Of a stretch of DNA of 64,000 bases, positions 1 to 64,000 are shown one piece after another; position 1 is the first letter of the stretch; each line of letters begins with the position of its first letter. The stretch is from Candidatus Nomurabacteria bacterium (lineage in GTDB: Bacteria > Patescibacteriota > Minisyncoccia > Phycocordibacterales > UBA918). The position numbers and the translations under genes are program-made. The notes under the pieces were generated by a model, which did not search any database, was not told the DNA's origin, and saw nothing but the letters and a program-made list of their open reading frames with translations. The DNA is taken from positions 840,930 to 904,929 of the forward strand of contig CP060228.1 in assembly GCA_023898565.1 (NCBI GenBank). Reading direction: 5' to 3'.

Positions 1-576
1 ATGATGGCATGCGCCAAAAAGGAAGAATTCGAGGCAGCCGGCAGTATCAAGAAACGCATTTTTGCGCTCACACACATTCAAGACATTGCGCTTATCAAGG
101 ATGATATGCGGATTTACCGTGACGACCGGAATATGCGCATTGAAGCCTACGATGTCGCACATCTCCAAAGCCAAGACATGGTTGGCGTCATGACGGTCGT
201 CGAAGGCGGGGAAGCCGTAAAAAGTGAGTACCGTAAGTTTAAAATTCAGTCACTCACAGTCGCCAATGACCCAGCAGCACTTAGAGAAGTACTCTTGCGC
301 CGCCTCGCACATCCTGAGTGGCCCTTCCCGCAACTCATCGTCGTCGACGGCTCTACTGCTCAGAAAAACGCACTGGAGGCGGCGCTCCGCACCAAACAAC
401 TTGTTATTCCGGTAGTAGGTGTCGTAAAAGACGACAAGCACAAACCAATTCGTCTCATTGGACAAAAGAGCATCATCGAAAAGCACCAGTATTCCATTTT
501 ACTGGCCAATGCAGAATCGCATCGCTTCGCCATTACGTACCACCAGGAAAAGCGTCGCAAACACCTCCGTAACTAA
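1..576 (+). CDS. uvrC: Excinuclease ABC subunit C (UvrC), 3' portion (5' end outside window). Contains the RNase H-like endonuclease region but ends before any (HhH)2 domain
   Basis: Motifs RIEAYDVAH, SEYRKFKI, LIVVDG and ESHRFAITYHQEKRRK match the UvrC endonuclease region. The ORF stops right after the HR(K/Q)K(R)xK block, where UvrC normally continues into an HhH2 domain. Confidence 0.7.
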   Translation: MMACAKKEEFEAAGSIKKRIFALTHIQDIALIKDDMRIYRDDRNMRIEAYDVAHLQSQDMVGVMTVVEGGEAVKSEYRKFKIQSLTVANDPAALREVLLRRLAHPEWPFPQLIVVDGSTAQKNALEAALRTKQLVIPVVGVVKDDKHKPIRLIGQKSIIEKHQYSILLANAESHRFAITYHQEKRRKHLRN

Positions 577-603
577 TTACTGACATACTTCGTTTCAAAC
601 AAC

Positions 604-1446
604 ATGAATAGCACACAAACCATTGGATTTATTGGTCAGGGCTGGATTGGTAAACACTACGCAGATGATTTTGAAGCACGTGAATACACCACTGTACGCT
701 ACGCACTTGAAGAGCCGTACGTACAGAACAAGAGAAAGATTGCTACGTGCGCTATCACGTTCATCGCGGTACCAACTCCCACTACTCCTGATGGTTTTGA
801 CGACAGTATGCTTCGTGACGCATTGAGCGTCGTTGGTAAAGGCAAGATTGCAGTAGTTAAATCAACTACCATACCAGGCCTCATCGCTACACTCCAGACT
901 GATTTTCCAGATATTATTTTGCTTCATAGTCCTGAGTTCTTGGTAGAGAAAACAGCTGCTCACGATGCTGCCAACCCGAACCGAAATATTATTGGTTTAC
1001 CAATAGAAACGCCAAAACACCGCATGGCGGCAGAAGCTGTGTTGGCGGTGCTGCCAAAGGCACCGTACCAAAAGATTATGACCGCCAAGGAATCGGAATT
1101 AGTAAAATACGCTGGAAACTGCTTTCTCTATACCAAAGTGCTCTTTATGAATGCGCTGTATGACTTGGTTGAGCAAAGTGGCGCAGATTACGAAACTATC
1201 CGTGAAGCCGTGGTACACGATCCACGCATTGGCGAGAGTCACACCAAGCCGGTGCATGATAGCGGGCGAGGAGCTGGTGGTCACTGTTTTATCAAAGATT
1301 TCGAAGCGTTTCTGCGAATCTACGCACAACGTATGGGAGAAGACACTGGATACAAAATGCTGACCAGCATGCGCTCATACAACAATCAGCTCTTACGAGA
1401 ATCAGAGAAGGACCTTGACCTCCTAGAAGGAGTATACGGCACGTAG
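604..1446 (+). CDS. UDP-glucose/GDP-mannose 6-dehydrogenase family protein, short form (NAD-binding plus central catalytic-Cys region; no C-terminal UDP-binding domain)
   Basis: Rossmann motif GFIGQGWIGK, FIAVPTP, SPEFLVEKTAAHD and catalytic-Cys motif GGHCFIKD are present. It is 280 aa against roughly 390–440 for canonical enzymes. Confidence 0.6.
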   Translation: MNSTQTIGFIGQGWIGKHYADDFEAREYTTVRYALEEPYVQNKRKIATCAITFIAVPTPTTPDGFDDSMLRDALSVVGKGKIAVVKSTTIPGLIATLQTDFPDIILLHSPEFLVEKTAAHDAANPNRNIIGLPIETPKHRMAAEAVLAVLPKAPYQKIMTAKESELVKYAGNCFLYTKVLFMNALYDLVEQSGADYETIREAVVHDPRIGESHTKPVHDSGRGAGGHCFIKDFEAFLRIYAQRMGEDTGYKMLTSMRSYNNQLLRESEKDLDLLEGVYGT

Positions 1447-1515
1447 TGTGTATAAAAATATTTAGATGAGCAGTGATAACTTATGATTAAGTAATTGCAA
1501 TCATAAGTTTTGAAT

Positions 1516-1680
1516 ATGGATAATGAACCAATGACCACAAACGAGAACGAATTACACGACCAGATGCCTGAAGCAGAAGATGATGAGTCAAACACATCTC
1601 GACTGTCATTAAAGGTAGTGCTTGCAGCTTTGGCGATCGTAGCCATGTTTGGTTTGGTGCTGAGCAAAATGCTTTCTTAA
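1516..1680 (+). CDS. Small (54 aa) protein with an acidic N-terminus and one C-terminal transmembrane helix
   Basis: ATG at 1516, stop at 1678–1680, hydrophobic tail LKVVLAALAIVAMFGLVLSKML. It falls below the ORF-track size cutoff and was found by eye. Confidence 0.3.
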   Translation: MDNEPMTTNENELHDQMPEAEDDESNTSRLSLKVVLAALAIVAMFGLVLSKMLS

Positions 1681-1734
1681 AGTGAATTCCCAGCCTCAGT
1701 CACAACAACAGCCGAAGCATGTTAAAATGACCAC

Positions 1735-2706
1735 ATGAACGACATTCGAGTCGCAGTTTTACGCGGTGGCCCAAGCGAAGAATACGCTGTTTCAATGCAA
1801 TCTGGCTCACGAGTCTTAGCTGCTTTAGACGCACTTGAATACCCTCGAAAAGACATCGTGATTACCAAGAAAGGCGAGTGGCTCGACAACGGCTTCGTAA
1901 AAGCGCCTGAACGTGCCTTAGAAGCCGTTGATGTGGTGTTTATTGCCTTACACGGCACCTATGGCGAAGACGGGCAAGTACAGCGTATTCTGGAACGTAA
2001 ATGTATCCCGTACACTGGCAGTGCTGCTCTCACCTCAGCCATCGCATTTAATAAAGAGCTTACCAAACAAACTCTTCTCCCACACCAAATTAAAATGCCA
2101 CGCCACCGGCGCGTAACACGAGCCGACCTAGATCAGCTGGACGAAGAGTTGCCTAACATTTTCAAGGAAATCGGTGCCGAACTATTCGTTAAACCGCTTG
2201 CTAGTGGATCATCATTTGGAGCCCAGTACGTTCCCACTGAGACTGTTCTCCGAACTGCCCTTGAAGAGCTTCTTCAACAATATGAAACTGTTTTGGTGGA
2301 ACAATTTATTCGCGGCAAAGAGGCGACAGTGGGCGTCCTCAGCAATTTCCGCAACGAATCAGCCTATGTTTTGCCGGTGATTGAAATCGTTCCGCCAAAC
2401 GGCCTGCCGCTTTTCTCTCATGAAGATAAGTATAATGGCAAGACCGATGAAATTGTACCTGGTCGTTTTTCATATCATGAGAAAGCTGAGCTTACCCGCG
2501 TAGCGGCCGAAGTGCATGAAATTGTTGGCTGTCGCCATTACTCACGTAGCGATTTTATCGTAAAGGACGGAGAGGTGTACTTCCTAGAAGTAAACACACT
2601 TCCCGGACTCACGGCAGAATCACTGTTTCCAAAAGCAGCAGCGGCAGTTGGGCTTGAATACCCCCAACTCATAGACCACTTAGTCAAAACAGCGCTTACA
2701 CACTAA
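1735..2706 (+). CDS. ddl: D-alanine--D-alanine ligase
   Basis: The N-terminal VAVLRGGPSEEYAVS, HGTYGEDGQVQ and the ATP-grasp C-terminal half fit Ddl. Length is 323 aa. Confidence 0.85.
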   Translation: MNDIRVAVLRGGPSEEYAVSMQSGSRVLAALDALEYPRKDIVITKKGEWLDNGFVKAPERALEAVDVVFIALHGTYGEDGQVQRILERKCIPYTGSAALTSAIAFNKELTKQTLLPHQIKMPRHRRVTRADLDQLDEELPNIFKEIGAELFVKPLASGSSFGAQYVPTETVLRTALEELLQQYETVLVEQFIRGKEATVGVLSNFRNESAYVLPVIEIVPPNGLPLFSHEDKYNGKTDEIVPGRFSYHEKAELTRVAAEVHEIVGCRHYSRSDFIVKDGEVYFLEVNTLPGLTAESLFPKAAAAVGLEYPQLIDHLVKTALTH

Positions 2707-2843
2707 GCACACTAACAACGAGTAAAAGTCCTTGACTTACACGCTGAAGACCATTAATATAGGCGGCACTTGGGAATAAACCAAGTCCGAGCGAGCAACC
2801 TCGTTTGGCCAGTAAACAAGTTTTCTGGCCCGTCGTTCGCAGC

Positions 2844-2869
2844 GTATATACAAGCAAGCTTGTATATAG
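2844..2869. promoter_or_regulatory. Near-perfect inverted repeat CGTATATACAAGC-aa-GCTTGTATATAG, 10 bp upstream of tRNA-Ala
   Basis: Read directly from the sequence. Arms are 11–12 bp with a 2-nt spacer and are AT-rich, which suggests an operator or promoter element for the tRNA. Confidence 0.3.
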
Positions 2870-2879
2870 CTACTCACTC

Positions 2880-2952
2880 GGGCCAGTAGCTCAATTGGTA
2901 GAGCGCCTCATTTGCACTGAGGAGGCAGCGGGTTCGAATCCTGTCTGGTCCA
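2880..2952 (+). tRNA. tRNA-Ala (anticodon TGC)
   Basis: Manual cloverleaf: acceptor GGGCCAG/CTGGTCC with the G3:U70 Ala identity pair, D-stem GCTC/GAGC, anticodon stem CCTCA/TGAGG, loop TTTGCAC, T-stem GCGGG/CCTGT with TTCGAAT loop, discriminator A73. CC is encoded but not the final A. Confidence 0.85.
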
Positions 2953-2962
2953 CCGTAAAAAT

Positions 2963-2992
2963 AAAACCAGCCTTGTGCTGGTTTTATTTTTG
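2963..2992 (+). terminator. Rho-independent terminator after tRNA-Ala
   Basis: AAAACCAGC-cttgt-GCTGGTTTTATTTTTG: GC stem plus U-tract. Confidence 0.7.
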
Positions 2993-3085
2993 CGGCTTTG
3001 GATCGCTGGGAGCGAATTCGAAAGCCGGACTGAGCTTGCGAAGGAGGCGGGGTCGCGAGCACGACTGAAAGGAGTGACTTGTGAC

Positions 3086-3104
3086 CGAATCCTGTCTGGT
3101 CCAC
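3086..3104 (+). repeat. 19-nt exact direct repeat of the tRNA-Ala(TGC) 3' end (T-loop to discriminator), 150 nt downstream of the intact copy; att-site-like scar
   Basis: CGAATCCTGTCTGGTCCAC at 2935–2953 is identical to 3086–3104. Confidence 0.6.
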
Positions 3105-3109
3105 TATTC

Positions 3110-3138
3110 AAAACACCTGCATTAGCGGGTGTTTTGTT
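3110..3138 (+). terminator. Second hairpin plus U-tract, immediately after the tRNA 3' fragment
   Basis: ACACCTGC-atta-GCGGGTGTTTTGTT. Confidence 0.5.
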
Positions 3139-3152
3139 ATATAGTACTGCCG

Positions 3153-4193
3153 ATGTCATTTCTTGAGGAATACAATTACTCAATACCGGAAGAGCTCGTG
3201 GCTCATGAGCCAGCCTCACCGCGTGACAGTGCGCGATTGTTTGTCTATGACACCAAGACTAACGCTGTATCATTTCACACCGTGCGCGACCTGTCCGTAT
3301 TGCTGCCTGGCGCTCAGTTTATCTACAACAACACACGAGTAGAGCCGGCCAGGCTCAAAGGGATTGGGAATGCCAATAAACCCGTAGAGCTCTTAGTTCT
3401 GGTAGACCAAGGATTTGGCGAGCATGGGGAAGTCCGCTCGCTCGTAAACCGATTTACACCCACTGGCGAAGCAATCCACGTCGACGGGTACATTTTTTCC
3501 ATACTTGAAAATAACGAAAAAAGCATGCTTATGCAGTTTAGCGGCAGCAGGACGGAGCTCTCGCAACTACTAGAAACGTCTGGGGAAACACCCTTACCAC
3601 CATACATTCACTCTACTGAGAGCGAGGAAGTTAAGCGCACCAGGTATCAAACCATCTTCGCTGAAGACGCAGCATCAATTGCTGCACCGACGGCCTCACT
3701 ACACTTCACACGTGAATTAATTGAGTCATTACACACCACCGGCGCACACCTTGCTCCGGTAACACTTCAGGTCGGACTTGGTACCTTTGCGCCAATTTTT
3801 CCAGAGCACTTTGAAAGCGGCAAACTCCACACAGAATTCTGCTCTGTGCCAGAAGGTACCGCAAAAGCAATCCTGCAGGCAAGAGATGCTGGCAAACCAG
3901 TTGTCGCTATTGGCACCACTGTCATGCGCACTCTAGAGAGCTTTAAAGATGAGATCAAAGCTGGTACCGGTGCCTTCGGCAGTACTGAAATTTTTATTCG
4001 GCCACCGTATTCTTTCACCCACGCAGACGCATTACTGACCAACTTTCACGTGCCAAAATCAAGCCTGATGTGCTTGGTTGAAGCGTTTCTTCAAAGCAAA
4101 GGAGCAAAGCACTCGTTAGTTGATCTGTACAACATTGCCATTGAGGAAAAATTCCGCTTTTATTCCTTTGGTGACGCTATGCTTATTTTGTAG
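3153..4193 (+). CDS. queA: S-adenosylmethionine:tRNA ribosyltransferase-isomerase
   Basis: MSFLEEYNYSIPEELVAHEPASPRDSARL is a typical QueA N-terminus. The ORF-track start at 3129 overlaps the terminator, so the ATG at 3153 is preferred. Confidence 0.85.
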   Translation: MSFLEEYNYSIPEELVAHEPASPRDSARLFVYDTKTNAVSFHTVRDLSVLLPGAQFIYNNTRVEPARLKGIGNANKPVELLVLVDQGFGEHGEVRSLVNRFTPTGEAIHVDGYIFSILENNEKSMLMQFSGSRTELSQLLETSGETPLPPYIHSTESEEVKRTRYQTIFAEDAASIAAPTASLHFTRELIESLHTTGAHLAPVTLQVGLGTFAPIFPEHFESGKLHTEFCSVPEGTAKAILQARDAGKPVVAIGTTVMRTLESFKDEIKAGTGAFGSTEIFIRPPYSFTHADALLTNFHVPKSSLMCLVEAFLQSKGAKHSLVDLYNIAIEEKFRFYSFGDAMLIL

Positions 4194-4210
4194 TACAGTA
4201 GTCAGAATTT

Positions 4211-4486
4211 ATGAAAAAAGAAGACCTCGCCAGCTTCGACCATGACAAGTTTCTGCTCGTTGATATCCGTGAAGATGACGAAGTACGAATGCTGCCATCA
4301 ATTGCACAAGCTGTTCATATTCCGATGAGTCAACTTCCAGCTGTCTTGGCTGCTGGTCAAATACCACACGACAAAACCATCGTAACAATCTGCATGAGTG
4401 GTGGTCGTTGTCACACGGCAAATGCTTGGCTCGAGCAAAACGGCTTTCACACCGACCTACTTGAAGGAGGAATGGTTGAATTGTAA
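4211..4486 (+). CDS. Single-domain rhodanese-like sulfurtransferase
   Basis: 91 aa with the active-site loop CMSGGRC. Confidence 0.7.
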   Translation: MKKEDLASFDHDKFLLVDIREDDEVRMLPSIAQAVHIPMSQLPAVLAAGQIPHDKTIVTICMSGGRCHTANAWLEQNGFHTDLLEGGMVEL

Positions 4487-4514
4487 GAGCCGCGTGCTGT
4501 CATGTACGCGGCTC
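4487..4514. terminator. Bidirectional hairpin between convergent genes
   Basis: GAGCCGCGT-(10 nt)-ACGCGGCTC. Confidence 0.5.
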
Positions 4515-4518
4515 ATTC

Positions 4519-5046
4519 TTAGGGAAGGATTTCAATACTGACACGAGCTTCTCCTGAATCAATATGCTCAACAAGCGAACTAATATCCTCATCCTTCATG
4601 CGCACACAACCGGAAGAAAACTTGCCAGTTAGATGCTGATCTTTTGCTCCTCCATGAATCCGTATCGGCACCCAAAAACTAGGATTTTCAGGGTTAATCC
4701 AATGTACACGAATGCGGTACAAACCAATCGGGTGCTTCGGGTGGCCATACGGAATTGCAGTAGGTAATGCAGGATTATGCCGGAGCATATTCTCGGTTGG
4801 CCACCATGTCGGCTTATAGTCAACCTGCGTGACTTCACCGTAGATAACTTTTGTCAGGCGCATTCTCGTCTGCACCGTAGCGCGTGGCAGCACCACCGGA
4901 TACGCAGCAATGATTTGGTGAGCTTTACTAAGGAAAAGCGTCGCTGTCTTGAAATTGACACTAATGAGAAAACTGTCAGACGATGCGTGCGTAGAGCATG
5001 GAAAAGCAAGTAGAAAGAACATGTAAAGAAAAGTGATTTTCTTCAT
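4519..5046 (-). CDS. Secreted L,D-transpeptidase (YkuD domain)
   Basis: N-terminal signal peptide and the catalytic motif HGG...SSGCVRM. Confidence 0.75.
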   Translation of the reverse strand: MKKITFLYMFFLLAFPCSTHASSDSFLISVNFKTATLFLSKAHQIIAAYPVVLPRATVQTRMRLTKVIYGEVTQVDYKPTWWPTENMLRHNPALPTAIPYGHPKHPIGLYRIRVHWINPENPSFWVPIRIHGGAKDQHLTGKFSSGCVRMKDEDISSLVEHIDSGEARVSIEILP

Positions 5047-5142
5047 GACAACCTCCTTGTTACCGATCTATGTTCAGTAAATCAAATTACGCTCAGATTG
5101 CAATTCGGCTCCTGCGTAACTTTATGCTACTATGCTGCCACC

Positions 5143-5215
5143 GGGCCATTAGCTCATCCGGTAGAGCGCATCCATGGCATGGATGAGGCGAGCGGTTCGA
5201 GTCCGCTATGGTCCA
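5143..5215 (+). tRNA. tRNA-Ala (anticodon GGC); CCA encoded at 5216–5218
   Basis: Manual fold: acceptor GGGCCAT/ATGGTCC with G3:U70, D-stem GCTC/GAGC, anticodon stem CATCC/GGATG, loop ATGGCAT, T-stem AGCGG/CCGCT with TTCGAGT loop, A73 then CCA. Confidence 0.85.
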
Positions 5216-6075
5216 CCAACTATCGACGTCCGCAAATCAGCGCTGTAAGTATCACTTTCTACATCTACCAGATTGTTGTCGATGAGGTGTCTAGCCTTGG
5301 TTTCCGCAAACGAGAAGCTGGTTTCAATCAATTCTAGCTCGTACAGAATTTCATCAAAGTATCCAGGTAAGATGGTCTTCCAGGTGAGCGGGAACGTAAC
5401 GTCAGACATCTTTTCAACAGGGCGCGTAAGTTCGTTGGTACAGTTGTGAGTGAGAGTGTTATACATACGCGGTGTCTCGTGGATATTGTTAATGTCAGCT
5501 GCAAGGAGATCAAATAATTGCCTAGCCTGTTGCGGAGTTGCTTTGGTTGGATACAAATACACTCGCTCGTTGCGGTGACCAGTACGCACACCAACCACGT
5601 CATCTTCAGAACCAACCACATAAATAATTTCAAACTGACGAAGTATGCCAAGAAGGGGAGAGAAGGTTTCGTCTGACTCACGACGCGTCTCAAGAGATAC
5701 CGCGATGTGTTCTCCGTCACTAAAGGTAAAGCTGAGGAATATGTGCGCCAGCCCTTCAAAATCAGCAAAGTGTGAAATAAACACATCGACCCCTGTCATT
5801 TCATCAAGATCAAAGGACCTGGTTGTGTACATCACATCGGCTGATGAAGCTGTTGTCCAAGAAAAGTCACGATAGTTCTCAACCGTGACACCACTACTTG
5901 TCGCTGAGTACACAATACGTGGAAGCTCCTCGTGACCCAATTCCCAATCCCGGTCATGCGATGGTTGGAATATGAGTAATAGAGACAGATAAAAAACGGT
6001 AATTACTGAAAGACATATCAGTACGTACCTAAATAATTTTTTCTTGCGTGACATGCTTTTAATTGTACACGACAC
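5206..6075 (-). CDS. Membrane-anchored protein, DUF4105-like (Lnb N-terminal periplasmic domain family)
   Basis: N-terminal TM helix. The motif YNTLTHNCTNEL resembles the YNxxxxNCT signature of DUF4105, recalled from memory. The stop codon overlaps the 3' end of tRNA-Ala(GGC) on the opposite strand. Confidence 0.4.
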   Translation of the reverse strand: MSCTIKSMSRKKKLFRYVLICLSVITVFYLSLLLIFQPSHDRDWELGHEELPRIVYSATSSGVTVENYRDFSWTTASSADVMYTTRSFDLDEMTGVDVFISHFADFEGLAHIFLSFTFSDGEHIAVSLETRRESDETFSPLLGILRQFEIIYVVGSEDDVVGVRTGHRNERVYLYPTKATPQQARQLFDLLAADINNIHETPRMYNTLTHNCTNELTRPVEKMSDVTFPLTWKTILPGYFDEILYELELIETSFSFAETKARHLIDNNLVDVESDTYSADLRTSIVGGP

Positions 6076-6177
6076 AAACGAACATTTTGCTTATTGTGAA
6101 CTCCAGCGATTAAAAGCTGACTTTAGTGCTATGATTAGCGATAGATTTGCACTAAGGTTACTAGTAAGAAATAATGT

Positions 6178-8415
6178 ATGGATAATGTTTATCAACGCTT
6201 GATTGTTTACATACGCGAGCAGCTAAACAGCGGGGTTTCAGTTCGGGACATCTACCAGATACTACTGGATAATCAGTGGTCCCCTGAGCAAGCAACGGCT
6301 GCATTTGCTGATTTAGGAATTGATATTCGCGATCATGTCGCACAAACTCGCATTCCTGCGCCAGTGGAACAGGAAACAGTAATAATTGAGGAAAAGCTGG
6401 TTGAGAAATCTTTCGTTCAGGAAGAACTCACTATGGATAAGATAATTGACAAATTTATCCCAATTGCGGGAGCGCTGTTTCTGATTATTGGTTTTGGATA
6501 CTTAATCTACGCCAACGCGTGGATACACCTTTCAATGGAGATTCGTCTAACGCTTGGATTCTTCTTTAGTGTTGTGATTATTGGGGGTTCGTTTTCTTTT
6601 TCAGAGCGAATGCGATATTTTACAGATATCGGCATTGGTTCAGGTATTTTGTTGTTGTACGGAACACTCATTTACGGTTCGCGCACTACCGATCTTGCCA
6701 CCGCCATGATTCCAGAAGTAGTAACGTTGGTTACCGCCTTATTATTCACCATTGCTATTGCGTATTTTGCATCCAAGCGCAGCTCAAAAGTAATTCTCAT
6801 GCTTGGCATGATTGGCGCCTACATCACGCCATTTGTGATTGGTCAGAATGATGTTTGGGTGGAGAATATTTCCTTCAATGCTTATCTCTTGTACTTCCTT
6901 GCAATTAACGCTGCTGTATTTTTGATGGGTAGAGAAATCTCCGTTAGAGAAGTTATTCCACTCAACATCGCAGGCCTCTTCATTGGTGTCACGACCCTGT
7001 GGGGACTTTCTGCTTCAGACGACATAAACCAAGTACACACAGGTGACTTCTTTACGAGTGAACTCTTCACGGCAGTATTATTTGCAGTGTTGGTAGGATT
7101 CTCAATTTTGAGCATTTTGCTATCAGCCAAACGATTTAAGGAACAAGACGATGGATACCTTTCACTTGGCTACATTGCGCCAGTGATTTGGTTTGCACTC
7201 AATGTCAGCAATCTAGAAACGGTGCCTGATGTGGCAATCGGTCTTTTGTATGCATTTATTGCGGGTTGCTGTTTTACGGGCTGGCATATTTTGCAAGACA
7301 CCGAAACAAAGTTCCAACACACCGCTGTCTACGCAGCTGGACTTTTGTCAGCTTTTCTAGCAGTCTTCGCGCTCTTTGATGAATTTAATGTGTACACGAG
7401 CATGCTTATGGCATACTCAAGTCTTATTTTCGGAGTTCTCTACATGACTGGAGCAGGGAAGCTGGAACGTTTCGTCAGTTACACTATCGTCTCTTTGACT
7501 GGTTCAGTGCTTTCAATGAAACATATTCTGGAGGCTAGTTTAGATTACGAAACACTACTTGTAGTCATTGCCTTGATTCCTGCCATGCTTGGCTTCTTCA
7601 TTGCTAGAAAGGTTGGTGATCAGAGAATTATACCGGCCGCTGCGGCTTACTCATTTGTCTGGACGATTGTTGCATCACTCTTTGTAATTGCAGAGTTTAT
7701 TGACTACATTGACGTTGATTTCTTACTCTTCTATCTTACGCCGCTATCTGTACTATTGTACTTAGTGTGGGTTGGCCCAGAAGCGCAAAGGCAGATGTCA
7801 CATGACGTACGGTCTCGTATTTTCCGTGTAATAATGGTGTGGTTCGGAATTGGCTTCATTGCCCCGTTCTTTATGCTGGTGACGAATGTGTATCCAGCTC
7901 CAACAAATGTATACTTGTTCACACACCCTGAAATGCCAATCGACTGGCTGATGATCAAGGGTACTACTGCGACCGCGATTATGTTCATCGGTCTATGGCT
8001 CAGCAGGCAACTTCAAAAAGAACAGGTCATTAAGCGTCCATCATTCATTCTGGTAATCTTTGGCTTCTCGACACTGCTACTTACTGGTAACTATCTCATT
8101 TCTGCGATTGCAAATGACTTAAACATCGCGCATATAGATGGCGGACCACGTGCGCTAGCTACTACATTATGGTGGGCGGCAATTGCCATCTTCATGCTCT
8201 ACAAAGGCATCAAGCTAGGTAGGAATTATCATTCTGAAAAGTTGCTCGGACTGCTCCTACTCGGCATCACACTTATCAAGGTTATCTTGTATGACATTGC
8301 AACCATGTCAATGCAAAGTAAGATTATCGTACTCATGATGGTAGGTGGTGCTATGCTGCTCTTCTCGTACTTTGTAAAATCAAAGAATCTGCTCAAGCCG
8401 GAAGAAACTGACTGA
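6178..8415 (+). CDS. Large polytopic membrane protein (745 aa) with a soluble N-terminal ~80 aa and about 20 predicted TM helices; possibly DUF2339-like
   Basis: Hydrophobicity pattern only; no catalytic motifs recognised. Confidence 0.4.
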   Translation: MDNVYQRLIVYIREQLNSGVSVRDIYQILLDNQWSPEQATAAFADLGIDIRDHVAQTRIPAPVEQETVIIEEKLVEKSFVQEELTMDKIIDKFIPIAGALFLIIGFGYLIYANAWIHLSMEIRLTLGFFFSVVIIGGSFSFSERMRYFTDIGIGSGILLLYGTLIYGSRTTDLATAMIPEVVTLVTALLFTIAIAYFASKRSSKVILMLGMIGAYITPFVIGQNDVWVENISFNAYLLYFLAINAAVFLMGREISVREVIPLNIAGLFIGVTTLWGLSASDDINQVHTGDFFTSELFTAVLFAVLVGFSILSILLSAKRFKEQDDGYLSLGYIAPVIWFALNVSNLETVPDVAIGLLYAFIAGCCFTGWHILQDTETKFQHTAVYAAGLLSAFLAVFALFDEFNVYTSMLMAYSSLIFGVLYMTGAGKLERFVSYTIVSLTGSVLSMKHILEASLDYETLLVVIALIPAMLGFFIARKVGDQRIIPAAAAYSFVWTIVASLFVIAEFIDYIDVDFLLFYLTPLSVLLYLVWVGPEAQRQMSHDVRSRIFRVIMVWFGIGFIAPFFMLVTNVYPAPTNVYLFTHPEMPIDWLMIKGTTATAIMFIGLWLSRQLQKEQVIKRPSFILVIFGFSTLLLTGNYLISAIANDLNIAHIDGGPRALATTLWWAAIAIFMLYKGIKLGRNYHSEKLLGLLLLGITLIKVILYDIATMSMQSKIIVLMMVGGAMLLFSYFVKSKNLLKPEETD

Positions 8416-8434
8416 CAGTAGCGCTTTGTAAAAA

Positions 8435-8464
8435 CGCCCTGACGCAAAGCGCTCAGGGCGTTTT
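8435..8464. terminator. Bidirectional intrinsic terminator
   Basis: AAAACGCCCTGA-cgcaaagcgc-TCAGGGCGTTTT. An alternative outer hairpin AGCGCTTTG/CAAAGCGCT overlaps it. Confidence 0.7.
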
Positions 8465-8546
8465 AAATACTATAGCTTCATGAACCCGATGTACACGAAA
8501 GGTGGCTAAACGGAAGAGTATTGAAAACTAGGCAAAACACGCTTCA

Positions 8547-9245
8547 CTAACCAAACAATGTCCGTAGTTTCCTATACGTGTCGTGATGATCTTCGACCAA
8601 GACTGTCTCAATCACGCCAATGACTGCTTCATCATTGCCGCCGGGGAAAAGTCCATCACCAAAGTAGATACACTCGTCCTTGCTCCAATTCATTAGATCA
8701 ATAAGCTTTTGGACATTGGTACCCTTGTGTCTATCTTTATGAATATAATCAAAGCTAGTAGAGCCACCGATTTTCACCACCAACTCTTCTGATTCAAACG
8801 GCACAGCCGCCATAAGTGCCTCGCGCTTTACACGATTTGGGTCGTACGACATCTTAAGCTCAGCTGGAGCAGTATTACCAATCGGACTAAACGTAATTTG
8901 CGCACCACGGTCTTCAACCGGCGACCAGTCTGGATTGGGAGCCTCACCCAGCTCACCAAGGAGCGCATCGATGTGCGCAAGAATCTCAGCACGATGCGTT
9001 TCATCAAGCGGAATATTCCACAATTCTTCATCAGCCACGTCAGTGGCATGATTTCCATTTTGGCCCAGTGTATACGCCGGCAAACCATTACTTTGCCAGC
9101 CGATCTTCGGCACCTCTTGTCCAGATACAATGATAATATCCTGCGGCAACTCATTCAGCAGCGTAAACATTTCTGGAAGAATAAGCTGACGAGCTGGCGC
9201 AATTGTCTGATCCATATCAAAGAAAAGGTGCTTGTAGGTTTTCAT
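8547..9245 (-). CDS. HAD-IIB hydrolase, eukaryotic-type phosphomannomutase-like
   Basis: DxDxT motif LFFDMDQTIAPARQ and ...IIIVSGQE align with the PMM N-terminus; KIGGSTSFD and IYFGDG blocks are also present. Confidence 0.55.
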   Translation of the reverse strand: MKTYKHLFFDMDQTIAPARQLILPEMFTLLNELPQDIIIVSGQEVPKIGWQSNGLPAYTLGQNGNHATDVADEELWNIPLDETHRAEILAHIDALLGELGEAPNPDWSPVEDRGAQITFSPIGNTAPAELKMSYDPNRVKREALMAAVPFESEELVVKIGGSTSFDYIHKDRHKGTNVQKLIDLMNWSKDECIYFGDGLFPGGNDEAVIGVIETVLVEDHHDTYRKLRTLFG

Positions 9246-9328
9246 GCCAGTAGCATAAAGGTATTTGAAGTCAGTGTAAATTCACAGACCAGGATAAGCT
9301 ATGCTCTAGTGTTTGATATCATAGAGTA

Positions 9329-9838
9329 ATGGAAACCTTTCTTTTGCTTACTACTATTCTCAAGACCTTTGCTATATCACTTGGTGTTGGCTCATCAACG
9401 CTCGCCATTACCAACTTCTTCGTCGCCATCGCTGACGGTGAAATAGACGAAACCGAGCGACGCATGATGGGCGTTGTGTATATTGTTCTACGCATTGCCA
9501 TGGTGCTTATTCTTACCACAGTGGCGCTCCTCGTCGGCACTGAATATAGTGCTGTAGGCATTGCCCATCTGTCGGCATATTCATTAGCCGAGCTCACCGT
9601 GCTTTTTGTGTTGTATCTAAACGCGCTCCTCATGAGCGCCCATTTAGTACCCACGACAGTTGGCCCAGCATTTCAAGCCGGAAGTTGGTACGCACTCGGC
9701 ACACTCACCGCACTCGCAGCGGCGTCACACGCTGGATTTACGTATGTTCAGTTTCTGGTGAGCTATGTTGCATGGGTTATTTTAGCTATCGGCATCGTGA
9801 ATTTCATCATGGCAATTTTGAAAGCAAAGCGGGGGTAG
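9329..9838 (+). CDS. Small integral membrane protein (4–5 TM), unknown function
   Basis: Hydrophobic segments only. Confidence 0.4.
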   Translation: METFLLLTTILKTFAISLGVGSSTLAITNFFVAIADGEIDETERRMMGVVYIVLRIAMVLILTTVALLVGTEYSAVGIAHLSAYSLAELTVLFVLYLNALLMSAHLVPTTVGPAFQAGSWYALGTLTALAAASHAGFTYVQFLVSYVAWVILAIGIVNFIMAILKAKRG

Positions 9839-9844
9839 TAAATA

Positions 9845-9882
9845 CAAAACGGGCGGCACCCTTTGGGTGCCGCCCATTTTGT
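9845..9882. terminator. Bidirectional terminator with a roughly 20-bp near-perfect palindrome
   Basis: TACAAAACGGGCGGCACCC-ttt-GGGTGCCGCCCATTTTGTA. Confidence 0.75.
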
Positions 9883-9887
9883 ATTTA

Positions 9888-12800
9888 CTATCGCTCAACC
9901 GTACCAGGCTTGCGCAAGTACAAGATTGGCACAAGGAGCAGAGTAATAATGACCGAGAAAATGAGTCCAAACATCACCGCGTACGCGAGTGGCGCCCACA
10001 TATCTCCCGCGTATGAAAGCGGGAAGATACCAATCACTGTCGTGATAGAAGTAAGGAGAATTGGCCGAATACGCTGACCAGCAGCATCCACTACCACTTC
10101 GGCAATATCACGTTCAGGCTGCTCAACTCGCAGTCGATTCATGATGTCGATGAGCAGAATTGAGTTGTTTACCACAATTCCTGAGAGCGCAATGAAGCCC
10201 ATAATTGAAGGGAAGGAAAGTGGATTTGCCGTGACCGCAAGACCAACCATAATACCGATGAGTGAGTACGGCAAAATCGAAAGTACGTAACGCATGTGTA
10301 GGTATGAATTGAACTGCAGCACCAAGATACCAACCATCAAAATCATTCCCACAATAAGCGCCATGAACATTTCTAAGAATGCCTTATTTGACTCTTCAGT
10401 CTCACCGCCACCAGTACTGATTTCTACTCCAGCAGGCACAGAAAGCTCAGTATTGATTTTCTCTAGAGCTGCCGCTTGTAGCTCGCGTGCATTTGCATCC
10501 TCAGCCACGTCAGCTTCTACACTTACCACACGCTTACTGTCTTCATGAGAGATAGCCGTGCTTGATTCACGAAGCGTCACATCTACCAAGCTCGAAAGCG
10601 GCACATTGCCATCACGAGTCGGAATGCTAATTTGCTCAAGCGCATTGATAGTTGTTATGTTGGCAGTATCTGCTGTCACCGCGTCGGAGTTATTTACATT
10701 AAGACGTACCGTCACATCAATATCCTCATCAAGTGTGGTGAGAGAGGTTGCGTCAGTGCCATACACGGCCGTACGAGCGATTTGCGATACCTCAAAGGCA
10801 CTCAGCCCTAGGGCAGCCGTCTTTGCACGGTCGAGATTTAGTACAAATTCAGTACTGTTGTTATTGGTACTTGTCTCTACATTTACCACACCATCAAGGC
10901 TTTTTAGGAGCTCGGCTGAGTCATTGGCGAGTGCAGTAATCTCATGCAAATCAGCACCAAGGTACTTAATCACAATCGCTGCACCAGTTGGCGGTCCGTC
11001 GCTAGGCTGCGCTACCGTAACATTAAGATCCTTGAGTACTGCAAATTTTGCACGAAGATCTTCAACCACTTCCGTACTGGTGCGCTCACGATCTTTACTC
11101 AAGTTCACAAAAATATTTGCAAACTTCTCACCAGTACCACCAGAACCAAACTCACTTCCACTACCGACAGTAACAGTAAATGAATCAATATCAGCTTCAC
11201 CATAGAGGAATTCCTCGATACGACGAATGCCGATATCAGTTACATCTTTCGTAGTGCCTTCAGGGTTTTCTAGTTCAACAATAATGTAATCAACATCACT
11301 CTGTTCAAAGAAAGTCACCTTAACTGGATTCCAAGCTGGAAGCACTGTACCAACAATCGTAAAGACAAGCACGATTGTCACGAGTGCGCTCGGGTACCAC
11401 ACAAGGCCGCGCTTCCAGTTTGCCCAGCCGCGCTTCAGCTGTACGTCACGAATCTTCATTGAGAGCACGTAGAGAAGTGGCGCCACCACTAGCCCTGCAA
11501 AGGCATTGATAGCCAGCGAAACAGCAAAGATAAGTGCCGCAAAAAGCGCCGCTAAGAACTGCTGCTGCTTATGCTCGCTATGGAGGTATGGACTCAAGTG
11601 AGCGCGGTACCAAGACTCAAGCTGGTGCGCAAACGCTACCTGCTTTTCTTCCAGCTTAGACGTATTCTTGCGGTGCAAGAATGAAGCAGCAAACAGTGGC
11701 AAAATGGCGAGTGACACAAAGAGAGAAGCAAAGAGCAAGAAAATGAGCGTAAATGGAATGCTTGAAATAAACTGCCCAATCACACCGCTCACGATAAAGA
11801 GTCCTGCGAACATCGCTACGGTTGTAAGGGTTCCAGAGATAAGCGGCGCCGCAAATTCATGAATCGCTTCAACCGCCGCCTGCTTTTTATCAATCGTCGG
11901 ATGATCCTTCATTTTGCGATTGATACCTTCAACCATCACAATTGCCGAGTCCACCAAAATACCAATACCGAGAATGAGTGAAAAGAGACTAAGGAAGTTG
12001 ATAGTATTGCCTGAGAAATACAACCCAATAAATCCGAAAAGGAACGAAAGTGGAATCGCTGCACCAGCCAAGAGTCCTTCACGCCAGCCGATTGCTAGTA
12101 CAAGCAAAAGCACTACCAGCACAATCGTCTGAAAGCCAGAAGAAGAGAGGCGCGTAAGGTCTTGCTTAATAAGGTCACCTGAGTCGAGCACCGTCGCTGC
12201 CTCGATACCATCAAGCAGTTCACCTGGCTGTTCTAGCTCGTGAATACGCTCAAGCACCGTTGCTGTAAGTGTCGTAATATCACCACCTGACTGTTTGTAC
12301 ACATTCATGGTGATGGCGCTTTCAGACGGCTTACCAGCCACACTCAGGCGTGAAAGTGATGAAGCTGGCGTCAAACCATCTTCTACAATCGCCACATCAC
12401 GCACATACACCGGCTGACCACCGCGCGCTGCGATGCTGATATCTTTAATATACGAGCTGTCTGGAATATCGCCCTCAAACGCAACGTTATACGAAATCCC
12501 ATCATTTACAATCTGCCCAATCGGGAAGGTGAGATTGGCATTTCGAATCCCAGCCACTACTTCATTCAAAGTGAGGTCGTAGCGAGCAAGCGCAGTTTGG
12601 TCGACAATTACCGATACTTCTCGATCACGAACGCCCGCAAACTCAACGCGAGACACACCCGAAATTGACTCGATTTGAATCTCAATATCCTTAGCAAGTT
12701 GTGTAAAGTCAAAATCAGTGAGCTCACCTGAAAGCGACACCGTAAGAATCGGTTGATCAACAAAGTTTACCTCCGACACGTTTGGATCATTAGCATCATC

Positions 12801-13154
12801 AGGCAGGTCGTTCTTAATCACATCAACCTTATCTTTTAGGTCTTGAATCGAAGCATCGAGGTCTGCATCAGCCTCAAATTCCACTACCACTGAAGAAAAG
12901 CTCTCACGTGAAGTAGACGTAATTTTCTTTACATTTTCTAGGCTGGTTAGGCCACGCTCGATCTCATTGGTTACAAGTGACTCTACATCAGCCGCTGGAG
13001 CACCGGGAAAGCCTACACTTACCACTCCAACCGGAATGACCACTTCTGGTGCAGATTCTTTTGGAATACTAACGATACTAAACGTACCTACTGCCATCAG
13101 TGCGACAAGAAAGAGATACGCAAATTTATCGTTTCTAATGAAAAAATCCCACAT
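9888..13154 (-). CDS. RND efflux transporter, permease subunit (AcrB/HAE1-like, 12 TM, two large periplasmic loops)
   Basis: 1088 aa. N-terminus MWDFFIRNDKFAYLFLVALMAVG... plus AcrB-like organisation throughout. Confidence 0.85.
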   Translation of the reverse strand: MWDFFIRNDKFAYLFLVALMAVGTFSIVSIPKESAPEVVIPVGVVSVGFPGAPAADVESLVTNEIERGLTSLENVKKITSTSRESFSSVVVEFEADADLDASIQDLKDKVDVIKNDLPDDANDPNVSEVNFVDQPILTVSLSGELTDFDFTQLAKDIEIQIESISGVSRVEFAGVRDREVSVIVDQTALARYDLTLNEVVAGIRNANLTFPIGQIVNDGISYNVAFEGDIPDSSYIKDISIAARGGQPVYVRDVAIVEDGLTPASSLSRLSVAGKPSESAITMNVYKQSGGDITTLTATVLERIHELEQPGELLDGIEAATVLDSGDLIKQDLTRLSSSGFQTIVLVVLLLVLAIGWREGLLAGAAIPLSFLFGFIGLYFSGNTINFLSLFSLILGIGILVDSAIVMVEGINRKMKDHPTIDKKQAAVEAIHEFAAPLISGTLTTVAMFAGLFIVSGVIGQFISSIPFTLIFLLFASLFVSLAILPLFAASFLHRKNTSKLEEKQVAFAHQLESWYRAHLSPYLHSEHKQQQFLAALFAALIFAVSLAINAFAGLVVAPLLYVLSMKIRDVQLKRGWANWKRGLVWYPSALVTIVLVFTIVGTVLPAWNPVKVTFFEQSDVDYIIVELENPEGTTKDVTDIGIRRIEEFLYGEADIDSFTVTVGSGSEFGSGGTGEKFANIFVNLSKDRERTSTEVVEDLRAKFAVLKDLNVTVAQPSDGPPTGAAIVIKYLGADLHEITALANDSAELLKSLDGVVNVETSTNNNSTEFVLNLDRAKTAALGLSAFEVSQIARTAVYGTDATSLTTLDEDIDVTVRLNVNNSDAVTADTANITTINALEQISIPTRDGNVPLSSLVDVTLRESSTAISHEDSKRVVSVEADVAEDANARELQAAALEKINTELSVPAGVEISTGGGETEESNKAFLEMFMALIVGMILMVGILVLQFNSYLHMRYVLSILPYSLIGIMVGLAVTANPLSFPSIMGFIALSGIVVNNSILLIDIMNRLRVEQPERDIAEVVVDAAGQRIRPILLTSITTVIGIFPLSYAGDMWAPLAYAVMFGLIFSVIITLLLVPILYLRKPGTVER

Positions 13155-13156
13155 AG

Positions 13157-14740
13157 CTAGTTTGTGATTTCTACTTCAATATCAGCCTTGAGTCCACGCG
13201 CATCCTTAACAAACGCGTCAGTAGCCGCCAGACCATTGGTAATCTCTACAGAACCTCCGCGAACAATACCAAGCATAACGGGACGTTCTACCAAGCGACC
13301 ATCCTCAACCACAAAAACAAATCCATCAGCGATATCAAACTTCACTGCTGAAAGTGGCACAATGATTGTTTTGGTAGCAGCTTGCGCTTTTGAAGCCTGC
13401 TTTGTCACGCGAACGGTATCACCGTTTACAATGTCAGTATTTTCAGTAGCAATACGCACTTCTGTTTTACCAGTGTTTGCGTTCACCGCTGGCGAGATAT
13501 GTGTCACCACGCCAGTGTAGGCACCTTCTACCAACACCTCGTCGCCTTCAGCGATCAGTGAACGTTCTGAGTCACTTACATAGGTCACAATTTCAAGCGC
13601 ATTATTATTAGCCACAATTGCCACTGGCACGAATGAATTGATAAAGTCACCCTGGCGGATTGAGAGAGAATTAACCGTACCGCTAATTGGTGTGCGGAAA
13701 ATAGTCTTTGAGAGGTTTGCTTGCGCGGCACGTAGCGCACCAAGCGCCTGCTTTACCTGCGCGTCTGCAGCAGAAGTAGTACCACCTTGCGCAGCTAGTT
13801 CAGCACGGCGCACACCATCCTTCGCAGATTGAAGAGAAGTTAGGGCAGCATTAATGTTTGACTCAACCCCAATGAGATTAGCGCGGAGCGCTGTAAATGA
13901 CGTTACGAAACCTTGTAGTTCAGCATCGCTATACCGACTTCCGTTATCCTGGTTCGCAAATAGCGTTAAGAATGAGTCTACAAAAGCTGTCGTACGCTGT
14001 ACTTGTGTCTTTGCGTATGCCAATTCAGCTTCGAGATTTGCAGTGATAGAAATAGTATTTGATTTTGCCTGCCATTCTGGCAAGAGAGTTTGGTACGCTA
14101 CACGCTCAGCATTGAGAGACGTAGTCATGCCTTTACCATCAATACGCAACCCTGGCACACGTGCATCTGGATCGCTGAAGAACGTATCAATATTGTTTCG
14201 CACGATGCCGTTGGTTGTGTTGTATGAAGACTGGAAGGTAGCTACAGCGTTATTTTGTGCACTCACCAGACCATTTTTCGCTTCATCAACTCCCACACCA
14301 CTTTGAGCCGCAGCAGCTACTGCAGCGTCATAGACACCTTCAGCTTGAAGGACAGATGCGCGCTCAGCGGCATTTTCTAAACTACCAATCACCTGACCAG
14401 CCGATACCCACTGACCAAGCGAAACGTTTACACCGACCACACGACCAGACTTTTCAGAAGTAATTTCAGCTTCAGAAAAAGCACGCACGGTTCCAATAAG
14501 TGAGAGCGACTGACCTCCAGAGTATTCAAGCGGAGTAGTGAGCGATACTTGTGGTTTAGAATTAGAAGTCACCGCTTCATCAGCTGATTTTCCTCCGAAT
14601 AACACTACAAGCAGTGCAATTACTACGACAGCAATGAGCACCTGACGTGCGCGCTTCAGCTTCAGTTTTACCTTCAAATCATTAATAACTTTCATATACA
14701 CTGTTAGTTTACTATTTATACTGCAAAATAATTGCGCCAC
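13157..14740 (-). CDS. RND efflux periplasmic adaptor (membrane-fusion protein, HlyD/AcrA-like); probable true start at Met 14695
   Basis: Single N-terminal TM, then coiled-coil, lipoyl and beta-barrel like MFPs. Immediately upstream of the RND permease on the same strand. Confidence 0.75.
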   Translation of the reverse strand: MAQLFCSINSKLTVYMKVINDLKVKLKLKRARQVLIAVVVIALLVVLFGGKSADEAVTSNSKPQVSLTTPLEYSGGQSLSLIGTVRAFSEAEITSEKSGRVVGVNVSLGQWVSAGQVIGSLENAAERASVLQAEGVYDAAVAAAAQSGVGVDEAKNGLVSAQNNAVATFQSSYNTTNGIVRNNIDTFFSDPDARVPGLRIDGKGMTTSLNAERVAYQTLLPEWQAKSNTISITANLEAELAYAKTQVQRTTAFVDSFLTLFANQDNGSRYSDAELQGFVTSFTALRANLIGVESNINAALTSLQSAKDGVRRAELAAQGGTTSAADAQVKQALGALRAAQANLSKTIFRTPISGTVNSLSIRQGDFINSFVPVAIVANNNALEIVTYVSDSERSLIAEGDEVLVEGAYTGVVTHISPAVNANTGKTEVRIATENTDIVNGDTVRVTKQASKAQAATKTIIVPLSAVKFDIADGFVFVVEDGRLVERPVMLGIVRGGSVEITNGLAATDAFVKDARGLKADIEVEITN

Positions 14741-14783
14741 AATACCATATTTCAGTCAATTTGTCCATAGTTTACCGAGGCTT

Positions 14784-14808
14784 TTGAGAGTGAAACGTAT
14801 GGTACAAT
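14784..14808 (+). promoter_or_regulatory. Putative sigma70-like promoter (TTGAGA, then extended -10 TGgTACAAT) giving a leaderless or near-leaderless transcript for the 14818 ORF
   Basis: TTGAGA at 14784–14789, TACAAT at 14803–14808, ATG at 14818. Spacer is short at 13 nt, but a TGn extended -10 is present. Confidence 0.35.
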
Positions 14809-14817
14809 CTGCCGCAT

Positions 14818-15132
14818 ATGTTTGGAAAAATGAAGCAATTCGCGATGAAGAAAGTTCTTCAGTCGCAAATGAAAAACGTCCCTGAGGATCAGCAGCAGAT
14901 GATTATGGAGATGCTTGAGAAAGACCCGGCTCTCTTTGAAAAAATTGCTAAAGAAATGCAGGAAGAGCTTAAAAATAATGGTAACAACCAGATGGCCGCC
15001 GCCGCCAAGGTGCTTCCTAAATACCAGCAGCAAATAATGGCCATCATGAGCCCAGAAATGAAAGAAAAGCTCATGAAAATGCACATGGGCGCGCAAGGGC
15101 AATTTAACGCTGACGGAAGCTTCCGGCAGTAA
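14818..15132 (+). CDS. Hypothetical Met/Gln/Lys-rich low-complexity protein (104 aa)
   Basis: This ORF is followed by a perfect 10-bp GC hairpin terminator. The overlapping minus-strand ORF 14752..15261 was judged less likely. Confidence 0.4.
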   Translation: MFGKMKQFAMKKVLQSQMKNVPEDQQQMIMEMLEKDPALFEKIAKEMQEELKNNGNNQMAAAAKVLPKYQQQIMAIMSPEMKEKLMKMHMGAQGQFNADGSFRQ

Positions 15133-15152
15133 CTTGAGGTGCATAATCAACA

Positions 15153-15180
15153 GGGCGCGAGCTTCGCTCGCGCCCTTTGG
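15153..15180 (+). terminator. Intrinsic terminator
   Basis: GGGCGCGAGC-ttcg-GCTCGCGCCCTTTGG. Confidence 0.6.
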
Positions 15181-15187
15181 CGTTACA

Positions 15188-15778
15188 ATGGAGCGTATGG
15201 AACCTAAAAAAATCGTTATTATTTGCGGGCACCCGGACGCAGACACTTTCACTGGCGCCATGCTCGAAAGCTACCAAGGGGGAGCTGAAGCGGTTGGTCA
15301 TCAAGTCCACCGTTTCAATCTCGGCGAGCTACAATTCGACCCCATTCTCCACAAGGGCTATAAGGAGATTCAGCATCTTGAGCCAGACTTGCTCATGCTG
15401 CAAGACGCTATTCGCGAATGCGACCATGTCGTAATTGGCTACCCAAACTGGTGGTGTACCATGCCAGCTCTTCTTAAAGGCTTGTTTGACCGTTTTTGGT
15501 TACCTGGTTTTGCGTTCAATTTTAATAAGGAAACAAAGAAAATTGAACAACATCTTAAAGGCAAAACAGCTCGTGTTTTCATTCTCTCTGGCTCACACAG
15601 CCCATTTAAGACTTGGTGGCAGTTTGGTGATTACACCAACGAAATTCAGTACGGCATCCTTGAGTTTGCCGGCATCAAGACTGAAGTTAGTGCCTTTGGG
15701 CCATGTGAAAAGGTAGACGATACCGTTCGTCAAAAATGGCAGAAAACTGCAGAAAACCTCGGCAGGAGAGCGGTGTAA
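15188..15778 (+). CDS. Flavodoxin-like fold NAD(P)H-dependent oxidoreductase (NQO/KefF/GSP14-like)
   Basis: KIVIICGHPDADTF...; the start is set at the ATG after the terminator rather than the ORF-track start. Confidence 0.65.
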   Translation: MERMEPKKIVIICGHPDADTFTGAMLESYQGGAEAVGHQVHRFNLGELQFDPILHKGYKEIQHLEPDLLMLQDAIRECDHVVIGYPNWWCTMPALLKGLFDRFWLPGFAFNFNKETKKIEQHLKGKTARVFILSGSHSPFKTWWQFGDYTNEIQYGILEFAGIKTEVSAFGPCEKVDDTVRQKWQKTAENLGRRAV

Positions 15779-15881
15779 ACCGTTGACAAATATACTTTTT
15801 CATGTATAATAGCAAACAGTATAGTAGTTTGCTCATTTTTGAGTGAGCACTCACAAATCATATTTTGAGGAGGCACGAATC

Positions 15882-16208
15882 ATGAATCCGATTCTGCGTA
15901 TTTTTCTTTTGCTCGTTGCAGGCACCCTGCTGACAGGCTGTCTGTCTCGCCAAGAATTGATTCGTCAAAACATTGACGAATCAAACCGTGTACACAAAAT
16001 GTCAGTCGATAGCGCAGTAAACACCATTACTTGCCCAGAGCTGACAACCAGAACAGTAAAAGAGCGGATTACCGTTGACGCTGAGGCTGAGTCAAACTAC
16101 GGCTTTGGTGATCGCCGAAATCGTCATGGAACATACGACGAGTATGATTACCATTCTGGCGCAAGAACAAGGATCAGACTGTCATGCGAACGTACACCCA
16201 AGCAATAG
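15882..16208 (+). CDS. Small lipoprotein (lipobox LLTGC)
   Basis: RBS GAGGAGG 8 nt upstream of ATG 15882; signal peptide plus Cys. Confidence 0.55.
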   Translation: MNPILRIFLLLVAGTLLTGCLSRQELIRQNIDESNRVHKMSVDSAVNTITCPELTTRTVKERITVDAEAESNYGFGDRRNRHGTYDEYDYHSGARTRIRLSCERTPKQ

Positions 16209-16462
16209 CAGCAGTGTGCGCATGCATGCTGCTCGCAGGATGCCTTCGACACACCAGCGGGTTCGTCAAAGTGACGAGCCCATACGCTGGCTTCAACGAA
16301 GCGGTCATTAATACACGGCTAAACACCATGCCAAAACTGAACTGTCCGCAGGTTGACGCAAAAGCATCGCTTAAAATCGATGGCACAGTTACATCAAAAG
16401 CCAGCATTGACCATCGCGGCATACTGGCTCAAGAGGTATCAGTTCAAACCTCCTGCAAATAA
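16184..16462 (+). CDS. Small lipoprotein (lipobox LLAGC), overlapping the previous ORF by 25 nt
   Basis: Signal peptide MRTYTQAIAAVCACMLLAGC. Confidence 0.5.
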   Translation: MRTYTQAIAAVCACMLLAGCLRHTSGFVKVTSPYAGFNEAVINTRLNTMPKLNCPQVDAKASLKIDGTVTSKASIDHRGILAQEVSVQTSCK

Positions 16463-16503
16463 AACAGCGCCTTTGTACCAGTGGTACAAAGGCGCTTTTA
16501 ATT
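16463..16503. terminator. Bidirectional terminator, 15-bp perfect palindrome
   Basis: AGCGCCTTTGTACCA-g-TGGTACAAAGGCGCTTTTAATT. Confidence 0.75.
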
Positions 16504-16513
16504 ATGGTCATGT

Positions 16514-17047
16514 TCATGCCGACAACCTTGGCGATTCCGCATCCCGCGTGAAGGATCGCAAGACGTCACGCATGTCTACCTCTGGCAATCTGAGCCATTT
16601 AAGACCAGCTCTGCGTGCATCTGCTGTCACTTCAGGCAGCCTAAGCAGGTGTCGATTAATCCGTTCGGTGACGAGCGGAAACGAAACGGCCGTAAACTCG
16701 TTGCCAAGCGCCCGAACAATATCTGCACCTTGACAGAAAAGCCGGTAACGCACGTCATTGCGCTCTGCGCCCTGAAACAGCCTCGAGATGTAATAGAAAT
16801 GTACTATCAGTCTAGGCTGATTAGGGAAGCGCGACATTGCCATCATGCCGACAATGTCTTTTTTTTGATTCCGCACAACCGCCAGTATTCCGCGATGTCC
16901 CACAGCGTGTGATAGTCCCGCAAGATACGCGTGAACATTCTCCTTGTCAGCAGCCACAAAAGGTGAGCGTTTGAAGAGCGAGTCAGCAGCCAAGAAGTCG
17001 CCGATACACGGCGTTAACAACAAAGAATAGAACTCATACTGATTCAT
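16514..17047 (-). CDS. Hypothetical protein (177 aa), Arg/Ala-rich, GC-rich relative to surroundings; possible acyl-CoA N-acyltransferase-like fold
   Basis: No diagnostic motif; called on ORF length and strand context only. Confidence 0.35.
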   Translation of the reverse strand: MNQYEFYSLLLTPCIGDFLAADSLFKRSPFVAADKENVHAYLAGLSHAVGHRGILAVVRNQKKDIVGMMAMSRFPNQPRLIVHFYYISRLFQGAERNDVRYRLFCQGADIVRALGNEFTAVSFPLVTERINRHLLRLPEVTADARRAGLKWLRLPEVDMRDVLRSFTRDAESPRLSA

Positions 17048-17133
17048 CGGATTCTCCCGAAATTAGCGCCAGTGACAAACTATAGGTATTATTGCACAAT
17101 TTGCAAGTGTCACATGCTACTATGTAGTGGTTT

Positions 17134-17976
17134 ATGCAAAAATCCTTTCTTAGAGAGACCGCAGACATGCTCATGAAAGCAGCCGTCGTGGTTTTCACCA
17201 TCATCGTTGTTATTGGTGCAATTTCTAGCCTATACGAAGCTGAAACAGGCGTTAGTGACGGCACCTGCAATGTCGCCGTTTTGCCAATTGAAGGCGCTAT
17301 TTTACCTTTTTACGGACTCGGTGAATTCGACATGGTTACCACGCCAGAAATGGTAGAGTCGTTTATGAGAGCAGTTGAAGAAGAAAGTGAGATAGAGGGG
17401 GTTTTGGTCGAGATTAACTCCCCTGGGGGTACTCCCGTTGCCTCAGAACGTATTGCCACCCGCTTCAGAGACACTTACCTGCCGGTTGTCGGCCTGATTG
17501 GTGATATCGGAGCATCTGGCGGATACATGATTGCCGCTGCCACTGACTACCTTATTGCATCACCAATGTCAGACGTCGGCAGTATCGGTGTAAACATGTC
17601 GTACGTCGAGGAATCAGAAAAAAATAAGGAGGAAGGGCTAACGTACGTACAGCTCACTACCGGAAAATTTAAAGACGTTGGCAGCCCCAACCGCCCAATC
17701 ACCGACGAAGAACGTAATCTTTTACTTTCAGATCTTCAGATTGTCCATGACAAGTTTGTAGATCTCGTTGCCGATTACCGCCAATTACCACGCGACCAGG
17801 TGGCGCTCATCGCTGATGGCGCATCAATGCCAGGCACACGCGCACTAGAAAATGGCCTTGTCGACGAGCTCGGAAGCCGCAAGGAGGCACGCGCAGCATT
17901 CACTAAAATACTCGAGAAAGAACGTGCTGAGGATATTGTTTTCTGTGAGTACGATAGTGGTTTCTTGCCGTTTTAG
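17134..17976 (+). CDS. sppA: Signal peptide peptidase SppA (peptidase family S49), 36K type
   Basis: N-terminal TM; GVLVEINSPGGTPVASERIA and the ...GASGGYMIA serine-nucleophile region. Confidence 0.75.
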   Translation: MQKSFLRETADMLMKAAVVVFTIIVVIGAISSLYEAETGVSDGTCNVAVLPIEGAILPFYGLGEFDMVTTPEMVESFMRAVEEESEIEGVLVEINSPGGTPVASERIATRFRDTYLPVVGLIGDIGASGGYMIAAATDYLIASPMSDVGSIGVNMSYVEESEKNKEEGLTYVQLTTGKFKDVGSPNRPITDEERNLLLSDLQIVHDKFVDLVADYRQLPRDQVALIADGASMPGTRALENGLVDELGSRKEARAAFTKILEKERAEDIVFCEYDSGFLPF

Positions 17977-18030
17977 GATGTACAGCAATAAAAATTCTGT
18001 TATAGTGCGCGCACTAAGATTGTAAATACT

Positions 18031-19128
18031 ATGTCATTATCTGTTGGAATCGTCGGCCTACCAAACGTAGGTAAATCAACTTTGTTTAATGCGCTCACCA
18101 AAAAGGAGGTGCTGATGGCAAATTACCCCTTTGCCACCATCGACCCATCTGTGGGTGTTGTTGCAGTGCCTGACGCTCGCTTAGAGACACTTTCAAAGAT
18201 TTCCGGCTCAACCGACATTATTCCCGCGGTAGTGGAATTCGTGGATATTGCTGGTCTGGTGAAGGGAGCATCGGCCGGTGAAGGACTCGGCAATAAATTC
18301 CTCGCCAACATCCGCGAGACCGACATGATTGCAGAAGTTGTACGCATTTTTGAAGATAGCGAAATTCATCACGTATCGGGAGGCGTTGATCCGATGGGAG
18401 ATATTGAAACCATCAACCTTGAACTCATCATGGCCGATGCTGAGACAGTTGCTAAACGCTTAGGTAACGTCGAACGCGATGCTAAGCGTGGCGACAAGGA
18501 AGCAGTCGCCGAGAAGGCTATTCTCGAGCGACTCTTGCCACACCTCGAAGCTGGGCACCTTGCCAACATGCTCGGCATGAACGATGATGAACTCAAGCTT
18601 GTAAAGGGCTTGCATCTTCTTACTATGAAGCAGTTTTTGTATGTCTGCAACAAAAAGCAAGGTTCGTTCAATCTGGACGAACATAACGACGAACGCTGGG
18701 AGGAGCTCCTTCGCTTCTTTGAAGACACAGGTTCTGAGTACGTAATCGTAGATGCGGGTATGGAGCACGAGCTCAAAGACCTTGGCGAGGATGAAAAAAC
18801 AGAGTTTCGTCGTGAATATGGTGCACAAGATAGTGGGGTAGAGGCACTCATTAGAGCCGCTTATCATCGCCTCGGTCTCATGAGCTATTTTACGACTGGC
18901 GAAAAAGAGACCCGGGCTTGGACGGTACCGATCGGGTCAACTGGTCCAGAAGCAGGGGCTGCGATCCATACTGATTTTAAAGACAAATACATTCGTGCAC
19001 AGGTAGTCGCTTTTAAAGACTTGGTTGAAACCGGCTCAAAAGCTGCCGCGAGAGAACAAGGCAAGCTCCGTACTGAAGGGAAGGAATATGTAGTACAAGA
19101 CGGAGACGTGATTGAATTCATGATTTAG
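18031..19128 (+). CDS. ychF: Ribosome-binding ATPase YchF (Obg-family GTPase/ATPase)
   Basis: GIVGLPNVGKSTLFNAL and the C-terminal TGS domain ending ...VVQDGDVIEF. Confidence 0.9.
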   Translation: MSLSVGIVGLPNVGKSTLFNALTKKEVLMANYPFATIDPSVGVVAVPDARLETLSKISGSTDIIPAVVEFVDIAGLVKGASAGEGLGNKFLANIRETDMIAEVVRIFEDSEIHHVSGGVDPMGDIETINLELIMADAETVAKRLGNVERDAKRGDKEAVAEKAILERLLPHLEAGHLANMLGMNDDELKLVKGLHLLTMKQFLYVCNKKQGSFNLDEHNDERWEELLRFFEDTGSEYVIVDAGMEHELKDLGEDEKTEFRREYGAQDSGVEALIRAAYHRLGLMSYFTTGEKETRAWTVPIGSTGPEAGAAIHTDFKDKYIRAQVVAFKDLVETGSKAAAREQGKLRTEGKEYVVQDGDVIEFMI

Positions 19129-19130
19129 GG

Positions 19131-19160
19131 AAAGACCTGCACAGCAGGTCTTTTTTGTTT
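19131..19160 (+). terminator. Intrinsic terminator after ychF
   Basis: AGACCTGC-aca-GCAGGTCTTTTTTGTTTG. Confidence 0.75.
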
Positions 19161-19174
19161 GTTGAGTCTGTACT

Positions 19175-19408
19175 ATGCTGCGTACTATGTATATTCGCAT
19201 TCGGGTAAAAGCTGGCTCTCGCAAAGAGCAGGTACAGAAAGTAAGTGATACTGAGTATTATATGGCTGTAAAAGAACCAGCGGAACGAAACTTGGCAAAT
19301 AAGCGAGTGAGAGAATTGCTGGCGGGCGCCGAAGGCGCCCGCCTTGAAGACGTTCGTATCATCACCGGCCACCATTCGCCAACTAAAGTATTTGACGTCA
19401 CAAAATAG
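19175..19408 (+). CDS. DUF167 (YggU/UPF0235) family small protein
   Basis: IRVKAGSRKE ... E ... P.ERNLAN..VRELLA pattern, typical of DUF167. Confidence 0.5.
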   Translation: MLRTMYIRIRVKAGSRKEQVQKVSDTEYYMAVKEPAERNLANKRVRELLAGAEGARLEDVRIITGHHSPTKVFDVTK

Positions 19409-19454
19409 TTGCCATATTTTTAATTTTATGTGAATCTCATAAAGGATTGACCTT

Positions 19455-19679
19455 TTGGAGAAAAACATGTTCAGGAGACGCGCGAGTTCAGTATTTGTTC
19501 TGATCTTTCAGCCACTGCACCAGACCACGTCACTTCTGCAGTATGCTCAGCACGGAAAAACACTTCCACTTGCTGCTCTCAATTCTCGACCAGCCAAGCA
19601 GAAGATGCTTCCTCCGGCAAAGTTTGCCAGGATCCACAATAAATGCGGATTCCGACGTCGTGGCACAAGAGGAAAGTAG
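19455..19679 (+). CDS. Questionable small, highly basic ORF (74 aa) in an otherwise non-coding 310-nt gap
   Basis: RBS GGAG 8 nt upstream of the ATG, but the composition is GC-rich and the product has low complexity. Confidence 0.2.
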   Translation: MEKNMFRRRASSVFVLIFQPLHQTTSLLQYAQHGKTLPLAALNSRPAKQKMLPPAKFARIHNKCGFRRRGTRGK

Positions 19680-19691
19680 GCCTACGTGCAA

Positions 19692-19719
19692 CAAAAACCG
19701 CCCTGTTGGGCGGTTTTTT
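19692..19719 (-). terminator. Intrinsic terminator abutting the stop codon of the minus-strand gene (also a hairpin plus U-tract on the plus strand)
   Basis: AACCGCCC-tgtt-GGGCGGTTTTTT. Confidence 0.7.
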
Positions 19720-20020
19720 AACTAAGCTCAGTAGGTGGATTCATGCGCTGTACCGGGCTCACAATACTAGGATCCCACTTAGCATCAATTTCTCCGTTTT
19801 TTTCCTCGTATTCTTTCACCTGATGCTCTAGGTATTGCTGTAAACGCTTAGCATGCTCTGGCGTAAAACTGTAAATAGACGCTTGGCTACCTGATGTAAG
19901 TGCCATCACAAAGTACTCCGGTGTAAATGCGACAGTTACGCTTTCACAAAATAATTTTGGAGCTTTTTTTAAATCTTCTTGTTTCATGGCATCAGTATAC
20001 TGCGCTTTACCCAAGAACAC
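19718..20020 (-). CDS. DUF3467 family protein
   Basis: C-terminal SFTPEHAKRLQQYLEHQVKEYEEKNGEI matches the (L)TPEHAKRL...YE..FG.I signature recalled for DUF3467. Confidence 0.55.
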   Translation of the reverse strand: MFLGKAQYTDAMKQEDLKKAPKLFCESVTVAFTPEYFVMALTSGSQASIYSFTPEHAKRLQQYLEHQVKEYEEKNGEIDAKWDPSIVSPVQRMNPPTELS

Positions 20021-20103
20021 GAATTAACAATTAGACCCTTGACGTTTTGTATAATAGTTGTATTCTTTTGAAAGTTTTTCGTTCATTTTGTGGGGAGAAC
20101 ACC

Positions 20104-20592
20104 ATGGAACACACTGAAGTACTCGCACGAAACCCAGCTTGGCTGCTGGAACAGTACTTGAAAGACACCGGAGTCGTTCTCAAATGTGCGGATGGCTTCG
20201 GGACATACTTTTATCTCAACGGCCGTTTTGCGCTGGTGACAGAAACCATCATCTACACCGGCCCGCAGGGTAGTGCTCGCCATTACGGCGCAATGGCCGC
20301 AGGTATAGACAATCTGAAGGCAGCGGCGGAATTCTTACGAGACCCGGCAACCTTGCCCCCAACCCTAGTCAACCTGATTGACCTGCTGTTGGCGAAAGTG
20401 TCGTGTAAAGGTGAAATTATTCAAACAGCACTCAACAATGGCGGACTGATGCGAATCACGGCAGAACAAACAGGACGAGCAATCGTTCTGGAAGCTGGGA
20501 ATAACGGTCTTGCTGTTGGTCATGAGCCGGGTCGACGACCGTTCAACATGCCGTTCGCCGACGCAGCAGACTGGCTCTCTGACACACCCTAA
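20104..20592 (+). CDS. Hypothetical protein (162 aa from Met 20104), GC-rich
   Basis: RBS GGGGAG before ATG 20104; no recognised domain. Confidence 0.4.
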   Translation: MEHTEVLARNPAWLLEQYLKDTGVVLKCADGFGTYFYLNGRFALVTETIIYTGPQGSARHYGAMAAGIDNLKAAAEFLRDPATLPPTLVNLIDLLLAKVSCKGEIIQTALNNGGLMRITAEQTGRAIVLEAGNNGLAVGHEPGRRPFNMPFADAADWLSDTP

Positions 20593-20661
20593 GGCTCAAC
20601 GGCTGATCACTTCTGGTCAGCCGTTTTCTTATGTCTACAACGGCGCTATACTGCACAGCAT

Positions 20662-21132
20662 ATGCAATCAGACGAAGCTTGGTTCCAAGCCGCCGTAGTA
20701 TGTGCACAATCTGCACAGTGCAGCCGCGCAAAATGTGGCGCTATCATAGTGAAAGACAGCAAAATTATTGGTCAAGGCTATAATGCACCTCCACAAGACC
20801 AATCCTGCAATGCCATGTGTCACAAAAACCAGCGCAACTCACCAAAACCAAAGTCAGATCGTACCTGCTGCATGCACGCTGAATGGCGTGCCATTCTAGA
20901 CGCTTTACAGCAAGGACATGATGTTACTGGAACCACACTATACTTTGCTCGTGCTACCGACGAAGGAGAACTACTCTTTTCTGGACAACCGTACTGCACG
21001 GTATGCAGCCGTCTAGCACTTGATGTTGGCATTGCTTATTTTGGACTTTGGCACGAGAGCGGTCCTAAGCTGTATGACACAAAAACATACAATAAATTAT
21101 CGTACAAGTACCACGATCAAAAGACTATGTAG
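20662..21132 (+). CDS. Cytidine/deoxycytidylate deaminase-family zinc enzyme (dCMP deaminase/ComEB-like)
   Basis: CMHAE (H-A-E zinc ligand plus catalytic Glu) and the PYCTVC (PCxxC) motif. Confidence 0.7.
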   Translation: MQSDEAWFQAAVVCAQSAQCSRAKCGAIIVKDSKIIGQGYNAPPQDQSCNAMCHKNQRNSPKPKSDRTCCMHAEWRAILDALQQGHDVTGTTLYFARATDEGELLFSGQPYCTVCSRLALDVGIAYFGLWHESGPKLYDTKTYNKLSYKYHDQKTM

Positions 21133-21146
21133 GGTATACTATTTTC

Positions 21147-21554
21147 ATGACAACCACACCCTTTCGCTCCAGACCACGTGGCTGGCGTACGCTGCATACT
21201 CACAACGCCTACGCCGAAGCAATTGAATCAGGCGAGTACAATAATCCTTCTTTTTGCCACATATGTGAGGCGCCATCGGTAATTGAATTTGAACACTGGA
21301 GAATTATTCAAAATAAATTTCCTTATGATGAAATTGCTCGACGTCACGACATGATTGTTCCAAAAGTACACAAGAAGGAAGAAGACCTCACAGCAATTGA
21401 GCTGCAGGAGTTGCGGGAACTTAAAATCGGACACATCAATGACACGTACCAAATGTTGATGGAATCAGTCCCGAAAAATAAGTCTCTTCCGCAACACTTC
21501 CATCTACACCTCTTACAAATAAAAACACCAAATCAACCTTTGCAACCTGAGTAA
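21147..21554 (+). CDS. HIT-family (histidine triad) nucleotide hydrolase/transferase
   Basis: C-terminal histidine triad HFHLHLL (HxHxHxx) and an upstream CxxC. Confidence 0.6.
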   Translation: MTTTPFRSRPRGWRTLHTHNAYAEAIESGEYNNPSFCHICEAPSVIEFEHWRIIQNKFPYDEIARRHDMIVPKVHKKEEDLTAIELQELRELKIGHINDTYQMLMESVPKNKSLPQHFHLHLLQIKTPNQPLQPE

Positions 21555-21576
21555 AACAGGCATAGTATTAGGATAT

Positions 21577-22494
21577 ATGGAAAATCATACCGCTAAACAA
21601 TTTGTGCTACAGCTTGGCTCGCTCGCAAGCCTATATCTGTCACTGAGCTTTTTATTGGTCTTAATTTTTGGTGTTATTAATCTTATATTCCCAGACGCCG
21701 TTGATAGTGTATGGCAGATAGAAAGCGCCAGCCAAATGGTACGTCTAGGTATTTCGATGACAATCGTCTTTTTCCCTACATACGTTATTTTGACGAGGAT
21801 CGTAAATACGGCGCGGCGCCGCGACCGTGAACACAGCTATCTCGGCCTTACTCGCTGGCTCATCTACCTTTCATTACTCATTGGCGGCGCCGCGCTCTTG
21901 ATTGACCTTGTTACGGTCATCAACACTTTCCTCAATGGTGAAATTACCGCACGCTTTATTTACAAGGCATTAGCTGTTCTAGTCGTGGTAGGAGCAGCCT
22001 TTTACTACTACACACTTGACGCGAAAGGACACTGGATGACTAACGAGAAGCAATCAATTACTTTTGGAACAATTGCTGCGGTTGCAGTAGCACTAGCAGT
22101 GATTCTTGGCTTTATTAACATCAAAACACCGACCGATGTTCGTGAGCAAAAGCTCGATCAAACGCAAATCACTGACTTGCAAAATACACAATCGAGAATT
22201 CAAGATCATCTCTATAAAACTGGTGCCTTGCCAGAAACCATTTCAGAGCTTTACAGTGGTGTAGAAGCGCCAAGCGCACCAGAAGGCCGACCCGCGTACA
22301 CATACGAACAAACTGATTATGGTTTTACTCTTTGCGCCACTTTTGCCAATCCATCAGAAAGAGATGACTACTATTATGCGACCCCATACGGAATAAACAC
22401 TGCTGGCGGACCAGTGATTGCAAATCCTGACAACTGGGAACACGGAGCAGGCGAGTGGTGCTTTGAACGAAAAGTGACTGGTGGTACACTGTAG
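21577..22494 (+). CDS. Membrane protein with 4 TM helices and a C-terminal extracytoplasmic domain, unknown function
   Basis: Hydrophobicity pattern; Tyr/Gly-rich C-terminal domain. Confidence 0.45.
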   Translation: MENHTAKQFVLQLGSLASLYLSLSFLLVLIFGVINLIFPDAVDSVWQIESASQMVRLGISMTIVFFPTYVILTRIVNTARRRDREHSYLGLTRWLIYLSLLIGGAALLIDLVTVINTFLNGEITARFIYKALAVLVVVGAAFYYYTLDAKGHWMTNEKQSITFGTIAAVAVALAVILGFINIKTPTDVREQKLDQTQITDLQNTQSRIQDHLYKTGALPETISELYSGVEAPSAPEGRPAYTYEQTDYGFTLCATFANPSERDDYYYATPYGINTAGGPVIANPDNWEHGAGEWCFERKVTGGTL

Positions 22495-22496
22495 GC

Positions 22497-22745
22497 ATGT
22501 CAGAAGAAAAAACGGAGAAAATCGAGGACATGAACGTCATGGCAGCACCCGAAAAATTAATTCCAAAACTCGTCACAAACATTAATTTTAGGAAAACCAA
22601 CGAAGGCGGGATTGTCATGAGCCTTTTTACGCAACCTCCTGAAGAGAAGGCGCCGGCTGTCTTGCTCGAAACTGTCTATCTTGAGAGAAGCCACGCGCGC
22701 AGAGTTATTGAAGTATTAACTAAAGTGGAAGCTGAAAATGAATAA
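22497..22745 (+). CDS. Small protein, divergent DUF3467-like
   Basis: C-terminal ...VYLERSHARRVIEVLTKVE parallels the DUF3467 C-terminal helix of the 19718–20020 protein. Confidence 0.35.
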   Translation: MSEEKTEKIEDMNVMAAPEKLIPKLVTNINFRKTNEGGIVMSLFTQPPEEKAPAVLLETVYLERSHARRVIEVLTKVEAENE

Positions 22746-22968
22746 TCTCCTCATTCCATTCAACAACCCAACCTCACACTCTACCTACCTCACCGCAGAG
22801 GTGGTAACTCACTGTACGGACACATATACTGAGTTTGATTTCACAACAAGAGCCATCATCGACAAACACCCCATCGACATTCTTAATGATTTCTACGCCG
22901 ACACTACCAACATCATTGAACGTAGTCTCATTGAATCAAAAAATAAGTATCCTGAGCTGGTAGCCTAA
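22738..22968 (+). CDS. Hypothetical small protein (76 aa); start overlaps the upstream stop (ATGAATAA coupling)
   Basis: ORF in an operon-like array; no recognised domain. Confidence 0.3.
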   Translation: MNNLLIPFNNPTSHSTYLTAEVVTHCTDTYTEFDFTTRAIIDKHPIDILNDFYADTTNIIERSLIESKNKYPELVA

Positions 22969-22980
22969 CAAACATTTGGT

Positions 22981-23331
22981 ATGGATCCTGAATTGAAGAA
23001 AATGGTAGAACGACTCATTTCCCAAACCGAACGCTGGAAAGACGAGATTGTTACGCTAACAACACAATACAACTCAGCTATTGAGAAGGTGCACGATATT
23101 CAAAAGGAACTCGCGGAAAAGCGAGACGAACTTAACAAAAAGAAAAACTCTTGGTGGTACCAGCTTCTTATTAACTACAAACCAATTATTAGCTTTGCAT
23201 TTGGTGTTTTTATTGTAGCGCTTGCAGTAATTGCTGTAGATAAATACACGAGCCGTAACATTTCACTATTTCATGGCGATTCAGGTGTTTCCATTTCAAA
23301 CACAGCCAGCAGCACCAAGCTTGAGTCCTAA
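22981..23331 (+). CDS. Hypothetical coiled-coil protein with one TM helix
   Basis: Heptad-like N-terminal half, then a hydrophobic segment ISFAFGVFIVALAVIAV. Confidence 0.35.
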   Translation: MDPELKKMVERLISQTERWKDEIVTLTTQYNSAIEKVHDIQKELAEKRDELNKKKNSWWYQLLINYKPIISFAFGVFIVALAVIAVDKYTSRNISLFHGDSGVSISNTASSTKLES

Positions 23332-23347
23332 CGCTTAAAAGGGAGCA

Positions 23348-23560
23348 GTGTTAAAGTTTTCCTTCAAGTTAGACTCGGATGATTCACTGCTCCTTGGGTA
23401 CAGCAAAAAGTCGCTGCCTCAACAGCGAGAAAAGCTTGCTGCAGAATTTCTCGCGGCGTGTGATATTGAGTTTTATCCTGATGAAGGGCGCGGCGAAGAG
23501 GACTACCACCTCGTTCTTCGAGATGGCGGAACAGTGGCCAAGCTCAAAGTCAAAGCCTGA
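23348..23560 (+). CDS. Hypothetical small protein (GTG start)
   Basis: RBS AAAAGGGAG 6 nt upstream of GTG 23348. Confidence 0.3.
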   Translation: MLKFSFKLDSDDSLLLGYSKKSLPQQREKLAAEFLAACDIEFYPDEGRGEEDYHLVLRDGGTVAKLKVKA

Positions 23561-23567
23561 TCAAGGT

Positions 23568-23600
23568 AACCTCTCAGCATAGCTGCGAGGTTTTTCATTC
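23568..23600 (+). terminator. Intrinsic terminator (nested hairpin) ending the small-ORF array
   Basis: AACCTC-t-CAGC-ata-GCTG-c-GAGGTTTTTTCATTCTTTG. Confidence 0.6.
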
Positions 23601-23663
23601 TTTGACTATTGCAAAAATAATGGCAAAATGACCATTATATTACTTGGGTAAATAGGGAACGTT

Positions 23664-26492
23664 ATGAATAAACGATTTAATCACAAAACTATCGAGAAAA
23701 AGTGGCAAGACACCTGGAAGGAGAGTGGTATCTATAAAACCACCGATAACAGCACAAAACCTAAAACGTACGTGCTGGATATGTTCCCGTACCCGTCAGG
23801 CGAAGGCTTGCATGTCGGACACCCTAAGGGCTATATCGCGACCGACATCTACTCACGCTTCAAGCGCATGACTGGCCACGAAGTACTCCACCCGATGGGT
23901 TGGGATGCCTTTGGCTTGCCGGCAGAAAACTTCGCTATCAAGCACAAAGTGCACCCAAGCGCTGCAGTAGCGAAAAATGTGGCACGCTTTAAAGAACAAC
24001 TTGAAGTGCTCGGCTTTGACTATGACTGGTCACGCGAAATCAACACCACCGACCCAAACTACTACAAGTGGACACAGTGGATTTTTATCCAACTTTACAA
24101 GAAAGGCTTGGCCTACGAGAGCAATGAACCTATCAACTGGTGCCCAGGCTGCCAGACTGGCTTAGCAAATGAAGACTTAAATGCCGACGGCACCTGTGAA
24201 CGCTGTGATAGCGTCGTCGAAAAGAAGCCAATGCGTCAATGGGTGCTTAAAATTCGTGAGTACGCCGACCGCATGCTCGCAGACCTCGACACCCTCAATT
24301 GGCCAGAACATATCAAAGAGGCACAGCGCAATTGGATTGGCAAAAGCGAAGGAGCCGAGATTGATTTTACACTTTCAACTGGAGACACAGTGACTGTTTT
24401 CACGACACGTCCTGATACACTTTTTGGCGCTACGTACATGGTACTTGCACCAGAACACGAGCTGGTTTTTAAGCATCACGAGACTATCAGCAACTGGAAT
24501 GAGGTAGCAGCGTATGTAAAAGAAGCTGCAAACAAAAAAGAAATGGACCGCCTCGACGACACTAAGGAGAAGACCGGAGTGAAGCTTGAAGGTATTACTG
24601 CAACCAATCCAGCAACCGGTGAGGAGATTCCAGTCTATATTGCAGATTACGTACTTGCTTCGTACGGCACCGGCGCCATTATGGCTGTACCAGCTCATGA
24701 TGAACGTGACTTCGCGTTTGCGAAGAAGTTTGGGATTGAAGTTAGGCCAGTAGTCGGAAAAATTTTCAATCAATTTAAGAACGTTGAAGTGCATCGTCGT
24801 GGCGTATATGGGCTTATCACAAATGAGAATGGCGAGTATTTACTTCAGTATTTTAGAAACAAAAACTTTTATTGGTTGCCTGGCGGAGGTGTTGAAGGTG
24901 ACGAGTCTGAAGAAGACTGCCTAAAGCGAGAAATGGCTGAAGAAAGCGGTTTTGCATCATTTTCTACAGCCAAGAAAGTTGCAACTGTATTCTACGATCA
25001 CAATTCACGCAAAGATGGTAAGAGCGCTCGAAATAAAACGACCGTCTATCGTGCAACTGTTTCTACATCAGAGCAGGGCCATGTCTCACTTACTGATGAT
25101 GAAATTGCGGACGGCTTAGAATTAGTTTGGGTCGCTCCAGAGAAGCTAAATAAAACACTTGATGCTGGAGAAGCTTCACGTTCAGAGTTACTGAAGTATC
25201 TCATTAAATTTGATAGTGCCACTGCAAAACCAGAATGTGGCGCACTTCTTAACTCCGGCGAATTTGACGGCATGACCTCAGAGGAAGCGAAAGTCGCTAT
25301 TACTGAAAAAGTTGGTGGGCGACTTACTTCAACCTATAAAATTAAAGATTGGGTCTTTAGTCGTCAGCGCTACTGGGGCGAGCCAATTCCAATTGTGCAC
25401 TGTGATACCTGTGGAGCGGTGCCAGTGCCAGAAGAGCAGCTACCGGTGACGTTGCCGGACGTGGAGCAGTATGAGCCGGCCGGCGACGGCCAGAGTCCGC
25501 TTGCGAATATTTCGGATTGGGTGAACACCACATGTCCAGCGTGTGGCGGAGCCGGCCGGCGCGAGACCAACACCATGCCACAATGGGCAGGTTCTTCATG
25601 GTACTACCTCCGCTACATGGATCCACAAAATAACGACGCATTAGTTTCGAAAGAAAACGAACAATACTGGGCACCAGTCGATGTCTACGTAGGCGGTGAT
25701 CACGCAGTGCGTCATCTTATTTATGCGCGCTTCTGGCACAAATTCCTCTACGACATCGATGTTGTTTCTACCATCGAACCATTCCAGCGACTTGAGTTTC
25801 TTGGCTTCATCTTGGCGGAAGACGGCCGCAAGATGAGTAAACGTTGGGGAAATGTAATCAACCCGGATGACGTAGTAGCTATTGTGGGTGCGGACACCCT
25901 CCGTATCTATGAAATGTTCATGGGACCTTTTGAAAACACCATCGCCTGGAGCCAGGACGGCCTCGCGGGCGCAAGACGCTTCCTAGAGCGCCTCAATGGC
26001 CTTAGCGAGCACATTGGTGATGAACCTAAGGAAACTACTTCATTACTTCACAAAACTATTAAAAAAGTGACTGAGGACATTGAAGGCTTTAAGTTCAACA
26101 CTGCTATCAGCGCCATGATGATTTTCCTCAATCAGGCTGAGAAAACAGGCATCAGCAAAGAAAGTTACGAGACGTTCCTCAAGCTCCTCGCGCCATTCGC
26201 ACCACACATTACCGAAGAACTGTGGCACGAAGCAGGGAAGAGTGACAGCGTACACACCGGCATATTCCCAGTATTTGACGCATCGCTTGCGAAAGACGAT
26301 GTGGTTGTAATCGGCGTACAGTTTAACGGCAAGTCGCGCGGACAAATCGAAATCGCTCCCGACGCCACCGAAGCCGATGCTCTCGAGACCCTCAAAAGAG
26401 ACGAATCACTCGCCAAGCGAATTGACGGAAAAGAGATAAAAAAAGTCATTTACGTACCAGGCAGAATCCTTAATATTATCGTTCAAGAATAG
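23664..26492 (+). CDS. leuS: Leucyl-tRNA synthetase carrying an inserted Nudix hydrolase module of about 160 aa (nt ~24762–25239)
   Basis: Class I HIGH-type catalytic core (PYPSGEGLHVGHPKGY), CP1 editing region (TTRPDT...AHDERDF) and KMSKR-region homology. A complete Nudix box GGVEGDESEEDCLKREMAEESGF sits between the editing domain and the Leu-specific/catalytic continuation (LNSGEFDG...). Confidence 0.9.
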   Translation: MNKRFNHKTIEKKWQDTWKESGIYKTTDNSTKPKTYVLDMFPYPSGEGLHVGHPKGYIATDIYSRFKRMTGHEVLHPMGWDAFGLPAENFAIKHKVHPSAAVAKNVARFKEQLEVLGFDYDWSREINTTDPNYYKWTQWIFIQLYKKGLAYESNEPINWCPGCQTGLANEDLNADGTCERCDSVVEKKPMRQWVLKIREYADRMLADLDTLNWPEHIKEAQRNWIGKSEGAEIDFTLSTGDTVTVFTTRPDTLFGATYMVLAPEHELVFKHHETISNWNEVAAYVKEAANKKEMDRLDDTKEKTGVKLEGITATNPATGEEIPVYIADYVLASYGTGAIMAVPAHDERDFAFAKKFGIEVRPVVGKIFNQFKNVEVHRRGVYGLITNENGEYLLQYFRNKNFYWLPGGGVEGDESEEDCLKREMAEESGFASFSTAKKVATVFYDHNSRKDGKSARNKTTVYRATVSTSEQGHVSLTDDEIADGLELVWVAPEKLNKTLDAGEASRSELLKYLIKFDSATAKPECGALLNSGEFDGMTSEEAKVAITEKVGGRLTSTYKIKDWVFSRQRYWGEPIPIVHCDTCGAVPVPEEQLPVTLPDVEQYEPAGDGQSPLANISDWVNTTCPACGGAGRRETNTMPQWAGSSWYYLRYMDPQNNDALVSKENEQYWAPVDVYVGGDHAVRHLIYARFWHKFLYDIDVVSTIEPFQRLEFLGFILAEDGRKMSKRWGNVINPDDVVAIVGADTLRIYEMFMGPFENTIAWSQDGLAGARRFLERLNGLSEHIGDEPKETTSLLHKTIKKVTEDIEGFKFNTAISAMMIFLNQAEKTGISKESYETFLKLLAPFAPHITEELWHEAGKSDSVHTGIFPVFDASLAKDDVVVIGVQFNGKSRGQIEIAPDATEADALETLKRDESLAKRIDGKEIKKVIYVPGRILNIIVQE

Positions 26493-26507
26493 TGTATACT
26501 GAAAGTG

Positions 26508-26536
26508 TTGACCAAAACTTCTGGTTATGTTATAAA
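26508..26536 (+). promoter_or_regulatory. Consensus-like sigma70 promoter TTGACC-17-TATAAA
   Basis: TTGACC at 26508–26513, TATAAA at 26531–26536, about 47 nt upstream of ATG 26584. Confidence 0.5.
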
Positions 26537-26583
26537 TTTGGCCACGCATTGAAGATTGAACAACAAACAACCTTCGAATTATT

Positions 26584-27609
26584 ATGATTTCATTTAAACC
26601 GAAACAAATTAGTAAGACCTTGCTAGAGGTTCTTCCTGAACGTGCCCGTGACGTGCTTGAAAAGCGCTACGGCCTTGGTAAAGACGGTGAAACTTTCACT
26701 CTTGAAGCCATTGGTCAGTCGTACGGGATTACTCGTGAGCGTGTACGCCAAATTGAGAACTACGGCATTCAGTCAATCCAGAAGTCCGATGCTTATAAGA
26801 AGCATTATGAGCTGTTTATTGAACTCCAAAAGCTCATCGATCAGCTCGGCGGCGGTCTCATTGCCGAACACGTGCTTCTTGATGAACTCTCAAGCGACCC
26901 AGCCACTCGCAATCATCTGTACTTCCTTTTGGTGGTAGGCGATCCATTCTACAAGAGTAAGGAAAATCCACAGTACGCCCATCGTTGGTTTACTGAGCGG
27001 AAAATTGCTGACAACGTAGAGAAGGCACTGCAAGCAGTCTATAAGAGCCTCAACCGTGACGAGCTCGTGAGCGAACACGAAATTGTTAACCGCTTTCGCA
27101 CAGAACTAGCAGAAATCGCTGCCGACCACAATGAAGAAGTGCTTAAACGCTGGCTCTCAATCTCAAAGCAGATTGGCCGCAATCCACTTGGCGACTGGGG
27201 TCCAGCGGATAGCCCAAATATTCGCGTAAAAGGAATCCGAGACTACGCGTACCTTGCGGTAAAGCGCCATGGCTCACCGATGCATTTCCGTGAAGTTGCA
27301 GAAGCAATTCAAGAACTCTTCGGCCACAAGGCCCATATTGCCACCACTCACAACGAACTCATCAAAGATGCGCGTTTCGTACTCGTAGGTCGCGGTCTTT
27401 ACGCACTTACTGAATGGGGGTACACAGCAGGCGTTGTTAAAGACGTACTCCGTGAGATTCTCGAGGCAGAAGGCCCTCTCTCGCGAGAAGAAATCATCGA
27501 CAAAGTGCGCAAGGAGCGATACGTGAAAGACAACACTATCCTCGTCAATCTTCAAGACACAAACCTCTTTAAGAAGCTCGCTAACGGCACATACACACTC
27601 GCTGAGTAG
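26584..27609 (+). CDS. DNA-binding protein: N-terminal sigma-70 region-4-like HTH plus C-terminal HARE-HTH (RpoE-delta N-terminal-like winged helix)
   Basis: ERARDVLEKRYGLGKDGETFTLEAIGQSYGITRERVRQIE resembles sigma region 4.2. C-terminal ...SPMHFREVAEAIQELFG...FVLVGRGLYALTEWGY is the HARE-HTH hallmark. Confidence 0.55.
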   Translation: MISFKPKQISKTLLEVLPERARDVLEKRYGLGKDGETFTLEAIGQSYGITRERVRQIENYGIQSIQKSDAYKKHYELFIELQKLIDQLGGGLIAEHVLLDELSSDPATRNHLYFLLVVGDPFYKSKENPQYAHRWFTERKIADNVEKALQAVYKSLNRDELVSEHEIVNRFRTELAEIAADHNEEVLKRWLSISKQIGRNPLGDWGPADSPNIRVKGIRDYAYLAVKRHGSPMHFREVAEAIQELFGHKAHIATTHNELIKDARFVLVGRGLYALTEWGYTAGVVKDVLREILEAEGPLSREEIIDKVRKERYVKDNTILVNLQDTNLFKKLANGTYTLAE

Positions 27610-27616
27610 CACACAA

Positions 27617-27660
27617 GAAAAGCAGCTGGCTGGGAAAATCCCAGCCAGCTGCTTTTCTTT
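27617..27660 (+). terminator. Strong intrinsic terminator (18-bp stem)
   Basis: AAAAGCAGCTGGCTGGGA-aaa-TCCCAGCCAGCTGCTTTTCTTT. Confidence 0.8.
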
Positions 27661-27681
27661 GGTGGTACAATATACACATCT

Positions 27682-29016
27682 ATGGGCTCAGCGTTCCGTA
27701 CAATCATTGGCGCCATCATGGTACCGCTATTTTTCTTCGTTGCACTTGGCTTTATGTTTTTCTTCATGTCGAAGATGAACATCAACATCCAACCAATGAT
27801 TTCTATGCTCATTGCGTTTTCACCAATCTGGCTTCCACTAGCTCTTTTCTACATCACCTTTGAAATGTGGATGTGGTCAGTCGGAGAAAAGTTTAAGTTT
27901 GAAAACGGCCGTACCACTTTGCGCATCAGACCGCCACAAGAAGTTTTAAAATCTCCAGAAGCTATGGAGAGTATTCTTAATCAGATTTTCTCACCAAACG
28001 GTCCTGACAACCTCATGCAAACCTACCTCGACGGAAAACGTCCACTCACCTCAAGTCTAGAGATTGTTTCAATCGGCGGTGAAGTGCGTTTTTACATGAA
28101 TGTACCCACTAAGAAGATCAAAAATGCACTGGAAACTCAACTATACGCCCAATATCCTGGCATTGAAGTAGTTGAAGAGCCGATTGATTACACTGCTGAG
28201 GTGGTCTGGAACCAAAAGCAGTGGGATATGATGGCCTTCCACATCTGCAAAAAAACTATGGCACGAGATGACGATGTTTTGCCGATTAAAACCTACATCG
28301 ATTACAAGCTGGACCTGCAGCCGAAAGAGGAGCTGAAGTTTGAGCCAATGTCACCGCTTATTGAACACCTTGGCAACGTCAAGCCACACGAACGGATTTG
28401 GATTCAAATTCTCATGACACCACACGTCAAAAAGAGTTTTAAAACTGGATCGTTAAGTAAGTCGGGCACCTGGGAAGCTGCTGCAAAGAAAAAAATTGAC
28501 AATATGCTTGGCAGAGATAAAGGAGCGATGGAAGAAACCGAAAATCGACCAGCTCTAACCTACGGTGAGCGAGAAACAATCTCTGCTATCGAACGCAATG
28601 TCAGTAAGTACGGGTACAACACTGCTATTAGAGCTCTCTACATTACCCAAGCAGGAAAATTTGACGGCGATATGATTGGCCCGATGCTTCGTAGCTTTGC
28701 ACAGTATGACATGATTGGTCGCGCCAGCGTTGGCCCAATGTGGCGCACTGATTTTGACTATAATTTCTTTCAGGACTTCACTGGTTCGCGCAAAATCGCT
28801 CTTAAACAACGCGAGCTTGAGCTCTATAAACACCGCTCGTACTATGACGGTGACCAAAAAAATCACATCGATCGAGAGCGTGTCATGTCAACTGAAGAAA
28901 TCGCAACCATGTACCATATTCCTGGCACATCCATCGTTACTCCAGGTCTTTCACGTGTAGAAAACGCACGTCGTGAAGCTCCTTCAAATTTGCCAATCGG
29001 CACGTACAGTCTGTAG
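27682..29016 (+). CDS. Hypothetical membrane-anchored protein (2 N-terminal TM, about 370-aa soluble domain), unknown family
   Basis: Hydrophobic N-terminus; no Walker or other recognisable motifs. Confidence 0.45.
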   Translation: MGSAFRTIIGAIMVPLFFFVALGFMFFFMSKMNINIQPMISMLIAFSPIWLPLALFYITFEMWMWSVGEKFKFENGRTTLRIRPPQEVLKSPEAMESILNQIFSPNGPDNLMQTYLDGKRPLTSSLEIVSIGGEVRFYMNVPTKKIKNALETQLYAQYPGIEVVEEPIDYTAEVVWNQKQWDMMAFHICKKTMARDDDVLPIKTYIDYKLDLQPKEELKFEPMSPLIEHLGNVKPHERIWIQILMTPHVKKSFKTGSLSKSGTWEAAAKKKIDNMLGRDKGAMEETENRPALTYGERETISAIERNVSKYGYNTAIRALYITQAGKFDGDMIGPMLRSFAQYDMIGRASVGPMWRTDFDYNFFQDFTGSRKIALKQRELELYKHRSYYDGDQKNHIDRERVMSTEEIATMYHIPGTSIVTPGLSRVENARREAPSNLPIGTYSL

Positions 29017-29022
29017 AATTCT

Positions 29023-30057
29023 ATGAACAACATTCCTGAAGCAGAGCAATTTACGCCACACAGCATAACCAAAGAGACACTACCTAGACGAAATACTATC
29101 AGGAAACTGATGCGACTTGGTATGTATTTCGTGTTTTTTGCTTTTCTTTTGGCACTTTTTGCCGCACATGAAGCAGCAACTCTCAACCAGCCAGACGAGT
29201 TATTCCCGCTCAATCAACCAATTACCATTTCGGAAGGAATGTCAGTGAAAGATATTGCAACGATTCTTGAGAGCGAAAATATTATTCGTTCAAGCTCACT
29301 ACTGTATTACGTTATCGTTTTTTTTCATGACCCAACCGCCATCAAAGCCAGTACCTATATCTTCGAAGAACCTCTCAAGACAACAGAAATTGCGAAGCGC
29401 TTGACTGAAGGGGATTTTGACACTGACCTTATTCGCTTCACACATTTCGAAGGAGAGCGTGCAACAAAAATAGCAAAGAATGCAGCGAAGCTCCTGCCTG
29501 ACTTTAACGAGGCGAGCTTTATTGAAATTGCTGAACCCTACGAAGGCAGACTCTATCCAGACACGTACCTAATTCCCGCAACGTACACTGATACTGACTT
29601 ATTTGCCTTACTACAAAACACCTTCGACGAACGAGTTTTACCGATCATCACAGAAGCCAGCAGCACGTTCTCCACTGACGACATTCTAACTCTCGCGTCG
29701 ATCATTGAACGCGAAGCCAATACTCCCGAGTCTATGCGCTTAGTTTCTAGCGTGCTGCAAAACCGTCTGGAGATTGGCATGGCCCTACAGGCTGATGCTT
29801 CAATTGAATACATTCTAGACAAACCACTCGCGGAGCTGACTCCGGAAGACCTAGACATAGATAGTCCGTACAATACGTATCTATACCCGGGACTACCTCC
29901 GACTCCGATAGGCAACCCCGGACTTGATGCAATCATGGCAGTGCTTGAACCAGCAAAGAGCGACTACTTTTATTACATCACTGACGAAGAAGGTGAGTTC
30001 CATTACGCGAGAACCTACCAAGAACACCTGCAAAATATTGAGGCGTACTTACGCTAA
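29023..30057 (+). CDS. mltG: Endolytic murein transglycosylase MltG (YceG family)
   Basis: N-terminal TM and the conserved YNTYLYPGLPPTPIGNPG block. Confidence 0.85.
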   Translation: MNNIPEAEQFTPHSITKETLPRRNTIRKLMRLGMYFVFFAFLLALFAAHEAATLNQPDELFPLNQPITISEGMSVKDIATILESENIIRSSSLLYYVIVFFHDPTAIKASTYIFEEPLKTTEIAKRLTEGDFDTDLIRFTHFEGERATKIAKNAAKLLPDFNEASFIEIAEPYEGRLYPDTYLIPATYTDTDLFALLQNTFDERVLPIITEASSTFSTDDILTLASIIEREANTPESMRLVSSVLQNRLEIGMALQADASIEYILDKPLAELTPEDLDIDSPYNTYLYPGLPPTPIGNPGLDAIMAVLEPAKSDYFYYITDEEGEFHYARTYQEHLQNIEAYLR

Positions 30058-30084
30058 GCTGTTTGATGTGATAGCGTACAGAAT

Positions 30085-31146
30085 ATGAAGAAAATGAAGA
30101 CAGTGTTTGTTGGACTTTCGGGCGGCGTGGACTCATCCGTGGCTGCTTTGCGATTGCAACGAGCTGGATACAATGTGGTCGGGGTGTTTATCAAGGTTTG
30201 GCATCCCGACTTTATGGTTTGCAACTGGGAGCAAGAACGGCTCGACGCCATGCGAGTGGCGGCACACCTGAATATTCCGTTTCTCACCTGCGATGCTGAA
30301 GCGGCCTATCGCGATGAAGTAGCTCAGTACTTCATCGAATCATACAAAGCTGGGCGGACGCCAAATCCCGATGTAATGTGTAATCAGCACGTGAAGTTCG
30401 GCGCCTTTTTGCGCTTTGCGCAGCAAAAAGGCGCCGACTTCATCGCCACCGGACACTACGCCAGACGCACAGATGGTGCGAAGGGACCAGAGATGCATCG
30501 TGGGGTTGACACAAATAAGGACCAAACGTATTTTCTCTGGACTCTTACACAAGAACAGCTTGAAATGACATTGTTTCCAGTCGGCGACACACCCAAGAAA
30601 CAAATTCGCCAGGAGGCGACAATAGCAGGCCTTCCGGTTGCCGAAAAAAAAGACAGTCAGGGTATCTGCTTCCTTGGACATGTAGATATTCCTGAGTTCC
30701 TCTCACACTATGTCAACTTAGTGCCTGGAGATGTTTTGAACGAAAACGGAGAGATGATTGGCACCCATCAAGGCGCGCTTGTATATACACTCGGACAGCG
30801 CCACGGCTTTACCATCACCACCCATAACACTGAGCGTCAGGCGATGTTCGTAACCGCAAAAGATATAGATGCAAATACCGTCACGGTGAGTAGTACTCAA
30901 CCAGAAACCACAGCAGACACCGCCATGACACTCGAAAACCCAATACTACGCACAACCGTGAGTGTAGGCGATACCGTTGAAGCACAGTTTAGATATCGTC
31001 AGACACCATGTACCGTCACTGTCGTAGAAGTTTCAGTCAATAAAATCATCATTGTTCCAGTGTCGCCAACCGCCAAACCAGCAGTTGGGCAATCCTGTGT
31101 ACTGTACCTAGGGTCACACTGCATCGGAGGTGGTATGATTGCGTAA
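30085..31146 (+). CDS. mnmA: tRNA-specific 2-thiouridylase MnmA
   Basis: PP-loop VFVGLSGGVDSSVAA, catalytic Cys region and overall MnmA length. Confidence 0.85.
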   Translation: MKKMKTVFVGLSGGVDSSVAALRLQRAGYNVVGVFIKVWHPDFMVCNWEQERLDAMRVAAHLNIPFLTCDAEAAYRDEVAQYFIESYKAGRTPNPDVMCNQHVKFGAFLRFAQQKGADFIATGHYARRTDGAKGPEMHRGVDTNKDQTYFLWTLTQEQLEMTLFPVGDTPKKQIRQEATIAGLPVAEKKDSQGICFLGHVDIPEFLSHYVNLVPGDVLNENGEMIGTHQGALVYTLGQRHGFTITTHNTERQAMFVTAKDIDANTVTVSSTQPETTADTAMTLENPILRTTVSVGDTVEAQFRYRQTPCTVTVVEVSVNKIIIVPVSPTAKPAVGQSCVLYLGSHCIGGGMIA

Positions 31147-31197
31147 ACAGCGTACAAGCGCACCGCGCTATACGCGGATGTTTATTTTTGTTTTTTC

Positions 31198-32031
31198 ATG
31201 CCAACCCTTATCACAAAAGCTGACGGCACTTCTGAATATTTTAAAGTTGAGAAACTGCGACGATCCCTGAGACGGGCTGGCGCTGACCCTAAAGAGATAC
31301 ACGAAATCATCAGTGAAGTAGACAAAACCATCTACGAAGGCATTCGAACACAGGAAATCTACCGCTTTGCCTTTGACCTACTCCGCACAAGCAGACCACC
31401 TGCAGCAGCCCGTTATTCACTACGTCGCGCATTATTTAACCTTGGGCCAACTGGCTTTCCGTTTGAGCGTTTTTTGGCTCGTCTGTTTGCGCAGCAGGGT
31501 TACAAAACTGAAACAGGTATTACTATACGAGGCAAGTGTGCACCACACGAAATTGATGTAGCAGCGTACAAAAGTAACCACAGCTTTGTAGCAGAAGCTA
31601 AATTTCATTCTCGGCCTGGGGTAAAATCTGATTTGCAAGTTGCAATGTACTCATACGCACGCTTGCTGGACCTGCGCGGACAACAAGTCTGCACCGAAGA
31701 CATTTGCAGCATTCAAGAGTTTTGGCTCATTACTAACACAAAATTTACCACAACGGCTCAAGAGTACGGCGAATGTGTTGGACTCAACATGCTAAGTTGG
31801 GACTATCCAAAGCACGACAACCTGCACGATCGAATTCAACGCGCAGGTCTTTATCCAATCACTGTTCTGCAAGGCCTATCAGCCTCACAGGCCGAAACTC
31901 TTATAGCGAAAGACATTATTGTTTGTCGAGACTTGCTTGACAATGAACAAATGCTACGTCACCTCCGTATCTCAAAACGTAAACATGAGTCATTAATACA
32001 TGAAGCTCGCTTGCTTTGTGGTGAAAAATAA
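31198..32031 (+). CDS. ATP-cone domain fused to a restriction-endonuclease-like (Mrr_cat / PD-(D/E)xK) nuclease domain
   Basis: N-terminal LITKADGTSEYFKVEKLRRSL... fits the ATP-cone. The core FERFLARLFAQQGYK...EIDVAAYK...FVAEAKF fits the Mrr catalytic fold (D...E.K). Confidence 0.55.
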   Translation: MPTLITKADGTSEYFKVEKLRRSLRRAGADPKEIHEIISEVDKTIYEGIRTQEIYRFAFDLLRTSRPPAAARYSLRRALFNLGPTGFPFERFLARLFAQQGYKTETGITIRGKCAPHEIDVAAYKSNHSFVAEAKFHSRPGVKSDLQVAMYSYARLLDLRGQQVCTEDICSIQEFWLITNTKFTTTAQEYGECVGLNMLSWDYPKHDNLHDRIQRAGLYPITVLQGLSASQAETLIAKDIIVCRDLLDNEQMLRHLRISKRKHESLIHEARLLCGEK

Positions 32032-32122
32032 CGATAAAACTGCACGAATCTGTCAATGTTTTGCCACATCATGCCTGTGCTATACTCACGGCATTACTTA
32101 GTCAGCAAATCATTTTTTCTAT

Positions 32123-32656
32123 ATGGCAGCAGAAGAACAGCAAGACGGACAGAAGACCCTCGTGGCCTTTATTGTCGGACTTCTTATCGGCGGAATGTTA
32201 GTGTGGGCATTTTCTGGCCCAAGCGCGGCAGCTCCAACCACTGATAACGAGATCGTAACAACGGAGGAAGCGAGCGACGCTAGTGATGAAACAGCGCACT
32301 CAACCGAAACCGAAGCAGAAATAGCCATACCAACACTCGTGGTTGGAGAAGGTTCTGTTGAAGTGAAGGATCAAGCAGCAAGCGCAACCATAGCGCTTGA
32401 AAGTGCCGTGTATCCAGTAAGTGAAGGCTGGATCGGTGTACGTGAGTACAACGGTGATCAGCTTGGCTATATTCTTGGTGTTGTGCGCTTCAGCGAATCA
32501 CAAGGACTCGTGCCAGACGAAATTGTATTACAACGTGCAACCACTGCTGGCAACCGCTACGCAATTGTGATCTTTACGGAAGACGGAGATTTTGACTTCA
32601 ATCTCTCAGGTGACGTGCAAATCGACCAAATTTTCGACACCTTTGTTGCTCAATAA
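32123..32656 (+). CDS. Membrane-anchored extracytoplasmic protein, acidic, unknown function
   Basis: One N-terminal TM (LVAFIVGLLIGGMLVWAF), then an acidic Thr/Glu-rich linker and a beta-rich domain. Confidence 0.4.
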   Translation: MAAEEQQDGQKTLVAFIVGLLIGGMLVWAFSGPSAAAPTTDNEIVTTEEASDASDETAHSTETEAEIAIPTLVVGEGSVEVKDQAASATIALESAVYPVSEGWIGVREYNGDQLGYILGVVRFSESQGLVPDEIVLQRATTAGNRYAIVIFTEDGDFDFNLSGDVQIDQIFDTFVAQ

Positions 32657-32668
32657 GCTTGCATAGCA

Positions 32669-32712
32669 GGCACGAAAAAACTGGCCCTTAAAGGGCCAGT
32701 TTTTTCGTGCCT
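32669..32712. terminator. Bidirectional terminator, ~19-bp palindrome
   Basis: GGCACGAAAAAACTGGCCC-ttaaa-GGGCCAGTTTTTTCGTGCC. Confidence 0.75.
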
Positions 32713-32735
32713 CCCCTAAATGGTATACTGCATCC

Positions 32736-33521
32736 ATGGCTGAATACGTAAAAAAATACAACCCAAACCGACATGCCGACTGGAACTACGGCGGAGCAAA
32801 ATGGAAGCTCTCTCGCTCCAAAATTGACTTTTTCTTTGAGTGTCCGCGTTGCTTTTATCTTGATAATGTTCTTGGCACAAAGCGTCCAGGCTTTCCATCT
32901 TTTAACCTTAACATCGCCGTAGACGAACTCTTTAAAAAAGAATTCGATGTACACCGTGCCGCCAAAACCAAGCATCCTATTTTTGAGAAATACAATCTCG
33001 ACGCACTACCATTTGAGCACAAGAGCATGGACGAGTGGCGCGATCCGTTTGTTGGCATCATGCACACACACGAGCCAACTGGCCTCATAGTAAGTGGAGG
33101 AGTCGACGATATTTGGGTTACGTCAGAAGGCAAGCTTATTATTGCTGACTACAAATCAACCTCCAAAGAAGGAAAGATTGAAAAACTGGGCGACTCACCT
33201 TGGGAACAGCAGTACACTCGCCAGCTTGGCGTCTACCGTTGGCTCCTAGAGCAGAATGGTTTTGAGGTAGAGAAAACTGGCTACCTGGTGTACGCCAACG
33301 CCAGCAAAGACGAACCTGGCTTTGACGACAAACTTGTATTTGATACCACGCTCGTACCAGTGACAACTGACATCTCATGGATTGAGCCAGCCCTAATGGA
33401 TATCAAGGCCTGCTTGGACCGTAAGGACTTACCGCCAACCGGCCCGAGCTGCGAATTCTGCCCCTACCGTGAAGCTTCTGGGAAGAAACTCCAAGCGATT
33501 CATTTCGCAAATAAAAAGTAA
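32736..33521 (+). CDS. Cas4/RecB-like PD-(D/E)xK nuclease with a four-Cys (Fe-S type) arrangement; standalone, no CRISPR
   Basis: N-terminal CPRC, core GGVDDIW...EGKLIIADYKST (D, E, K), the QhxxY motif QQYTRQLGVYRW, and C-terminal C...CEFCPY. Confidence 0.6.
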   Translation: MAEYVKKYNPNRHADWNYGGAKWKLSRSKIDFFFECPRCFYLDNVLGTKRPGFPSFNLNIAVDELFKKEFDVHRAAKTKHPIFEKYNLDALPFEHKSMDEWRDPFVGIMHTHEPTGLIVSGGVDDIWVTSEGKLIIADYKSTSKEGKIEKLGDSPWEQQYTRQLGVYRWLLEQNGFEVEKTGYLVYANASKDEPGFDDKLVFDTTLVPVTTDISWIEPALMDIKACLDRKDLPPTGPSCEFCPYREASGKKLQAIHFANKK

Positions 33522-33574
33522 TTGACACCAGATATTTATGTTGTAGAATACACAAAAGTTCTTAGGAGAGTCAG

Positions 33575-33910
33575 ATGGAAGCAACCGAAATTGAAACGGT
33601 TAAGTTTGCCTATATTGGCCTACTCTGGTTAAGTCTTTGGATACTCTATGCGCCCAACTGGGGAATGTACATTCTTGCAGTACCGCTTGGAGTTTGGGCT
33701 GGCGCAGGATATCCGGACATACTTACACTTAATGAGATAAGGCCTTCTTTCACGCAAATTTTAAGCATTGAGACATGGCCTCTTATTGTGATTATAGCAA
33801 AGCTGTTTGCATGCATCACTGCCAGCTTCATAATCCTACTGGCAACTCTCATATTTCTAATCAAATTATGGAAGCTGCTCTCAAAAGCAGTACTTAAAAG
33901 CACCGGTTGA
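33575..33910 (+). CDS. Small membrane protein (3 TM), unknown
   Basis: RBS GGAGAG before the ATG; preferred over the overlapping minus-strand ORF. Confidence 0.4.
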   Translation: MEATEIETVKFAYIGLLWLSLWILYAPNWGMYILAVPLGVWAGAGYPDILTLNEIRPSFTQILSIETWPLIVIIAKLFACITASFIILLATLIFLIKLWKLLSKAVLKSTG

Positions 33911-33930
33911 AACACCGGTGTTTTCGTTTA
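33896..33930 (+). terminator. Intrinsic terminator
   Basis: CACCGGT-tgaaac-ACCGGTGTTTTCGTTT. Confidence 0.6.
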
Positions 33931-33940
33931 TCATATACAC

Positions 33941-34198
33941 ATGAAATCCTTCACCGAATCAGTACGCGAAGTGGTAAAAAGCATCCCGACCGGAAAGACT
34001 ATGACCTACGCTGAGGTTGCCAAGGCAGCAGGGAATGAGAAAGCCGCCCGGGCAGTGGCCAACATCATGGCGGCCAATTATGACCCCGAGATACCATGCC
34101 ACCGCGTCATTCGCTCTGACGGTGCACTGGGTGGATACAACAGAGGTGGAGAAGAGGCAAAGCGCCGCTTGTTAGCAAGCGAAGGTGTTGTATTATAG
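33941..34198 (+). CDS. Standalone MGMT-family DNA-binding domain protein (Ogt C-terminal-like, active-site PCHRV)
   Basis: MTYAEVAKAAGNEKAARAVANIMAANYDPEIPCHRVIRSDGALGGY. Confidence 0.75.
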   Translation: MKSFTESVREVVKSIPTGKTMTYAEVAKAAGNEKAARAVANIMAANYDPEIPCHRVIRSDGALGGYNRGGEEAKRRLLASEGVVL

Positions 34199-34505
34199 CT
34201 ATATGGATCAAGGCTACGAACGTGACCGCATCAAAGCACAAATGGAGCAACTGCAGCGTGAGCACGAACAGTTGAATTTTACTATCTCACGAGAAAAAAA
34301 TAGCGAGCTTTACGAAGTGGAGAAGTTAAAGCGTGAGTTTAAAAGAAAAATTGAAACAGCCGAAAATAGGCAACGGGAAATACAGCTTGAAATTGCGAAC
34401 AAGAAGATAGAACTAACCAGAATTGAAAACAGACTGCGAGAAGCTGCGGCTCCAAATCAAATCTCCAAAGTCGCAGAAGATCGAGCCCGCAGACGAAGAT
34501 TTTAG
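34185..34505 (+). CDS. Hypothetical coiled-coil protein (106 aa)
   Basis: Charged heptad-rich sequence with an Arg-rich C-terminus. Confidence 0.35.
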   Translation: MLYYSYMDQGYERDRIKAQMEQLQREHEQLNFTISREKNSELYEVEKLKREFKRKIETAENRQREIQLEIANKKIELTRIENRLREAAAPNQISKVAEDRARRRRF

Positions 34506-34516
34506 CAACCACTTGT

Positions 34517-35104
34517 ATGTACACCTACAAAGTCGAACAAGCCATCAAAGCTGCCGCAATCTTACACCAAGACCAACTTCGAAAGGGGCCCGCACAGCTA
34601 CCTTATGTTACTCATCTCGTAGCAACCATGCTTATCCTGCGTGACTACACCAGCGACGAAACCACTCTAGTCGCCGCCCTTCTTCACGACACACTCGAAG
34701 ACACCGACTACACATATGACGAGCTTGTTGATGATTTCGGAGAAGAGGTGGCAAAAATTGTAAAAGTGGTAACTGAGCCAAGAGGGCCAGAGTATAAGCA
34801 CCTCTCTTGGATAGAGATTAAAAAACAATATGCAAATCAACTCAAGCAAGGTCCTCTTGAAGCAGTCATGATTGCCGCTGCTGACAAATCACACAACTTC
34901 CGTACTATGGTCGAAGACTACTATGAAAATCACGATTTATTCCTTCGTGAGTTTGGCACTGATCTAGACGGTCGTCTTGAAGCATATCAGACTATCGCAA
35001 ACGCCATCAACAGCCGACTGTCTGATGGTATAGTACACGAGTTCAATCACACGTTTAAAGAGTTTAAAGAATTCATTTTCAATGTCAAAGAAAGCATCGA
35101 GTAA
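34517..35104 (+). CDS. HD-domain phosphohydrolase, RelA/SpoT-hydrolase-like (small alarmone hydrolase candidate)
   Basis: YVTHLVATMLIL...ALLHDTLEDT matches the SpoT HD motif. Confidence 0.65.
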   Translation: MYTYKVEQAIKAAAILHQDQLRKGPAQLPYVTHLVATMLILRDYTSDETTLVAALLHDTLEDTDYTYDELVDDFGEEVAKIVKVVTEPRGPEYKHLSWIEIKKQYANQLKQGPLEAVMIAAADKSHNFRTMVEDYYENHDLFLREFGTDLDGRLEAYQTIANAINSRLSDGIVHEFNHTFKEFKEFIFNVKESIE

Positions 35105-36903
35105 GAAATTTACCTATACACCAACCAATGAACTTCCACCCCTTAGTACCATCAAGACCGAGTGGGATTTGGCTAGTCATTACTACCAAAGCGAAGATGA
35201 CCCACAAATTGAAAAAGACGCAAAAGCGTACGAAAAAGCCGTAAGGGCCTTTGTTAAAAAGTACCAAACCAGCGACTTTACGAGCAATGAAGAAAAACTC
35301 TTCGCTGCACTCAAAGACAGCGACAAGCTCGAAGAACTAGCAACTGGCAGCAAAATTGTGCGCTACTTCTCATTTAGAGGAGTATTAGACGTGAACGACA
35401 ATGCTGCGAACCGAAAACTTGCCCAGTTTGGTGAACGATTCAGAAAACTTGGTAACGAAATGCTGTTCTTTCCACTGCAAATTGGAAAAATTGACATTGC
35501 GACGCAAAAGAAATACTTACAAAGCGAACTTTTAAGTCCATATCGCTACCTCTTAAAGCAAAACTTTGAGGATGCAAAGCATCATCTTAGCGAAGCCGAG
35601 GAGCGAATTTTGAGCTTACGATCAAACACGTCGAGCGGAATGTGGGCGGATGCGGTTGAAAAAATTATCAGCAACCGCTCGGTAACTTTCAAAAAGGAAA
35701 CTATTCCTGTGCCAGAAGCACTTGAACGCATGGACGCACTTTCTTGGAATGATAAGAACACGCTTTGGAATCTCATTCTGCTAGAAATGAAGCAAATCAG
35801 TGAAGTTGCAGAACATGAACTAACTGCCATTGTTACGCACAGCAAAGTCAGCGATGAACTACGAAAGTACAAAAAACCATATTCTGCTACGGTGCAAGGA
35901 TATGAAAACAATGAAAAAGCGGTTGAGGCACTCGTTGATGCTATTTCTACTAAAGGCTTTGCCCTCAGTAAGAAATTTTACAAACTAAAGGCCAAGCTTC
36001 ATAAGCTTTCTTCTATTCCTTACGCCAATAAGTACGATCCTATTGGTGATTTGAGTCATCCAGATTTTGAAACTGCGGTACGCGCATGTCGCGACACATT
36101 TTACGGACTAGATGAAGAATTCGGAAAAATTTTCGATCGCATGCTCGAGAATGGTCACATTGACGCGTTTCCTAAGAAGGGGAAGCGGGGCGGTGCCTTT
36201 ATGTCGGCAACAATCGGCTTACCAACCTACGTCATGCTCAATCACACCACAGACTTCAAGTCTTTGGAGACTATGGCGCATGAAGTCGGCCATGCTATTC
36301 ATGCAGAATTTAGCAAAGTGCAGCCTGCTATATACGAAGAATTTTCAACTACAACTGCCGAAACTGCCAGCACACTCTTTGAGCAATTGACCATGCGTAA
36401 ATTGCTTGACGTGTTACCCGACGAACAAAAAGTGATCTTCTTGCACAACAAAATCTCTCGTGACATTGCTACCGTGCAGCGACAAATTGCATTTTTCAAT
36501 TTTGAACTTGAGATGCATGAACACATTCGAGCACATGGCCTAGCCACAAAAGAAGAGCTGGCAGCAATGATGAAAAAGCATCTAGAATCGTATCTCGGAG
36601 AGGGTGTAACCGTCACCGAAGATGATGGGTACTCTTACGTGTACATTCCACATATTCGTTACGGCTTTTACGTGTACACCTACTCATACGGACACCTTGT
36701 TAGTAACCTAATGATTAAAAAAGTGACAGCTGATCCAGCCTATCTCGGCAAAATTAAAAAATTCCTGCACGCCGGTGGAAGCGACACCGTCGAAAACATC
36801 TTTAAGTCAATTGGTATCAACACTAATAAAGTTGAAACATTTCTAGAGAGTCTTAAAACCCAAGAAGAGGAAATTAAGGAGCTAGAGAAGCTTACTAAAA
36901 AAC

Positions 36904-36911
<8 letters not shown>
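35082..36911 (+). CDS. pepF: Oligoendopeptidase F (M3B family zinc metallopeptidase)
   Basis: HEXXH motif MAHEVGHAIH; 609-aa length and architecture typical of PepF. Confidence 0.75.
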
Positions 36912-39351
<2,440 letters not shown>

Positions 39352-39355
<4 letters not shown>

Positions 39356-40866
39356 ACTACTGCTTCGTTAGTTATAAAATCATGTTTAAAATCCTCGATG
39401 ATTTCTTTCACCCGAACTTTTGTCTTCTCGTCAAAAGTGCCAGTGGCAATTTTCTTAAGCAGAGCACGATGGCGACTTCTAAAGAGTTCGAGTAGATAAT
39501 TCATAAAGTGACTCCAAGTATTTTCACTAAAGTCATCAAAGAAACCATGTTCGACCGCATAGAAAAGCACAGCCTGCTCAGCAAATGTAACGCAAGTGTG
39601 TTTATCTTGCTTCAGTAAATCTAACAGGAGATTACCGCGGTGAATTTCATTTTTAACCGACTCACTTACCGTAGTTTCAAGCTGCGAAAGTTTCTGCAGC
39701 TCCTTGTGTTGCGCGAGTGCTAACCGAATACCGCTAAGCACTTCTTTAAGGACCGGCGGCTGCACCTGCGAACCAACACGCGACACTGACAAGCCGACAT
39801 TAACCGCTGGCAAAAAATTCTTCTGAAACAGACCACGCTCAAGGTACACCTGACCGTCAGTAATCGAAATAATATTTGTCGGGATATAGGCAGTCACATC
39901 GCCTTCAAGGGTCTCGATAATCGGCAGGGCAGTGAGTGAGCCGCCACTTTGATCATCAGATAATTGTGCGGCGCGCTCCAAGAGCGTGGCATGAAGCGCA
40001 AAAACATCACCCGGATAGGCTTCACGTCCCGGCACACGACCAAGAATAAGTGAGATATCGCGGTACACTTTGGCATGACGAGACAAATCATCGTACACCA
40101 CAAGTGCATCGCGCCCAGAATTACGAAAATGCTCAGCGACCGTACAGCCCACAAACGGCACAATGTACTGTGCGAAGTACGAATCATTAGTCGTAGCCGC
40201 CACCACAGTGGAGTAGAGGAGAGCATTGTTTTCCTCGAGGTCGTTCACGAGCTCATCAAGCTTCTGTGTACGCTGACCACACGATACATAAATACAATAC
40301 ACCGGCTCAGCCTCATGTTTTTGATTAAGCACAATATCGGTAGCAATGGTGCTTTTCCCAAGCTTACGATCACCGATGATTAGCTCACGCTGACCTCTCC
40401 CGAGCGGTAAAGTAGCATCAATTACCTTAATACCAGTCATGAGCGGGCGCGTAATTGGCTTACGATGAATAATTGGCGGCGCCTCCAAAAAGACAGAGGT
40501 CTCGACGCCATCGGGGACCGGCGCAAAGCCATCAAGCGGCTCTGAAAGCGCGTTTACCACGCGGCCAATATACGCATCTGATACCGACACTGAAAATTGC
40601 TTACCCGTGCGATAGACCGGCTGGGTGGTGTCAAAATGAGCGTCGATAAATAACGCTTCTACATACTCGTCCGTAAAACCAATTACTAATGCTGCCGGCT
40701 GATGATTTGTGTCTTCTAACAACTCATGAATAAACACTTCTGCCAGACCAGAGAGTTTCGCTACACCAGCATAAAACGTGACAATCTGCCCCGTATTCTT
40801 TTTTGTGTGCCTAACGTGACTCATGATGCGCATGCACTTCAGCAAGTCGCTGGTTAATTTGAGCAA
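39352..40866 (-). CDS. atpA: F-type ATP synthase alpha subunit
   Basis: GDRKLGKSTIATDIVLNQK (Walker A region); 504 aa. Confidence 0.9.
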
Positions 40867-41191
40867 TTACCGCTTCCTTTTCGGCGGCTGATTCCTGCTG
40901 CGCCTGCATACGAATATCTTCTGCAACTGCTTCAGCCTCAGCAATAATTTCTTTCGCTTGGTTGCGACTTTTAGTCATGTACTGCTTTTCTTTCTCAGCA
41001 AGTTTGGCAGCTTTGTCTGCAAGCTCAGCTTCGACAACCGCAGCCTTTTCTAGCGATGCTTCATCTGCTTCAATCCGCTTGATGAGCGGGCGATAGACAA
41101 ACTTGGTAAGCACAAATAGCAACAATACAAAATTAATCAGCTGTGCAATCAGCAATCCAATATCAATACCTAAATTCCCGAGAAAGTGCAT
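40811..41191 (-). CDS. atpF: F-type ATP synthase subunit b (short, 126 aa)
   Basis: One N-terminal TM plus a charged Ala/Glu/Lys-rich helix. It overlaps the annotated atpA start by 56 nt. Confidence 0.65.
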   Translation of the reverse strand: MHFLGNLGIDIGLLIAQLINFVLLLFVLTKFVYRPLIKRIEADEASLEKAAVVEAELADKAAKLAEKEKQYMTKSRNQAKEIIAEAEAVAEDIRMQAQQESAAEKEAVIAQINQRLAEVHAHHESR

Positions 41192-41236
41192 ACAAAACTA
41201 ATCGGACACGTTGTCCGTCAACCAAGAGGGCGTTTG

Positions 41237-41452
41237 TTATCCAACAAACTTAAGAATGAGCGCTACCACCAGTACGTAAATAGCAATCGCTTCGGCAAAA
41301 GCAATCGCGATAATCATTGCCAGCTGAATCTTGTCGGAATTGTCTGGATTGCGCCCCATAGCGATAAGCGCGGCCGCACCAATCATGCCGATGGCAATCG
41401 CAGGGCCAATGGAGCCAATCGCAATCGCAAATGCTGAAGGATCTTGAATCAT
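41237..41452 (-). CDS. atpE: F-type ATP synthase subunit c
   Basis: Two-helix hairpin with the Gly-rich GSIGPAIAIGMIGAA and a conserved carboxylate helix. Confidence 0.8.
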   Translation of the reverse strand: MIQDPSAFAIAIGSIGPAIAIGMIGAAALIAMGRNPDNSDKIQLAMIIAIAFAEAIAIYVLVVALILKFVG

Positions 41453-41512
41453 AAAAATTTCTTACTACCTCTTTACTAAAAGTATACCAAGGACAAATCG
41501 TGATACGCGCGA

Positions 41513-42262
41513 TTATCCTCTTTCTGTTGGCAAATGCTCAGTACTGAGCCGCACAAAGGTAAGTGCGAGCACGCAGAAGATATAGGCTTGAATCAGGCTA
41601 ATAAAAAACTCCAGCACCATAAACGGCACCGGGAGAATGTACGGCACAAGAAACGCAATCACGATGAGCAGCACCTCGCCAGCAAACACATTGCCGAAGA
41701 GACGAAATGAAAACGAAAGGATACGCATGCTTTCTGACATTGCTTCAAACAAGCCGAGGATAAACGGAATAATGCCTGAGAAATTGAAAAAGTGTTTGAG
41801 ATAGCCCTGCCAACCACTTGCTTTCACTGCAAACCATTGAATCGAGAAGACGGTCACAATAGCGAGCGCAAGCGTGGTGGTAAGGTCGCTATTTGGCGAG
41901 CGAAAGAGTGACACCTCGCCAGCATCGGTCGCAACGTAAAAAGAACCCAAAAAACCCGGCAACAAAGCAATGAGATTAGTGGTAAAGATAAATAGAAAGA
42001 GTGTCGCAATGAGCGGCAACACGCGCTTTGAAAGTGCGCGACTTTGCGTGACCGTATCAGCGAGTCGGAGCAGCTCCATCACAATGATATGCCAACCTTT
42101 CAGCAGCACATTACTATTCTCAGACTCTCGCCGATGCACATGGTAGTACCAAGCCAAACCCATCAAGAGCAGTGAGGCAACCAAAGTCGTAAAAAACGTA
42201 TTGGTAATTAAAAACCCAAACACGGAGAGCACATATTCAGACTGAATACTAATGCCGGGCAT
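41513..42262 (-). CDS. atpB: F-type ATP synthase subunit a
   Basis: LSFSFRLFGNVFAGE contains the conserved Arg. Confidence 0.85.
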   Translation of the reverse strand: MPGISIQSEYVLSVFGFLITNTFFTTLVASLLLMGLAWYYHVHRRESENSNVLLKGWHIIVMELLRLADTVTQSRALSKRVLPLIATLFLFIFTTNLIALLPGFLGSFYVATDAGEVSLFRSPNSDLTTTLALAIVTVFSIQWFAVKASGWQGYLKHFFNFSGIIPFILGLFEAMSESMRILSFSFRLFGNVFAGEVLLIVIAFLVPYILPVPFMVLEFFISLIQAYIFCVLALTFVRLSTEHLPTERG

Positions 42263-42263
42263 A

Positions 42264-42497
42264 TTATTTTTGCACTGACTTAGTAATAAGCGGCTTCATC
42301 ATGTGGTACGCCTCATAGATAGTGAGCACGATACCGATGAGCGCGCCGCCAATAATAAAAATCGGACTCGTACCGAGTTTGCCATCGAGCCAATAGCCAA
42401 GCAACACAAAGCCCGCAACCGACGATGCCATCAAAAAACCGAGCTGAGTCGCCAGCGAAAGAGCGTATGAAAATTTGAAGCCATCTTCTTTATTCAT
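42264..42497 (-). CDS. AtpZ/AtpI-like small membrane protein preceding the atp operon
   Basis: 77 aa, two TM helices, positioned directly upstream of atpB. Confidence 0.45.
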   Translation of the reverse strand: MNKEDGFKFSYALSLATQLGFLMASSVAGFVLLGYWLDGKLGTSPIFIIGGALIGIVLTIYEAYHMMKPLITKSVQK

Positions 42498-42636
42498 GTA
42501 CGTGGAACGTTCACGTATCAGTGTAGCACGTGCACGTATTCATTCTTTCGGAAAATCACCGATTACCAGCCCTGACTGATTGGACGAGACGCATTAATTT
42601 GGTATATTCAAAGCCTTATAACCTAAGCAAATTACT

Positions 42637-44580
42637 ATGATGACGGGAAACGACATTCGTAAAAAATATCTAGATTTTATGGCCGCCAAAGGCCACGCTG
42701 TTGTGCCGTCTTCAGCCTTGGTGCCAGACAACGACCCAACCACACTCTTCACCGGAAGTGGTATGCAGCCAATGGTGCCGTATTTGCTTGGCGAAACGCA
42801 CCCAAAGGGCGTTCGCATTGCCGACTCACAGAAGTGTTTCCGCGCTGAAGATATCGAAGAAGTGGGTGACAATCGTCACACTACGTTCTTTGAGATGCTC
42901 GGCAACTGGTCATTTGGTGATTACTTTAAAGAAGAACAAATCGACTGGATGTTTACGTTCTTAGTAGACGAACTCGGTCTCGACCCAAATAAGCTCTACA
43001 TCACAGCCTTTGGCGGCGATGAAGCCAGTGGCGTACCAATCGACGACGAAGCACCAAAGCACTGGCAGCGTCTGTTTGGCGAAAAAGGAATTGATGCACG
43101 GGTAGCACACATGGGTAGCGAAGAAGATGGCTATAAGCGCGGCATGAAAGAAGGGGAGCGGATTTTCTACTACAACGCCAAGAAAAACTGGTGGAGCCGA
43201 GCTGGCGTGCCGCAAAATATGCCCGTTGGTGAACCAGGGGGTCCTGACTCTGAGATGTTTTATGATTTCGGTACCGAACACGACCCGAAGTGGGGCGAAC
43301 ACTGCCACCCAAACTGTGACTGTGGTCGCTTCATGGAAATCGGCAACAACGTCTTCATGCAGTACATCAAGAAGGGTGAAGGGGAGTTTGAAGAACTCAA
43401 GAACCGCAACATCGACTTTGGTGGTGGACTTGAACGTATTGCTGCCGCCGTAAACAACGAACCTGACGTCTTTAAGATCGATCTCCTCTGGAACGTCATT
43501 ACCCAAATTCAGAAACTTTCCGGAAAGTTCTACATCGATAATGAGGAGGCGTTTCGGGTGATTGCCGACCATATCCGTGGCGCAGTGTTTATGATTGGTG
43601 ACGGTGTGTTCCCAAGCAACAGTGAGCAGGGGTACTTTGTACGCCGCCTCTTGCGTCGTGCGGTACGATACGCTGACCAGCTCGGTATTCCAGCTGGCGA
43701 ATTTAAGAACCTAGCTGAAAGTGTCATTACTACCTACGAAGCTCACTACACCAATCTCGGCGAGAAGCGTGACGTTATTAAGGAAGCAATTGAGAAAGAA
43801 GAAGCGCAATTCCGTAAGACACTGGAAAACGGCCTGAAGCAATTCAATAAAATTGAACTCCAAGTACACCTCAGCAAAGAAGAACTACAGCAAGCCAAAG
43901 CAACCGGCAAGATTGAAGGGGCAAAGACCAGAAAGGCCATTGGCGCAAAAAATGCCTTTGATCTCTTTACTACGTTCGGATTCCCGATTGAGCTCACTGA
44001 AGAAATCGCGTCTGAAAAAGGCCTCGTGGTAGATCGCCTTGGCTTTGAAAAGCTCATGACTGAACATCGCGAAAAGTCTCGCGCTGGCGCAGAGCAGAAA
44101 TTTAAGGGTGGGCTAGCCGACAACTCAGAAAAGGTAGTACAGTATCACACAGCAACACACCTGATGCTCGCAGCGCTTCGCGAGATTCTCGGCACGCACG
44201 TCCATCAGGCCGGTTCAAACATTACTGGCGAACGACTCCGCTACGACTTCACGCACGGAGAAAAAGTAGCGCGAGAAACGCTAGATAAGGTAGAAGCTTG
44301 GGTCAACCACGCCATTAAGACCGGGGGAGTGGTGACGATTGAAACCATGAGCAAAGACGCTGCCGAGCAAGACCCAGCCATCGAAGGCAGCTTCTGGGAT
44401 CGGTATCCAGACGAAGTAAAGGTCTACGTCATGACCGGCAATGACGGCACCATCTTCTCAAAAGAGCTTTGTGGAGGACCGCACGTCGAGAAGCTTGAAG
44501 ATATTGAAGGCACTTTCAAAATCACTAAGGAAGAATCGTCTTCTGCTGGTGTACGCCGCATTAAGGCCGTTCTTCAGTAG
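42637..44580 (+). CDS. alaS: Alanyl-tRNA synthetase, short form (catalytic, tRNA-recognition and editing domains; no C-Ala/DHHA1 domain)
   Basis: N-terminal KKYLDFMAAKGHAVVPSSALVP..DPT.LFT..GM, HTTFFEMLGNWSFGDYFK, and editing-domain HTATHLM...CGGPHV motifs. It is 647 aa against about 870. Confidence 0.85.
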   Translation: MMTGNDIRKKYLDFMAAKGHAVVPSSALVPDNDPTTLFTGSGMQPMVPYLLGETHPKGVRIADSQKCFRAEDIEEVGDNRHTTFFEMLGNWSFGDYFKEEQIDWMFTFLVDELGLDPNKLYITAFGGDEASGVPIDDEAPKHWQRLFGEKGIDARVAHMGSEEDGYKRGMKEGERIFYYNAKKNWWSRAGVPQNMPVGEPGGPDSEMFYDFGTEHDPKWGEHCHPNCDCGRFMEIGNNVFMQYIKKGEGEFEELKNRNIDFGGGLERIAAAVNNEPDVFKIDLLWNVITQIQKLSGKFYIDNEEAFRVIADHIRGAVFMIGDGVFPSNSEQGYFVRRLLRRAVRYADQLGIPAGEFKNLAESVITTYEAHYTNLGEKRDVIKEAIEKEEAQFRKTLENGLKQFNKIELQVHLSKEELQQAKATGKIEGAKTRKAIGAKNAFDLFTTFGFPIELTEEIASEKGLVVDRLGFEKLMTEHREKSRAGAEQKFKGGLADNSEKVVQYHTATHLMLAALREILGTHVHQAGSNITGERLRYDFTHGEKVARETLDKVEAWVNHAIKTGGVVTIETMSKDAAEQDPAIEGSFWDRYPDEVKVYVMTGNDGTIFSKELCGGPHVEKLEDIEGTFKITKEESSSAGVRRIKAVLQ

Positions 44581-44589
44581 AGGTTGTGT

Positions 44590-44640
44590 GTTGTGAAAAC
44601 GACGGCCGGGCCCAAAGGGCCCGGCCGTCGTTTTCACAAC
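44590..44640. repeat. 51-nt perfect GC-rich palindrome (24-bp arms, 3-nt loop) immediately after alaS
   Basis: GTTGTGAAAACGACGGCCGGGCCC-aaa-GGGCCCGGCCGTCGTTTTCACAAC, read directly from the sequence. Confidence 0.8.
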
Positions 44641-44690
44641 TATCACATCGGACTGATAAATGCGCTCACGTATGCTGTTATACTATCTGC

Positions 44691-45923
44691 ATGTCACTCT
44701 TTGGACTCAAGAAAAGCACCGACAGGTACGGCGTGCTCATTGACATTGGCTCAGGCAGCGTACTCACCGCCATCATATATTCCAATCCTAAAAATAAATA
44801 TCCTTTCATTATCTGGTCGCATCGAGAGCACGCCCCTTTGCGCAATATTGACTCACTCGAACAGAGTGCTAAAGCAGTCATGACTGCCTTAATGAATTCA
44901 TCAATGCGTCTTGACGCAGAAGGAAGAAAAGCTTTGTTTGACTACGACCAAGCCGCTGTCCTTAGTGAACTTCAGTGCAGCATTGCTGCACCTTGGGCAT
45001 ACACCGTCACCAAAACCATTAATTACAAGCAAGGAGCACCTTTCATCATCACTGAAGAACTGCTCGAAGAACTCACAAGCACAATCAACAAAAAGGTAGA
45101 AAACGACTTAGCTTCTAGTGCTGCTCTAAAAGACCTCGGCTTGCAGGCAATCACGCGAAACACCATGGATATGCTGTCAAACGGTTATCGCGTTCAGGAT
45201 CCTGAGGGTGAACAAGCAACCGAACTCACCCTATCAAAAACAACGGTTGTCACTCAAGAGTATTTGATAGACGCGATAACCGAAATGCAAAACAAGCTCT
45301 TCCCAAATACAGCAGCGCGTAAGTTGTCTTTTATACTTATGCTCTACGCAGTAACCCGCAGACTCCTTAATCAAAGCTATGACGTATGCCTCATAGATAT
45401 CACATACGAAGCGACTGAAATTGGCATTGTGCGTGATGGCGTACTCTCATACTGCACACACGCTCCATTTGGCTCTTTCTCACTCGCGCGAGAAATCTCA
45501 GCTGTCACAGGAGTTCCTCTGCACGAAGCGTTTGGATACCTACATACCGAGTCACCATATAGCTTTATCAAATCACTCCCGGACAATCAACAGGGGCAAA
45601 TTGAGTCTGTTTTTGATGCGTATATACAACAAATTAGCAAACTCTTCCACGAAACTGGTGACTCACTTTCAATTCCTAAGCAAATTTCGCTTCACGCTGA
45701 CTTAAACAGTGAAACACTCTTTTCTGACTTAATTGAAAAAGCAGTTAAACGATCAATCAAAAGCGAACCACGCATTATGCCTATTTCACAAGAAATCCTA
45801 CAACAGACATATGAGACGATTGACCCCGCCACAAAAAAGCAACTCCCCAAAGATACTGCGCTGCTTTTGTCAGCACAATTCTTCCATGACCAACTCAGTG
45901 CACACAGCTTTGAGTACCTTTAA
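44691..45923 (+). CDS. Actin-like ATPase (ASKHA fold), FtsA/PilM-like
   Basis: VLIDIGSGSVLTAII and a second phosphate motif CLIDITYEATEIGIVRDG...PFGSFSL. The start is set at Met 44691 after the palindrome. Confidence 0.5.
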   Translation: MSLFGLKKSTDRYGVLIDIGSGSVLTAIIYSNPKNKYPFIIWSHREHAPLRNIDSLEQSAKAVMTALMNSSMRLDAEGRKALFDYDQAAVLSELQCSIAAPWAYTVTKTINYKQGAPFIITEELLEELTSTINKKVENDLASSAALKDLGLQAITRNTMDMLSNGYRVQDPEGEQATELTLSKTTVVTQEYLIDAITEMQNKLFPNTAARKLSFILMLYAVTRRLLNQSYDVCLIDITYEATEIGIVRDGVLSYCTHAPFGSFSLAREISAVTGVPLHEAFGYLHTESPYSFIKSLPDNQQGQIESVFDAYIQQISKLFHETGDSLSIPKQISLHADLNSETLFSDLIEKAVKRSIKSEPRIMPISQEILQQTYETIDPATKKQLPKDTALLLSAQFFHDQLSAHSFEYL

Positions 45924-45948
45924 TCTGTTTATGTTATAAAATATACGT

Positions 45949-47295
45949 ATGGCACAAAAATGGAACCTGCAGGATATTCGACCAGCTGAGCCGAGAAAGC
46001 GTCGACTTCCACCAGAAATGCGCACCGTAGACACGAGTGCTGAAATGGAGACCTCACAACAACGACCAATAACACCTCCAAGCGACCGAGAGCATATCCC
46101 AAGCATCGTCATTGAAGACGGCAATAAAAACAATCGGAAACGACTACTGGTATCAATTGCACTGTTTGTTGTGATTGTTGGTGGCGCAGTAACACTCAGC
46201 GCTGTAATGGGGAAAACAGAACTTACTATATACCCAGTCAATCGTGAGCCGAATGTTAGCGCAGAAATTACCGCATATCCTGACAAGCGAGAAGGTGAAC
46301 TAACGTACGAAATCATGACGCTAGAGGCGACAGGTGAAAAGCAAGTTAAGGCTAGTGGGCAAGTGCAAGTGGAGGAGCTAGCTACGGGCATCATCGAAAT
46401 TAAGAAAACCACTCCTGGAGCCGAAAGACTTATTAAAAATACGCGATTCCGCACTTCTAGCGGACTCATTTTCCGTATCCAAGAATCAGTAGTGGTGCCT
46501 GGAGCAGTAAAGAATGAAAGCGGGCAATTAGTAGCAGGCACTATCCAAGCTGAAGTATTCGCAGATGACGTTGGTGAAGAGTACAACGCACCTGCCGGCA
46601 CCACATTTGATGTCCCAGGCTTTAAAGAGGGTGGTTACACTGCACTATATGAAGCAATTAGTGCCAGCGCACCGCAAGCCTTCACCGGTGGGTTCAGCGG
46701 ACCACAATTTCAGATTGATGAAGCAGAACTCCAGACAGCTCGTCAGGCTCTTCAAACTGAATTGCGCGATAATCTCCTGTTACGCATAGATAATGAAAAG
46801 CCGGCTGACTTTATCGCTTTTCCAAGTGCAGTTGCAGTTACCTACAATCAACTTCCTGCTGTGGAGTACGCAGGTGATTTGGTAACCATACGTGAACAAG
46901 CCATTCTTCAGATTCCGTTATTTAAGCAAACTGAATTTGGTTCGTACCTGGCAAAGGAAACAGTAGCCACATATAACGGCAATCCTGTGCGGGTAGAAGA
47001 TCCAACCGTTCTTAGTTTTAGTTATCTTTCTAGCACCACCAGTGCAAGCATTATCGCCAACGAACCTTCCCTCAGCTTCCGTTTAACCGGAAAGCCTCTT
47101 CTTGTCTGGGAATATGACGCAGAAAAGCTTAAAACGGATTTAGCAGGACTTCCTAAAACCGCTCTAACAAACGCTGTTCCAGCCTATCCAGGAATTCAAC
47201 GTGCCGAACTCAATATGACGCCATTCTGGCAGCGTACGTTCCCAGATGATCCAGAAGAAATCACTGTCATTGAACAAATTTCTAGTGAAGAGTAG
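45949..47295 (+). CDS. Bitopic membrane protein with a large extracytoplasmic domain (448 aa), unknown; probable partner of the upstream actin-like ATPase
   Basis: Basic cytoplasmic N-terminus, one TM (LLVSIALFVVIVGGAVTL), and a beta-rich exodomain. Confidence 0.45.
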   Translation: MAQKWNLQDIRPAEPRKRRLPPEMRTVDTSAEMETSQQRPITPPSDREHIPSIVIEDGNKNNRKRLLVSIALFVVIVGGAVTLSAVMGKTELTIYPVNREPNVSAEITAYPDKREGELTYEIMTLEATGEKQVKASGQVQVEELATGIIEIKKTTPGAERLIKNTRFRTSSGLIFRIQESVVVPGAVKNESGQLVAGTIQAEVFADDVGEEYNAPAGTTFDVPGFKEGGYTALYEAISASAPQAFTGGFSGPQFQIDEAELQTARQALQTELRDNLLLRIDNEKPADFIAFPSAVAVTYNQLPAVEYAGDLVTIREQAILQIPLFKQTEFGSYLAKETVATYNGNPVRVEDPTVLSFSYLSSTTSASIIANEPSLSFRLTGKPLLVWEYDAEKLKTDLAGLPKTALTNAVPAYPGIQRAELNMTPFWQRTFPDDPEEITVIEQISSEE

Positions 47296-47332
47296 GCGGT
47301 CTGATTACTTATATTGACGTTGCTTTGTTTAT

Positions 47333-47581
47333 TTGTTAGACTCTTCGGGTTTAATGGATCAAGAGACATCAACGGTTAAGGACGATTTGGTGTACGGCAT
47401 TGTGGAAGAAGCACTGCCGAACGCCCTTTTTCGTGTCACCGTAGAAGGGGAAGAAGAGCCCGTTCTCGCATACCTCTCGGGGAAAATGCGACGATTCCGG
47501 ATTCGCGTACTCGTTGGCGACAAAGTCGGCATGGTGACCGATCCATATGGAGGTAAAGCGCGTATTACGAAGCGCCTCTAA
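47333..47581 (+). CDS. infA: Translation initiation factor IF-1
   Basis: S1-like OB fold [44 protein letters not shown]. Confidence 0.85.
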
Positions 47582-47603
47582 GTAAACAAAAGCAAATATT
47601 ATT

Positions 47604-47720
47604 ATGAAAGTTCGATCATCAGTAAAAAAAATGAGTCCTGATGACATCATCGTTAAGCGAAAAGGTGTCGTCTACGTGATCAATAAGAAGAAGCCTCGCC
47701 ACAAGCAGCGTCAAGGCTAA
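47604..47720 (+). CDS. rpmJ: Ribosomal protein L36, zinc-independent (C- form; Cys ligands absent)
   Basis: [38 protein letters not shown]: 38 aa with the L36 frame but no CxxC...C...H. Confidence 0.75.
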
Positions 47721-47727
47721 GTAAGAT

Positions 47728-48105
47728 ATGAGAATTTCAGGTATTACTATTCCAGACGAGAAGCACCTGTCATACGCCCTTACAGCGGTATATGGTATTG
47801 GACTCTCTCGCTCTGCACAGATTCTCGACGAATTGTCTATTCCTCACACTAAGAAGGCTACTGAGCTTTCTACAGAAGAAGAAAATGCGATTCGTGAAAA
47901 GGTAGAATCTTTCACCATCGAAGGTGAGCTCAAGCGCACGGTGTCAGCGAACATCAAGCGTCTTAAGGATATTGGTTCTTACCGTGGCTCACGTCACGCT
48001 AAGCGCCTTCCTGCTCGAGGTCAGCGCACGAAGACCAACTCACGCACACTTAAGGGTGCGAAGAAGACTATGGGTAGCGGTCGCCGTAAGCTCGAAAAGA
48101 CCTAG
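47728..48105 (+). CDS. rpsM: Ribosomal protein S13
   Basis: MRISGITIPDEKHLSYALTAVYGIGLSRS... Confidence 0.9.
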   Translation: MRISGITIPDEKHLSYALTAVYGIGLSRSAQILDELSIPHTKKATELSTEEENAIREKVESFTIEGELKRTVSANIKRLKDIGSYRGSRHAKRLPARGQRTKTNSRTLKGAKKTMGSGRRKLEKT

Positions 48106-48139
48106 AATTATTAGTATTCATTCATAATCTATCCGACAT

Positions 48140-48571
48140 ATGGGTAAGAAACGAATTATGAAGAAGAGCGGGGGATCAGATGTGGCTGGTACTTCACGTG
48201 CCTTAAACCGCATCCCAAAGCGTAAGCTTGCTACTGGTAAGCTTAATATCCTCGCTACCTTCAACAACACACTCGTTACACTTTGCGATAGCAAGGGTAA
48301 TGCTGTTATGTCTGCCTCATCAGGCGCACTCGGCTTCAAGGGATCTCGCAAGAGCACACCATTTGCCGCAGCCAAGGTAGGTGAAATTATCGGAGAAAAA
48401 GCTCAGCAGATGGGAATGAAGGACGCAGAGGTCGTCGTCCGTGGTGTAGGCGCTGGTCGTGAATCAGCTCTCCGCGCATTCGCTGGAAAAGGAATCGGTA
48501 TCCTCAAGATTACTGACAAGACTCCAGTGCCATTCAATGGACCACGAGCACCTAAGCCACGAAATATCTAG
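48140..48571 (+). CDS. rpsK: Ribosomal protein S11
   Basis: ...NILATFNNTLVTLCDSKGNAV...FKGSRKSTPFAA. Confidence 0.9.
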   Translation: MGKKRIMKKSGGSDVAGTSRALNRIPKRKLATGKLNILATFNNTLVTLCDSKGNAVMSASSGALGFKGSRKSTPFAAAKVGEIIGEKAQQMGMKDAEVVVRGVGAGRESALRAFAGKGIGILKITDKTPVPFNGPRAPKPRNI

Positions 48572-48577
48572 TAGCTT

Positions 48578-49192
48578 ATGAAAATTGGACCTAAGTTTAA
48601 GATTGCCAAGCGTCTTGGAGCACCAATCTTTGAAAAGACACAGTCTGCAAAGTTTGAACTCTCACTCGCTCGCGGTGGCAACCAGCGCCGTGGACGTCGT
48701 CCAGGCCAAATGAGTGACTACAAGCGTCAGCTCATCGAAAAGCAGAAAATGCGATTCACGTACGGAATTACTGAAAAGCAGCTCCGTCGCTACGTAGACG
48801 ATTCAATTGCTAAAGAAGGTCATCAGCCAGTAGCAATTCTTATGGATCGACTTGAATCGCGTCTTGATAACGTCATTTACCGAATGGGTCTTGCTAAGAC
48901 TCGCCGTCTTGCTCGTCAAATCGTCTCACACGGACACATCTGTGTGAACGGCAAGAAGATGACCATTCCATCTCATAAAGTCCGTCCAAACGATGTGATT
49001 TCTATCCGCGAGGGTAGTCGTCAGTCAGGACTCTTTGTTAACCTAAGCGAAACACACGAAGCAGCCGGTGTGCCAGCTTGGGTAACCTTCGACGTAAAGA
49101 AGATGGAGGGAATCATGAAGTCAGCACCCGTTTATAATCCAGCCGAATCTCTGTTTGACCCTGAACAAGTGATGGAATACTACAGTCGATAA
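48578..49192 (+). CDS. rpsD: Ribosomal protein S4
   Basis: S4 domain ...RLDNVIYRMGLAKTRRLARQIVSHGHICVNGKK. Confidence 0.9.
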   Translation: MKIGPKFKIAKRLGAPIFEKTQSAKFELSLARGGNQRRGRRPGQMSDYKRQLIEKQKMRFTYGITEKQLRRYVDDSIAKEGHQPVAILMDRLESRLDNVIYRMGLAKTRRLARQIVSHGHICVNGKKMTIPSHKVRPNDVISIREGSRQSGLFVNLSETHEAAGVPAWVTFDVKKMEGIMKSAPVYNPAESLFDPEQVMEYYSR

Positions 49193-49232
49193 GGATTAGA
49201 GGTTTACTAAAATAAGCAAGTAAAAACACATT

Positions 49233-50189
49233 ATGTTGGAAACAAATGTAACTCTACCGTCAAAGCCACGCGTTGTATCTGAGGAAGATAACCGCGGCGT
49301 CTTTGAGATCGACGGCCTCTATCCTGGCTACGGACACACACTCGGAAACTCACTTCGTCGCATTATTCTTTCTTCACTCCCGGGAGCTGCTATTACCCAG
49401 GTGAAGATTGATGGCGCTGAACACGAATTCTCTGCGCTCGACGGAGTAAAAGAAGATGTTATTACCATCCTCCTCAACCTTCGACGCGTTCGCCTTAACA
49501 TGCACGCAGAAGAGCCGCTTACCATCACTCTTAAGAAGAAGGGTGTTGGTCCAGTAACTGCCGCTGATATCGACGCTCCGTCTCAAATTGAGATTTTGAG
49601 CCCGGAACAGCACATTGCTGAAATCACCAATGCTAAAACTGAGCTCAACATTGAACTTACAATTGAGCGCGGTCTTGGCTACGTACCACGTGAGGTGCAC
49701 CAGAAAGACAAGGTAGAAATCGGCACCATTGCTATGGACGCTGTCTTTACCCCAATCCGTCGCGCAAACTACGAAGTAGAGAACATGCGTGTTGGTGACC
49801 GAACAGATTACAACCGACTTCGACTCATCATCGAGACAGACGGCTCATACTCAGCCCGTGAGGCGCTGGAGAAGTCTATCGAGATCATGATTCATCAGCT
49901 CAAAGCTGTGATTGGTTTCCAGGATCAGCATTCAGCCCCTGCAGCTCCAGCTGTAGCAGAAGAAGTTAAGTCAGAAGAACCTGATCCAGAGGTTCTCAAG
50001 ACTCGCATTGAAACACTTGACCTTACTAGCCGTACGCTCCAAGCACTCGAAGAGGCGTCAATCCGCACTATCGGTGGTTTGGTTCGTAAGAAAACAGATG
50101 ACATTCTTGCTCTAGACGGCATCGGTCCAAAGGGACTTGAAGAAATTCAAGACCTCCTCGGAAAGATGGGTCTGAAGCTTGAAGAATAA
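49233..50189 (+). CDS. rpoA: DNA-directed RNA polymerase alpha subunit
   Basis: N-terminal dimerisation domain LYPGYGHTLGNSLRRIILSSLPGAA and the C-terminal alpha-CTD. Confidence 0.9.
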   Translation: MLETNVTLPSKPRVVSEEDNRGVFEIDGLYPGYGHTLGNSLRRIILSSLPGAAITQVKIDGAEHEFSALDGVKEDVITILLNLRRVRLNMHAEEPLTITLKKKGVGPVTAADIDAPSQIEILSPEQHIAEITNAKTELNIELTIERGLGYVPREVHQKDKVEIGTIAMDAVFTPIRRANYEVENMRVGDRTDYNRLRLIIETDGSYSAREALEKSIEIMIHQLKAVIGFQDQHSAPAAPAVAEEVKSEEPDPEVLKTRIETLDLTSRTLQALEEASIRTIGGLVRKKTDDILALDGIGPKGLEEIQDLLGKMGLKLEE

Positions 50190-50194
50190 CGCCT

Positions 50195-50551
50195 ATGCGA
50201 CACGCAAGTAAAACACGTACACTCAGCCGCACCCGCAGCCAGCGCACTGCTCTGGTCCGTGGTTTGGCAGTGTCACTCATCCGCGATGGTCAAATCAAGA
50301 CCACACTCGCGAAGGCTAAGGAACTCCAGCCAAACATCGAACGTCTCGTGACTCATGCGAAGAAAGGAACTATTCCAGCTCGCCGTCATGTAGCGTCAGC
50401 GCTTGGTGAACCTAGCGAAACTATTATGAAGAAACTGTTCAGCGAGATCGCGCCAAAGTTTGCAGAACGCAACGGAGGGTACACTCGCATTGTGAAGCTT
50501 GGTCGGACTTCACCAGGACGCGATGAAGCAATTATTGCTTTCGTTGAATAA
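50195..50551 (+). CDS. rplQ: Ribosomal protein L17
   Basis: MRHASKTRTLSRTRSQRTALVRGL... Confidence 0.9.
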   Translation: MRHASKTRTLSRTRSQRTALVRGLAVSLIRDGQIKTTLAKAKELQPNIERLVTHAKKGTIPARRHVASALGEPSETIMKKLFSEIAPKFAERNGGYTRIVKLGRTSPGRDEAIIAFVE

Positions 50552-50922
50552 TGCCTATGTCTACTACAGAAAACACAACTCGTGTACACACGATTGATGC
50601 TACAGGAAAGCGTCTTGGCAAAGTAGCAACAGAAGCTGCTACTGTTCTGCAAGGAAAAGATCAGGTTACATTTGCTCGCCACACAGTGGAAGCTGTAACG
50701 GTTGAAATCCAGAATGTAAGCAAGATGGATATTCCTGAAGGAAAGAAGGGCGAAATTTACCAGAGCTACTCAGGATACCCAGGCGGTCGCCGCACTGAAA
50801 CCCTCGAGCACCTCGGTGAACGTCTCGGCTACAGCGAAGTAGTGCGCCGCACAATTGCTGGCATGCTTCCTGACAACAAGCTCAAGAAGCGTCTTATGAA
50901 GCAACTAATCGTAACTGAATAA
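50551..50922 (+). CDS. rplM: Ribosomal protein L13
   Basis: ...HTIDATGKRLGKVATEAATVLQGK... Confidence 0.85.
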   Translation: MPMSTTENTTRVHTIDATGKRLGKVATEAATVLQGKDQVTFARHTVEAVTVEIQNVSKMDIPEGKKGEIYQSYSGYPGGRRTETLEHLGERLGYSEVVRRTIAGMLPDNKLKKRLMKQLIVTE

Positions 50923-50926
50923 TCGT

Positions 50927-51331
50927 ATGGCAACTAACACAGTATACGTGGAAGGACTCGGACGCCGCAAAACAGCGACGGCTCGTGTACGCCTTACACC
51001 AGCTTCAGAAACGAAGGTTACCGTAAACGGTAAGGAACTTACAGCATACTTCGGCAACCTCGGTCACCAGAAGGATGTGATGTCAGTTCTTGAAACAAAG
51101 GACGCCGGTATCGAAAATTACACTATTACCGCTAAGGTAGTAGGTGGTGGTATCTCAGCTCAGGCTGAAGCTATCCGTCTCGGTATCGCTCGCGCTCTTG
51201 TGAAAGAAAAGGCATCACGTCGTGGTGCACTCAAGGCTGAAGGCTACCTCAAGCGTGACCCACGTTCAGTGGAACGCAAGAAGTTCGGTCTTCGCAAAGC
51301 TCGCAAGCGACCAGCGTGGTCAAAGCGATAG
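50927..51331 (+). CDS. rpsI: Ribosomal protein S9
   Basis: GRRKTATARVRL... and the C-terminal ...KARKRPAWSKR. Confidence 0.9.
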   Translation: MATNTVYVEGLGRRKTATARVRLTPASETKVTVNGKELTAYFGNLGHQKDVMSVLETKDAGIENYTITAKVVGGGISAQAEAIRLGIARALVKEKASRRGALKAEGYLKRDPRSVERKKFGLRKARKRPAWSKR

Positions 51332-51346
51332 TCCTACAGACTACAC

Positions 51347-51375
51347 AAAAACTCCCCAGTGGGGAGTTTTTGTAT
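51347..51375 (+). terminator. Intrinsic terminator after the ribosomal operon
   Basis: AAAAACTCCCCA-gt-GGGGAGTTTTTG. Confidence 0.75.
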
Positions 51376-51414
51376 GTTATAAATACTTTAGAGCCATACT
51401 AGGGAGACACGACC

Positions 51415-51504
51415 ATGAAGACACAGCGCGGTATTACCATTATTCAACTCCTTTTGCTGATAGCAATCCTCGGATTGGTACTAGCCTCGCTCATACCAAC
51501 ATAA
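51415..51504 (+). CDS. 29-aa mini-protein resembling a type IV prepilin leader plus N-terminal helix only
   Basis: RBS GGGAGA 7 nt upstream. MKTQRG|ITIIQLLLLIAILGLVLASLIPT parallels MK..KGFTLIELLVVIAIIGILA. A dedicated terminator follows. Confidence 0.4.
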   Translation: MKTQRGITIIQLLLLIAILGLVLASLIPT

Positions 51505-51515
51505 GCACCGACACG

Positions 51516-51543
51516 CAGCGCCTCCGGGCGCTGTTTTCTATTT
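51516..51543 (+). terminator. Intrinsic terminator after the mini-ORF
   Basis: CAGCGCC-tccg-GGCGCTGTTTTCTATTT. Confidence 0.6.
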
Positions 51544-51596
51544 ACTTTTTATGAAAATGTTGTATTGTATTAAAAGATAAACCACAGGAGTTCATC

Positions 51597-51947
51597 ATGC
51601 GAATTGCTGTTATTGAACCGAACCAAGACGACCTTTTTCTCATCGAGCACCTGCTTCGTCAATGCAACCACAAAGTCATCTGTATCTCTCACAGCAAAGG
51701 AGCAATGGCTCTCGGCCCTAACGAAGCAGATGCGATTATCATGGAGTACGATCAAGGCCCCGACAACCCCTCTGCAGCAGACATCTGCTGGACAGCAGTG
51801 ACCTGGAAACGCTGGGTGCCCTGCCTGGTCCACACCGACCACCCAGACCGCATCCGGGCAGAACTTTTCCCTCCCAACACAGCATACAGAGAAAAAGGAA
51901 AGGATTTCAAGTACATCATCGACTTCCTGAAGCTCGTGCAGCAGTAA
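51597..51947 (+). CDS. Standalone receiver (REC/CheY-like) domain protein, probably degenerate (Glu at the phospho-acceptor position)
   Basis: RBS AGGAG before the ATG. MRIAVIEPNQDDLFLIEHLL... resembles a REC N-terminus, but the acidic pocket is non-canonical. Preferred over the overlapping minus-strand ORF. Confidence 0.4.
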   Translation: MRIAVIEPNQDDLFLIEHLLRQCNHKVICISHSKGAMALGPNEADAIIMEYDQGPDNPSAADICWTAVTWKRWVPCLVHTDHPDRIRAELFPPNTAYREKGKDFKYIIDFLKLVQQ

Positions 51948-52001
51948 CACAATTTTGGCCCGCGCAAAGCGCGGGCCACTTCATGACACCCTGGAGACCA
52001 T

Positions 52002-52151
52002 ATGAACCATTTTGTACTCAGTCTCGTCTTCGCACTTGTGTTCTCACTGAGCATCAGCACTTTCACTACCAGCAGCCACAAGGCACAGAGTGTTCTAGCG
52101 AAACTCGCTACCACCATTGCACTTGTGTACTTGTTGTACACACTTACATAA
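52002..52151 (+). CDS. 49-aa hydrophobic mini-protein (2 predicted TM segments)
   Basis: RBS GGAGA 7 nt upstream of ATG 52002. MNHFVLSLVFALVFSLSISTFTTSSHKAQSVLAKLATTIALVYLLYTLT; a strong terminator follows. Confidence 0.4.
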   Translation: MNHFVLSLVFALVFSLSISTFTTSSHKAQSVLAKLATTIALVYLLYTLT

Positions 52152-52180
52152 ACGACTCCTTCCTGGAGTCGTTTTTTTGA
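52152..52180 (+). terminator. Intrinsic terminator
   Basis: ACGACTCC-ttcct-GGAGTCGTTTTTTTG. Confidence 0.75.
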
Positions 52181-52206
52181 CAGCAGACATTTTTCTATTT
52201 ATAATG
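52177..52206 (+). promoter_or_regulatory. Consensus sigma70 promoter TTGACA-18-TATAAT for grpE-dnaK-dnaJ
   Basis: TTGACA at 52177–52182, TATAAT at 52201–52206, ATG at 52215. Confidence 0.55.
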
Positions 52207-52214
52207 CGCCCCGT

Positions 52215-52814
52215 ATGGTGTATATGAACAATGAAAACGACGAAGTAGAGGTAGAAACCACCAACGATGATATTGACTTAGAAGAAACTGAATTAGTAGA
52301 CGTAGAAGAGAAGAGCGGCGACAAGATTAAAAAACTGCAAGAGAAGCTGCGCCGTGCAGAAGAAGAAAAGAAAGAAGCTCAAGACGAGCTCCAGCGCGCA
52401 CGCGCAGATTTCCTCAATGCCCGAAAACGACTCGACGAGGAACGCATCCGTGACCGCGCCCGGGCAAAAATAGCACACGTAGAAGAGTTACTGCCACTTT
52501 GCGACAGCTTCTATATGGCGATGAGCAATAAGGAAGCCTGGGAAAAAGCTGATGAAGCTTGGCGCAAAGGTGTCGAAGGTATTAACGGCCAACTCAATCG
52601 CATTCTTGATTCATACGGAGTGAAGGCGATTGACCCCCAAGGCGAAGTGTTTGACCCACACCGCGACGAAGCAATTGGTACCGAAAAGGTAACCGATGAA
52701 AAGCTCGTCGATACAGTAGTAACCGTCGTACAGCGAGGATTTGAAATGGAAGTAGACGGGAAAATGACAGTCATACGACATGCTCGGGTAACCACTGGAA
52801 TTATGAATGAGTAA
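52215..52814 (+). CDS. grpE: Nucleotide exchange factor GrpE
   Basis: Acidic N-terminus, long coiled-coil, C-terminal beta domain; sits upstream of dnaK. Confidence 0.85.
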   Translation: MVYMNNENDEVEVETTNDDIDLEETELVDVEEKSGDKIKKLQEKLRRAEEEKKEAQDELQRARADFLNARKRLDEERIRDRARAKIAHVEELLPLCDSFYMAMSNKEAWEKADEAWRKGVEGINGQLNRILDSYGVKAIDPQGEVFDPHRDEAIGTEKVTDEKLVDTVVTVVQRGFEMEVDGKMTVIRHARVTTGIMNE

Positions 52815-52848
52815 ACGAGCGTAGCGACTATTACGAATTTATGTCTTG

Positions 52849-52878
52849 ATTTGCACCATTCCTAGTGCAAATCACTAG
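52849..52878 (+). promoter_or_regulatory. Overlapping inverted repeats between grpE and dnaK (ATTTGCAC-N8-GTGCAAAT and CTAGTG-N5-CACTAG); candidate heat-shock operator, not canonical CIRCE
   Basis: Read directly from the sequence. Located about 55 nt upstream of the dnaK ATG, with a TATACT -10-like hexamer at 52913. Confidence 0.4.
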
Positions 52879-52931
52879 ACAAAGGAAATCTGTTAATTAC
52901 TAGAAAATATTGTATACTCACGAAAAAATAT

Positions 52932-54827
52932 ATGGCAAAGATACTTGGAATTGACCTTGGAACCACCAACTCAGCAATGGCCATCATTGAAGCTGGTGAA
53001 CCAACTATTGTAGAAAACAGCGAAGGCAATCGCACTACACCGTCGATTGTGGCAATCTCAAAGACAAACGAACGACTCGTTGGTCAGATTGCGAAGCGAC
53101 AGGCGGTAACTAACCCGACAAATACCATTTACGGCATCAAGCGCTTCATGGGGCACAACTTTAGTGACTCTGTTGTCCAGAAGGATAAGGATATTGTCCC
53201 ATACGAAATCAAGCAGGGAGCTGACGGTGGTGCAGTCGTAGTGATGGATGGTAAGGAATACCGTCCAGAGGAAGTGTCTGCGATGATTCTTACCAAGCTA
53301 AAGACTGACGCTGAAGCGAAGCTTGGCGAGAAAATCACTGAAGCAGTGATTACCGTACCAGCGTACTTCAATGACTCACAGCGCAAGGCTACTCAGGATG
53401 CTGGCAAGATTGCAGGACTTGAAGTAAAGCGCATCATCAACGAACCAACCGCCGCAGCACTCGCGTATGGCTTTAATAAGAAGAAGGACGAGAAGATTGT
53501 AGTATACGACTTCGGTGGTGGTACCTTTGACGTAACCGTACTTGAAGTAGGAGACGACGTCGTAGAAGTACAGTCTACCGACGGCGACGCACACATGGGT
53601 GGACGCGACATCGACCAAGGAATTGTTCGCTTCTTGATTGAAGAATTTAAGAAGACAAATGGAGTAGATCTCGGAAAGGATAAGCTTGCGCTCCAGCGAC
53701 TCGATGAGGCTGCTGAGAAGGCGAAGCATGAACTTTCTTCAACCAACGAAACAGACATCAACATTCCATTTATCTCACAGGGTTCTGATGGACCACTCCA
53801 CATGGACGTGAAGCTCACTCGTGCCAAGCTAGAAGAACTTGCTCATGAGTACGTCGACAAGTCTATCGAAATCACCAAGCGTGCTCTTGAAGCGTCAGGT
53901 CTCAAGAAGGAAGAAATCGACGAAATCATTCTTGTTGGTGGCCAGACTCGCATGCCGATTATTCAGACACGCGTGAAGGAACTCTTTGGTAAGGAACCAA
54001 ACCGTACTATCAACCCAGACGAAGTAGTAGCACTAGGCGCGGCGATTCAGGCAGGTATTTTCCAGGGTGACGTACAGGACATTACACTTGTAGATGTGAT
54101 CCCGCTTTCTCTTGGCATCGAAACCATGGGTGGTGTAAACACCAAGCTCATTGAGAAGAATACCCACATTCCAACCAAGAAGCAGCAAGTCTTCTCAACC
54201 GCCGCGGACAATCAAACCTCAACTGAGATCCATGTCGTACAAGGTGAGCGCCCAATGGCAAATGATAACAAGTCACTTGGACGTTTTGTGCTCGACGGCA
54301 TTCCGCCAGCACCACGTGGCGTACCACAGGTAGAAGTGACCTTCGATGTCGACAGCAACGGCGTACTCAATGTAACCGCCAAAGACAAGTCGACTGGCAA
54401 AGAACAATCTATCCGCATCGAAGCCAACTCAGGTCTTACCGAAGAAGACATCGAACGCATGAAGAAGGAAGCAGAAGATCACGCTTCAGAAGATGAGAAG
54501 AAGAAGGAACTCATCGAAGTTCGCAATCAGGCAGAACAGATGGTGTACACCGCAGAAAAGGCACTCAAGGATCATGAGAAAGAAGTACCAGAAGATGTAA
54601 AGACTGAAATCAACGACAAGATTAAGCTGGCAAACGAAGCGAAAGGAAAGGATGACAAAGCAGCGATTGAAAGCGCCGTAAACGAACTCTCAACTTCACT
54701 TCAGAAGATTGGCGAGATTATGCAGAAAGCGGCTGAGGCAGCACAGAAGGGAGCAGAAGGCACTCCAACCGAAGGAAAGAAGGATGATGACGAACCAACC
54801 GTTCGTGACGCTGAAGAAGCTAAATAA
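52932..54827 (+). CDS. dnaK: Chaperone DnaK (Hsp70)
   Basis: [24 protein letters not shown] and the full-length Hsp70 architecture. Confidence 0.95.
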
Positions 54828-55073
54828 CTCTAGTTAGCTTTTAGCGGCAAAAACCCAACCTAGTTTTTAAGGAGCGACAGCGACTATAAAAACGGAAATG
54901 CCCTTGTGGTATAAGGGTTTTTGCCGCCCTAAAGCTCAGTAGAGCTTCAACAAACTACTTTGGTACAAACTCGACTCGCACACTCCTTGTGCGCCCCAGC
55001 CAAACCCGCCCGCACATAGTCGCTACTCGCTGAGTTTGCACACAAAGCAGTTATTAAGATTTACTTTGAAGAC

Positions 55074-56135
55074 ATGAAAGATTACTACCAAATATTAGGC
55101 CTTGAAAAAGGAGCGTCAAAGGACGAGGTGAAAAAAGCGTTCCGCAAAATGGCCGCCAAGTATCACCCTGATAAAAAGACCGGCGACGAAGAAAAGTACA
55201 AAGAAGTCACTGAAGCGTACGCTGTTTTAGGTGACGAAAAGAAAAAGGCTGAATACGATACCTACGGTCAATCATTCAACGGTGCTGGCGGCGGCGGTTT
55301 TGGCGGATTCGATTTCTCTGGTTTCCAGCAAGGGTTTGGCGGACAAGGTTTTGAATTCGACATCAACGACATCTTCTCAAACTTTGGTTTTGGCGGCGGC
55401 GGGCAGCAGCGCAAGCGTGGCCGCGATGTCTCTATAGATATCAACCTCACCTTTGAAGAATCTATCTTTGGTGTAACCCGCAAACTCCTCATTACTAAGA
55501 ACAACACTTGTAGTGATTGTGATGGCTCAGGCGGCAAAAAGGGAGCTGGTACGACTGAATGTAGCACTTGTGCTGGGCAAGGTAAGATTCGTGAACAGCG
55601 TCAGAGCATCATGGGCGCGTTTACAACGGTGCGCGAATGTTCTACCTGTCACGGTACTGGCCAGGTGCCGAAGGAGCGTTGTGGCAAATGTGCTGGTGCT
55701 GGTATCACCCGTACTGAAGAGGAGATTTCCATCAAAGTGCCTACCGGTATCCAAAACGGGGAAGTCATTCGCATGACTGGTCGCGGCGAGGCGATGCCGC
55801 ACGGCGAGCCTGGCGACCTCTACATCAAAGTTCATGTCGAGCAGCACGCCACCATCAAGCGCGACGGCTCTACCCTCATGACCAAGCTGCCGATTAAGCT
55901 CACTGACGCGCTACTTGGTGCTACGTATGCAGTCACCACACTCGACGGTGCTGTAGATATCAAAATCCCAGCCGGCATTACACACGGCGAACTCCTCCGC
56001 ATCAAGGAGAAAGGCGTACCAACCGACCGCGGCGGTCGCGGCGACTTCATGGTGAAGATTTCGGTCGAAACCCCCAAGAAACTTTCAAAAAGAGCCGAGA
56101 AACTCGTACAGGAGCTGCGAGAAGAAGGGATATAA
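55074..56135 (+). CDS. dnaJ: Chaperone DnaJ (type I: J domain, G/F region, CxxCxGxG zinc fingers)
   Basis: DYYQILGLEKGASKDEVKKAFRKMAAKYHPDK and four CxxCxGxG repeats. Confidence 0.95.
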   Translation: MKDYYQILGLEKGASKDEVKKAFRKMAAKYHPDKKTGDEEKYKEVTEAYAVLGDEKKKAEYDTYGQSFNGAGGGGFGGFDFSGFQQGFGGQGFEFDINDIFSNFGFGGGGQQRKRGRDVSIDINLTFEESIFGVTRKLLITKNNTCSDCDGSGGKKGAGTTECSTCAGQGKIREQRQSIMGAFTTVRECSTCHGTGQVPKERCGKCAGAGITRTEEEISIKVPTGIQNGEVIRMTGRGEAMPHGEPGDLYIKVHVEQHATIKRDGSTLMTKLPIKLTDALLGATYAVTTLDGAVDIKIPAGITHGELLRIKEKGVPTDRGGRGDFMVKISVETPKKLSKRAEKLVQELREEGI

Positions 56136-56171
56136 AAAGTGCGCATGGACAAAGTCCATGCGCACTTTTTA
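56135..56171 (+). terminator. Strong intrinsic terminator after dnaJ
   Basis: AAAAGTGCGCATGGAC-aaa-GTCCATGCGCACTTTTT. Confidence 0.8.
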
Positions 56172-56188
56172 TGATACGCTTAACCTCC

Positions 56189-56611
56189 ATGCCCACCCAA
56201 TCCACCCGCTTTGACTTCGGCGACAACAAAACACCTTCCAGCACCTTCACGCTCCATGAACGCATCATTGAGGATCGCGGGAGTAAATACTCAGTGAGTA
56301 TCGGGCATGTGACTGGTCGGGAGGACATCAAGCAATTTTTGAAGACACTTAAAAGCAAAAAGAAATACGCCAGCGCCACCCACAATAGCTGGGCAGCGCG
56401 CATCTCGCACGAAGGCACTATCTACGAGACCAAATCAGACGATGGCGAGACTGGCGCTGGCATGGTGATTTTGCGTGCCATGCAAAAGGAGGATGTGGTG
56501 GACGCGGTCATTTGTGTCACCAGGTGGTTCGGGGGCGTCATGCTCATGAATGACCGCTTCAAACACCTCCAAGAGGCCACTGGATATGCCATTCAAAACA
56601 TATCGCCATAA
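56189..56611 (+). CDS. IMPACT/YigZ family (UPF0029) protein
   Basis: DRGSKYSV...ATHNSWAA...SDDGETGAGMVIL...VTRWFGG fits the YigZ N-terminal domain. The start is moved to Met 56189 to clear the terminator. Confidence 0.7.
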   Translation: MPTQSTRFDFGDNKTPSSTFTLHERIIEDRGSKYSVSIGHVTGREDIKQFLKTLKSKKKYASATHNSWAARISHEGTIYETKSDDGETGAGMVILRAMQKEDVVDAVICVTRWFGGVMLMNDRFKHLQEATGYAIQNISP

Positions 56612-56612
56612 T

Positions 56613-56645
56613 AAAAAACACCAGCTGTACCAGCTGGTGTTTTAC
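56613..56645. terminator. Bidirectional intrinsic terminator
   Basis: AAAAACACCAGCTG-tac-CAGCTGGTGTTTT. Confidence 0.75.
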
Positions 56646-57244
56646 TACTCACTGAGCGTTTTAAATTGCCTTCGAAACCACCACACGACCAACGGCAATG
56701 AAAGCAGGCCAAGTGCTATCAGTATCGTTTGTGTCTTACCGTCTGTTTCGGTGATTGCTGTTGTCAGGTAGTACCCGTGCAATACAACACCAACAGCCCA
56801 AATCGTAGAAGCAGCCACAATCACCAACAAAAAGACTTGTTGCTTCATGTTACACACCGCAGCTGCGACAGGAACGAACACTTTTACCACTGGAACAAAT
56901 TTGCCCATGAAGGATATTTTTACATTGCTCCGATCAAACACTCGCCTAAAATGATCAAACGCAACCCGGCGTTTTTTCAGAAAGACAACCTGATCAAACA
57001 ACTGTTCGAGCCCACACCTGCGCACTATGTAATACACCACCATGTTACCGATTGTGTTTCCAGCAGTTCCCGACAAAACAACATACGAGAAGTCGAGGGG
57101 GCCAACTGCTACAAAGTAGCCAGCCGGTAGATACACAAGTGGTGAAGACGGAGCGGAGGTCATGCCGTTAAGAATCATCAAGCAAAAAATGGCGAAATAG
57201 CCATACTGCTGAACCAAATCGTTCATCATTGCTTCCATGAGCAA
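56645..57244 (-). CDS. DedA/VTT-family membrane protein
   Basis: YGYFAIFCLMILNG...LPAGYFVAVGPL...GNTIGNMVVYYIVRRCG matches DedA conserved blocks. Confidence 0.6.
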   Translation of the reverse strand: MLMEAMMNDLVQQYGYFAIFCLMILNGMTSAPSSPLVYLPAGYFVAVGPLDFSYVVLSGTAGNTIGNMVVYYIVRRCGLEQLFDQVVFLKKRRVAFDHFRRVFDRSNVKISFMGKFVPVVKVFVPVAAAVCNMKQQVFLLVIVAASTIWAVGVVLHGYYLTTAITETDGKTQTILIALGLLSLPLVVWWFRRQFKTLSE

Positions 57245-57330
57245 CTCCTAAAAAGAACTACAGCTAGTAAAACACAGACTGCGTAATTTTAAAATAGCTT
57301 AGAAAATCAAACACACGCCTATACAATCAA

Positions 57331-57358
57331 AAGAAAACCCACGAGTTTCGTGGGTTTA
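57331..57358 (-). terminator. Intrinsic terminator for the minus-strand hydrolase gene
   Basis: AAACCCACGA-gttt-CGTGGGTTT followed by a T-run on the minus strand. Confidence 0.6.
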
Positions 57359-57373
57359 AATCGTTGCAAATGG

Positions 57374-58200
57374 TCACACATGGTCAATGTGACCACCGAT
57401 TAAGTATGCACGCGTTTTTTCCATCACGGCAATGCTAAAGCAGATAAGCACATGACCACGCGACATCGGAACAAGTTTGACGTTTTGCGACGAAACTGTA
57501 GGCAGAGCCAATCTACCTATGATGAGATCTCTCGTGCCATAGAGGGCCAACTGCGGCACAGAGAAGGATCGTTCAATAGTCTTGTATTGATTAACACTCA
57601 CCTGTGAAGCACCCTTCTTGGCCAAAAACCGGTGCATCATCGCTGGAACACTATAGTTGGGAGCTTCCTGTTCCTTGAGTGGACTAAAAACCGTCACCAA
57701 CTTCGAGACAATTTCTTTCCCTCCAAGAGCTTCAACGTAATACCGAGCGACCACACCACCCTGGCTGATACCAATCAAATGAATCTGCGTTGCGCCACAC
57801 TCATCGATATTGCATCGATTTGTGCTTTTACCTCAAGCGCCGCGCTCTCAAGATCATTTCGGTAATCAAAACCAATTGAAATGACATCGATGCCCGAACG
57901 CTTAAACCACTGAACAAACGGAAATACCGTAGTATAGTAGTTTGCCAGAATACCGTGCAAAACAATCGTAAGTTGACCTCCGCTGGCCTTCACAGCATTC
58001 ACGCACGCAGCGTTATGGCTATCCATTTTTTTCTTACTTGCGCGCAATACTCCAAGCGGACACACCATTGATTTGATTCTATGCTCAATTTGAGCGGTCC
58101 AATGCTTTTCCATAATCCACGCTCCAAAAGAAAATGGCCAATACACACCGATACACTTTGCCGTAAAAAACCCAGCTTCCTCGCTGACTATACCAAACAA
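57374..58200 (-). pseudogene. Alpha/beta-hydrolase (lipase class-2 / esterase-like) split by a frameshift near 57775–57790
   Basis: The upstream ORF carries the oxyanion HG (QLTIVLHGILANYY). The downstream ORF, in another frame, carries the nucleophile elbow IGISQGG, Asp (GTRDLII) and His (MSRGHV). The two ORFs abut at 57775/57778. Confidence 0.55.
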
Positions 58201-58227
58201 TCAGACTGCTGAATCAAAAAAACACGC

Positions 58228-58869
58228 TTACCGACCACTGTCAACAGAAGCAAGCCTGAGAGCAACATACTGTGCTAGGCGTGAAATAACATGCCCAACA
58301 ACAAATACAGCGGCCACACTTATGAGTAAGTCAGTTGCGCCGCGCTCAATATCGAGCAACTCTGTCATTCCTTGACTAAAAATCAAAACGAAACCAAACA
58401 AAGTGCCAATAAATAAAACATTAGCCAACACGTTGAAAAATAAGTATTTAGCAAAAGGTATTTGATGCTTCGCAACCACGTAGATGGTTAACACCAGCCG
58501 CATACCCACCATGAACTTAATGAACAACAGTAACACGTATGGATACTTGTCTGCCAGCGCAAAAAATGACTGTTTGGCTGGCTTTGTCTTCGTCAGCTCT
58601 CTCTTTTGAAACCAGTCCTTAAGCCATGACCAAGCCGTGAAGCGAGTAACGCCGTACCAAAATACATCTGCAGAAAGCGATCCCAGGAAAGTGAAAAAGA
58701 GCGCAACTGCAATATGTAGATGCCCCTGCAACGCCATCGTGATTGAGAGCAGACCACCAATTTCACCCATCGAAATAGTAGCCGCCCACACCATAAAAGC
58801 AGTCAGTATAGAGGCGTCAGTGAGGAAGAATGTTTCAAAATATATAAACAGATTCTCAAACATATTCAT
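58228..58869 (-). CDS. Polytopic membrane protein, DedA/VTT-like
   Basis: Six hydrophobic segments; LGSLSADVFWYGVTRF resembles the DedA G..lGD..wY.lGR block. Confidence 0.45.
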   Translation of the reverse strand: MNMFENLFIYFETFFLTDASILTAFMVWAATISMGEIGGLLSITMALQGHLHIAVALFFTFLGSLSADVFWYGVTRFTAWSWLKDWFQKRELTKTKPAKQSFFALADKYPYVLLLFIKFMVGMRLVLTIYVVAKHQIPFAKYLFFNVLANVLFIGTLFGFVLIFSQGMTELLDIERGATDLLISVAAVFVVGHVISRLAQYVALRLASVDSGR

Positions 58870-58938
58870 TGGATTCTAACATGAGAACACTATTCTGCTG
58901 ACGTAGCTAGACAGACACGCGGCCCAAAATATGCCGCT

Positions 58939-59499
58939 CTAGCTTTCTCGATACTCGATGGAAGTATACGGCCGCACTGCAAATCGAGGCCAAAGTATCG
59001 CTAGAAAATTTAGCAAAAAACCAACAATAAAAGGCAACTTGCCCCAAATATGAATCAGCTCCGAATATGGATACCGAGTGAGTCCTTGTTCATCTTGAGT
59101 TGAGAAAAATGACGTATCAAAACAGTAAAACGAATCTTCGTCATACCCCCACACGACTAACCAATGACCAAGGCCGCTTCTCGTGAAAATAATAGAACAC
59201 AAACCCTGATCAATTCTATCCTTCAGATAGGACACTTGCGAACTATTTTGGTGTGTTATCGACGCAGTCACACCAAGATCTTCGAGCGACTTCACCATAT
59301 CGTATGGCAACATGGCGCCAATTTCAAAGACGGTCATACTCACAGAAAATGGCTCGTGGTGAATGCGCGGAATTCGACCAAGCCGACACAGCAGCAACTC
59401 AATAGAGACAGGACCGCATGCTTGTCTTGATTTCACACTACTATCCCAGCCATCCGGAAGTGGTAATAATGTTCGATGTAGAGTATTTCTCATAAGCAA
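58939..59499 (-). CDS. Papain-like cysteine peptidase, C39-like domain, with a C-terminal TM helix
   Basis: Q...ACGPVSIELLL (Gln/Cys region), GHWLVVWGYDED (His/Asp region), and the C-terminal hydrophobic IVGFLLNFLAILW. Confidence 0.45.
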   Translation of the reverse strand: MLMRNTLHRTLLPLPDGWDSSVKSRQACGPVSIELLLCRLGRIPRIHHEPFSVSMTVFEIGAMLPYDMVKSLEDLGVTASITHQNSSQVSYLKDRIDQGLCSIIFTRSGLGHWLVVWGYDEDSFYCFDTSFFSTQDEQGLTRYPYSELIHIWGKLPFIVGFLLNFLAILWPRFAVRPYTSIEYRES

Positions 59500-59559
59500 C
59501 TCAGTTTACCAGAATTCAACAAGCCGCTCAAAATGGCAAAGCATCAGAACTTTTGACTC

Positions 59560-60756
59560 ATGGTACGATATACACATACCCACATCACCTTTGCACACAT
59601 GAGCGAAACTACAACTGCAATCAAAGAGCGTCAACGTTTAGAATTTCTCATAAAGCGCGTCTGGCCGACGTACCGACTTTTTGTAAAGCATCATCTAACT
59701 AAGCGCTGCACCAAATGTGCAATTTCAGAACGAGCTTCGGGCACTTTTAGTCCGGACGGTATCTGTCCGATTTGTCTACAAAAATCTTCTAAAACCACCA
59801 GTAATACCGTAGCAATTTCTGAGGAACAAGAGGCTGCTATGCACGCACAGATTGCAAATGCTTTATCTGGAGCACAGGGAACAGGAGGTTTTCTCTATGA
59901 TGCGCTTGTATTCTACAGTGGCGGCAAAGACAGTACCTACTTGCTGCATCGACTCAAGATTGACTATCCCAATCTGCGACTCTTGGCAATTACTGTCGAC
60001 AATGGATTTATGAGCCCCGTTGCAATGAGCAACATCAAACAAACCATTGCTCGCCTTGATGTAGAGTACATGATTCTTAAACCGCCAAGTACGTTGTACA
60101 AAAAACTTTTTGCTTACGCATTTACACACCCAAGTAAAATGGGTTCTGCAGAGTCAATTGATGTTTTAGATGGCGAATTACGATTTGATATTGGACGGCA
60201 CCTTGCGGCAAAACTGCATATCCCGCTCATTCTGATCGGCTTATCGCGTGACCAAATGTCCGTATATAACGGCAAACCACAATGCGAAAGCGACCGAGCA
60301 TTTGAAGAATCAAAACGAACAACAGTAAGTAACTACACGCTCACTGAATTGCCACTTTCGTCAGAGGAATCAAAATACTGGTGGGACGCGACCCGCTATG
60401 ACAATGGCGCCATTGCACGCGTACTCTTCCCACTAGCAGCTTGGAATAAAGACGAACAGTTTCTTTCCAACGAAGTGGTTGCACTCGGACTTATTTCCGA
60501 AGGGAAGCAAAGTCCATTGCTGACCAATCATTTACTCATCCCCCTCATGGCCCTGACTGATGTTGCACAACTTGGCTACGCGAGTTGGGAGCCTGAATTT
60601 GCACAAATGATTCGAGAAGGTAAAGCTGACCGAAAGTACTGGCAACATCTTTTTGAAATGGTTGAATACGCAGCGAAAACAGGCAGATTCATTGGCGCTT
60701 CTATCGACGACCTTCTCACTCAACTAAACCTACGTCGCGCTGACGTAGGCCTATAA
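59560..60756 (+). CDS. PP-loop ATP pyrophosphatase with an N-terminal C4 zinc ribbon (TtuA/NcsA-like or N-acetyl-sugar amidotransferase-like)
   Basis: CTKC...(16 aa)...CPIC, then LVFYSGGKDSTYLL (the SGGxDS P-loop); no Fe-S cluster Cys triad. Confidence 0.55.
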   Translation: MVRYTHTHITFAHMSETTTAIKERQRLEFLIKRVWPTYRLFVKHHLTKRCTKCAISERASGTFSPDGICPICLQKSSKTTSNTVAISEEQEAAMHAQIANALSGAQGTGGFLYDALVFYSGGKDSTYLLHRLKIDYPNLRLLAITVDNGFMSPVAMSNIKQTIARLDVEYMILKPPSTLYKKLFAYAFTHPSKMGSAESIDVLDGELRFDIGRHLAAKLHIPLILIGLSRDQMSVYNGKPQCESDRAFEESKRTTVSNYTLTELPLSSEESKYWWDATRYDNGAIARVLFPLAAWNKDEQFLSNEVVALGLISEGKQSPLLTNHLLIPLMALTDVAQLGYASWEPEFAQMIREGKADRKYWQHLFEMVEYAAKTGRFIGASIDDLLTQLNLRRADVGL

Positions 60757-60831
60757 AGACGGTGAGTTACACGCAGTTGTTCGGCCGTTCACATAGCCTT
60801 CGCCGCCAAAAATATTCTATAATGGAATCAT

Positions 60832-61305
60832 ATGGACCTTGGATACTTCTTGGACCTCACGTATGAATTTGCCTTCTTCTTGGGCGTCTTTACTTTTTTT
60901 ATAGCGTTTGCTGTTTTAAAAGGCAGGCAGGCAGTGATGAATGTAACCGCTGGACTTTACCTCGCGATTGTTGTCACGACATACTTCCCGAATTACAGCA
61001 CTATTTTCCCAGACGCCTCTAAGGCACTGCCAGAGATTGGCTTCTTTGCTTTCATTGCACTCTTAGCTACACTGCTTTTCTTCCGCATCATGCCGGAAGA
61101 GTTTCAAGAAAAACGTTTTGAAAGCATGGGGAAGAAACTACTCCTGTCGTTTGGTGCAACGGTGCTCACCATCGCCATTTGTTTCCAATTATTATCAGTA
61201 GGGGAGCTACTTAACGCCGACACACCACTTCAGTCACTCTTTGCCCCAAAAGAATTCTTCTTCTGGTGGCTCTTGGCGCCACTCGCAATCTTGTACGTCG
61301 TATAG
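60832..61305 (+). CDS. Integral membrane protein (5 TM), unknown
   Basis: Hydrophobicity pattern. Confidence 0.4.
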   Translation: MDLGYFLDLTYEFAFFLGVFTFFIAFAVLKGRQAVMNVTAGLYLAIVVTTYFPNYSTIFPDASKALPEIGFFAFIALLATLLFFRIMPEEFQEKRFESMGKKLLLSFGATVLTIAICFQLLSVGELLNADTPLQSLFAPKEFFFWWLLAPLAILYVV

Positions 61306-61349
61306 AAAAACGCAGCCGAAGCTGCGTTTAAGAAAGAGGAGGGACGAAT

Positions 61350-61742
61350 TCAGTCGCGATCCATCATGTCAATGATGGTGCCGTCATAGTCCTGCCAGTT
61401 CTCGCCAACCTCATGAATGAACTGACGTTCAATGAGAGAAGCAAACTGATGTTGCTTGTAGTACGGACAGAACGGATGGTCGCCGGGCTCTTCCGGCCAA
61501 TCGTCCTCGCGATTTTCATCAAACCATTGGTCAAACTTGTCGATGACCTCATCGGAAATACCTGCCAGCTTGCACAGATGACTCTCGATGAGCTCGTGCA
61601 AGCCGATGGCAAGCGACCAAGAGTCGTTGCCCATATCGGAGACGAGAATGGTCGTCTTACCACCCTCATCAGTCTGATAGTCACCAACAGTGTTGTATCG
61701 TTGATGTTCATGCGGAATGGTTTTGATTTTGATGTCCAGCAT
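61350..61742 (-). CDS. Hypothetical acidic protein (130 aa), His/Cys-containing; start at Met 61742 with a strong SD
   Basis: AAGGAGA 6 nt upstream of ATG 61742. Motifs HEHQRY, HELIESH and HPFCPYY are present but unassigned. Confidence 0.4.
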   Translation of the reverse strand: MLDIKIKTIPHEHQRYNTVGDYQTDEGGKTTILVSDMGNDSWSLAIGLHELIESHLCKLAGISDEVIDKFDQWFDENREDDWPEEPGDHPFCPYYKQHQFASLIERQFIHEVGENWQDYDGTIIDMMDRD

Positions 61743-61880
61743 CTGAATCTCCTTTAGGTATGGGGTCAAAAAACTGCTTACTTTATAACATAAATAAGCA
61801 GCAAAGTCAATTAACACGTATTTGTACACAGCTTGAACATTGACAAATCAATTGTTTGTTTTAAAATATACGCACCAAAA

Positions 61881-62288
61881 ATGACAACAGAAGATTCAAT
61901 ACAATTCGGGCTGCACTTCATGTTTGATGGATACGGAGCAGACCCAGACACACTCAAAGACAGTACCAAACTCACTGATATCTTGCGAACAATCCCTGCT
62001 AGCATGGGAATGCACGCCATATCAGAACCACTTGTTGTGGAAGTTGGCCCCAAAAACCGCAAGGACCCAGGGGGTGTCAGCGGTTTTGTGATGATTGCAG
62101 AAAGCCACATCAGTTTCCATACTTTTCCAAATCGTGGTTTTATTACCGCCGACGTCTACACGTGTCAAAACGAAATGGACACCGATAAGCTCACTAAGCT
62201 TTTCGTGGACAGTTTCAAGATTACTGATTTTGAAACCCATGTCTTGCCACGCGGTACCAGATACCCAGCTGAAGACATTTCTAAATAA
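61881..62288 (+). CDS. Pyruvoyl-dependent decarboxylase of the S-adenosylmethionine decarboxylase (SpeH/SpeD class 1) family
   Basis: GVSGFVMIAESHISFHTFP matches the proenzyme self-cleavage/pyruvoyl site (E|S) of AdoMetDC; DVYTC is conserved. Confidence 0.65.
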   Translation: MTTEDSIQFGLHFMFDGYGADPDTLKDSTKLTDILRTIPASMGMHAISEPLVVEVGPKNRKDPGGVSGFVMIAESHISFHTFPNRGFITADVYTCQNEMDTDKLTKLFVDSFKITDFETHVLPRGTRYPAEDISK

Positions 62289-62296
62289 TCCTCCCT

Positions 62297-63607
62297 ATGC
62301 GTGTACTCTTTATCTCAGGAGAACTTATCGGCTCAGCAGTCGTTCATCAACTCATTAAAGAGGGACACGAGGTTAAATTGTTTGTCGCACACAAAGACCG
62401 CCACGACTGTTTGCGGGGTTTTGCTGTGCGCACTGATAATTGGCACGACGAACTACCTTGGGTAGGAAAGGACGGTCTGATTGTGTTTGATGATGTTACC
62501 TTTGGTGACACTCCCGATAATCTGCGCGCCGAGGGATATAGTGTGTTTGGTGGCAGTAAAGCCAGTAGTGATATTGAGCTCGACCGTGAGCTGTTTCAAC
62601 GCATCATGGCAGATGCTGGTATTGCGACACTGCCATCTTTCGATTTCGACACCCCCGACGAAGCGATGACTTTCGTAAAAGAAAATCCAGGCGAATGGGT
62701 AATTAAACAAAACTCGCACATCAGCGCCCTCAACTATGTAGGACTCCGACAAGACGGGCAAGATATTCTCGATATGTTGCAATACTACAAAGACATGGGT
62801 ATTGCACCACTCCACCTCCAGAAGAAAGCGACCGGTATCGAAATCGGTGTAGCGCGGTATTTTAACGGCACCGACTGGGTTGGTCCGATTGAAATTAACA
62901 TGGAGCACAAGCCGCTGATGAATGAAAGCATCGGGCCGCTCACAGCTGAAATGGGTACGCTCATGTGGTATGAGACAGACGAGTCCCAGCCAATCTTCCA
63001 AGCGACACTCGCCAAACTAAAACCATACCTCACCGAGATAGGCTACAAGGGCGATATCGATGTCGGCTGTATTGTAAACGAGGACGGCGTCTGGCCACTT
63101 GAGACCACTACGCGCTTTGGCACCCCATCCACCGAACTCCAGTGTGAACTGCAGATTTCACCATGGGGCGACATGCTAAAAAGCATTGCTGACGGCGAAG
63201 CATACAACCTGCAGTATCACGATGAGTACGGGATTGTAGTATCAGTAACCGTACCACCGTTTCCATTTGCTCCAGACAACGCTTCAGGTGCAGGCATCCT
63301 TACTTCAAAAGGCATGTCCGTTTTCTTTGCTGATGATTTTACTGACGAAGACATGCAACACGTACACTTTGAAGAAGTATCAAAAACCACACTCAGTGAT
63401 GGTTCCACTCGCCATTTCCTTGGCGGACACCACGGCTACGCACTGTACGTAACCGGAAAGGGGAAGACGGTCGAAGAAGCGCGCACGAAAGCGTACGATA
63501 TTGTACGAAAAATCTTTATTCCGAAAATGATGTACCGCACTGATATCGGCTCCGCTTTTCTAACCCATGAGCAAACCACACTTCGTGAGTGGGGATGGAT
63601 TGCATAA
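62297..63607 (+). CDS. ATP-grasp ligase of the phosphoribosylamine--glycine ligase (PurD/GARS) family
   Basis: N-terminal MRVLFISGELIGSAVV, central RFGTPSTE (compare PurD CRFGDPE), and C-terminal KAYDIVRKIFIPKMMYRTDIG (compare PurD ...RKDIG). Confidence 0.6.
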   Translation: MRVLFISGELIGSAVVHQLIKEGHEVKLFVAHKDRHDCLRGFAVRTDNWHDELPWVGKDGLIVFDDVTFGDTPDNLRAEGYSVFGGSKASSDIELDRELFQRIMADAGIATLPSFDFDTPDEAMTFVKENPGEWVIKQNSHISALNYVGLRQDGQDILDMLQYYKDMGIAPLHLQKKATGIEIGVARYFNGTDWVGPIEINMEHKPLMNESIGPLTAEMGTLMWYETDESQPIFQATLAKLKPYLTEIGYKGDIDVGCIVNEDGVWPLETTTRFGTPSTELQCELQISPWGDMLKSIADGEAYNLQYHDEYGIVVSVTVPPFPFAPDNASGAGILTSKGMSVFFADDFTDEDMQHVHFEEVSKTTLSDGSTRHFLGGHHGYALYVTGKGKTVEEARTKAYDIVRKIFIPKMMYRTDIGSAFLTHEQTTLREWGWIA

Positions 63608-63636
63608 TTACTACCTAACACTGATACACTACACAC

Positions 63637-64000
63637 ATGACCTGGTTTCTCGTCGCCTTGATTGGCCCGATCTTGTACGCCATTACAAATCACATTGATA
63701 AGCACCTCCTCGAAAAGTATTTTAGCGTTAGTGGAGTAGGGACACTTCTCATCTTTTCATCACTTGCGTCGATTCTCGCGCTGCCGATTATCTTCTTTGC
63801 CGACCCGACTGTCCTCGATGTTGATCCGTTCAATATTTTCATTCTGTGTATTGTCGGCCTCCTCAACACAGCTCTGCTATGGTTTTACCTGATGGCGCTC
63901 GAAGAAGAGGAGGCATCAGTCACGATTGTGTTCTATCAGCTTGTGCCAGTCTTTGGCGCTGTCCTAGGCTATTTCTTGCTTGATGAGGTGCCAACCTTAA
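63637..64000 (+). CDS. DMT-superfamily (EamA-like) transporter, 5' portion (runs off the window)
   Basis: ATG 63637; TM-rich sequence ...YAITNHIDKHLLEKY...LLNTALLWFYLMALEE.. typical of the EamA repeat. Confidence 0.5.
   Translation, partial: MTWFLVALIGPILYAITNHIDKHLLEKYFSVSGVGTLLIFSSLASILALPIIFFADPTVLDVDPFNIFILCIVGLLNTALLWFYLMALEEEEASVTIVFYQLVPVFGAVLGYFLLDEVPTL

What the first reader, a model, noticed from the sequence alone, without database searches (positions are those of the whole stretch)
58939..64000. Candidate undescribed small-molecule / modification locus: C39-like Cys peptidase, Zn-ribbon PP-loop ATPase, AdoMetDC-like decarboxylase, PurD-like ATP-grasp ligase, DMT exporter
About 5 kb of genes sit at the window end. 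A membrane-anchored papain/C39-like cysteine peptidase (58939–59499, minus) is divergently paired with a PP-loop (SGGKDS) ATPase carrying an N-terminal CxxC...CxxC zinc ribbon. A 5-TM membrane protein follows, then a strongly translated 130-aa His/Cys protein on the opposite strand, a pyruvoyl-type AdoMetDC-family decarboxylase (self-cleavage site ES|H in ...IAESHISFHTFP), a PurD-family ATP-grasp ligase, and an EamA/DMT transporter running off the window. A PurD-like ligase is odd in a genome that otherwise shows no purine de novo genes in this window. Decarboxylase + ATP-grasp amide ligase + PP-loop amidotransferase-like enzyme + exporter is the logic of an amino-acid/polyamine-conjugate pathway. 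The combination ATP-grasp / decarboxylase / C39-like enzyme loosely parallels the butirosin side-chain enzymes BtrJ, BtrK and BtrH; that is analogy only. None of the genes is individually novel, but I do not recognise this combination.
Basis: inference. Interest (0 to 1): 0.65.

Follow-up and report, generated by a model that had tools for sequence, protein, structure and literature searches.

The report
PurD-like ligase beside polyamine decarboxylase
The end of this window, from a Kaiserbacteria-type (Candidate Phyla Radiation) genome, carries a tight three-gene operon of a decarboxylase, an uncharacterised ligase descended from the purine enzyme PurD, and a membrane transporter; it recurs across Patescibacteria next to polyamine genes and probably makes an unknown amide of agmatine or a related polyamine, while the neighbouring peptidase-like and PP-loop genes are a separate, strain-variable insert.

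Summary

- **Strain-variable insert.** Window 56581-60815 is missing from strains that are 98-99% identical. It holds two DedA/VTT genes, a frameshifted hydrolase, the C39-like gene and the PP-loop gene. None of 160 related loci carries the last two genes.
- **Conserved unit.** This is the operon 61881-64000: an AdoMetDC-family pyruvoyl decarboxylase, a PurD-like ATP-grasp ligase and an EamA permease.
- **The ligase is not PurD.** It scores 80.6 bits against the 288-bit purD cut-off, and the phosphoribosylamine and glycine contact residues are replaced. Family-wide acidic residues D65 and E218 are gained.
- **Neighbourhood of the ligase.** Homologues in 80 Patescibacteria genomes lie within 1.5 kb of EamA in 47 cases and near polyamine genes in about 33.
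- **Three unrelated decarboxylase folds** sit beside the ligase and EamA: AdoMetDC-type, PvlArgDC and PLP-dependent.
- **The decarboxylase's closest relatives** sit in SpeY-SpeB clusters, the agmatine-dependent homospermidine route. This suggests an arginine decarboxylase.

My best reading is an ATP-dependent ligase that joins agmatine or a polyamine to an unknown carboxylate. This is inferred, not shown. I found no published description.

The parts
61881..62288 (+). AdoMetDC-family (class 1b) pyruvoyl decarboxylase, 135 aa. Probable SpeDA-type arginine decarboxylase. First gene of the operon.
   Evidence: PF02675 E 1.3e-26; TIGR03330 77.6 bits against a 75.65-bit cut-off. The motif AES|HISFHTFPNRGF..DVYTC aligns with T. 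maritima S63/H68/C83. It lacks the ODC-type signature VQLIETS|LVSGHF. Relatives at 63-70% identity sit in decarboxylase-SpeY(DS)-agmatinase clusters with the same upstream synteny.
62297..63607 (+). PurD-derived ATP-grasp carboxylate-amine ligase of unknown substrate, 436 aa. Second gene, 8 nt after the decarboxylase stop codon.
   Evidence: TIGR00877 80.6 bits against 288; GARS_A and GARS_C below their Pfam cut-offs. AF2 model pLDDT 91.9; best PDB folds are all PurD at 16-21% identity, TM about 0.75. ATP-grasp residues are kept while PRA and glycine contact residues are replaced. Homologues at 45-68% identity occur in 80 Patescibacteria genomes.
63637..64000 (+). EamA/DMT permease, truncated by the window end. 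Full length is 307 aa in sister contigs. Third gene, 29 nt after the ligase.
   Evidence: PF00892 in L001-L006; TIGR00950 carboxylate/amino acid/amine transporter at E 4e-14, sub-threshold. An EamA gene lies in 56 of 80 ligase loci, within 1.5 kb in 47.
61840..61867 (+). Promoter-like site (TTGACA-16-TAAAAT) upstream of the decarboxylase ATG.
   Evidence: Matches 11 of 12 consensus positions. A consensus match only.
61350..61742 (-). Conserved 130-aa protein, divergent from the operon. Possible minimal zincin-like (HExxE) fold. Its link to the operon is uncertain.
   Evidence: Next to the decarboxylase in L011, L036, L097, L107, L117 and L167. AF2 pLDDT 94. No PDB or viral fold match at E<0.001; the weak matches are SprT/IrrE/lethal-factor-like.
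60832..61305 (+). 157-aa multi-TM membrane protein. Syntenic neighbour upstream of the decarboxylase.
   Evidence: No family hit. Found upstream of the decarboxylase in 26 of 80 decarboxylase loci and in 8 of 80 ligase loci.
56581..60815 (.). Strain-variable 4.2-kb block, NOT part of the operon. Contents: DedA/UptA-like (56645-57244, -), frameshifted alpha/beta hydrolase (57374-58200, -), VTT/DedA-like (58228-58869, -), C39-like (58939-59499, -), WbuX-like PP-loop ATPase (59560-60756, +).
   Evidence: Absent from L001 and L003, whose flanks are 94-99% identical; about 64 nt stand in its place. No flanking repeats. The PP-loop, C39-like and intact hydrolase trio recurs in L167.

Best explanation
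Window 61881-64000 is a three-gene operon. Its parts and their support are as follows.

1. **Decarboxylase.** An AdoMetDC-fold pyruvoyl decarboxylase makes a cationic primary amine. The most likely reaction is arginine to agmatine, inferred from orthologues in SpeY/SpeB clusters.
2. **Ligase.** The PurD-derived ATP-grasp enzyme would activate a still unknown carboxylate as an acyl phosphate and couple it to that amine, or to putrescine or spermidine derived from it, giving an N-acyl-agmatine or N-acyl-polyamine amide. The chemistry is inferred from the family, and the substrate from neighbourhood and active-site changes.
3. **Permease.** The EamA protein would move a substrate or the product across the membrane (inferred).
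4. **Accessory enzymes in other genomes.** N-methyltransferases and ureohydrolases encoded next to the ligase elsewhere would act on the free guanidino or amino end of the product (speculative).

The C39-like peptidase, the PP-loop ATPase and the DedA genes upstream are an unrelated, strain-variable accessory block.
For: **Shown**
- Operon geometry: gaps of 8 and 29 nt on one strand.
- The ligase is not PurD:
  - Curated cut-offs are failed.
  - The N-domain is too diverged to align by sequence.
  - PurD's GGREH loop, with Arg13/Glu14 that hold PRA, becomes SGELIG.
  - PurD's VGPE becomes VFDD.
  - DHKR becomes EHKx.
  - GPNTGGMG becomes GPLTxEMG.
  - RFGDPE, whose Asp295 and Glu297 bind the glycine amine, becomes RFGxPS/T.
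- ATP-grasp core residues E94, R97, K137, E182, K205, E269 and R273 are invariant in 27 diverse members, as is E218; D65 is in 26 of 27.
- Neighbourhood of 80 genome loci:
  - EamA in 56, within 1.5 kb in 47.
  - The same decarboxylase subfamily in 26, plus one in-frame decarboxylase-ligase fusion in L068.
  - Agmatinase in 5 (TIGR01230, 196 bits against 174).
  - SpeE or a SpeD-SpeE fusion in 2.
- Non-homologous replacement of the decarboxylase:
  - L008 reads PvlArgDC (PF01862, E 7e-26) then ligase then EamA, on a low-GC island in a Rhodospirillales chromosome.
  - L175 holds the ligase, a PLP Orn/Arg decarboxylase (PF02784, E 5e-29) and EamA, on a low-GC island in 60%-GC phage-like DNA.
  - L071 has the ligase and EamA beside agmatinase. 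The 400-aa PLP-fold decarboxylase, 418-aa, 462-aa and 366-aa genes next to it look from their sequences like carboxyspermidine decarboxylase and dehydrogenase, aspartokinase and aspartate-semialdehyde dehydrogenase. That is my reading of the sequences, not a family search.
- In the syntenic slot after the decarboxylase, relatives carry SpeY +/- SpeB (25 of 80), SpeE (2) or the ligase (2). SpeY never co-occurs with the ligase: 0 of 80 ligase loci.
- Guanidino- or amine-directed methyltransferases follow the ligase:
  - GAMT homologue in 8 loci (E 1.7e-48 to rat GAMT).
  - PrmA/PRMT-like in 6.
  - SET in 5, plus a ligase fused to a weak C-terminal SET match, P0292 (22.7 bits against a 22.4-bit cut-off).

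**From the literature**
- SpeDA + SpeY + SpeB is the agmatine-dependent homospermidine route (PMC13625781, PMC10407285).
- hss-gss clustering is a precedent for a polyamine synthase next to an ATP-grasp-type amide ligase (PMC9992855).
Against: - No biochemical data exist for any member.
- 47 of 80 ligase loci show no polyamine gene within about 8 kb.
- Only 2 of 80 decarboxylase-anchored loci carry the ligase.
- The whole region (DnaK-DnaJ-...-HisK-TrpRS) is syntenic in this lineage, so part of the adjacency may be inherited gene order.
- The decarboxylase keeps the prolines that Li et al. treat as typical of true AdoMetDC. In L087 and L107 the same subfamily sits next to SpeE, so it could make decarboxylated AdoMet instead.
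- The carboxylate partner is unknown.
- Distant family members fused to HAD-like domains or embedded in a phage portal/MuF protein hint at other chemistry, possibly on phosphorylated substrates.
- The active-site mapping of the N-domain rests on secondary-structure register and my own alignment, not on superposed coordinates.
Confidence: 0.5

Rival explanations
1. The ligase is unrelated to polyamines. Its position beside the decarboxylase and EamA reflects conserved gene order in Patescibacteria, and its substrates are something else, for example a cell-wall or lipid precursor or a protein carboxylate.
For: - The DnaK-DnaJ-Impact-membrane-decarboxylase-...-HisK-TrpRS/AspRS order is conserved with or without the ligase.
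- A sensor kinase follows the ligase in 64 of 80 loci and a Cys-rich membrane protein is nearby in 47 of 80.
- Other neighbours include PlsC-GNAT fusions, a DapF-like gene and LPG_synthase_C.
- 47 of 80 loci have no polyamine gene nearby.
Against: - Three unrelated decarboxylase folds sit next to the ligase and EamA. Two of these cases are foreign low-GC islands where lineage synteny cannot apply.
- L068 carries an in-frame fusion.
- The L071 cluster around agmatinase, if my reading of its genes is right.
- New invariant acidic residues fit a cationic substrate.
Confidence: 0.2
2. The decarboxylase is a genuine AdoMetDC. The ligase then acts on decarboxylated AdoMet or on spermidine made elsewhere, acting like a glutathionylspermidine synthetase.
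For: - TIGR03330 is just above its cut-off.
- Both prolines of canonical AdoMetDC are kept.
- The same subfamily is followed by SpeE in L087 and L107.
- L076 and L082 place SpeD-SpeE or SpeE directly upstream of the ligase.
Against: - 25 of 80 subfamily members are followed by SpeY, whose pathway needs agmatine.
- PvlArgDC, an arginine-specific family, replaces the decarboxylase in L008.
- No SpeE was found in this 64-kb window.
- Trp to Phe and Glu to variable changes in the HTWPE motif.
Confidence: 0.15
3. One reading: one pathway locus that combines the C39-like peptidase, the PP-loop ATPase, the decarboxylase, the ATP-grasp ligase and the exporter.
For: In the window and in L167 the PP-loop and C39-like genes lie within 2-3 kb upstream of the operon.
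Against: - The block is absent from strains that are 98-99% identical and keep the operon.
- 0 of 80 ligase loci and 0 of 80 decarboxylase loci carry either gene.
- PP-loop homologues elsewhere have unrelated neighbours and a different partner gene.
- The block genes are only 42-53% identical between the two species, while the ligase is 80% identical.
Confidence: 0.05
4. It is an ordinary purD (GAR synthetase) of purine biosynthesis.
For: The closest sequence and fold relatives are all PurD. Some databases name homologues 'phosphoribosylamine--glycine ligase'.
Against: - 80.6 bits against the 288-bit equivalog cut-off; 16-21% identity to PurD structures.
- PRA and glycine contact residues are replaced.
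- No recognised pur gene stood out in the neighbour maps of the 80 loci; I made no targeted search for pur genes there or in the window.
Confidence: 0.03

Closest known systems
PurD / glycinamide ribonucleotide synthetase (TIGR00877; PDB 2yw2, 2ys6, 1gso, 2qk4)
   Same: Four-domain ATP-grasp fold (TM about 0.75). ATP and Mg-binding Glu/Lys/Arg residues and the catalytic Arg of RFG are kept. By homology the enzyme should use acyl-phosphate carboxylate-amine ligation.
   Different: 16-21% identity; fails all curated cut-offs. The GGREH loop, the GPE helix cap, Asn of GPNT, and Asp/Glu of RFGDPE are replaced. New invariant residues D65 and E218. Operonic with a decarboxylase and a DMT permease instead of pur genes.
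SpeDA-SpeY-SpeB agmatine-dependent homospermidine clusters (Li et al. 2023, 2026; PMC10407285, PMC13625781)
   Same: The same decarboxylase subfamily and the same flanking synteny. The decarboxylase is followed by an enzyme that would consume its product. Agmatinase-family genes sometimes accompany it.
   Different: Here the deoxyhypusine-synthase homologue SpeY is replaced by an ATP-grasp ligase. The product would be an amide, not a secondary-amine polyamine. SpeY and the ligase never co-occur in the loci examined.
Glutathionylspermidine synthetase clustered with homospermidine synthase (PMC9992855)
   Same: A polyamine-forming enzyme encoded next to an ATP-dependent, ATP-grasp-type amide ligase that conjugates the polyamine to a carboxylate.
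   Different: A different ATP-grasp family. The carboxylate here is unknown and there is no amidase domain.
MfnA/MfnD of methanofuran biosynthesis (tyrosine decarboxylase plus tyramine-glutamate ATP-grasp ligase; recalled from my own knowledge, not tested here)
   Same: The logic is the same: decarboxylate an amino acid, then ligate the amine to a carboxylate with an ATP-grasp enzyme.
   Different: Unrelated decarboxylase fold, a RimK-type rather than PurD-type ligase, and an archaeal cofactor pathway.
WbuX/PseA-type N-acetyl sugar amidotransferases (TIGR03573), for the PP-loop gene in the variable block
   Same: N-terminal CxxC zinc ribbon plus SGGxDS PP-loop. E 1.5e-21 over the N-terminal 172 positions of the model.
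   Different: Only half of the model is matched, at 77 bits against 203. The gene is not in a sugar or O-antigen cluster here.
Butirosin BtrJ/BtrK/BtrH
   Same: A decarboxylase and an ATP-grasp ligase in one pathway.
   Different: No carrier protein is present. The C39-like gene is not part of the conserved unit, the decarboxylase is pyruvoyl rather than PLP-dependent, and the ligase family differs. Analogy only.

Membership tests
PurD (phosphoribosylamine-glycine ligase) | Score at or above the curated family cut-offs (TIGR00877 288 bits; PF01071 27; PF02843 34.8) | tested here: not met
   80.6, 22.9 and 34.1 bits.
PurD (phosphoribosylamine-glycine ligase) | PRA site: Arg13/Glu14 of the GGREH loop and the GPE helix cap (human numbering, PMC2978367) | tested here: not met
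   The beta1-alpha1 loop reads SGELIG and the strand end reads VFDD. The mapping rests on secondary-structure register, not on superposed coordinates.
PurD (phosphoribosylamine-glycine ligase) | Glycine site: Asp217, Arg292, Asp295 and Glu297 (DHK..., RFGDPE) | tested here: not met
   HMM alignment to 2yw2 and 2xcl gives EHK and RFGTPS. Arg is kept; Asp295 and Glu297 are lost.
PurD (phosphoribosylamine-glycine ligase) | Genomic company of other pur genes | tested here: inconclusive
   No recognised pur gene stood out among the neighbour clusters of the 80 loci, but I ran no targeted pur search there or in the window. The whole genome was not searchable.
ATP-grasp superfamily | ATP-grasp fold with conserved ATP/Mg-binding Lys/Glu and a catalytic Arg | tested here: met
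   AF2 pLDDT 91.9. PurD, biotin carboxylase and PurK are the top folds. E94, R97, K137, E182, K205, E269 and R273 are invariant.
AdoMetDC/SpeD class 1b fold | Pfam PF02675 above the cut-off; self-cleavage Ser plus His and Cys at T. maritima spacing | tested here: met
   93.5 bits against 25. ES|H..H..C aligns with 1tlu and 2iii.
SpeDC (AdoMetDC-derived ornithine decarboxylase) | Diagnostic Gln, Thr, Phe and Tyr around the pyruvoyl Ser (VQLIETS|LVSGHF..AY) | tested here: not met
   The window has VMIAES|HISFHTFP.
SpeDA (AdoMetDC-derived arginine decarboxylase) | Only decarboxylase in a cluster with SpeY and/or SpeB; arginine decarboxylase activity | tested here: inconclusive
   Orthologues at 63-70% identity are followed by DS/SpeY (PF01916, E 3e-90) and agmatinase. 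The window gene itself has no SpeY or SpeB beside it. The proline typical of true AdoMetDC is kept. Activity cannot be tested with these tools.
Peptidase C39 / C39-like | Family HMM above the cut-off; Cys-His catalytic pair; usually the N-terminal domain of a bacteriocin ABC exporter | tested here: inconclusive
   PF13529 16.2 bits against 24. No PDB, NCBIfam or PHROG hit. A Cys/His/Asp motif is present. The protein stands alone and no ABC transporter is nearby.
WbuX-type PP-loop amidotransferase | Full-length TIGR03573 match at or above 203 bits; SGGxDS PP-loop | tested here: not met
   77 bits over the N-terminal half only. The PP-loop motif is present.
EamA/DMT transporters | EamA Pfam domain(s) and about 10 TM segments | tested here: met
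   PF00892 in the full-length sister-contig copies and in cluster representatives.

The most novel reading that the evidence does not exclude
The PurD-like family would be an agmatine-specific ATP-grasp ligase.

- In this reading the phosphate site of PurD's phosphoribosylamine pocket has been charge-inverted (D65, E218, and E9 in the CPR clade). It would then hold the guanidinium of agmatine, which is about as long as PRA.
- Together with an arginine decarboxylase and a DMT permease it would form a mobile three-gene cassette.
- The cassette would make a previously unknown class of aminoacyl-agmatine or acyl-agmatine 'pseudo-polyamines'.
- In many Patescibacteria these would take the place of SpeY- or SpeE-made triamines. 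They would be further N-methylated or de-ureated by the GAMT-, PRMT-, SET- and SpeB-like neighbours.
Probability: 0.25. Interest if true: 0.8.

Novelty: new variant of a known kind. Interest (0 to 1): 0.6.

Why it matters
- **Scale.** Patescibacteria are a very large and poorly understood part of bacterial diversity, with minimal metabolism. A ligase family with 670 clusters (at 50% identity) scoring E <= 1e-30 is conserved across many of their classes.
- **Annotation.** Members are routinely labelled 'phosphoribosylamine-glycine ligase' or 'hypothetical'. That label wrongly credits these genomes with a purine-biosynthesis step.
- **Chemistry.** If the ligase conjugates agmatine or a polyamine, it defines a new branch of polyamine metabolism next to the recently described agmatine/SpeY route. 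It would also be a clear case of an enzyme pocket re-used for an oppositely charged substrate.
- **Experimental access.**
  - The cassette occurs with three unrelated arginine or ornithine decarboxylases.
  - It also sits on foreign islands in a proteobacterial chromosome and in phage-like DNA.
  - The ligase is present in the cultured Minisyncoccus archaeiphilus.
  - Together these give direct experimental handles.

Tried and rejected
- **Ordinary purD:** rejected on cut-offs and active-site residues.
- **ODC-type SpeDC:** rejected on diagnostic residues.
- **Single locus including C39-like and PP-loop:** rejected by strain comparison and 160 related loci.
- **Widespread decarboxylase-ligase fusions:** six of seven candidates were artefacts of overlapping stop-to-stop ORFs. 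Only L068 is in frame.
- **A second AdoMetDC homologue next to SpeE in L087 and L107:** my guess from an 'AESHF' motif. It is DUF2617, not AdoMetDC.
- **Mobile-element borders for the 4.2-kb block:** no flanking repeats.
- **Phage origin of the ligase:** only weak 22-27% identity hits in 50,697 phage records. Two viral-contig scans with divergent members found nothing, and a profile of divergent members was too variable to scan with.
- **Literature:** searches for PurD-like, ATP-grasp, Patescibacteria, polyamine or agmatine found no description of this family. Bale et al. 2010, on AdoMetDC substrate contacts, was not available.
  - Model coordinates are not exposed, so no pocket geometry could be measured.
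  - The rest of the genome could not be checked for speE, speB, speY or pur genes.

Full report
**Source and gene content**

The PurD-like protein is identical to a protein that NCBI names from Candidatus Kaiserbacteria, and its longest contig is 952 kb. The window is therefore Patescibacteria/CPR DNA.

Family scans gave these results:

| Gene | Result |
|---|---|
| C39-like | Peptidase_C39_2 only, sub-threshold (E 0.016) |
| PP-loop | Matches the N-terminal half of WbuX TIGR03573 (E 1.5e-21, below the cut-off) |
| 157-aa membrane protein | No hit |
| 130-aa protein | No hit |
| Decarboxylase | AdoMet_dc clearly above the cut-off (E 1.3e-26) |
| PurD-like | Below every curated cut-off (TIGR00877 80.6 bits against 288) |
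| Last ORF | EamA permease |

**The region is two units, not one**

Exact-protein look-up found sister contigs. blastn shows that L001 and L003 are 94-99% identical on both flanks but lack window 56581-60815. About 64 nt stand in its place, and there are no flanking repeats.

The missing block carries:
- a DedA/UptA-like gene;
- an alpha/beta hydrolase split by a frameshift;
- a VTT/DedA-like gene;
- the C39-like gene;
- the PP-loop gene.

Neither the PP-loop nor the C39-like gene occurs in 80 genome loci anchored on the ligase or in 80 metagenome loci anchored on the decarboxylase.

The two genes recur together, with an intact hydrolase, in one related species, L167. There they are 42-53% identical while the ligase is 80% identical.

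The PP-loop protein belongs to a roughly 380-aa 'hypothetical' family spread over many phyla. Its contexts there are unrelated. Other CPR members have a different, divergently transcribed partner of about 180 aa with a TM segment.

**The conserved unit**

The decarboxylase (ATG 61881), the ligase (8 nt later) and EamA (29 nt later) are co-directional. A promoter-like TTGACA-16-TAAAAT lies at 61840-61867.

Homologues of the ligase at 45-68% identity occur in 80 species-level genomes. These include Kaiser-, Nomura-, Moran-, Magasanik-, Pace- and Gribaldobacteria and the cultured Minisyncoccus archaeiphilus. A whole-library profile search finds 670 clusters (at 50% identity) with E <= 1e-30.

My ORF clustering and phmmer labelling of the 80 genome loci give:

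| Neighbour | Loci (of 80) |
|---|---|
| EamA | 56 (47 within 1.5 kb) |
| Sensor histidine kinase downstream | 64 |
| Small Cys-rich membrane protein | 47 |
| Same decarboxylase subfamily | 26 (23 within 1.5 kb), plus one in-frame fusion, L068 |
| Agmatinase (TIGR01230 above the cut-off) | 5 |
| SpeE or SpeD-SpeE | 2 |
| GAMT homologue (E 1.7e-48 to rat GAMT) | 8 |
| PrmA/PRMT-like methyltransferase | 6 |
| SET-domain protein | 5 |

**The ligase is not PurD**

A profile of 15 members hits only PurD structures, and only from residue about 72 onward. The AF2 model is confident (pLDDT 91.9). Its best PDB folds are all PurD at 16-21% identity, ahead of biotin carboxylase and PurK.

I used the residue roles given for human and G. 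kaustophilus PurD (PMC2978367 and PMC8880213). Against those, the ATP and Mg residues and the catalytic Arg are kept. The substrate contacts are replaced:

| PurD motif | Role in PurD | This family |
|---|---|---|
| GGREH loop (Arg13/Glu14) | Holds PRA | SGELIG |
| VGPE | Helix cap at the PRA phosphate | VFDD |
| DHKR | Glycine site | EHKx |
| GPNTGGMG | Loop over the active site | GPLTxEMG |
| RFGDPE (Asp295/Glu297) | Holds the glycine amine | RFGxPS/T |

In 27 diverse members E218 is invariant and D65 is present in 26. Acidic residues where PurD binds a phosphate argue for a cationic amine substrate. This is inference, because no coordinates were available.

**What the decarboxylase is**

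It carries the S, H and C catalytic triad at T. maritima spacing. It lacks the ODC (SpeDC) signature that I read from the published SpeD1-SpeD2 alignment. It keeps the prolines typical of AdoMetDC.

The reciprocal scan shows a tight subfamily with the motif AESHIS[FI]HTFPxRGF..DVYTC. Within 3 kb of the decarboxylase, the 80 loci carry:

| Neighbour | Loci (of 80) |
|---|---|
| Deoxyhypusine-synthase homologue (PF01916, E 3e-90) | 25 |
| Agmatinase, often following it | 10 |
| SpeE | 2 |
| LPG_synthase_C-like gene | 11 |
| The ligase | 2 |

L093, L098 and L104 are 63-67% identical to the window protein. They share its upstream synteny (DnaK-DnaJ-Impact-membrane protein) and read decarboxylase-SpeY-SpeB.

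According to Li et al., SpeY couples two agmatines and SpeDA supplies them. By orthology the window enzyme is most likely an arginine decarboxylase. A true AdoMetDC role is not excluded, because L087 and L107 pair the same subfamily with SpeE.

SpeY is absent from all 80 ligase loci and from the window. The ligase and SpeY therefore look like alternative occupants of the slot after the decarboxylase.

**Evidence beyond synteny**

- **L008.** This is a low-GC island in a 6-Mb Rhodospirillales chromosome. It reads PvlArgDC (PF01862, E 7e-26), then the ligase (55% identical), then EamA.
- **L175.** This is a 4-kb, 33-41% GC island inside 60%-GC phage-like DNA. It holds the ligase, a PLP-dependent Orn/Arg decarboxylase (PF02784, E 5e-29) and EamA.
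- **L071.** The ligase and EamA lie beside agmatinase and a 400-aa PLP-fold decarboxylase (PF00278, PF02784). From their sequences I read that gene and the next three as carboxyspermidine decarboxylase and dehydrogenase, aspartokinase and aspartate-semialdehyde dehydrogenase. No family search was run on those last three genes.

Three non-homologous decarboxylases next to the same ligase-permease pair is hard to explain except by a functional link.

**Proposed mechanism**

The steps are:
1. Arginine is decarboxylated to agmatine (probable).
2. The ligase activates a carboxylate as an acyl phosphate and couples it to agmatine or a downstream polyamine (inferred).
3. EamA transports a substrate or the product (inferred).

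Several enzymes recur after the ligase in other genomes. They are the GAMT-like, PRMT-like, SET and SpeB-like proteins, plus P0292, a ligase with a weak C-terminal SET match (22.7 bits against a 22.4-bit cut-off). All of them act on guanidino groups or terminal amines. An N-acyl-agmatine or N-acyl-putrescine would still expose such a group. This link is speculative.

The carboxylate is unknown. Counter-evidence and rival readings are listed in their own sections.

**Novelty**

Searches of the literature library found no description of this family or cassette. The nearest precedents are:
- the SpeDA/SpeY/SpeB clusters;
- hss-gss clustering;
- ATP-grasp steps in agmatine-containing natural products such as E-64, where a different enzyme adds the agmatine.

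I rate it a new variant of a known kind: an ATP-grasp carboxylate-amine ligase with a re-purposed PurD pocket in a polyamine context.

Noticed in passing
window 57374-58200 (-): The alpha/beta hydrolase (Palm_thioest-like) is split into two overlapping ORFs in different frames (57775-58200 and 57374-57778). The orthologue in L167 is one intact 238-aa gene. This is probably a frameshifted pseudogene or a sequencing error.
   Followed up: partly
window 61350-61742 (-): A conserved 130-aa protein with invariant H49, E50, E53 and H98 (HExxE). The AF2 model is confident (pLDDT 94) but has no significant PDB or viral fold match. The weak matches are consistently minimal zincin folds (SprT, IrrE/PprI, lethal factor). 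It recurs beside the decarboxylase in several lineages.
   Followed up: partly
P0265 and P0274 (homologues of window 62297-63607): Some PurD-like homologues carry inteins with homing-endonuclease-like inserts at catalytic loops. P0265 has one between LEFT and C-RFG. P0274 has a second one inside GEMG|T. This is unusual for a metabolic enzyme and marks these loops as the most conserved sites.
   Followed up: partly
P0370 (1236 aa): A PurD-like domain is embedded between a phage portal domain (SPP1_portal/Phage_portal) and a C-terminal Mu F-like head-morphogenesis domain. This is the position where MuF-fused effectors are found. It could also be a gene-calling fusion.
   Followed up: partly
P0307, P0377 (N-terminal) and P0301 (C-terminal): Divergent family members carry HAD-like extensions with DxDG/DxDKT motifs. 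This hints that some members handle phosphorylated substrates or products. Pfam did not call the extensions.
   Followed up: no
L175 8000-12000 and L008 8000-11000: The ligase-decarboxylase-EamA cassette sits on low-GC islands (33-48% GC) inside high-GC DNA. One is a phage-like IMG/VR contig and the other a Rhodospirillales chromosome. This is either horizontal transfer of the cassette or chimeric assembly.
   Followed up: partly
L001 8965-9318 (just beyond the window end) and 47 of 80 ligase loci: A small protein with an N-terminal TM segment, a Cys-rich region and an acidic tail has no family hit. It is conserved between EamA or the ligase and a multi-TM sensor histidine kinase. Its function is unknown.
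   Followed up: no
L095 1886-2806 and 10 other decarboxylase loci; L016, L029, L033, L065, L080, L082: Lipid head-group enzymes recur in the same neighbourhood. An LPG_synthase_C (MprF C-terminal-like) gene follows the decarboxylase. A PlsC-acyltransferase-GNAT fusion with a 346-aa membrane protein follows the ligase. This raises a possible link to cationic envelope modification.
   Followed up: no
L087 6381-7019 and L107 7308-7868: A DUF2617 protein with an 'ILAESHF' motif that resembles the AdoMetDC cleavage site accompanies SpeE next to the decarboxylase in both loci. Its role is unknown.
   Followed up: partly
L168 5323-5859, L172 3844-4392, L173 4300-4845, L174 63-611: In other CPR genomes the PP-loop family gene has a conserved, divergently transcribed partner of about 180 aa. 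The partner has an N-terminal TM segment and a GHRLLG motif and is unrelated to the C39-like protein.
   Followed up: partly
L064 2034-2795 and 3 other ligase loci; L019 4865-5899 and 4 others: A DapF-like epimerase (just below the TIGR00652 cut-off) and a radical SAM/SPASM protein each recur directly beside the ligase in a few lineages.
   Followed up: no
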